Assembly: GCA_038245785.1 (NCBI GenBank)
Contig: JBBRSB010000041.1
Span: forward strand, 1 to 28,698
DNA from: Gloeobacterales cyanobacterium
GTDB lineage: Bacteria > Cyanobacteriota > Cyanobacteriia > Gloeobacterales > PMM-0068
Reading direction: 5' to 3'
DNA: 28,698 nucleotides
Shown here: in pieces, positions 1 through 28,698 of the stretch
How the letters are laid out: the number at the start of each line of letters is the position of its first letter
How positions within the stretch are numbered: the stretch's first letter is position 1
Notes under the pieces: model-generated
Told to the model about the DNA's origin: nothing
Database searches by the model: none
Seen by the model: the letters and a program-made list of their open reading frames with translations, nothing else
Translations under genes and position numbers: made by a program

Positions 1-237
1 CAAGAAGCAAAGGCAGTGCGGGAAGTAACTGCGGAATCAAAACCTCCGGTTGGGCGCATAGCTATGCCATTCGCCAATCCGGAGGTAAATACGAAAATCA
101 GAGAAGTTGGAAAAGAAAATTTGGAAGACCCAGATCGGGCGCTGGGTAATACGGGGAATAAAAGTGGAAATGCTATAAATCAGATCATTGTATTATACGA
201 TGACCGGACATTTATTTCCTATTCACCTGGGAATTAG
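1..237 (+). CDS. 3' end of a gene truncated by the window edge; possibly the C-terminus of a Bacteroidota XRE/HTH-type regulator
   Basis: Frame is open from base 1 to the stop at 237. The C-terminal [13 protein letters not shown] resembles the tail of Bacteroidota HTH proteins (recalled, not searched). Confidence 0.45.
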
Positions 238-653
238 AATCTTTCCAGTTTTGAGAAGAAAAAGTCACACTCAATCTGCGCATTCTCATCACTATCCGAG
301 CCATGAACAGCATTACACTGAATGCTGGCTCCATATAACTTACGCACAGTTCCTTCTGAAGCGTCAGCCGGGTTTGTTGCTCCGATTACTTTACGGAAAT
401 CTTCCACAGCATTTGCTTTCTCAAGAATAGCGGCTACAATAGGTCCTGAGGACATGAAGGACACCAGATCATTATAAAAAGGGCGCTCTTTATGTACCAG
501 GTAAAATGATTTTGCCTGATCCTGCGTTAAATGCAGGTATTTAAGTGCCTTTATGCGGTATCCGTTTTTACCAAATAAAGCTAAAATATTGCCAATATTG
601 CCGTCTTTTACGGCATCTGGCTTGATCATTGTAAAAGTTAAATTGTTAACCAT
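234..653 (-). CDS. ndk: Nucleoside diphosphate kinase
   Basis: 139 aa with [22 protein letters not shown] and the catalytic NAVHGSDS motif. Confidence 0.97.
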
Positions 654-730
654 TGTAGCTTATTGAAGTTGTTTAAACCAGGATTTCTTGGAGGGGATAA
701 CTTTGAATAAAGTTGGTACCTTTGAAACCG

Positions 731-738
731 CAAAACTA
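731..738 (-). promoter_or_regulatory. Bacteroidota -7 promoter box (TAGTTTTG) upstream of ndk
   Basis: Exact TAnnTTTG match on the minus strand about 80 nt upstream of the ndk start. Confidence 0.55.
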
Positions 739-770
739 TATAAATTATTTGAACTTAAGAACGTCCCGCA

Positions 771-1772
771 TTGGATTCTGAACAATTTAAAATTTTGAGA
801 AAGCAACTTGCTGCCTCTTCAAACATTGTTATTACTACACATCACAATCCCGACGGAGATGCTGTAGGTGCATCTCTGGCATTATATCTTTTGCTTAGCC
901 GCTTAGGATACAAGGTAGCTGTGATCCTCCCAAATGATTACCCTTCCTTTCTAAAATGGTTACCTGGCAGCAAGGATGCAATCTTATATGAAAACAGTGT
1001 ATCTGTGTGCGACCGTCTTATCAGTGAGGCTGATATTATTTTCAGTCTTGATTACAACACATTGAGCAGGGTAAAACTTTTTACGGACAAGTTAGCAGCG
1101 TCAGAAGCCACAAAAATATTGATCGACCATCATGTTGATCCTTCTGATGAATTTGACTTTGTGCTTTCACGTACCAACATTTCCTCCACCTGCGAACTGC
1201 TTTATGAGTTTATTGAGGGTATTGGTTACGTTAACCAGATAGACAGGGATATTGCTGAATGCCTCTATGTGGGCATCATGACAGATACCGGATCATTCAG
1301 TTATGCCAGCAACAATAGCCAGACCTATGAAATTGCGGCAAGTCTTATAAGGAAAGGTATAGACGCCGAGCAAATCCACAGGGCTGTATATGATACTTAT
1401 TCCGAAAACAGAATGCGTTTATTGGGATTTTGTCTTTCCGACCGTTTAATCGTTAACCTTAAATTTAAGACTGCCTATATTTGGCTTACCCTGGATGATC
1501 TGGCGCGTTTTAACCACCAGGTAGGTGATACGGAAGGCGTTGTCAATTATGCGCTCTCCATAGAGGGCGTAACTCTTGCTGCGCTGTTTACAGAGGGGAA
1601 CGGCCGGGTCAGGATATCCTTTCGGTCAAAGGGAGAATTTTCCGTAAACGAATTTGCCCGCAAGCACTATAACGGGGGAGGGCATAGGAATGCTTCCGGA
1701 GGCGACTCGTTTCTTGGAATGGCAGAAACCCTGAAAAAATTTGATGAATTACTCCCTGTTTATTTTGGCTGA
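771..1772 (+). CDS. nrnA: DHH/DHHA1 phosphoesterase (NrnA-like oligoribonuclease / pAp phosphatase)
   Basis: HHNPDGDAVG, IDHH, DTGSF, SFRS and GGGHRNASG motifs; TTG start. Confidence 0.9.
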   Translation: MDSEQFKILRKQLAASSNIVITTHHNPDGDAVGASLALYLLLSRLGYKVAVILPNDYPSFLKWLPGSKDAILYENSVSVCDRLISEADIIFSLDYNTLSRVKLFTDKLAASEATKILIDHHVDPSDEFDFVLSRTNISSTCELLYEFIEGIGYVNQIDRDIAECLYVGIMTDTGSFSYASNNSQTYEIAASLIRKGIDAEQIHRAVYDTYSENRMRLLGFCLSDRLIVNLKFKTAYIWLTLDDLARFNHQVGDTEGVVNYALSIEGVTLAALFTEGNGRVRISFRSKGEFSVNEFARKHYNGGGHRNASGGDSFLGMAETLKKFDELLPVYFG

Positions 1773-1795
1773 TCAGCCTAACGTCTCAATCAATC

Positions 1796-2350
1796 ATGAC
1801 AGACCGCCTCTCTATATATAGGTATCTCTACATTTACATCCTTTCTGTAATGATAGGATGGGCCATGTTTTCCGGATGCCGTCAGGCAGCTGCACCTGAA
1901 CAGAAACAGCAAAGTATTTCATTCATGGACGATAAGCGCATCAATGCCAACAGGCAAGCCATTCAGCTAGAGGATCAGCAAATAAGACAATATATTGCCA
2001 GTATGGGTTGGCAGATGAAGGAAACAGGCACCGGCCTCAGATATATCATTCTTGAAAAAGGGAAAGGTCCCTTGGCCAGAATTGGTAAACAGGCCCGCAT
2101 TGATTATGAGATACGGCTAATTTCAGGTGAATTATGCTATTCATCTCAAAAGACTGGTCCTAAGGAATTCAAGATTGGCAGCGGGGGAGTGGAAAGCGGG
2201 CTGGAAGAGGGAATTTTGCTTTTACATAAAGGTGACAGAGCAAAATTTATACTACCTTCGCACCTCGCTTTCGGGCTGGTAGGCGATCAGGATAAAATTC
2301 CCGGTAGAAGCCCGATCATATATGATGTATATTTGCTCGACCTTAATTAA
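1796..2350 (+). CDS. FKBP-type peptidyl-prolyl isomerase lipoprotein (GldI-like)
   Basis: Lipobox-like FSGC; TGLRY, GLEEGI and PSHLAFG FKBP motifs; ndk-DHH-FKBP-FKBP gene order as seen in Bacteroidota. Confidence 0.85.
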   Translation: MTDRLSIYRYLYIYILSVMIGWAMFSGCRQAAAPEQKQQSISFMDDKRINANRQAIQLEDQQIRQYIASMGWQMKETGTGLRYIILEKGKGPLARIGKQARIDYEIRLISGELCYSSQKTGPKEFKIGSGGVESGLEEGILLLHKGDRAKFILPSHLAFGLVGDQDKIPGRSPIIYDVYLLDLN

Positions 2351-2380
2351 ATTATTATTAAACCAAACGTAATTTTAATC

Positions 2381-3721
2381 ATGAAAAAAAGGATTCTGAT
2401 TTCATTATCGGTGATTGTAGCGCTTTCTTTCGCTTTTATTGCCTGTAATTCAAAGTATTCCGGATTTAGCAAAACAGATTCGGGCATTTATTATAATTTT
2501 CATAAAGAAAATAAAGATTCACTCAAGGCCGTTGAAGGAAATCTGATGACCCTCAAAATCAGGTGGTATGTAAAAGTGGACAAAAAAGATTCTGTACTTT
2601 ATGATAGTAAAACTAACCCGGCTCCATTCGTAGTGCCTTTGGGTAAACCTACATACAAAGGCGATCTTTACGAAGCGCTTGCGATGTTGCATAAAGGAGA
2701 CAGTGTGACTTTTATCCTGAAAGCAGATTCCTTTTTTCTGAAAACAGCTCATTATCCCCAGTTGCCGAAAATGATTGACAGCACAACGATGTTGTATTTC
2801 GACATCAAGGTTGTGAATATTCAGACAACCGAGCAAAAAGAAAAAGAACGCGTTGCCCTTGCTACCAAGTTGAAAGAGGCAGAGCCTGCAATACTGAGCA
2901 AGTATATTGCAGCCAATAAAATTTCGGCTCAACCTTTAGCTTCTGGTTTGTATTTTATGGAGAGCAAAGTAGGTACGGGTAACAAGCCTAAAACAGGGGA
3001 TATGGTAAAAATCAATTTTACCGTGTCGCTGCTTGATGGCAAAGAACTCTTTTCAACCTTAAAGAATGGTGGTCCTATGCCTGTTGAATATGGTAAACCA
3101 TTCGAAAATAAAGGATTTGAAGAAGCTATTGGCCTGATGAAAAAAGGCGGAACAGCTAAATTGATTGTGCCTTCGGTTCTCGCTTTTGGTGAGCAGGGCA
3201 GAGGTCAGATGGTAGCCCCTTATACCACCCTTTTATATGACGTGGAACTTGTAGGTATCCAATCAAAAGCAGCTTACGAAAAAGAAAAAGCAGCAGCCCA
3301 GAAGATCCAGGAACAGGCAGCTGCAAATGCAAAAACAGACGAGCCCGTTTTACTTCAGAAATATCTGAAGGACAACAAAATTTCTGCAAAACCAACGGCC
3401 AGCGGATTGTATTTTATTGATCTGAAAAAAGGAAACGGCGCAAAAGCAGCTAAAGGAAAAAGTGTTTCAGTGCATTACACCGGCCGACTGCTTAATGGAA
3501 ATGTTTTCGATAGCTCAGTAGGAAAGAAGCCTTTCGATTTTGTCCTGGGACAAGGACAGGTCATTCCGGGTTGGGATGAAGGTGTTGCCATGATGAGCGT
3601 TGGCGGAAAAGCAAAACTGATCATACCCTCCAGTCTTGCTTATGGAGCCCAGGCCATGGGAGATAAACTTCCCGCATATTCGACTTTGGTTTTTGAAGTG
3701 GAACTGTTAGGGGTTAAATAA
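2381..3721 (+). CDS. Multi-domain FKBP-type peptidyl-prolyl isomerase lipoprotein
   Basis: Signal peptide ending FIAC; three FKBP-like units, the last canonical (VHYTGRL, FDSS, VIPGWDEG, PSSLAYG, TLVFEVEL). Confidence 0.92.
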   Translation: MKKRILISLSVIVALSFAFIACNSKYSGFSKTDSGIYYNFHKENKDSLKAVEGNLMTLKIRWYVKVDKKDSVLYDSKTNPAPFVVPLGKPTYKGDLYEALAMLHKGDSVTFILKADSFFLKTAHYPQLPKMIDSTTMLYFDIKVVNIQTTEQKEKERVALATKLKEAEPAILSKYIAANKISAQPLASGLYFMESKVGTGNKPKTGDMVKINFTVSLLDGKELFSTLKNGGPMPVEYGKPFENKGFEEAIGLMKKGGTAKLIVPSVLAFGEQGRGQMVAPYTTLLYDVELVGIQSKAAYEKEKAAAQKIQEQAAANAKTDEPVLLQKYLKDNKISAKPTASGLYFIDLKKGNGAKAAKGKSVSVHYTGRLLNGNVFDSSVGKKPFDFVLGQGQVIPGWDEGVAMMSVGGKAKLIIPSSLAYGAQAMGDKLPAYSTLVFEVELLGVK

Positions 3722-3742
3722 AATAATCCTTCTGATAAAAAT

Positions 3743-3774
3743 AACGTCGCCTCAACCGGGCGACGTTTTTTTTT
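3743..3774 (+). terminator. Rho-independent terminator after the FKBP operon
   Basis: AACGTCGCC...GGCGACGTT stem followed by a long T run. Confidence 0.85.
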
Positions 3775-4099
3775 GCCACTGAATTAACCTCGCCAAACGC
3801 CTCAAACCCTTCCAGCAAGTCAAACCCGTCAAAACTTCTCCACCCTGATGGATCATAAAATATAATGAACCCCGCTTGGGTAAAATAATTAATTAAGGCA
3901 TTATAGCGTGCTGTATATCAATAGTATGGAGTGTTCTCTTATTTTGAATGACCCTAAATAGCGGAAACTGATGTTGGTAAGACAGGACTTGCGTTTTTGA
4001 AATAGCTCATTTTGTATATTTACGCTAATGTATCTACCTATGTAGGTATTCGGAATTCGTAAAAACGCAGAAAATTTAATTAGAAAAACACACCCACCA

Positions 4100-5599
4100 A
4101 TGAAAACTCCTAAGTCATATTACAATTGGCTAAGCATTACCGGTTTTATTATGGTTGTCAACAGCCTTATCCTTATCCTTATTTTATTTATATTTTCTTT
4201 GATTTCAGCACAAAGTAACATTTACCTTGGGTTATATATTTATATTATCTTGCCGGTATTCCTTGTTTTAGGGCTCATTCTTATTCCTGTTGGGATTTTA
4301 TTCAGGATTAAAAAAAAGGTAGGGGAAGAGGACATCATCGTCGGATGGCCGGTTTTTGATATGAACCTGAAGAAACACCGTTCCTCCTTGATCAAAATTT
4401 CGACCATTACATTCATTTTGCTTGTTGCTTCAGCCATGGGAAGTTACAGTGCATATAAATATACCGAAACTGTTGAATTTTGCGGTAAATTATGTCACAA
4501 GGTCATGGAACCCGAATATACAACATACCTGAATTCATCACATGCACGCGTTGCCTGTGTTGAGTGTCATGTGGGAGAAGGAGCTGGATGGTATGTGAAA
4601 TCAAAAATGTCTGGATTGTACCAGGTGTACTCGGTATTGTTTCATAAATACCCACGTCCGATTGCCACTCCTATCCATAGCCTTAGGCCTGCCCGCGAAA
4701 CCTGCGAGAGATGCCACTGGCCCCAGAAGTTCTATGCGAGGAAATTGGTAAGCCTGCGTTCCTATCTTTCCGATTCCACAAACACAGAATGGAATATTTC
4801 AATGTTATTGAAGATAGGGCCTGAACATAGTGCCATGGGGCTTTCAGAAGGCATACACTGGCATATCAATAAAGACTTCAAAATCGAATATGCTTCAAAC
4901 AGCAAGGATAGGGAATCTATTCCATGGGTCAGGCTCACCAACCTCAAAACAGGAGAAGTGAAAGTATTTAACGATGAAGAAAACAAGCTGGATAAAAAGG
5001 CATTGGATACTTTGGAGAAAAGGCAAATGGATTGTATGGATTGTCATAACCGTCCGTCACATAATTACAGATCAGCACCTAACTATGTTGATAATGCTAT
5101 GATCTCGGGACTGATTCCAAAGAATTTACCTTTTATCAAAAAAGCAGCGATGGAGGCATTGAAAGTTCCTTTCACTGATAAGGACACTGCCCTGTTAACC
5201 ATAAACAGCCTTATTACCTCCTATTATAAAAACGATCACCAGGCGGTTTATGCCGGCAATGTTATGCGTGTGCGCAAAGCTATTACAGCTGTTCAGGGAG
5301 AATACCAGAAGAATGCTTTTCCCTATATGCGTGCTGACGCCTCACGTTACCTTAACCATATCGGGCATATTGAGTCAGACGGATGTTTCCGTTGCCATTC
5401 CGACAGGCATAAAACTGACAAAGGAGAAACAATTTCGCGTAATTGTGACCTTTGCCATACCATTGTGGCACAGGGGGCAACAGGTGCAATCAAATCAGGA
5501 GATATAAACGGAGCCATGGAATTTGTTCATCCTGTTGATGTTAAAGGAAAGTGGAAAACTGCTTTCTGCAGCGAATGTCACAAAGCGCTTTATGAATAA
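4100..5599 (+). CDS. Inner-membrane multiheme cytochrome c with a NapC/NirT domain (ImcH-like, 7 hemes)
   Basis: Three N-terminal hydrophobic helices. Heme motifs CGKLCH (CX3CH, followed by KVM), CVECH, CERCH, CMDCH, CFRCH, CDLCH and CSECH. Confidence 0.88.
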   Translation: MKTPKSYYNWLSITGFIMVVNSLILILILFIFSLISAQSNIYLGLYIYIILPVFLVLGLILIPVGILFRIKKKVGEEDIIVGWPVFDMNLKKHRSSLIKISTITFILLVASAMGSYSAYKYTETVEFCGKLCHKVMEPEYTTYLNSSHARVACVECHVGEGAGWYVKSKMSGLYQVYSVLFHKYPRPIATPIHSLRPARETCERCHWPQKFYARKLVSLRSYLSDSTNTEWNISMLLKIGPEHSAMGLSEGIHWHINKDFKIEYASNSKDRESIPWVRLTNLKTGEVKVFNDEENKLDKKALDTLEKRQMDCMDCHNRPSHNYRSAPNYVDNAMISGLIPKNLPFIKKAAMEALKVPFTDKDTALLTINSLITSYYKNDHQAVYAGNVMRVRKAITAVQGEYQKNAFPYMRADASRYLNHIGHIESDGCFRCHSDRHKTDKGETISRNCDLCHTIVAQGATGAIKSGDINGAMEFVHPVDVKGKWKTAFCSECHKALYE

Positions 5600-5617
5600 A
5601 CTATTTTTCATTAACAG

Positions 5618-7054
5618 ATGAAAGCACTTTTAACTGGTAGTACAGGTTATATTGGCAAACGACTTTTCCCGGTACTATCCGACAGGGGTGATGAGATCAA
5701 TTGTTTCGTCAGGAACTTGAGCCGGCTTACATTACCGGAACATAGTACATCAGTAGTGCGGAAGTTTGAGGTTGATCTGCTCCTGCCAATACCTGCTGAG
5801 CTTCAAAATCTTGACATCGACGTAGCCTTTTACCTTGTTCATTCCATGTCGGCTTCCATCAACGATTTTATGGAAGAAGAAGCATTGTCGGCAAAGCATT
5901 TTGCTGATTTTATTGGCAGGACCAATTGCAAACAAATCATTTATCTGAGCGGAATCTCAAATTCCCCGAAACTCTCCAAACACCTTAAATCGCGCAGGAA
6001 TGTTGAGGAAATACTCAAGATTTCCGGAAAGCCGCTTACCGTCCTGCGAGCTGGTATTATTGTTGGAAGTGGAAGCGCTTCCTTCGAAATTATCCGCGAC
6101 CTGATGGAAAAATTACCTGTTATGATTGCCCCGCTGTGGGTCCGGACCTTGTGCCAGCCGCTGGCTATCAGAGATGTGTTACGTTATTTTACAGGCTGTA
6201 TGCTTAACCCTGAGACATATCATCAGACTTTTGATGTGGGCGGTGCCGAAATCCTGTCTTATAAAGAAATGCTTTTGCAATATGCTGAAGTCAGGGGCCT
6301 GCGGAGATATATGTGGGTCGTTCCGTTGATTAATCCACGCATCTCATCGTATTGGCTCTACTTTGTAACCTCCACTTCTTATAACCTTGCCGTAAACCTG
6401 GTGAATAGCATGAAAGTGGAAGTTGTGTGCAAAGATAACCGCTTACAAAAAATGCTAAAAATCGATCCGCTTACCTATAAGGAAGCTGTCACGCTGGCCC
6501 TGGCCCGTATCAACCTCGATACGGTTGCTTCCAGCTGGACAGATGCAGTTTCGCTAAAGAAAAAACATGGACAACTCTTTGATTTCCTGGATGTGCCAAC
6601 ATTCGGGATTCTGCGCGACAGGCGAATCATGAAAATTGAAGGTGACCCGATAGAAGTATTGAACCGTATTTTTTCCATAGGAGGCGAAACCGGATGGTAC
6701 TATGCTGACTGGATATGGAAAGTGAGAGGATTCCTGGACAGGATGGCAGGAGGTGTGGGATTAAGAAGAGGAAGACGAAATGCAACAGAACTCAATCCTG
6801 GCGATGCGCTCGATTTCTGGCGCGTACTCATTGCCGGCCGGACAAAAATGAGATTGTTGCTGTTTGCTGAAATGAAAGTCCCAGGAGAGGCCTGGCTTGA
6901 TTTCAGTATTAAAAATGAAGGTGGGGTATATTATTTATATCAGACGGCTACCTTTATGCCTAAAGGGTTGAGCGGAAGGCTTTATTGGTTCCTGCTATTG
7001 CCTATACACATCGTCATGTTCAAAGGTCTGATAAAACATATTGTCAAACATTAA
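5618..7054 (+). CDS. Atypical SDR / NAD(P)-binding protein with C-terminal DUF2867-like domain (YbjT-like)
   Basis: TGSTGYIG Rossmann motif, AFYLVHSM, RAGIIVGSGSASFE; C-terminal GDALDFWRV and AEMKVPGEAWL. Confidence 0.85.
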   Translation: MKALLTGSTGYIGKRLFPVLSDRGDEINCFVRNLSRLTLPEHSTSVVRKFEVDLLLPIPAELQNLDIDVAFYLVHSMSASINDFMEEEALSAKHFADFIGRTNCKQIIYLSGISNSPKLSKHLKSRRNVEEILKISGKPLTVLRAGIIVGSGSASFEIIRDLMEKLPVMIAPLWVRTLCQPLAIRDVLRYFTGCMLNPETYHQTFDVGGAEILSYKEMLLQYAEVRGLRRYMWVVPLINPRISSYWLYFVTSTSYNLAVNLVNSMKVEVVCKDNRLQKMLKIDPLTYKEAVTLALARINLDTVASSWTDAVSLKKKHGQLFDFLDVPTFGILRDRRIMKIEGDPIEVLNRIFSIGGETGWYYADWIWKVRGFLDRMAGGVGLRRGRRNATELNPGDALDFWRVLIAGRTKMRLLLFAEMKVPGEAWLDFSIKNEGGVYYLYQTATFMPKGLSGRLYWFLLLPIHIVMFKGLIKHIVKH

Positions 7055-7119
7055 ATGAATAGCTGTTAACTTACACAAGCCTTGGCGTTTGTTTGTTTTA
7101 TGAATACTTAATTTAAGAT

Positions 7120-7497
7120 ATGGAGCCTCTGGAAATCACTACAAAATTCGACCTTAATCATACGCTTATCATCTTATCTGCAGCCTTATTTGTAATACTG
7201 ATGTTGATTTTTATCTTTAATTCCTTTTCATTTTTCTTTGATTATATGCAAGCCAAGGGTTGCATTACCATTGCGCTGGTGGCGCTGGTGGGAATGCCTG
7301 CGATCATTATTATCTGTCTGGCAACCGGTTATACCTATACCTCAACGTTGCTCATCATTTTTGCCGTCATAGGAGTTATCACAGGCTATATTGCCCGCGA
7401 TTCTGAAGGGGATGTAGGTAAATTCGGCAATTTCATCATGATCGTATCCTCAATTACGCTCATCATTGCACTTTTCCTGACTAAAGTCATCCTGTAG
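7120..7497 (+). CDS. Hypothetical membrane protein (about 4 TM helices)
   Basis: 125-aa ORF, almost entirely hydrophobic segments, with an AT-rich leader. Confidence 0.65.
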   Translation: MEPLEITTKFDLNHTLIILSAALFVILMLIFIFNSFSFFFDYMQAKGCITIALVALVGMPAIIIICLATGYTYTSTLLIIFAVIGVITGYIARDSEGDVGKFGNFIMIVSSITLIIALFLTKVIL

Positions 7498-7507
7498 ATA
7501 TGAAAAC

Positions 7508-7545
7508 AACAAAAGCCATCCTGCTGAGTATGGCTTTGTTTTTGT
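7508..7545 (+). terminator. Probable intrinsic terminator
   Basis: AAAGCCAT...ATGGCTTT stem followed by a T-rich tail, right after the stop at 7497. Confidence 0.55.
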
Positions 7546-7661
7546 TAAGCTAATTGGGTTTTTACTTCGGTTTCTTTGCGGGTATATTTTTATCCGTAGT
7601 GAAACCAAAAAGTGGATACAACAGGCAATAACTTACCAGGCTGATAAGTACAAAAATTGTA

Positions 7662-7669
7662 TAAATTTG
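7662..7669 (+). promoter_or_regulatory. -7 promoter box (TAAATTTG) for mntP
   Basis: Exact TAnnTTTG match 27 nt before the ATG at 7697. Confidence 0.55.
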
Positions 7670-7696
7670 CCACTCGTTTAGTTACAAAAATCTCCC

Positions 7697-8260
7697 ATGG
7701 GTATTATCACCATCCTGCTCATCGCTTTTGGACTCTCCTTCGATACATTTGCTGTGTCTGTCTCCAGCGGGATTGTTCTCCGAAAAATCAGTTTTTATAG
7801 TGCCACTAAATTTGCATTTGTATTGGCTTTTTTTCAGGGCTTGATGCCAATGATAGGTTGGCTTATTGGGTCAGGAATGAAACAATACATGATGGCATAC
7901 GACCATTGGATCGCCTTTCTGCTGCTGACTATACTGGGGATAAAAATGATCTACGAAAGCTTTCTTAATGATGAGCATCGTCTCACCCTTAATCCTTTGC
8001 GTTTTACTGTAATGGTCAGCATGGCTATTGCAACCAGCATTGATGCCCTGGTAGTAGGCCTGAGTTTCGCTTTCTTTGAAGTAAATATTTATATCACTGT
8101 ATTCCTCATCGGATCTGTCACTTTTATTGTTTCAATGCTGGGCATTCTTTTTGGTAAAAAGGCCGGCGCGCGCCTCGGGAAAAGGATGGAAATAGTGGGT
8201 GGTTTAATACTGATCGCTATTGGCCTTAAAATATTAATCGAGCATCAGTTTTTTTCCTGA
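7697..8260 (+). CDS. mntP: Manganese efflux pump, MntP family
   Basis: LSFDTFAVS, FQGLMP, DHWIAF, ATSIDAL and EIVGGLILIAIGLKIL motifs; about 6 TM helices. Confidence 0.9.
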   Translation: MGIITILLIAFGLSFDTFAVSVSSGIVLRKISFYSATKFAFVLAFFQGLMPMIGWLIGSGMKQYMMAYDHWIAFLLLTILGIKMIYESFLNDEHRLTLNPLRFTVMVSMAIATSIDALVVGLSFAFFEVNIYITVFLIGSVTFIVSMLGILFGKKAGARLGKRMEIVGGLILIAIGLKILIEHQFFS

Positions 8261-8278
8261 GTGGAGGATGGACTTCTT

Positions 8279-8941
8279 TCATTTTGTCGGGCATTCGCCG
8301 CAACCGCAGGTGAGCGCATTCTGTTTTGCTTTTTCGAATGCTTCGCGACCTTCGCTGAATGCAAACCATGCTATACCCGCCGATCCTGCAAGATCAATAT
8401 AACTGATATGCAACCACGCGTAGAGCAGGCTTGAGAAAAGTAATATTACCGAAAGATAGAGGCATGTGCGGGTGCATTGCGCATCTGAAATGATGGCTTC
8501 GGAACCCAATATCCGGCCTGCTTTTAGTTTATACTGCATCAGAAAATACATGGTGCAGATTGAAATACCGGCTATGATGATACCGGCCAGGGTTGTTTTA
8601 GGCGCGGTATGATTGATAAGCGAAAAAATTATTCCAACCAGCAATCCTATGGTCAATAAATAAAATCCGGTTCCTGTAATCCGGAGTGCCTGGCGTTCGA
8701 ATTTATCATGTGATGCCACTGTCGTTTTGCGCATGCGGTATATCATGTGTGCAACACCGATGCCCGAGATAACTTCCACAAAACTATCGATGCCAAAGCC
8801 TAAAAGAGCAAGCGTATCGTCATTCGCACCTAAAAACACGGAAACCAGGCCTTCGATAATGTTATAAAATATGGTAACAAAGCTAAGCGCAAATGCAATC
8901 ATGAGCCAATCGTGGGGGCTTTTCCATTTATGCGTATCCAT
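8279..8941 (-). CDS. Cation diffusion facilitator-like transporter (TM domain only)
   Basis: YNIIEG, LLGFGIDSFVEVISG and SDAQCT motifs; about 6 TM helices; C-terminal CGCGEC. Confidence 0.8.
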   Translation of the reverse strand: MDTHKWKSPHDWLMIAFALSFVTIFYNIIEGLVSVFLGANDDTLALLGFGIDSFVEVISGIGVAHMIYRMRKTTVASHDKFERQALRITGTGFYLLTIGLLVGIIFSLINHTAPKTTLAGIIIAGISICTMYFLMQYKLKAGRILGSEAIISDAQCTRTCLYLSVILLFSSLLYAWLHISYIDLAGSAGIAWFAFSEGREAFEKAKQNALTCGCGECPTK

Positions 8942-9189
8942 GAGTTATTATTTATTTTTTATGTGTCACATGGAATAGCCTTAAGCTCATTTTCCATTCG
9001 TGTGAAAACAATGCTCATGACTATTTCATGTTTTTATTTTTTTAATTCAGGAGTTGACCGGGGAAGCATTCGCGGTCATTGGAGGGGTGAACGTTTGAAA
9101 GACTTAAATGTTGGAGAGCAGTTTATAGAAATCCGTTGCCAGTTGTGCGAGAATATTAAACAAAACAAGAAGTCAGCAGTTCATGAATA

Positions 9190-9567
9190 TTATTTATGCA
9201 GCAAGCGAAAATGCCGGCGCCATGCCTGCCTTTTCCAATAGTGTTTTTGCCAGTACTTTCCCCATTTGAGATTGGTCCAAATCCTTTCATGCACATAATA
9301 TATGGCCAGTTTGGTCACAAAATCGATGACGCCGATAATAGTGGCATCGCCTACACTTTCGTTGAATGTCCGGTTTGTGTAATTGCGGAAGAGGATAAAA
9401 AAGATGACGAACATTGCGCCCGAGGCAAGGACGCGATAGGTGAGGGCTTTGGTAAGGCTGCGCCAGGGTGTATCCTTCAGATTATTGATATCCGCTGCGG
9501 CAGTGCGACCTGGAGCCGATGATTTTGCAGGAATATACCCATGTCGGGTTTCTGGTCGGTAGTGCAT
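9190..9567 (-). CDS. DUF2061-like small membrane protein (start uncertain)
   Basis: RSLTKALTYRVLAS and YYVHERIW motifs. Confidence 0.75.
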   Translation of the reverse strand: MHYRPETRHGYIPAKSSAPGRTAAADINNLKDTPWRSLTKALTYRVLASGAMFVIFFILFRNYTNRTFNESVGDATIIGVIDFVTKLAIYYVHERIWTNLKWGKYWQKHYWKRQAWRRHFRLLHK

Positions 9568-9629
9568 CAGTCAATATTTCTTGAGAATGAGAACTTTTGA
9601 GATGAGAAAGATAGCTATTTATTTGATAG

Positions 9630-10433
9630 CTAGTGGGTGATAAATTTTTCAAGTATATCAAGCATAGGGGCATGTAGTATTTTGTTGGAAGCAAGCATCT
9701 CTCCGCCAAATATGAAGTTATGATCACCATGGAAATCGGTTACCTTTCCTCCGGCTTGTTGCACAATGAATGCTCCGGCAGCTACATCCCAGGGGTGAAG
9801 GCCATATTCGTAAAAGCTTTCGAATCTTCCGCAAGCCACATAAGTCAAATCAACCGCTGCAGATCCCAGACGGCGCAAACCCGATGTATTTTTCATGAAG
9901 TATTTGAAGATTTCCATGTAGGCATCCAGTTTATCATAGTCATAATATGGGAAACCGGTTGCCAGTAATGCCTTGTCCATTGAGGAAACCATTGAAACAC
10001 TGATTTCGCTTCCGTTGAGCAGGGCAGGGGCATCCTCCCAGGAAGAAAAACATTCATCAAGATTGGCTTCATGCACAACGCCAAGCAAAGGTCTGTCTCC
10101 GTCAAGCAAGGCAATGGAAACAGAAAATACTGGCAGGCGGTGGATAAAGTTTGTGGTGCCATCCAGGGGGTCCACCACCCAACGGTAGCGGTCGCCATGT
10201 TTGTCCACTGATTTTTCCTCCAGCAGCATCCCCGCTGCTGGCATTAGTTTTCCCAGTCGTGCGGCTATCTTTTGCTCGGCTGTTTGATCAACATAGGTAA
10301 CAAAATCATGCAAGCCCTTTATTTGTATATCCTTTGCATTCACCATGCCGACCTCAGATAATAAAAATTGGGTGATTTCCTTGGTGAGCTCGGTTACATT
10401 TGCAGTAAGATATTTTAGTTCGGTTGTGTTCAT
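9630..10433 (-). CDS. suhB: Inositol monophosphatase family protein
   Basis: DFVTYVD, WVVDPLDGTTNF, RRLGSAAVD and PWDVAAG motifs. Confidence 0.92.
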   Translation of the reverse strand: MNTTELKYLTANVTELTKEITQFLLSEVGMVNAKDIQIKGLHDFVTYVDQTAEQKIAARLGKLMPAAGMLLEEKSVDKHGDRYRWVVDPLDGTTNFIHRLPVFSVSIALLDGDRPLLGVVHEANLDECFSSWEDAPALLNGSEISVSMVSSMDKALLATGFPYYDYDKLDAYMEIFKYFMKNTSGLRRLGSAAVDLTYVACGRFESFYEYGLHPWDVAAGAFIVQQAGGKVTDFHGDHNFIFGGEMLASNKILHAPMLDILEKFITH

Positions 10434-10477
10434 GCGCAGAAATATATGGTTTACGATATAATACCTAATGCCTTAAA

Positions 10478-10528
10478 GGAGTGCCTGGAGTGCCTGGAGT
10501 GCGCTAGAGTGCCTGGAGTGCCTGGAGT
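10478..10528. repeat. Intergenic 9-bp tandem repeat (GGAGTGCCT) x about 5.5
   Basis: ggagtgcct ggagtgcct ggagtgcgct agagtgcct ggagtgcct ggagt read directly. Confidence 0.95.
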
Positions 10529-10621
10529 TGGTTTTCTAATTCCGTTTATGTTATGATGTTGTACGCTTTTTTTAATATTGTATCAATTGCCTGGTGTCTA
10601 TTACAGAATGCCTTTCTACTT

Positions 10622-11953
10622 TTAGCTTATCAGTTCAACCCTGCAACAATCCCCATCCCTGCCAAGCAATCGGACAGCAATGATCTTGTTGATCAGTTCA
10701 GCGTTATAAGGGGTCATGACTTTGATATAGTTTTCGGTAAATCCGAACATCATACCATCTTCCTGGTCCGATTCAAAGAGCACATTAAAAAGCAGTCCCT
10801 GCTGGCTTTCATAGAAATGCATCTTTTTTTCTGTTGATAATTTATGCAATTCCTGGCTTCGGTGTTTGCGTGTTTTCTCGTCCACAGCCGCTTCCATTAC
10901 ATTTGCCTTGGTACCAGGTCTTTCGCTGTAAGTAAAAACATGGAGGTATGAAATATCAAGTTCAGCAATAAAACGATAACTGTCGGTGAAATCCTCATCC
11001 GTCTCACCCGGAAATCCTACAATAACATCAGCAGCAATGCAGGCTCCGGGCATCAGTTTTTTAATGAGCTGCACCCTGGCTGAAAATACCCCGCGAAGGT
11101 ATTTCCTGTGCATGGCAGCCAGTATTTTATCTGACCCTGATTGCAGCGGGATATGAAAATGGGGGAGTATCTTGTTGGAAGCGGCTACAAAAGAGATGAT
11201 CTCCCCTGAAAGCAATTCGGGTTCAATGGATGAAATCCGGATGCGCTCAATACCGTCCACCTTATCGAGTTCACGGATGAGCTGGATAAATTTTTCATCA
11301 TTTCCGCGGCCAAAATCACCAATGTTCACACCCGTAAGCACAATTTCTTTGATCCCTGTTGCCGCAATTTCATGGGCTACCTTCAGCGTGTTGTCAATGG
11401 TGTCCGAACGGCTTCTGCCTCGCAGGTAAGGTATGCTGCAGTATGTGCAGAAATAATCACATCCGTCCTGCACTTTAAAGAAAGAGCGTGTGCGGTCGTT
11501 GGCAGAATAGGAGGGGATGAAGATCCGCGTCCTACTGATATCTGATGCCAGGGTCTCCTCACGAAATTCGTCATGGTATGCGGGCCTTGCAGGCTCATCC
11601 CCGGTGGAATTCAATGCATCAACGATTTCTCCAAGCCTGAATTTTTCCTGTGTACCCAGTACCCACGACACACCTTCCATCTTCAGGAACATTTCAGGAT
11701 TTGCCTGTGCAGCGCAGCCAATTACAGCCACTGATGCTTTTGGGTTTCTTTTTACGGCCTGTCTGATGCTCGCTTTACATTTGCGCTCGGCAGCTGCCGT
11801 GACCGAGCAGGTGTGAATGACATAAACGTCTGCTTGCTGGTCGAAATCGACCAGTTCGTAATCATCCGCTCCGAACTGACGCGAAATGGTGGATGTTTCG
11901 GAAAAGTTCAGTTTACAACCCAGTGTATGAAAAGCAATACGTTTCTTTTGCAT
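10622..11953 (-). CDS. mtaB: tRNA t6A37 methylthiotransferase (radical SAM)
   Basis: TLGCKLNFSE, HTCSVT, KVQDGCDYFCTYC (CX3CX2C), HIPLQSGS, DVIVGFPGET and YSERPGT motifs. Confidence 0.93.
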   Translation of the reverse strand: MQKKRIAFHTLGCKLNFSETSTISRQFGADDYELVDFDQQADVYVIHTCSVTAAAERKCKASIRQAVKRNPKASVAVIGCAAQANPEMFLKMEGVSWVLGTQEKFRLGEIVDALNSTGDEPARPAYHDEFREETLASDISRTRIFIPSYSANDRTRSFFKVQDGCDYFCTYCSIPYLRGRSRSDTIDNTLKVAHEIAATGIKEIVLTGVNIGDFGRGNDEKFIQLIRELDKVDGIERIRISSIEPELLSGEIISFVAASNKILPHFHIPLQSGSDKILAAMHRKYLRGVFSARVQLIKKLMPGACIAADVIVGFPGETDEDFTDSYRFIAELDISYLHVFTYSERPGTKANVMEAAVDEKTRKHRSQELHKLSTEKKMHFYESQQGLLFNVLFESDQEDGMMFGFTENYIKVMTPYNAELINKIIAVRLLGRDGDCCRVELIS

Positions 11954-11958
11954 GGGTG

Positions 11959-11966
11959 CAAAAGTA
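11959..11966 (-). promoter_or_regulatory. -7 promoter box (TACTTTTG) 5 nt before the mtaB ATG
   Basis: Minus strand reads TACTTTTG-CACCC-ATG. Confidence 0.6.
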
Positions 11967-12007
11967 CGGATTTAAGTGCTATCTGCATTGCAAGCGCTAG
12001 GCCACAT

Positions 12008-12886
12008 CTATTTTCTGCTGTATTGCTGAAGTACAATGCCACTAACGATGAAAGCCAAACCTAAAAGAGTAGAAATCATGATCTTTTCACCAACGACAAT
12101 GGATACGATAAGCAGTGAAAGAAAGGGGGCAATGTAGATCAGATTGGTGACTTTGGCTGTCGTGACGGAAAGCTGCAATGCCTTTAACCAGAAGATAAAG
12201 GTGATGCCCATTTCGAAGCATCCGATATAGGTAACGCCCATAAGCCCTTTTGCATCAGGGATGATGAAGTTGCCGGTGGCCAGGCTATAAATCAGAATAT
12301 ATATGAAACCAAAAACAAAGTTCAGGAAGAGTTTACTTTCTTCGTCGCGCTTATCTTTTACGTTCAATATCCAGAAGAATGCCCAAAAGACCGCGCTACC
12401 CAATGCCAGTGCTACGCCAAACGGATTGCTAAACCTGAAATCGAAGATATGCCCCCCTGTTGCAATGATAAACGTACCCATGAAACTGATGCAAATGGCT
12501 ATTACACTCTTCAGGCTGATGGGCTGCCGAAGCAGGGGTATGGAAAGCAGGACCAGCATTACCGGCCAGATGTAATTCAGTGCCACGGCTTCCTGCGCCA
12601 GCAGGATGGAATAAGCTTTGAGTAGCACCATGTAATACAGGAAAGGATTGAACAGTCCAAGTAATGCCGAATGTGCCACATCCTTTATCGAAAGCGAGCG
12701 TAGCAGACTGACTTTATGTTGAAAAACAAGAACGGTTCCTATAACACAAAGAGAGATCAACGTTGCATAAAAAAGCAACTGCACAAAATTCATGTGCCTG
12801 AGCGACAGTTTAAAGGCAGAACCAATTGTTGCCCAGAAAAAGATGGCGGCTAAAGCAAATAAATAAGCCTTCCGTTGTTGCTGCAT
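12008..12886 (-). CDS. DMT/EamA family transporter
   Basis: 292 aa with about 10 TM helices in two EamA-like halves (NYIWPV; IYIAPFLS...VGEKI). Confidence 0.88.
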   Translation of the reverse strand: MQQQRKAYLFALAAIFFWATIGSAFKLSLRHMNFVQLLFYATLISLCVIGTVLVFQHKVSLLRSLSIKDVAHSALLGLFNPFLYYMVLLKAYSILLAQEAVALNYIWPVMLVLLSIPLLRQPISLKSVIAICISFMGTFIIATGGHIFDFRFSNPFGVALALGSAVFWAFFWILNVKDKRDEESKLFLNFVFGFIYILIYSLATGNFIIPDAKGLMGVTYIGCFEMGITFIFWLKALQLSVTTAKVTNLIYIAPFLSLLIVSIVVGEKIMISTLLGLAFIVSGIVLQQYSRK

Positions 12887-12890
12887 ACCG

Positions 12891-12898
12891 CAAAGATA
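12891..12898 (-). promoter_or_regulatory. -7 promoter box (TATCTTTG) 4 nt before the DMT gene ATG
   Basis: Minus strand reads TATCTTTG-CGGT-ATG. Confidence 0.6.
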
Positions 12899-12932
12899 AC
12901 CGGATTCTGCTTAAATACCCACCTGCTGCTTA

Positions 12933-12963
12933 TTTGCTAATTTGATGATTATGTTTACATTTG
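12933..12963 (+). promoter_or_regulatory. Bacteroidota -33/-7 promoter for the carbamate kinase / OTC operon
   Basis: TTTG (12933-12936), a 19-nt spacer, then TACATTTG (12956-12963). Confidence 0.7.
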
Positions 12964-12989
12964 CACATAATCACAGAAAGTACTTATAT

Positions 12990-13934
12990 ATGAAGAAACT
13001 TGCAGTCGTCGCTTTTGGCGGAAATGCCCTTCTTCGTGGTGACCAGCTCGGCACCATTGATGAACAGGAAGCAAATGCATATTATGCCAGCGAGCGGTTG
13101 CTCGAACTCATCAACCGCGAATACAATATAGTTGTTACGCATGGCAATGGTCCCCAGGTTGGCAATATTATTCTGGCCAATGCTGCTGGTAATAAGGTTT
13201 ATGGCCTGCCCAACATGCCAATGGATATCAGTGTAGCTTATTCACAGGGCTTTATTGGTTACATGATTGAGCAGCAGTTACGCAATGTATTGCGTTCCCA
13301 CGACCTGGATCGCGACATCATAACCATCATTACCCAGGTGCTTGTAGATCGTGATGATCCTGCATTTGACAATCCTACCAAGCCTATCGGACCGTTCTAT
13401 ACAAGAGAAGAAGCTGACCGTCTGGCTGTCGAATCCCCTGCCGTGTACAAGGAAGATCCCCGCGGCCGTGGCTGGCGCAAAGTGGTGGCTTCACCAAAAC
13501 CACTCGTGATCTCCAACCAGAAGTCTATCGAAAGACTCTGCCGCGATGGCCAGATCGTTATCGCTGTCGGCGGTGGCGGGATACCCACCTTTTTTGCATC
13601 TGAGAACAAGCTCCAGGGTATAGATGCCGTTATTGATAAGGACCTCGCTTCAGCTTTACTGGCAGGCAATATCAGTGCTGACAAGCTTTTCATACTTACT
13701 GATGTGCCTAAGGTTTGTATCAACTACAACACACCCCAGGAGAAAACCATCGACCGCATGAATGTAAAACAGGCAAAACAATATATAGCAGAAGGACATT
13801 TTGCCGAAGGAAGTATGGCACCCAAAGTGCGAGCTGCCTTGCATTTTGTAAAACATACCGGTAAGGATGCCATTATCACCAGCGCCGAACGTCTGGGTAT
13901 TGATAATGGCGGAACACGGGTTTCGATCGTTTAA
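12990..13934 (+). CDS. arcC: Carbamate kinase
   Basis: [36 protein letters not shown] and GSMAPK motifs. The ATG at 12990 is preferred over the TTG at 12942, which lies inside the promoter. Confidence 0.95.
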
Positions 13935-13993
13935 GCTTTCAAACACATCAAACGATTAAGAAAAATATCATAAACACATTAAAAGATAGCACA

Positions 13994-14995
13994 ATGTCAT
14001 TCAATCTAAGAAACAGGAATTTTTTAAAACTGCTTGATTTTACACCCCAGGAAATCAAGCATCTGCTCGACCTGGCAGCCAGTCTGAAACAAGCCAAATA
14101 TACAGGCACTGAGCAGCAGTTGCTCAAAGGGAAAAACATCATTCTCCTTTTCGAGAAAGATTCGACCCGCACCCGCTGTGCTTTTGAAGTAGCAGCTTTG
14201 GACCAGGGCGCGCATGTGACCTACCTGGGACCTTCAGGATCACAGATGGGTAAGAAGGAATCCATGAAGGATACCGCCCGTGTACTCGGTCGCATGTACG
14301 ATGGCATGGAATACCGCGGTTATGGCCAGCACATCGTGGAAGAACTCGGTAAATATGCAGGCATTCCTGTCTGGAATGGCCTGACCACAGAATTTCATCC
14401 TACCCAGATTCTTGCCGATTTCCTCACCATGAGTGAACATTCAGATAAACCTCTCAAACAGGTATCATTCTGTTATCTGGGTGATGCGCAAAACAATATG
14501 GGTAATTCACTGATGGTAGGTGCTGCCAAGATGGGCATGGATTTTCGCGCTGCAGCGCCAAAGGCTTGCTGGCCGGAAGAGAAACTTGTAGAAACCTGCA
14601 GGGAAATTGCCAAGGCAACAGGTGGCAAAATACTGCTAACCGAAAATGTAGCTGAAGGCGTGAAAGGTGTTGATTTCCTTTATACCGATGTTTGGGTGAG
14701 TATGGGCGAACCTGCCGAAGTATGGGCAGAGCGTATCAAATTGCTGAAACCTTACCAGGTTAATGCTGATGTGGTAAAGAAAACAGGTAATCCAAAAGTT
14801 AAATTCCTGCATTGTCTGCCTGCATTTCACAACCGTGAAACGCTCATGGGTGAAGATATCTTTCAAAAATACGGAATGGATGGCCTGGAAGTGACCGACG
14901 AAGTTTTTGAATCTCCTATGTCTGTTGTCTTCGACGAAGCCGAAAACCGGCTGCATACGATCAAAGCTGTTATGGTTGCCACATTGGGCGCATAG
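13994..14995 (+). CDS. argF: Ornithine carbamoyltransferase (probably catabolic ArcB-type given the arcC context)
   Basis: [33 protein letters not shown] and [10 protein letters not shown] motifs. Confidence 0.95.
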
Positions 14996-15015
14996 CTTTT
15001 TGAGCCAATACAATT

Positions 15016-15053
15016 GTCCGGACGCTGTGTTATCGCGGGTCCGGACTTTTTTA
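15016..15053 (+). terminator. Intrinsic terminator after the OTC gene
   Basis: GTCCGGAC...GTCCGGAC stem followed by TTTTTT. Confidence 0.7.
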
Positions 15054-15125
15054 TGCAAACCAGGATGAATCTGCGTTTGCAGAACTGTCTGAACAAATGC
15101 CCCTTCGTTCAGACTTTCTTTTATT

Positions 15126-15133
15126 TACCTTTG
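15126..15133 (+). promoter_or_regulatory. -7 promoter box (TACCTTTG) for the PAP2 gene
   Basis: Exact TAnnTTTG match about 90 nt upstream of the ATG at 15223. Confidence 0.5.
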
Positions 15134-15222
15134 TCTCACTGTTTCCCACCATTTTCATTTTAATCTGCAATACCTTTATTCAGCAGCCAGGCAAGCGGGC
15201 AAAACTTTTTAACAAATAGAAA

Positions 15223-15999
15223 ATGAACAAATTATTCGCCGCTTTTTTGATCCTTTTAAGCTTAAATGGTTTCTGTCAGCCCAATGCAGATACAGCCATT
15301 ACCAAGGCAAGGGTTGACAAATATTATATAACATCCTATTTAAAAGATTACCGTGATTTGCTCACCAGCCCTTTTAAGCCTACTGTGGCAAAATATGTTG
15401 GTGCGGGAGTATATGCCGGGACCATGTACCTGTTGATTTCACGGGGTGATCAGCAGATCCAGCTGTTTGCACAACGCCAGAGAACGCCGTTTACCAATAA
15501 CCTCACAAAATATGTTTTTGAACCTATGGGCAGCGGCATCTATCCATTGATCGCTGTAGCTTCATTCTATGCCCAGGGTATCCTCTGTGATAACCAGCGG
15601 AGCAAGAAAGTGGCCATGAATTGCGTGAAATCATTTATCATTGCGAATAGTTTTTCACAAGTTTCAAAGTTTGCATTTTCCCGCCAACGGCCAGATCAGG
15701 TTGCTCCTGATTCCCATAAGTGGTTTATGGGCAGACCTAATGAATCATTCTTTTCAGGTCATACAACAACTGCTTTTTCCGTTGCTACCGTAATAGCGGA
15801 GGAATACAAGGGAACCTTGTGGGTACCGGTGGTATGCTATACGCTGGCTTCCTGCACTGGTTTGGCGCGGATACACGATAATGAGCACTGGGCGAGCGAT
15901 GTGCTCACAGGTGCCCTGGTTGGCTACCTGACCGGCCGGTTGATCGTACGCAAGAATAACTGGGGAATAAATATTGTTCCAGGCATTATATTGCCGTAA
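15223..15999 (+). CDS. PAP2-superfamily phosphatase with signal peptide
   Basis: KFAFSRQRP (KX6RP), SFFSGH and ARIHDNEHWASD motifs. Confidence 0.9.
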   Translation: MNKLFAAFLILLSLNGFCQPNADTAITKARVDKYYITSYLKDYRDLLTSPFKPTVAKYVGAGVYAGTMYLLISRGDQQIQLFAQRQRTPFTNNLTKYVFEPMGSGIYPLIAVASFYAQGILCDNQRSKKVAMNCVKSFIIANSFSQVSKFAFSRQRPDQVAPDSHKWFMGRPNESFFSGHTTTAFSVATVIAEEYKGTLWVPVVCYTLASCTGLARIHDNEHWASDVLTGALVGYLTGRLIVRKNNWGINIVPGIILP

Positions 16000-16047
16000 T
16001 GATCCAATGAGAATTACTGCTGATGGCACCTGAAGGCATGCCAGGCT

Positions 16048-16425
16048 CTAAAACAGGCTGAGGATTTTCGGCAAAAAGATGACCAGCCCTATGATTAGGG
16101 CTGTGAAGGCACTTACCAGCACTGCCGCCGCCGATAGATCCTTGATCTTTTTAATCATATCGTGTTGCTCAGGAGAGATAAAATCTGCGATATTCTCAAT
16201 GGCGGAATTAATAATTTCAAGTGTAATCACGAATCCCATCGCAAAAACGAGCGCAATCCACTCAATCACAGACACTTTCAGAAGAATAGCGGCTATCAGA
16301 GCACAAATGGCTGCAAGCAAATGAATTCTTGCATTGTGCTCTTCACGTACAAGAATTTTCAAGCCGTTGAATGCATATCCAAAGCTTTTAATCCTTTTTT
16401 GGATGGAGAATCGCTGCTGCTTCAT
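16048..16425 (-). CDS. dgkA: Diacylglycerol/undecaprenol kinase, DgkA family
   Basis: SFGYAFNG, EHNARIH, EIINSAIE and KIKDLSAAAVL motifs; 3 TM helices. Confidence 0.9.
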   Translation of the reverse strand: MKQQRFSIQKRIKSFGYAFNGLKILVREEHNARIHLLAAICALIAAILLKVSVIEWIALVFAMGFVITLEIINSAIENIADFISPEQHDMIKKIKDLSAAAVLVSAFTALIIGLVIFLPKILSLF

Positions 16426-16725
16426 CGTATCGCTTTTTTTGTCCTAAATTTTTATGCCGGTAACAGTTTGAAAAAGCAGTTGAATCCGGCAGCCCGCCGT
16501 TAGAACCACTACAGGGCTTTCAAGCCAGGCTAATGCCTTGAACCTGTTTCTTCCTGAATGGTAAATATAGAAAAGTTCTTTGAATTGTGAAATTTCAACC
16601 GGGAACTGTGTGTAATCAAAGCTGCTGATTCCAGTGTATGGCTTCGGTTTCCAAAGTCTAAATGCTTATTTGTCTCAAACGGCAAACAATTTCTACCTGC
16701 GTTGGTAATATTGCCATTTTTGGCT

Positions 16726-16733
16726 TAGTTTTG
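16726..16733 (+). promoter_or_regulatory. -7 promoter box (TAGTTTTG) for tRNA-Gly
   Basis: Exact TAnnTTTG match 40 nt upstream of the tRNA. Confidence 0.5.
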
Positions 16734-16773
16734 CGTAAGTTTTGGCACAACAGATGTGACATGTCAATCATAC

Positions 16774-16846
16774 GCGGAAGTAGCTCAGTTGGTAGAGCAT
16801 CAGCTTCCCAAGCTGAGGGTCGAGGGTTCGAATCCCTTTTTCCGCT
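16774..16846 (+). tRNA. tRNA-Gly (anticodon CCC), CCA end not encoded
   Basis: Cloverleaf folded by hand: acceptor GCGGAAG/TTTCCGC, D-arm GCTC/GAGC, anticodon arm TCAGC-TTCCCAA-GCTGA, T-arm GAGGG-TTCGAAT-CCCTT. Confidence 0.97.
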
Positions 16847-16854
16847 CTGAAAAT

Positions 16855-16888
16855 AAAGCAGTTAGCAAAATTTGTTAACTGCTTTTTT
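16855..16888. terminator. Probably bidirectional terminator between the tRNA and the phage lysis genes
   Basis: AAAGCAGTTAGCAAA / TTTGTTAACTGCTTT hairpin with an A-rich left flank and a T-rich right flank. Confidence 0.8.
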
Positions 16889-16894
16889 CATTTT

Positions 16895-16917
16895 CAACAT
16901 ACAAAGCAACATACAAA
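16895..16917. repeat. 11-bp direct repeat CAACATACAAA x2 (candidate integrase arm-type sites)
   Basis: Perfect copies at 16895-16905 and 16907-16917, about 50 nt from the tRNA 3' end. The function is inferred. Confidence 0.6.
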
Positions 16918-16928
16918 TTGATTTATAA

Positions 16929-17510
16929 TTACCGATAAAACCGGAGTTTCCACCATGTGGAAAAGAGGAAATCTTTATTGAAGGGATTGTAGGCTACCGC
17001 GAAAATATGATCTGTTCTGGTTTGATAGAGCAGTGAGGGTGAGAAAGTAAAATCTATTGGATACAATGAAACTTGAGCGCCAAGGAAGAGCTTTGGACGC
17101 TGAGGTTCAGTGATTGTGGTCGTTTGATGAATGGTTTGTGTGCGGGAATAGAATTTAGATTGAACGTATCCCTGGCATAGTTTATTTTGAAAAACCGTAT
17201 CAGTAAGCGTAATGAGGGCATTGGAATCATTTACCAGGGTGCGCTGATACACGTTTCTTGTAAAGAACTCATGGATAATAGCTGAGGTGTCGATGGGTTG
17301 AGCAAGCATATACCAGTCGCCAGTGTCTCGAAATTCAATATAGGGGACCGGGACGAGGTTGGGATAATACAAAGTGTCATAAATAGTAGTAATGGTTGTT
17401 AACGGAGACGGAACTTCCGGACATTTATGCTTTGGCTTACACATCTGCAAAAACAGAATGACATAAAGCAGGATCAGGATAATTGTATAAGGGATAAACT
17501 TTGGGTTCAT
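16929..17510 (-). CDS. Membrane-anchored phage protein, putative spanin-like lysis accessory
   Basis: N-terminal hydrophobic helix plus Cys (QMC), a Pro/Thr-rich middle and amphipathic C-terminal beta-strands. It is the last gene of the operon and has an ATGA overlap with the endolysin. Confidence 0.55.
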   Translation of the reverse strand: MNPKFIPYTIILILLYVILFLQMCKPKHKCPEVPSPLTTITTIYDTLYYPNLVPVPYIEFRDTGDWYMLAQPIDTSAIIHEFFTRNVYQRTLVNDSNALITLTDTVFQNKLCQGYVQSKFYSRTQTIHQTTTITEPQRPKLFLGAQVSLYPIDFTFSPSLLYQTRTDHIFAVAYNPFNKDFLFSTWWKLRFYR

Positions 17511-17806
17511 TTGGGGTCGTATTCAATGTGAAAGTGGTCGGCTTCAAAAATTACATCGAAGTCGATGGTAAGTGATTGTTTTAATGCTAAAAGCACTTTT
17601 GGAATCTGACTGGCCGTAAAATAGCTGGTGCGCAGGTCGAAGGCATAGCCAGAAGGATGCAGGCTGCCGGCATGGTGAACGGAGTCGTCGAGGGAAGTAA
17701 TGACAAGATCTTGTCCAAACATCCTGTAAACATCCGCTGCAATGAGGATGGCCAAGACTATCTGGGATTTCAGGTCGGCAAGTTTGACGGTGGATTTTAG
17801 TTGCAT
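17507..17806 (-). CDS. Small Zn-peptidase M15-like endolysin
   Basis: SLHPSGYAFD (SxHxxGxAxD) and DHFHIE (HxH) zinc-ligand motifs. Confidence 0.75.
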   Translation of the reverse strand: MQLKSTVKLADLKSQIVLAILIAADVYRMFGQDLVITSLDDSVHHAGSLHPSGYAFDLRTSYFTASQIPKVLLALKQSLTIDFDVIFEADHFHIEYDPK

Positions 17807-17810
17807 GGGA

Positions 17811-18029
17811 TCATTTTTTTGGGAGTCCGGTTACATCACTGTCTTTAGTAAAAGCAAAGCCGATGGTGGCTATGAAAGCTGAAATTGCGCCAAGGGAAGC
17901 ACCAACTTCAGTGAGGGTTGCCTTGCCTGCATATACCAATGCAAAGGAAATGAGCAGGACCAAAGCGCTGAGGTAAGAAACCAGGCTGGTTTTCCAGGAG
18001 GAATTCTTAGGATTTGAGAAGATCTTCAT
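17811..18029 (-). CDS. Putative holin (72 aa, 2 TM helices)
   Basis: From the ATG at 18029: MKIFSNPKNSSWKTSL..., two hydrophobic helices and a charged tail, directly upstream of the endolysin. Confidence 0.6.
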   Translation of the reverse strand: MKIFSNPKNSSWKTSLVSYLSALVLLISFALVYAGKATLTEVGASLGAISAFIATIGFAFTKDSDVTGLPKK

Positions 18030-18285
18030 GATAGTTGAGGTTTTTAAGGCGGTTAGGACAATTAGTGACAAAGCAAACAAGGGGTATAAGTTTTTCAAGC
18101 GTTTCAACACGGTCCTGGAGGTCCTTGTTTTTTGACAGAACCTCATCATACTGCTTTTCAATGAAGGCAATGGCCTTTTCCGTATAGTCGAGTTTTCCGG
18201 CTTTCCGGATATAGCGCAGCGTAAGGAGGGTGGAAATACCTCCACCGGTGATGAAGCTGAGAAGTAATGCGATATATGCGAGCAT
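18007..18285 (-). CDS. Single-TM coiled-coil protein of the lysis module (holin/antiholin-like)
   Basis: N-terminal TM helix, heptad region (YDEVLSKNKDLQDRVETLEK) and a C-terminal CX4CXXR. Confidence 0.55.
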   Translation of the reverse strand: MLAYIALLLSFITGGGISTLLTLRYIRKAGKLDYTEKAIAFIEKQYDEVLSKNKDLQDRVETLEKLIPLVCFVTNCPNRLKNLNYHEDLLKS

Positions 18286-18297
18286 AGGAATAAAATA

Positions 18298-19578
18298 TTA
18301 ACCTATTATAGTCCAGCCTTTATTAATAGCAGTCGACCTTGTACAAGTTGCTGCTCCTGGGCAACCCATAATATTTATTGTCTTGCCAGCAATAGTAGGT
18401 AAATCAATAAAAAGTATATTTAAAGCTGATGCATTTAAACTTGTATAGCTCACATCTACCTGAGGAGAAGAACCAGTAAAGGCGGAACCAGTAGCAAGTA
18501 AACGAATTGAGGTAATCTTAAGCAATGCGCCTGCAGATCCGAATATTCCAAGTTTGGTCAGCTTGGCACCAATTTGGATAGGTGAACTAAAAAAGTCCAT
18601 GTCAGACATAAAAAGATTGAAATCAGACTGTATCGTATTACTGCCAACCTTAGATAAATTGGTAACCGTTGTTAAATTATAACACTTATAAAACATGTAT
18701 TCGCAAAGAGTCATGCCGCTGGAAACCTGGGCTGGAAGTGATACCAATACCAAGGAGAAACAACTTGCAAAAGTTGCCCGTGTTTCGGTTACACTGCCCC
18801 AGGATGAAGGGAATAACATATGGTGAAGTGCAGAACAACCCTGAAATGTTGCATATAGTGAAGTTATTGAACCAAATGAAGTAGGAAATTTAAGTGAGGT
18901 AAGGGAAGAACAATTTGCAAAAGTGAACATAAGCGATGTAACGCCACCCCAAGAGGAAGGAAGGGTAAGTTTACTCAATGAGGTACAACCTGCAAACATA
19001 TTAACGGGATCGGTAATAGCACCCCAGCTTGAATTTGGAAACTGAAAGTCTACTAATGCTGTGCAATTCGCAAGTGCGCTATTGGCACCAGTAGTATTGG
19101 CAAATGTTGGAAAAGTTACCGAACGAAGCATACATGCCTGAGCGCCATTGGCAGAACTATCATAAAATGCACTTTCAATTGTTGTGAGGCCAGTAGTGCC
19201 GAAAACAGCCCATAGAATTGGAATGATCTGCGTACTGGAACAAAAAGTATGACGACGGATTCTGAATCTGGTAATTGTACTAGATGCTCCATAGATACGA
19301 ACTTTCCATGTCTTATAACCTTCGGAACAAGTTACGCCGCCTGAGGAATGTTGATGTGTATAGATTGTATCACTAACCCTTGAAGTTTCTATCATTCCAT
19401 CACCCCAATCAATGGAATAGGTGCCTGATAAGGTATTAACGGAAAAGGAAGTAGCTACGCCGTTGGTTACAAGCAAATGAATTTCATTGTTGGCAACACT
19501 GGAAATGTTAATCCAATCGGCAGGAGGAGCCCAGGAAGAAGATGAAGCCGAAGATGGCAAGTGAAATGAGCCTATCAT
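18298..19578 (-). CDS. Leucine-rich repeat (BspA/DUF285-like) protein, putative virion adhesin
   Basis: About 6 repeats of about 25 aa (FxxCxxLxxLxFPSSWGxVT), PKD-like IDWGDG, N-terminal WAPPADW and C-terminal KGWTI; no signal peptide. Confidence 0.75.
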   Translation of the reverse strand: MIGSFHLPSSASSSSWAPPADWINISSVANNEIHLLVTNGVATSFSVNTLSGTYSIDWGDGMIETSRVSDTIYTHQHSSGGVTCSEGYKTWKVRIYGASSTITRFRIRRHTFCSSTQIIPILWAVFGTTGLTTIESAFYDSSANGAQACMLRSVTFPTFANTTGANSALANCTALVDFQFPNSSWGAITDPVNMFAGCTSLSKLTLPSSWGGVTSLMFTFANCSSLTSLKFPTSFGSITSLYATFQGCSALHHMLFPSSWGSVTETRATFASCFSLVLVSLPAQVSSGMTLCEYMFYKCYNLTTVTNLSKVGSNTIQSDFNLFMSDMDFFSSPIQIGAKLTKLGIFGSAGALLKITSIRLLATGSAFTGSSPQVDVSYTSLNASALNILFIDLPTIAGKTINIMGCPGAATCTRSTAINKGWTIIG

Positions 19579-19907
19579 TATCCGATAATGTTAATGGTGA
19601 TACCAATATTTGAAGCGGGTGTATTGGTGGCATATAATTTTACTGAACCATCACTACTGACTGTTTTTGGTAAAATCTGAGCTGATATGACAGTTGCGAT
19701 ATCTATATTATCAGGAATTACATCAACTATGCTGGTGGATTTAATATTCGCATTTGAAAGATCATACTCATATAAACCAGCAACCAGGTACCAATTCTCA
19801 GATAATAAAACGAGCGAAGAAATTTGCGTTAAACTAATTTCATCGAAATTATCATTCAAAATGGAAATCATGTCCTTATGACCTTCGCGATATGCAATCT
19901 TTTTCAT
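19578..19907 (-). CDS. Small beta-rich virion protein (fibre/decoration-like)
   Basis: N-terminal LNDNFDE motif and a beta-strand-rich domain; TAATG-coupled to the LRR gene. Confidence 0.55.
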   Translation of the reverse strand: MKKIAYREGHKDMISILNDNFDEISLTQISSLVLLSENWYLVAGLYEYDLSNANIKSTSIVDVIPDNIDIATVISAQILPKTVSSDGSVKLYATNTPASNIGITINIIG

Positions 19908-19908
19908 G

Positions 19909-20775
19909 TTATTCGGAGATTAAAAAGCCATTTATGCGAGGTTTGGAATAAAGTACAAATAGTGGAAATTCATCAGTAGATAAATGCTGTTCCAAAATCT
20001 GGCGTTTTACTGTAATGATATTACTTAAATCTTTCAGATCATCAAGGCGTAAAGGAGCAAGTGGAACTATTGCCGATACAGCAGGAGTTTCTGAAAAATA
20101 CTGGTTGTAAAGTAATAATTTGGTACAAAAAGCTAAATATGGCTTTATATAATCGGATAATAATTGTGTATATATAGCAGGATTTAAGAAAATATCATCA
20201 TAAACTACCTGCGTAATAACTGGAATTAAAAACTTTTGTTCTGCAGCAGTAATGATAGAAGGTAAGATGTAAGATTCATCAATTGGTATTATGAATGCCA
20301 ATGAATTTACTTCCCTGGAATCTACAAGCGTGCGGGGATAGTCATAATTTACTGAATTATAAAAATAAGGGAAGGCACCTTTCATCATTTCAGCTAAAAT
20401 AACTTTTCCTTTAGCTTCAATAATATCATCCAATGCTTGTAAATCAGCAGTTAAAATATCCCGTGAAGGTTCTGTAAGCAACGGGAAAGTTGTAAGGGTA
20501 TCGTGTTGGTAAGAATTTTCAGTAATGTATTGACTATAAAGCAAACGTTTAGTTGCAAAGGCAAGGAATGATTTAATAAAGGAATCTATCAAATAGCCAT
20601 ACATCATAGGATTAAGAGCCATATCAATATAACATTGTTCACCCATGATAGGAACCAAATATTTTTCTTCAGCAGCAGCAATAAATTCTAATTTTATATA
20701 AGATTCATCAATGGGTACAATAAATGCCATTGCATTAACTTCAGCAGGAGATACTAACGTAGGATATAATGGCAT
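19909..20775 (-). CDS. Putative head-completion/adaptor protein (DUF6712-like) made of two tandem copies of one domain
   Basis: Lies directly after the portal gene. Two copies of TLVxxxEVNxxAFIxPIDESYI...AAExKxLxP...IKxxLAFxTKxLLYxQY, offset by 143 aa. Confidence 0.6.
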   Translation of the reverse strand: MPLYPTLVSPAEVNAMAFIVPIDESYIKLEFIAAAEEKYLVPIMGEQCYIDMALNPMMYGYLIDSFIKSFLAFATKRLLYSQYITENSYQHDTLTTFPLLTEPSRDILTADLQALDDIIEAKGKVILAEMMKGAFPYFYNSVNYDYPRTLVDSREVNSLAFIIPIDESYILPSIITAAEQKFLIPVITQVVYDDIFLNPAIYTQLLSDYIKPYLAFCTKLLLYNQYFSETPAVSAIVPLAPLRLDDLKDLSNIITVKRQILEQHLSTDEFPLFVLYSKPRINGFLISE

Positions 20776-20776
20776 G

Positions 20777-22024
20777 TTACTGCATATTTATCGGATTGGA
20801 TTGATTGAATGTATTTTTCAACTGCATGACCAGCAATTTTTGCGTAGGATCATTGGGGTCAAAAGGCAGACCAGCATCCCTGCGGGCTTCCCAGATAAAT
20901 TTTAATGGATTAATACGCTGAATAGGTGGCTCATTGATAAAATAAAGCTGTTGGGTCGGCAGTGAAAAATGGTCCAGGATCTGATCAAAGTGTCGAAGGA
21001 AATACGATTGAAAGGGGCTGATAATCGTATTTATAGCTATTTCATGCTCATTGATAATCCTGTTGGAATCAAAGCCGTTTATTTCTCCGGAATAAGGCGT
21101 AAGAGAGCGGAACCAGTTATGAATTGTGATGATGGACAGTTCGGATTGTTTGTGCAGATCCATCCAGTTCCCTTCCTCATTCTTCTTGAATTCGATAAAC
21201 TGCGCCTGTTGTGAAGTCTGCCCGGGGGAAAGATCAGCAAGGTATTGCGTTAAGATATCACCGGATTTCTCACCGTCCGTTCCTTTAAGTTTAGCAAATT
21301 CAGCATCGAGGGCCAGTGCATCCGTTTCATCATTGATGCCGGGAATGATCAATAACCCAGGAGCCGTAAATCCATTTTCAAGCCTGTTCTGGTTCCATAA
21401 ATTTGTAAGCCCTGAGATGACAATGGAGCGGACACCGGCATAATAGGAAGGCAAGCCATAATAGTAAAATTCAGGCTCGTAATCCTTGAAATGATAGGCA
21501 GAATGCAGAAGTCCATCAGGGCCTTTACGGAAATCCGGAAACATTGGAAGAGCTGTGAGATTAGGATCATTCTTTCCCTGAAAGTCAGCCCAGGAAGGAT
21601 GAATGAGAACATCATTGGCTATTGCCGAGAGCCTGCATTTGCTCGAATCGATATGATACAAGTAAGTAAAAGTCCTTTTGGGATTGGTAATGATTTCCAT
21701 GTAGGCATTACCAATCGTAAGATAATCCTGGAAGATATAGCTGAATACCGTATCAAGCGATTGATGCGTATTGCTTGGCTGCAGAATAAGCTTCTTTAAA
21801 AGAGGGTTAACCGTCGTTATACCTTTGCCTGAAAAGTAAGTAGCTTTTGAATTTAAGATAGCACGATGCACCGGAACTTCACGGGCCAACTGGTTTAGTT
21901 GGGTGGGCAAAAGATTATCCACACCGAATGGAATAAAGATCTCATAATTTGACCGCAAGGCCATAAAATCAGACCGATCCAGGTTTAAAAGCGGGGTGTA
22001 ATTATGGGTGGAAAATGCTTTCAT
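20777..22024 (-). CDS. Phage portal protein
   Basis: 415 aa; FIPFGVDNLLP, HRAILNSKA..GKG, DYLTIGNAYMEI, YYGLPSY and ENGFTAPG match the pattern of Bacteroidota phage portals. Confidence 0.8.
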   Translation of the reverse strand: MKAFSTHNYTPLLNLDRSDFMALRSNYEIFIPFGVDNLLPTQLNQLAREVPVHRAILNSKATYFSGKGITTVNPLLKKLILQPSNTHQSLDTVFSYIFQDYLTIGNAYMEIITNPKRTFTYLYHIDSSKCRLSAIANDVLIHPSWADFQGKNDPNLTALPMFPDFRKGPDGLLHSAYHFKDYEPEFYYYGLPSYYAGVRSIVISGLTNLWNQNRLENGFTAPGLLIIPGINDETDALALDAEFAKLKGTDGEKSGDILTQYLADLSPGQTSQQAQFIEFKKNEEGNWMDLHKQSELSIITIHNWFRSLTPYSGEINGFDSNRIINEHEIAINTIISPFQSYFLRHFDQILDHFSLPTQQLYFINEPPIQRINPLKFIWEARRDAGLPFDPNDPTQKLLVMQLKNTFNQSNPINMQ

Positions 22025-22083
22025 TTATCGGGGACGTGGGACGATGGACAGGGGGGCAAGTGAAAAATAAAAAATGAAAAATG

Positions 22084-22127
22084 AGAAAAGCCTGAACTGA
22101 AACGCAATAGGTATTCAGTCCAGGCCT
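22084..22127 (-). terminator. Intrinsic terminator after the major capsid gene
   Basis: On the minus strand, GCCTGGACTGAA...TTCAGTTCAGGC is followed by TTTTCTCATTTTT. Confidence 0.75.
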
Positions 22128-22136
22128 GGAGCAAGA

Positions 22137-23486
22137 TTAGTCGACGAAGCCAGCGAGAACTAAAAGTTCTTTGTGGAAATAAGCAGTCTGGGCCTTATAT
22201 TGAACCCGGTACCTGCGCATCTGAGCTTCCTGATTGTACCAGGTTTCAATCATCTCGGAATCGCTGGTTCCATCCGTGGCAAACAACAGGTTTTTAGAAG
22301 TGGTCAACAGCGCACGGTGAGGATTGACGCCTGAATTAGCCGTGGCAATCCATTTATCCCAATCGTTGCGAACAATGACAGGATATCCTTCATAGGAAGG
22401 AACCTTTACACCATTCATCATTACCGTATCACCCAGGATTGACTGGCGATCTTTCAGGGAATGGACCAGGTTGCGCCACATCGAAGCCGTGAGCATAAAG
22501 ACCAGATCGAAATCATGCATTTCCGGCGTAGCTGCATCGAGCATCGATTCCAGGATTCCATCAGCCTCATTGGCTGCAAGCCCGGAAGCATTTACAGCAG
22601 CAACAGCACCAGAATTGGCAGTTGAGCCGGTGCCGGTGACAGTTGAGGTTGCGGTAAAGCTTTGTCCTTTAATCCTGCTGACGATCTTAATCGCTCCAGC
22701 GGATGGGTTGGTCACGATAACACCATTGTATGGGCAGCGTGATTCAACAAGCGCCTTGTTAGTGGTCAGCCAGTTGTTGCAGGTAACAATTGCAGAAGTG
22801 GCATAAGCCTGGGAATAAGTGGTGCCATTGATCACAATATTCAAAAATGTATCGGTACCAGCCGTATAGGTAATGACCTGTTCCTGAGCTTTTTTAACAG
22901 CAGATGAAGCAATGGGAACATGCTGCGTTGAAGGAATGGTGGCAGAGATGAGGTCGGTAATGAAATTCGTAAAGAATCCGGTATAGCCGGAATAGTTGGT
23001 ATCAATAGTAGCATTGGGAATACCAGCCGTAAAAGTTTCAGCAACAGGATTGGCAAAGAACATCTGACGGATGAGATCGGACTGACAAGCTTTTGCAATC
23101 AGCGGAAGCATGATTTTATTCCATACATCAGGAGATTTCATCTGCTCCACATCATCCTGGGCATATCCGGATGCAAGAAGTTCCTGAACGATTGAACCAT
23201 AGAAAGCACGTGCATTCTGTTCAAACTCAACCGCCATGGGTTTAACGGTAATATCCTGGGTTGTTAAAGCAAAGGATCCGGAAGGAGTGAAACCCGCTGA
23301 GGTTTTGGGTTTGGTAAGAAAGGAAGGAGCAGAAATGCGGTTAAGCAATTCTGAGCCTTTTATATCCGTGCGCACAGTGATGAGTCCGCGAATCTCATCA
23401 GGCATAAACATGGGCTGAATGAAGTATTCATCAATCGCCTGGCGTTTGAAAATGGGGGAGATGGATTGAGAAAAAATATTAGACAT
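22137..23486 (-). CDS. Putative major capsid protein (HK97-like) with an inserted beta-rich domain
   Basis: 449 aa, lies after the protease/scaffold gene and is followed by a terminator. GYTGFF, FMLTASMWRNL, YEGYPV and KNLLFATD segments fit a capsid-like layout. Confidence 0.72.
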   Translation of the reverse strand: MSNIFSQSISPIFKRQAIDEYFIQPMFMPDEIRGLITVRTDIKGSELLNRISAPSFLTKPKTSAGFTPSGSFALTTQDITVKPMAVEFEQNARAFYGSIVQELLASGYAQDDVEQMKSPDVWNKIMLPLIAKACQSDLIRQMFFANPVAETFTAGIPNATIDTNYSGYTGFFTNFITDLISATIPSTQHVPIASSAVKKAQEQVITYTAGTDTFLNIVINGTTYSQAYATSAIVTCNNWLTTNKALVESRCPYNGVIVTNPSAGAIKIVSRIKGQSFTATSTVTGTGSTANSGAVAAVNASGLAANEADGILESMLDAATPEMHDFDLVFMLTASMWRNLVHSLKDRQSILGDTVMMNGVKVPSYEGYPVIVRNDWDKWIATANSGVNPHRALLTTSKNLLFATDGTSDSEMIETWYNQEAQMRRYRVQYKAQTAYFHKELLVLAGFVD

Positions 23487-23509
23487 GGCTGGGAAATTTT
23501 AAGGGTGAG

Positions 23510-24535
23510 TTATTTAATTTTTAACCTGCGTTTGGCATCGAGTGGCAAGGCTTCCAGAAGTTCCTTACCCGTATCATCGACGGGCTTTTCAGGATTGATT
23601 GAAACCAAAGGATCAGTGACATTGAGCGGAATAGAAGGACGCGCCGAGAGCTGTTCGGTAAGTTCCAGAATACGCGCATTTGCAGCAGCAAGTTCGTGCG
23701 TAAGATCATCAACGGATACGAGTGAAAGCTGATGTTCGGCATTGAGGATATCAAATGCTTCAGAGGATTCAACGGACAATGGTTCGGAAGACTCAACAGC
23801 CGGAGCATCTATAGGCTTAACAGCAGCCGAGAATGCGTCTATGAAAGAGGCAAAATTTTCTTTGATTTTTTCAGATAAGGTCATTTTAGAATGATTTAGG
23901 TAAGCATTAAAAAATTCTATCACATTTTCGGGCTTGGAAAAGATGAGTTCAGCGATCTCAGGATTGGCATCCAGGAATTCAGTGGCAATGCCGGGAAAAG
24001 TTGTGGCAGAAAACAAACCATCAGTGGCAGCAGGTTCATCGACGATATCAGTACCACGGAGATCCAGTAACCTGAAATATTCCTTATTTACTTCTTTACC
24101 GTCGACATCTTCCTTCTGGAAATGAGAATCAGCGGATTGAAAATAAATGGAGGCACCAAACATGTCAGGATTTTTCTCAGCCATATCCAGAACATAAGAA
24201 TAGAGATCACCGGAAGGGCTATTCCTGGCAGTGTCGTCGAGGTATAGATCAGCTTTGACCGAATTTCCGGAGTAGGAATAATTCTTAAAGCGTCCCAGGT
24301 AAGATCCCAGAGCAGTGCTGCACATATTCGGGTGCCCGAACCTGGCCTTGATCCCGGCAGGTTTGGCAGCGGCATTGTCAACCAGTTGCAGCAGGAAATC
24401 CTTATCAATGAAAGCTCCGTGACCTTTTGCAAGGCCCACCTGAGCAATGGTAACACCTTGAATGATTCCATTTAGCCGGTCGATTTGTCCGGCAGGAGCT
24501 GAAAAGATTGTTGGAGCGGAGAGGTAGCGGTTCAT
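23510..24535 (-). CDS. Putative prohead protease fused to a scaffold domain
   Basis: RFGHP, ADLYL, FGASI and DIVDEPAA motifs followed by an acidic, coiled-coil C-terminus. The ATG at 24535 overlaps the upstream stop (TGATG). Confidence 0.72.
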   Translation of the reverse strand: MNRYLSAPTIFSAPAGQIDRLNGIIQGVTIAQVGLAKGHGAFIDKDFLLQLVDNAAAKPAGIKARFGHPNMCSTALGSYLGRFKNYSYSGNSVKADLYLDDTARNSPSGDLYSYVLDMAEKNPDMFGASIYFQSADSHFQKEDVDGKEVNKEYFRLLDLRGTDIVDEPAATDGLFSATTFPGIATEFLDANPEIAELIFSKPENVIEFFNAYLNHSKMTLSEKIKENFASFIDAFSAAVKPIDAPAVESSEPLSVESSEAFDILNAEHQLSLVSVDDLTHELAAANARILELTEQLSARPSIPLNVTDPLVSINPEKPVDDTGKELLEALPLDAKRRLKIK

Positions 24536-24648
24536 CACTTAGCGATTTTTGTAAGTTTTGAACCAGCGTTTTGAGAACCGCCAGATATTGGTTTCGGTGC
24601 CGTAACCTTAACACTGATCTGTGAAGTTTTTGTTATTGATTTTGCCAT
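24535..24648 (-). CDS. Unannotated 37-aa basic peptide, first gene of the head operon
   Basis: Hand translation: MAKSITKTSQISVKVTAPKPISGGSQNAGSKLTKIAK*. It starts 25 nt after a -7 box and its TGA overlaps the protease ATG. Confidence 0.55.
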   Translation of the reverse strand: MAKSITKTSQISVKVTAPKPISGGSQNAGSKLTKIAK

Positions 24649-24673
24649 TTTGAGGTAGATATAATTTACATAA

Positions 24674-24681
24674 CAAAATTA
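24674..24681 (-). promoter_or_regulatory. -7 promoter box (TAATTTTG) for the head/lysis operon
   Basis: Exact TAnnTTTG match on the minus strand; the region is AT-rich, so a chance match is possible. Confidence 0.5.
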
Positions 24682-24713
24682 CATTTACCTAAAGCAATAC
24701 TTTAGTAAAATGT
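24681..24713. promoter_or_regulatory. Imperfect palindrome, candidate operator
   Basis: ACATTTACCTAAAG-CAATA-CTTTAGTAAAATGT; the arms match at 12 of 14 positions. Confidence 0.45.
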
Positions 24714-24756
24714 GGCAAAACATTTGTATATCAGATAAATATATCTTAAATTGACG

Positions 24757-24764
24757 TAAATTTG
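24757..24764 (+). promoter_or_regulatory. -7 promoter box (TAAATTTG) for the regulator-terminase operon
   Basis: Exact TAnnTTTG match 23 nt before the ATG at 24788. Confidence 0.55.
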
Positions 24765-24787
24765 TTAAATTAAATACAGGCAGGAAA

Positions 24788-25024
24788 ATGGAGATAACCA
24801 AGGATTTGATCTTAGAGGAAATAAAGGATCTTGCCGGAATAGATGCAGGGTTTTTACTGGAAAATGGGCTGTTAACGACAGAACATGCCAGGAAATGGGT
24901 GGTGAAGAAAAAGTATTTCCAGTTGGCCAGAACGGGGAGGACCTATACCGATATAAAAAATGAGCTGAGTGACTGTTACGGCTTGTCGGTGAGCACGATT
25001 GAGAAGATGGTTTACAGGAAATAG
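24788..25024 (+). CDS. Small helix-turn-helix protein (Mor/C-activator-like C-terminus)
   Basis: TYTDIKNELSDCYGLSVSTIEKMVY has an HTH pattern. Confidence 0.6.
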   Translation: MEITKDLILEEIKDLAGIDAGFLLENGLLTTEHARKWVVKKKYFQLARTGRTYTDIKNELSDCYGLSVSTIEKMVYRK

Positions 25025-25062
25025 AAATATTCATTCTAAAAATAGGAAGGAATAGGAACAAT

Positions 25063-25368
25063 ATGGAAACGAAAGCAGCAAAACCTCAGCTGTTCAAACC
25101 AGGTGAAGGTGGCAGGCCAAAAGGCGTAAAGAACAAAATCACACGTGAAATTCAAGAACGGATTGAGTGGGTCCTGGAACTGCTGGATGATCGTCTGGAG
25201 GAAGATATTGACAAGCTGAAAGCTCCTGAAAGAATTAAACTCTGGTCGGACCTGCAGGAATTCATCCGTCCGAAGCTGCAGCGGGTTAACCTGGAAGTAG
25301 GAGGGGAGGACAAAGCAATAACCAAGATCACTTTTGAAGTAGTGGGCGCTGATGGAAAAGAAGTGTAG
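25063..25368 (+). CDS. Terminase small subunit (putative)
   Basis: FKPGEGGRPKGVKNK motif and a helical body; overlaps the terL start. Confidence 0.75.
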   Translation: METKAAKPQLFKPGEGGRPKGVKNKITREIQERIEWVLELLDDRLEEDIDKLKAPERIKLWSDLQEFIRPKLQRVNLEVGGEDKAITKITFEVVGADGKEV

Positions 25369-26530
25369 AGTTTCAGTCGTATTCCGGAAAAACTTTGAAG
25401 CTGCAACAAAGATTGTGGTTAACCAGGGATCGAGCAGGTCGGGCAAGACTTACTCGATCCTTCAGCTTTTTATCCTGGTCAAGGCATTTGAGGAAACGAA
25501 TACCGTATTTACGATTGTCAGAAAAACGATGCCGTCGTTGAAAGCTTCAGCGATGCGGGACTTTTTTGAGATACTGAAGAATGAGGATCTTTATGACGAA
25601 CGATACCATAATAAAACGGAAAGCACTTACCTGTTGAACGGAAACCTGTTTGAGTTCGTCAGCCTGGACCAACCACAGAAAAAGAGAGGTGCCAAAAGAA
25701 CCTATCTTTTTATCAACGAGGCAAATGAGCTGAACCTGGAGGACTGGATACAGTTGAGCATCAGGACCGAGAAGCAGATATTCATTGACTATAATCCTTC
25801 GATGGAAGAGCACTGGATCTATGACCTGGTGATTCCCAGAAAAGACTGTACGTTCATTCAATCCACCTACCTGGATAATATTGAGTTCCTGCCGGCCGAG
25901 GTAGTGAAGGAAATAGAACTGCTGAAAGATGTGGATGAGAATTACTGGCGGGTTTATGGTCTTGGTCTCCCAGGACAAATCAGGGGGATGGTATTTACAA
26001 ACTGGGACCAGGTGGATGAATTCCCAGGTGATTGCAAATGGGTGACCTACGGGATGGATTTTGGGTTTACGAACGATCCTACTGCTTTGATCAAATTGGG
26101 CCTCTCAGGCGGGGAAATATGGCTTGACGAGCTAATATACAACAGGGGATTAACGAACCAGGACATTGCCAAATGGATGGGTGAGTTGGGGCTGAGGTGG
26201 GTCGATGAGGTTATCGCGGATAACCAGCCGAAATGCATTTATGAAATTAAGAAGGAAGGATTTAATGTTGTGGCAACCTATAAAGGAAAAGACAGCATCC
26301 TGGCCGGGCTGGATATTATGCAGCGGTACAAGATCCATATCACTAAGCGTTCGGGGAACCTAATCAGGGAGTTTAAGAACTATAAATGGAAAGAGGATCA
26401 GGCTGGCAAAGCCACGAATGAGCCGATTGATAAATTCAACCATGGCATTGATGCTGTGCGGTATGCCTTGATGGCAAAAATCATGGTGAATAAAAAGAGA
26501 ACAATGAAAATCGGGAGATTGAGTTGGTGA
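25352..26530 (+). CDS. Terminase large subunit, PBSX/SPP1-like family
   Basis: Walker A QGSSRSGKT, Walker B FINEANE, DYNP, and nuclease motifs GMDFGFTNDPTAL and NHGIDAVRY. Confidence 0.95.
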   Translation: MEKKCRVSVVFRKNFEAATKIVVNQGSSRSGKTYSILQLFILVKAFEETNTVFTIVRKTMPSLKASAMRDFFEILKNEDLYDERYHNKTESTYLLNGNLFEFVSLDQPQKKRGAKRTYLFINEANELNLEDWIQLSIRTEKQIFIDYNPSMEEHWIYDLVIPRKDCTFIQSTYLDNIEFLPAEVVKEIELLKDVDENYWRVYGLGLPGQIRGMVFTNWDQVDEFPGDCKWVTYGMDFGFTNDPTALIKLGLSGGEIWLDELIYNRGLTNQDIAKWMGELGLRWVDEVIADNQPKCIYEIKKEGFNVVATYKGKDSILAGLDIMQRYKIHITKRSGNLIREFKNYKWKEDQAGKATNEPIDKFNHGIDAVRYALMAKIMVNKKRTMKIGRLSW

Positions 26531-26574
26531 AAATAATTTCCTTTTGACCCTAAACCCCCAAACAATAAAAATGA

Positions 26575-26790
26575 CAAAGAAAAAAAGAGAAAAAAAAGAA
26601 AGCCCTTTGAGAAGCCGTCACGAGGCCCGGAAACAAAAGGCGAAGCCCGCAGGTCATTTTTCTGCCTGTTAAACTAAAAAGCCAAGAAAAATGACTGGAG
26701 CAGAAAAATGAATGCGCCCGAAGGGTTTTGTTGGAGGGGTGAAGGGACGGCTTAACTTTGATTTACTTTTTTTCGACACTTTTTTCTTAT
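26575..26790 (+). repeat. Nested inverted-repeat (branched hairpin) element
   Basis: Pairs: AAGCCGTC 26612/GACGGCTT 26746; AACAAAA 26632/TTTTGTT 26726; TCATTTTTCTGC 26654/GCAGAAAAATGA 26700; A-rich and T-rich outer arms. Confidence 0.8.
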
Positions 26791-26957
26791 TTATAGCAAC
26801 TCTCAATCACACCTAAGATGCAGCAAGGTGAGCGGAGATGGCTAAGATCATGGGGAATAAGAAGAGAATGATGCCGAATGGAAGGTTGAGTTGGTGAACT
26901 TTACTGAATTTGCATGTGGGTTTGGATCTCATATATATATCCACACAGGCCATGGCG

Positions 26958-27800
26958 CTATGGCAGTTTTGGGTGTAGTTTATCCATTTCTTTAATCAGC
27001 TCATTGAATCCATAAATCTTTTCCATATTGACATTTGCCTGTAATGCAGCACCTGTAAGATCAGGATACATTGTAAAAGCATCTATTTCTGATTCATGCA
27101 GATGAAGGAGAATCTCACTTGTTAGATTCTCATCTATAATGAACTTTTCAAGATAATCAGATTTATCAACAGATGACAAATAATCTTCAATATTATTATG
27201 TTCTAATATTTTTAAATAAGTAAAATGTGCTGATTGAGAGTTCATTCTAGATCCTATTGGGTCAATAGTGCGAATAAATTTGAATTCATCATCATTGAAT
27301 AAATTACCCCAGCAGTTTAGCTTATATATGGCGACTGGATAATTATCTATTGAAAAACCCATTTTAAATTCAAGTGATTTATAAATGTCTTCAAAAGCAA
27401 AAAATAAAGCCTTTAGTGGATTAATGGTCCAATCTAGGTAAGGTGTGGTTAAACCGTAATGTCGACCTAAGATCCACGCATCGATATCACTAATATTATT
27501 GTATTTAGAGCTAATTTTATAAAGGTTACTTTTAAATTGAGTCAGTATTATCTGACATTCATTATTATACCAAGTCGGACCATTGGCATGTTTCAAATTA
27601 ATAATTTTGTCTCCTTCAGGTGTCTTACCTATATATTCCGTAAATCGCTCCATTTTTGACCGCAATTTCCAAGAAATATCCCGTTGTCCTCGAAATAATT
27701 TAAAATGACAGCATTCGATGCCATTAGAAATATTCATAGAATTCGACTCAAATAATTTTTGCCTAAGCAGTGGCCAGGTTTCAATCCTGTGTTCTTTCAT
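26958..27800 (-). CDS. FRG-domain protein (AT-rich cargo gene)
   Basis: LFRGQ, RHYGLTTPYLDWTINPLKALFFA and RMNSQSAHF motifs, with C-terminal MYPDLTG. Confidence 0.9.
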   Translation of the reverse strand: MKEHRIETWPLLRQKLFESNSMNISNGIECCHFKLFRGQRDISWKLRSKMERFTEYIGKTPEGDKIINLKHANGPTWYNNECQIILTQFKSNLYKISSKYNNISDIDAWILGRHYGLTTPYLDWTINPLKALFFAFEDIYKSLEFKMGFSIDNYPVAIYKLNCWGNLFNDDEFKFIRTIDPIGSRMNSQSAHFTYLKILEHNNIEDYLSSVDKSDYLEKFIIDENLTSEILLHLHESEIDAFTMYPDLTGAALQANVNMEKIYGFNELIKEMDKLHPKLP

Positions 27801-27994
27801 GTTAATAAATTGACAAAAGGAAGTAATTTCTACGTATTGGGGATTGAATGACTATTTGTTTACTTTGTAGTTAAGGCTATCCATGTGATGACTTAATATA
27901 TATTCAAAGGCACCAGAATAATGGGGGTGATAAAAAAACATACATTATACAAGTCGAAAGGTACATTATTTTTAATTGTACAACCTAAAAAACG

Positions 27995-28698
27995 AAAACG
28001 GCTAGGCGTGGGGGGGGGTGAGCAGCTCATGGAGGTGAGGGAGGAACGACCGAATCCGACATGTGTTGCGGTGGGGCTGTGAAAAGCTTGGGGATGGTGG
28101 AATGAAATGAAGTGTAGCGGAATGGAGTGGAGCTGGAGCGAAATGAATGTAGCTGCTGGTGAAGCCCTCTGAGCTTTAACTTTGTAGCGGAGCGAATGGA
28201 GCGTAGCGGAATGAAGCGAAGCGCAAAAGTTGAAGCGGGGCGTGTGGCTGTGAGACGCCAAAAATGGAGGTTGTGCGTCAGCTGGCGCCGAGCAGACACG
28301 AACCTGCAGCTGCTGAATGAAGTGGAAGCGTAATGTAATGTAGCGAAGCGTAATGCAATGAAACCATAAACAAGGTTTGCAGCAGCTTGGATTGTACTAC
28401 TAAATTATCAAAATGGCTGAAGCGCGAAAGCTGACGTCGAGACGGCAAGTTAGGCGGATTTTGTGTCTAAATCTTCAAAAGATGTTGCAAAATGCTGAAT
28501 CGGTTGGTCTACGTGCGCGAGGGGCTTTGCGAAGCCATTGTGCCTGGCGCTTTTGAGCAGGTGCATGAAGCTGATGGGATGTGGGGGGAATGCTCCTGCG
28601 GCGCCTTTTGGCACTATGGCGTAGCAAAGAAACAAAGGGAACTCCTGGACATTTACTTGTATCACTATCATTCTGATCTCGTCGGCTCGTTACAATCA
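27995..28698 (+). other. Purine-skewed, structured non-coding region with GC-GNA-GC mini-hairpins and GAATG-like pentamers
   Basis: GCGGAGC 28187; GCGTAGC 28201 and 28619; GCGAAGC 28216, 28343 and 28529; several enclosing stems; only low-complexity shadow ORFs. Confidence 0.65.

Follow-up and report, generated by a model that had tools for sequence, protein, structure and literature searches.

Introduction

Among the closest described systems are the capsid-forming PICIs (cf-PICIs). In the accessible text of two reports, these are elements with a median size of 14 kb from Proteobacteria and Firmicutes which contain an HK97-derived packaging module; in their model, a head–tail connector is present and the holin is a forbidden gene (PMC10085698; 10.1101/2025.02.11.637232). 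The available part of another report describes the EPIPs of Mycolicibacterium (11 kb), which encode a stopper and a tape measure and are without holins, and summarises MiniFlayer and Phanie, which have capsid genes of their own and enter cells attached to their helpers (PMC12822802). In addition, a 12.7-kb terminase–capsid–holin–endolysin cluster from mouse-gut Butyricicoccaceae was likened by its authors, in the accessible section of their text, to capsid-forming satellites (10.64898/2026.07.08.737213).

The element analysed here would belong to a capsid-forming, satellite-like family in Bacteroidota, where a literature search found none described. Satellite finders now in use take lysis and fibre genes as marks of an ordinary prophage, so that elements of this kind are either removed or labelled defective. 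The characteristics presented below allow us to assume, with a probability of about one half, that the element is a capsid-forming satellite which depends on a helper, brings its own lysis genes and arose independently of the cf-PICIs, and that it is mobile DNA of Bacteroidales, inserted at a tRNA gene, whose ancestor was a tailed temperate phage and which no longer has the tail-shaft genes. What is new is the loss of a hairpin glycine in the adaptor and the absence of a visible stopper gene. The element is one of a family that is widespread in Bacteroidales and likely spreads as tail-less particles, which would require outside help for entering further cells.

Results

General characterization of the element

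The window (the whole stretch of DNA that was analysed, 28,698 nt) is an entire contig of Bacteroidales DNA, which is mis-binned in a genome of another phylum. The listed relatives of this genome (G000) consequently represent the wrong lineage, and this set, with the capsid gene in 0 of 60 genomes, was dropped. In the source run, the depth of the contig falls from ~92 on the flank to ~12 in the element, with the step at tRNA-Gly, and two contigs of the run diverge from the window sequence at position 16847. The element is thus carried by a minority in this run. The features are listed in Table 1.

Table 1. Features of the element and its integration site (positions in the window)
Feature	Position	Strand	Evidence
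tRNA-Gly(ccc), integration target; left junction at its 3' end	16774..16847	+	tRNA call; depth drop
Terminator-like 14-bp stem-loop with T runs, between tRNA and lysis genes	16855..16885	.	Position
Spanin-like protein, 193 aa, predicted N-terminal membrane helix	16929..17510	-	Hydropathy; last lysis-cassette gene; homologues in L001, L063
Zn-peptidase, 99 aa, Hedgehog/DD-peptidase fold, likely endolysin	17507..17806	-	Invariant H50, D57, H91, H93, E95
Holin-like protein, 72 aa, two predicted membrane helices	17811..18029	-	Hydropathy; 76% identical homologue in L001
Holin/antiholin-like protein, 92 aa, one predicted membrane helix	18007..18285	-	Hydropathy; 13 loci
BspA-type LRR protein, 426 aa, variable fibre/adhesin slot	18298..19578	-	PF13306 (LRR_5), E 1e-14
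Putative fibre-slot protein, 109 aa	19578..19907	-	Position; homologues in L001, L053
Tandem pair of DUF6712-like head-completion (adaptor) domains without tail-side hairpin motif	19909..20775	-	Atlas, HHalign, model
Portal protein	20777..22024	-	phrog_11226, E 8e-19
Major capsid protein with inserted Ig-like domain (~residues 198–300)	22137..23486	-	phrog_1623, HHalign, atlas
Likely prohead protease/scaffold	23510..24538	-	Precedes capsid gene; homologues fill the protease slot of tailed relatives
Divergent intergenic region, likely control region	24539..24787	.	Partly conserved, 70–82% identity in relatives
HTH protein, 78 aa, possible late-gene regulator	24788..25024	+	Homologues in 75 loci
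Likely small terminase (TerS)	25063..25368	+	Position; weak phrog_8771 and DUF5681 matches; 61 loci
Large terminase (TerL), PBSX/SPP1 type	25352..26530	+	TIGR01547, PF04466/PF17288
Degenerate second copy of TerL 3' end	26793..26898	+	Sequence comparison
FRG-domain cargo gene, variable slot after TerL	26958..27800	-	PF08867, E 1.9e-16; low GC (0.31–0.36)
Non-coding segment, 81% identical to the equivalent position in locus L001	28119..28357	.	Sequence comparison

The preliminary description had placed the element between positions 16847 and 26530. Its start at the tRNA gene was retained, and the right limit was abandoned: the match of the non-coding segment to the same position in L001 indicates that the element extends towards the contig end, which lies at 28698, 2.2 kb beyond TerL. 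No RNA fold signal was found in this segment (z -0.59; region tested 28090–28420). A far end, integrase or att copy was found neither in the contig nor in the rest of G000, and no end overlap or continuation was detected there. The terminator-like stem-loop is proposed solely from its position, because eight such sites were found against 9.4 expected by chance.

The ORFs for head, packaging, fibre and lysis are all present and open, as first described, and the gaps from the portal to the last lysis gene (1, 1, -1, 12, -23, 4 and -4 nt) indeed do not exceed 12 nt. The capsid–portal and protease–capsid gaps are 112 and 23 nt. The original gene list had left out the 78-aa HTH gene, which together with TerS and TerL lies on the + strand and points away from the head operon.

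Head, packaging, fibre and lysis genes

TerL scored above the cut-off of TIGR01547 (127 bits vs 105) and of PF04466/PF17288, a family that points to headful packaging. For the capsid protein, a weak match to phrog_1623 (E 3.5e-6), an HHalign match (96%) to the protein annotated as capsid in phage BS-TP3 and atlas neighbours including capsid families were found; a PDB sequence search gave nothing. Structure comparison matched its inserted domain to sheath, nozzle and crAss auxiliary domains (Z up to 11.2); the match is limited to this domain, and the HK97 fold is not demonstrable from the capsid's own model (pLDDT 49, shallow alignment). The protease candidate had no match in Pfam, PHROG or PDB. 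HHalign showed a weak similarity (68%, E 4.6e-5) of the HTH protein to BS-TP3 gp61, annotated as 'Mor domain'.

Four lysis-type genes are present, as previously counted, with the correction that the second holin-like gene is the 72-aa one and not a 144-aa ORF. The 99-aa peptidase gave profile matches to Hedgehog N domains (E 2.5e-5), and the spanin-like protein had no family match. A PF05105 holin and named endolysins occur in relatives, where the endolysin slot is occupied by GH108, a lysozyme or an amidase. The cassette is not an oddity of this copy: of the 18 loci in which the tRNA is visible, 14 carry one or more lysis-type genes; four loci are without fibre and lysis genes altogether. As for the two fibre/adhesin-like proteins proposed earlier, a family match was obtained for the LRR protein, which proved to be one among many interchangeable fibre-slot proteins, whereas the 109-aa protein had no family match and is assigned by position; it showed no homology to BS-TP3 gp9.

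Related loci and mobility

The search for the same synteny in relatives, suggested in the preliminary description, revealed 109 related loci with this layout. TerL, HTH, protease, capsid and portal genes occur together in 50 of these and in the window. Capsid identity ranges from 51 to 84%, and the capsid–portal gap has a median of 73 bp (<300 bp in 80/83). Insertion sites include tRNA-Asn, Arg, Ser, Leu and Gly. In closed relatives, three copies are bounded by att repeats: 41.1 kb (45/45 nt), 37.8 kb (23/23) and 27.6 kb (~86%). All three contain an integrase (broken in one) and cargo, two contain a primase, and none contains a tail-shaft gene. The two longer copies are the islands of a single genome, and their att repeats enclose an integrase, HTH_17, a primase (D5 or DUF3987) and cargo of the restriction, Abi or metal type. 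Since complete islands have just an 11-kb block in common, near whose edge two tRNA-like matches of 11 and 12 nt lie, both of them weak (E 0.76 and 0.19), it is possible that integrase and primase are part of a tandem neighbour. The cargo (restriction, Abi and heavy-metal genes) makes the route by which the islands spread important for their hosts.

Head genes were found in 10 of 45 genomes of one bacterial family, in up to four copies; the four copies of one genome fall at scattered places on the capsid tree. In L001, TerL has been swapped. Gene transfer agents (GTAs) have a headful terminase, head genes and lysis genes, and are fixed, single-copy and tailed, without att or integrase. The headful-type TerL and own lysis genes of the family resemble them, and at some loci no integrase was seen in the stretch covered. 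However, instead of a fixed, single, vertically inherited locus without att and integrase, patchy, multi-copy, att-bounded insertions at many sites, with minority carriage in the source run, were found, and a delivery tail is missing. These features do not support the earlier suggestion of a GTA-like particle, and an agent packaging random host DNA is highly improbable.

The median dN/dS was 0.05 for the capsid, 0.06 for TerL, 0.12 for portal, protease and adaptor, and 0.07–0.36 for the lysis and fibre genes (0.07 for the 92-aa holin/antiholin-like gene; 0.36 for the LRR protein vs L001), with most dS values saturated (of 260 capsid pairs, 228 were left out) and the pairs not independent. Purifying selection acts on the head genes and also on those for fibres and lysis.

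Comparison with tailed phages

The sister group consists of tailed phages, namely BS-TP3 (Bacteroides phage, PQ571276.1) and related uncultured phages (L172–L324). They have a homologous capsid, the portal family, the DUF6712 adaptor, the 78-aa HTH protein and the order portal–adaptor–fibres–lysis in common with the family. In contrast to it, they keep a gene of 170–220 aa after the capsid, a tape-measure tail block after TerL and the hairpin glycine, and their TerS/TerL are not divergent. Sister tail genes occupy two sites, one behind the capsid gene and one behind TerL, and the interval from portal to lysis is always free of them. The earlier remark that no room for tail genes exists there is true and non-diagnostic, because the tailed relatives keep no tail-shaft genes in this interval either.

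An ORF of 150–260 aa was present in the capsid–portal gap of 59/59 sister loci, and many of these have a tape-measure-size gene upstream (PHROG tape-measure matches with E 4.5e-13 and 2e-9). No name for the presumed tube gene of the sisters was obtained from PHROG, Pfam or PDB; profiles therefore cannot exclude unrecognised delivery genes, and the absence rests on family-wide synteny, with the far end of the window's element lying beyond the contig. The BS-TP3 tail-region proteins had no match in any family locus. None of the 10 head-bearing genomes, of which one is closed, matched the gap-ORF profile; tape-measure PF10145 was found in 0 of 5 genomes and phrog_21217, searched without a positive control, in 0 of 45. 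The tube-position gene and tape-measure block of BS-TP3-like temperate phages are thus missing. As judged from gene order and alignments, the family has lost both ancestral tail blocks and the adaptor hairpin motif; having an origin of its own and traceable ancestors, it allows the exact gene losses to be read.

Together with the att-bounded copies and tRNA sites, this layout supports the initial view of a tail-less, capsid-forming, tRNA-inserted element of Bacteroidota, and the two-site tail loss common to the whole family speaks against a one-off deletion remnant. Decay of prophages riding on genomic islands might explain the frameshifted or partial copies, the TerL 3'-end relics and the three genomes in which a terminase occurs but head genes do not (in one, with a stop), but it is very unlikely in view of the same two-site loss over 51–84% capsid identity, full-length ORFs, dN/dS far below 1 and repeated new insertions.

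Adaptor protein

The adaptor was assigned using the atlas (0.94) and HHalign (95% to BS-TP3 gp7, which is DUF6712). Its model (pLDDT 87) had phage neck/adaptor rings as the top six structural matches (Z 6.8–7.9), and Foldseek against PDB gave nothing at E<=0.001. The hairpin glycine is present in 51/51 tailed relatives vs 1/51 in the family. A stopper/connector gene is not visible, nor does the family contain any other conserved ORF; in loci L004, L005, L011 and L110, the adaptor is the sole gene between the portal and the tRNA. Loss of the glycine and absence of a visible stopper argue against classic cf-PICI tail docking, so the tail borrowing of the cf-PICI kind that was first proposed is doubtful. 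They also raise the question of how a portal-and-terminase particle without stopper and tail would retain its DNA, dock to a helper and deliver the DNA.

The same losses could mean that heads are made and are not the vehicle of spread, serving the host or the island as decoys, in anti-phage interference or in DNA release at lysis, while the island moves by another route such as conjugative mobilisation or transduction. In line with this, islands with the terminase alone persist, in which the flanking small genes and the integrase are the same, and defence cargo is common. The purifying selection on TerL, portal and fibre genes and the absence of any relaxase family among 125 scanned ORFs speak against it, and the diversified receptor-binding-type domains suggest that particle attachment matters; we regard this account as unlikely.

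A helper-independent tail-less virion, with a filled head, neck ring and fibres, would enter by a non-tail route (host uptake machinery, vesicles). Integrase, primase, packaging, fibres and lysis make up a full life-cycle set minus the tail, adhesin-like domains are joined to the adaptor at nine or more loci, the tail-docking motif is lost, and no resident helper was found in the carrier genomes searched. On the other hand, no conserved DNA-conduit, plug or ejection candidate was found on either side of the module, the four loci mentioned above have neither fibres nor lysis genes, and tails serve delivery in HK97-type prokaryotic viruses according to the accessible part of PMC13669383. Such independence is rather improbable. 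Equally so is its fuller version, a head-only HK97-type lineage which lost tube, tape measure, stopper and adaptor docking barrel, infects tail-free and displays swappable adhesins at its neck or head; if true, it would still integrate, replicate, package and lyse, and would ferry defence and metal-resistance cargo among freshwater/sediment Bacteroidales.

Comparison with satellites and proposed life cycle

As far as the available texts describe cf-PICIs, the family resembles them as an integrated island that encodes TerS/TerL, protease, capsid, portal and adaptor (protease and TerS being assigned by position and weak matches), has no tube, tape measure or baseplate genes and carries defence cargo; integrase and primase would be further common features if they belong to the island itself and not to a tandem neighbour. 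It differs in having lysis and fibre genes (two holin-like, an endolysin-fold and a spanin-like gene in the window), no visible connector, a hairpin-less adaptor and att spans of 28–41 kb, and in having arisen separately, out of phages of Bacteroidota. Instead of an HK97-derived module with HNH nuclease, a BS-TP3-like module with a TIGR01547 PBSX-type TerL was found, and no HNH family was detected among the scanned element ORFs. By its published description, the Butyricicoccaceae cluster similarly combines head, packaging and lysis genes without tail genes; it is a single sighting in another phylum. EPIPs, MiniFlayer and Phanie are, in the account available, likewise helper-dependent satellites with some virion genes of their own.

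For the preferred helper-dependent satellite, which likely makes and fills heads by itself and likely lyses the cell through the cassette it carries, the following cycle is proposed. Upon induction, the integrase would excise the island and primase/helicase would copy it, and the HTH protein may activate both divergent units, head and terminase. Protease, capsid and portal would form proheads, which TerS/TerL would fill by headful packaging, with the adaptor ring binding the portal via its conserved C-terminus. Variable fibre or LRR proteins, often adaptor-fused, would provide surface attachment, and holin, endolysin and spanin would free the tail-less particles. Entry, the weakest step, would use helper parts, probably through another neck or co-entry with a helper, for which MiniFlayer and Phanie are a possible model, and not through the ancestral stopper and long tail.

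Headless injection-system tails were considered as tail donors and rejected. A sheath gene was found in 10/10 head-bearing genomes, but also in 20/35 others, including 15/18 of those of at least 4.2 Mb; since it is also common in head-less genomes (kin not being independent), no association of sheath and head genes follows. The context of the sheath locus, read in four genomes, was of the injection-system type.

Gene content and host of the element

All the ORFs listed in the preliminary description were found and are open. As it had claimed, they adjoin a tRNA-Gly gene, here with a ccc anticodon, and no intergenic gap between the portal gene and the last lysis gene exceeds 12 nt. The terminase genes TerS and TerL are present too, but they are divergent from the head operon, as is a gene for a 78-aa HTH protein. 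Profiles named the portal (phrog_11226, E 8e-19), TerL (TIGR01547, score over the cut-off) and the LRR protein (PF13306). The capsid protein was identified from phrog_1623 (E 3.5e-6), an HHalign match of 96% to gp3 of Bacteroides phage BS-TP3 (PQ571276.1) and capsid families among its atlas neighbours. The 288-aa protein consists of two DUF6712-like domains in tandem, the 99-aa protein has a predicted metal site of the Hedgehog/DD-peptidase type, and the putative holin and spanin were labelled from hydropathy and gene position. The element is a real feature.

Coordinates of features in the window and in individual loci (L)
Position	Feature	Comment
Window 16774–16847	tRNA-Gly(ccc)	
Window 22587–22895	Ig-like insertion domain of the capsid protein, well predicted (residues ~198–300)	Fold shared with domains of sheath, nozzle and crAss auxiliary capsid proteins; possibly an integral surface decoration or a docking site for fibres
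Window 25934–26217	Related TerL allele in the source run	28 differences in 284 nt; depth 66
Window 26552–26730; L001:10493–10680	Non-coding segment, recurring after the L001 lysis genes	74% identity; putative small mobile repeat
Window 26793–26898; L042:7255–7426; L035:31–136, 4655–4753, 6135–6212	Degenerate TerL 3'-end copies	Near cargo
L160:18809–19981 with L161:965–2515	TerS/TerL with the same small flanking genes	Without head genes
L162:247–7183; L158:18963–L159:804	Further headless terminase islands	
L054:8132–10664; L059	Fibre slot with DUF5122 propeller protein, then DUF6734-like gene	The latter possibly a particle-modifying enzyme
L080:19452–20732	Reverse transcriptase gene directly past the lysis end	Element of one subclade
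L027:15416–L029:16653	41-kb island	Type I restriction, Abi_2, RND efflux set, heavy-metal P-type ATPase; 1315-aa ORF without Pfam/PHROG match in the 919 residues scanned
L132:1086–19604; L134; L135; L137	Headless contractile-tail loci	Injection-system type

The window is the entire contig C41 of a genome whose other inspected contigs are cyanobacterial in appearance, judging from their ORFs. It is a tetranucleotide outlier, with a distance of 0.27 to its own bin (median 0.07, 60 contigs) and 0.16 to Bacteroidales loci. This capsid gene occurs in 24 genome loci, 23 of which are labelled Bacteroidota. The contig is thus mis-binned, and the far end of the element lies beyond the readable sequence. 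Another possible stray in the same bin is contig C124, which has a TerL fragment and a transposase-like ORF.

In the single public run containing C41, probably its source, flank contigs had a depth of 92 and element contigs 12–13 (contig depth does not equal a fraction of cells), and two contigs diverge from the window sequence at 16847. The pattern agrees with an insertion placed precisely at the end of the tRNA and carried by a minority. No sign of induction was found in these contig depths. The depth of the related TerL allele indicates that other family members outnumber the window copy in that sample.

A family of tail-less elements

Capsid searches revealed at least 109 distinct loci (24 from genomes, 8 from viral collections and at least 77 from metagenomes). 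TerL, HTH, protease, capsid and portal genes occur jointly in the window and in at least 50 of the 109 loci, a count of loci showing all five genes, many of the others being short. The portal is followed by the adaptor, a variable slot and lysis genes, with GH108, lysozyme and amidase interchangeable in the endolysin slot. Domains seen in the variable slot are of the head-fibre, YadA, beta-roll, S74-chaperone, propeller and LRR types. In at least nine loci the adaptor itself carries fused C-terminal domains. The tRNA is in view in 18 loci (window counted; two pairs near-duplicate): a lysis-type gene is found in 14 of them, and the remaining 4 have the adaptor alone.

A PHROG scan of 78/108 downstream and 42/95 upstream representative ORFs and 8 others gave no tail-category matches except fibre-type segments and a 90-residue 'major tail protein' segment in a 1329-aa ORF of L088, past the lysis genes. 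No conserved large ORF was found past TerL in the 35 loci with at least 3 kb visible there.

Tailed ancestry and adaptor

The sister group comprises the tailed relatives L172–L324, reached via portal and protease searches (best 80 of 234 and best 80 of 244, respectively), and BS-TP3. Its gene order is TerL, a tail block in which tape-measure matches were found, HTH, protease, capsid, a 170–220-aa gene, portal, DUF6712, fibres and lysis. Every one of the 59 tailed-type loci that show both capsid and portal has the 170–220-aa gene; many of these loci are near-identical and hence not independent cases. The gene received no name from PHROG, Pfam or PDB searches; by place and size it is a putative tube gene. 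In the family, the capsid–portal gap is below 300 bp in 80 of 83 cases, and the other three contain fibre-like or repeat-derived ORFs. With both tail block and middle gene absent, the family has lost its tail in two distinct places. The preliminary description rightly noted that no tail genes lie between portal and lysis, but those of the tailed relatives never sat there.

When a confident one-domain model of the 288-aa protein (pLDDT 87) was compared with known structures, the top six hits were all phage neck/adaptor rings (Z 6.8–7.9, middling for a helical protein). According to PMC9701221, the SPP1 adaptor binds the portal by its C-terminus and seats the stopper in a barrel made of its inner loop, while short-tailed T7 and possibly P22 have no adaptor barrel. 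The glycine of the C-terminal motif is kept in 49/51 family and 51/51 tailed sequences, whereas the loop glycine is found in 51/51 tailed sequences but 1/51 of the family. This loop, which by position would correspond to the SPP1 hairpin, is shorter in adaptors of the main clade, and little of it is left in L063 and L110. In the subclade with 158–162-aa adaptors a glycine lies 1–2 columns later and precedes a long insert; these adaptors may therefore retain a hairpin in altered form. No stopper gene is visible in the family, which, together with the loop change, makes it doubtful that the ancestral long tail could dock. A tail-less virion that works without a helper is an unlikely reading of the element.

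Complete islands, mobility and selection

Two islands of the closed Bacteroidales chromosome G001 are bounded by tRNA 3'-end repeats (45/45 nt, span 41.1 kb; 23/23 nt, span 37.8 kb), and a third such island, in G005, another carrier, spans ~27.6 kb and has a frameshifted integrase. Among 125 ORFs of six such stretches, Pfam matched integrases, HTH_17, D5 and DUF3987 primase-helicases, and restriction, Abi and metal-efflux cargo; tube, sheath, tape-measure, baseplate and relaxase families were not found. Only ~11 kb is common to the islands, with weak tRNA-like matches near its edge, so the far integrase may be that of a tandem neighbour. In tRNA-Ser copies the integrase abuts the lysis end, and in L049/L050 primase genes lie beside TerL. 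A gene transfer agent is the least probable reading of the element. The TerL 3'-end relics, including six extra degenerate copies in the G005 stretch, suggest a possible hotspot directly after TerL with repeated cargo gain.

Within G001's family, 10 of the 45 genomes carry the capsid gene, in up to four copies; among other sampled genomes of the order, 2 of 400 have it. In FastTree phylogenies (midpoint root, clades untested), the four copies of one genome are dispersed over the capsid tree, and L001, the capsid sister of the window, has a TerL from a different clade. Median dN/dS was 0.05–0.12 for capsid, TerL, portal, protease and adaptor (25–47 unsaturated of 260 sampled pairs) and 0.07–0.36 for lysis and fibre genes (1–108 unsaturated pairs each). 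Decayed and terminase-only copies are present alongside. A decaying prophage is a very improbable account of the element. Headless TerS/TerL islands are decayed copies or satellites of head-forming ones.

Possible mode of action

We consider the element a self-lysing, capsid-forming satellite dependent on a helper, with a probability of about one half. The family works like the capsid-forming phage-inducible islands, but differs from them in holin, connector and packaging ancestry, as they are described in PMC10085698 and 10.1101/2025.02.11.637232; the word 'Bacteroid-' is absent from both texts. No description of a Bacteroidota case or of DUF6712 was found in literature searches covering mainly open papers. 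A head-plus-lysis cluster was remarked in gut Firmicutes in a preprint (10.64898/2026.07.08.737213).

No helper emerged from searches with the tape-measure family PF10145 (0/5 genomes) and the middle-gene profile of the tailed relatives (0/10 carrier genomes). That the heads serve defence or release, the island moving by another route, is a doubtful but tenable alternative to the helper-dependent satellite. As a separate observation, a sheath gene occurs in 30 of the 45 genomes of G001's Bacteroidales family.
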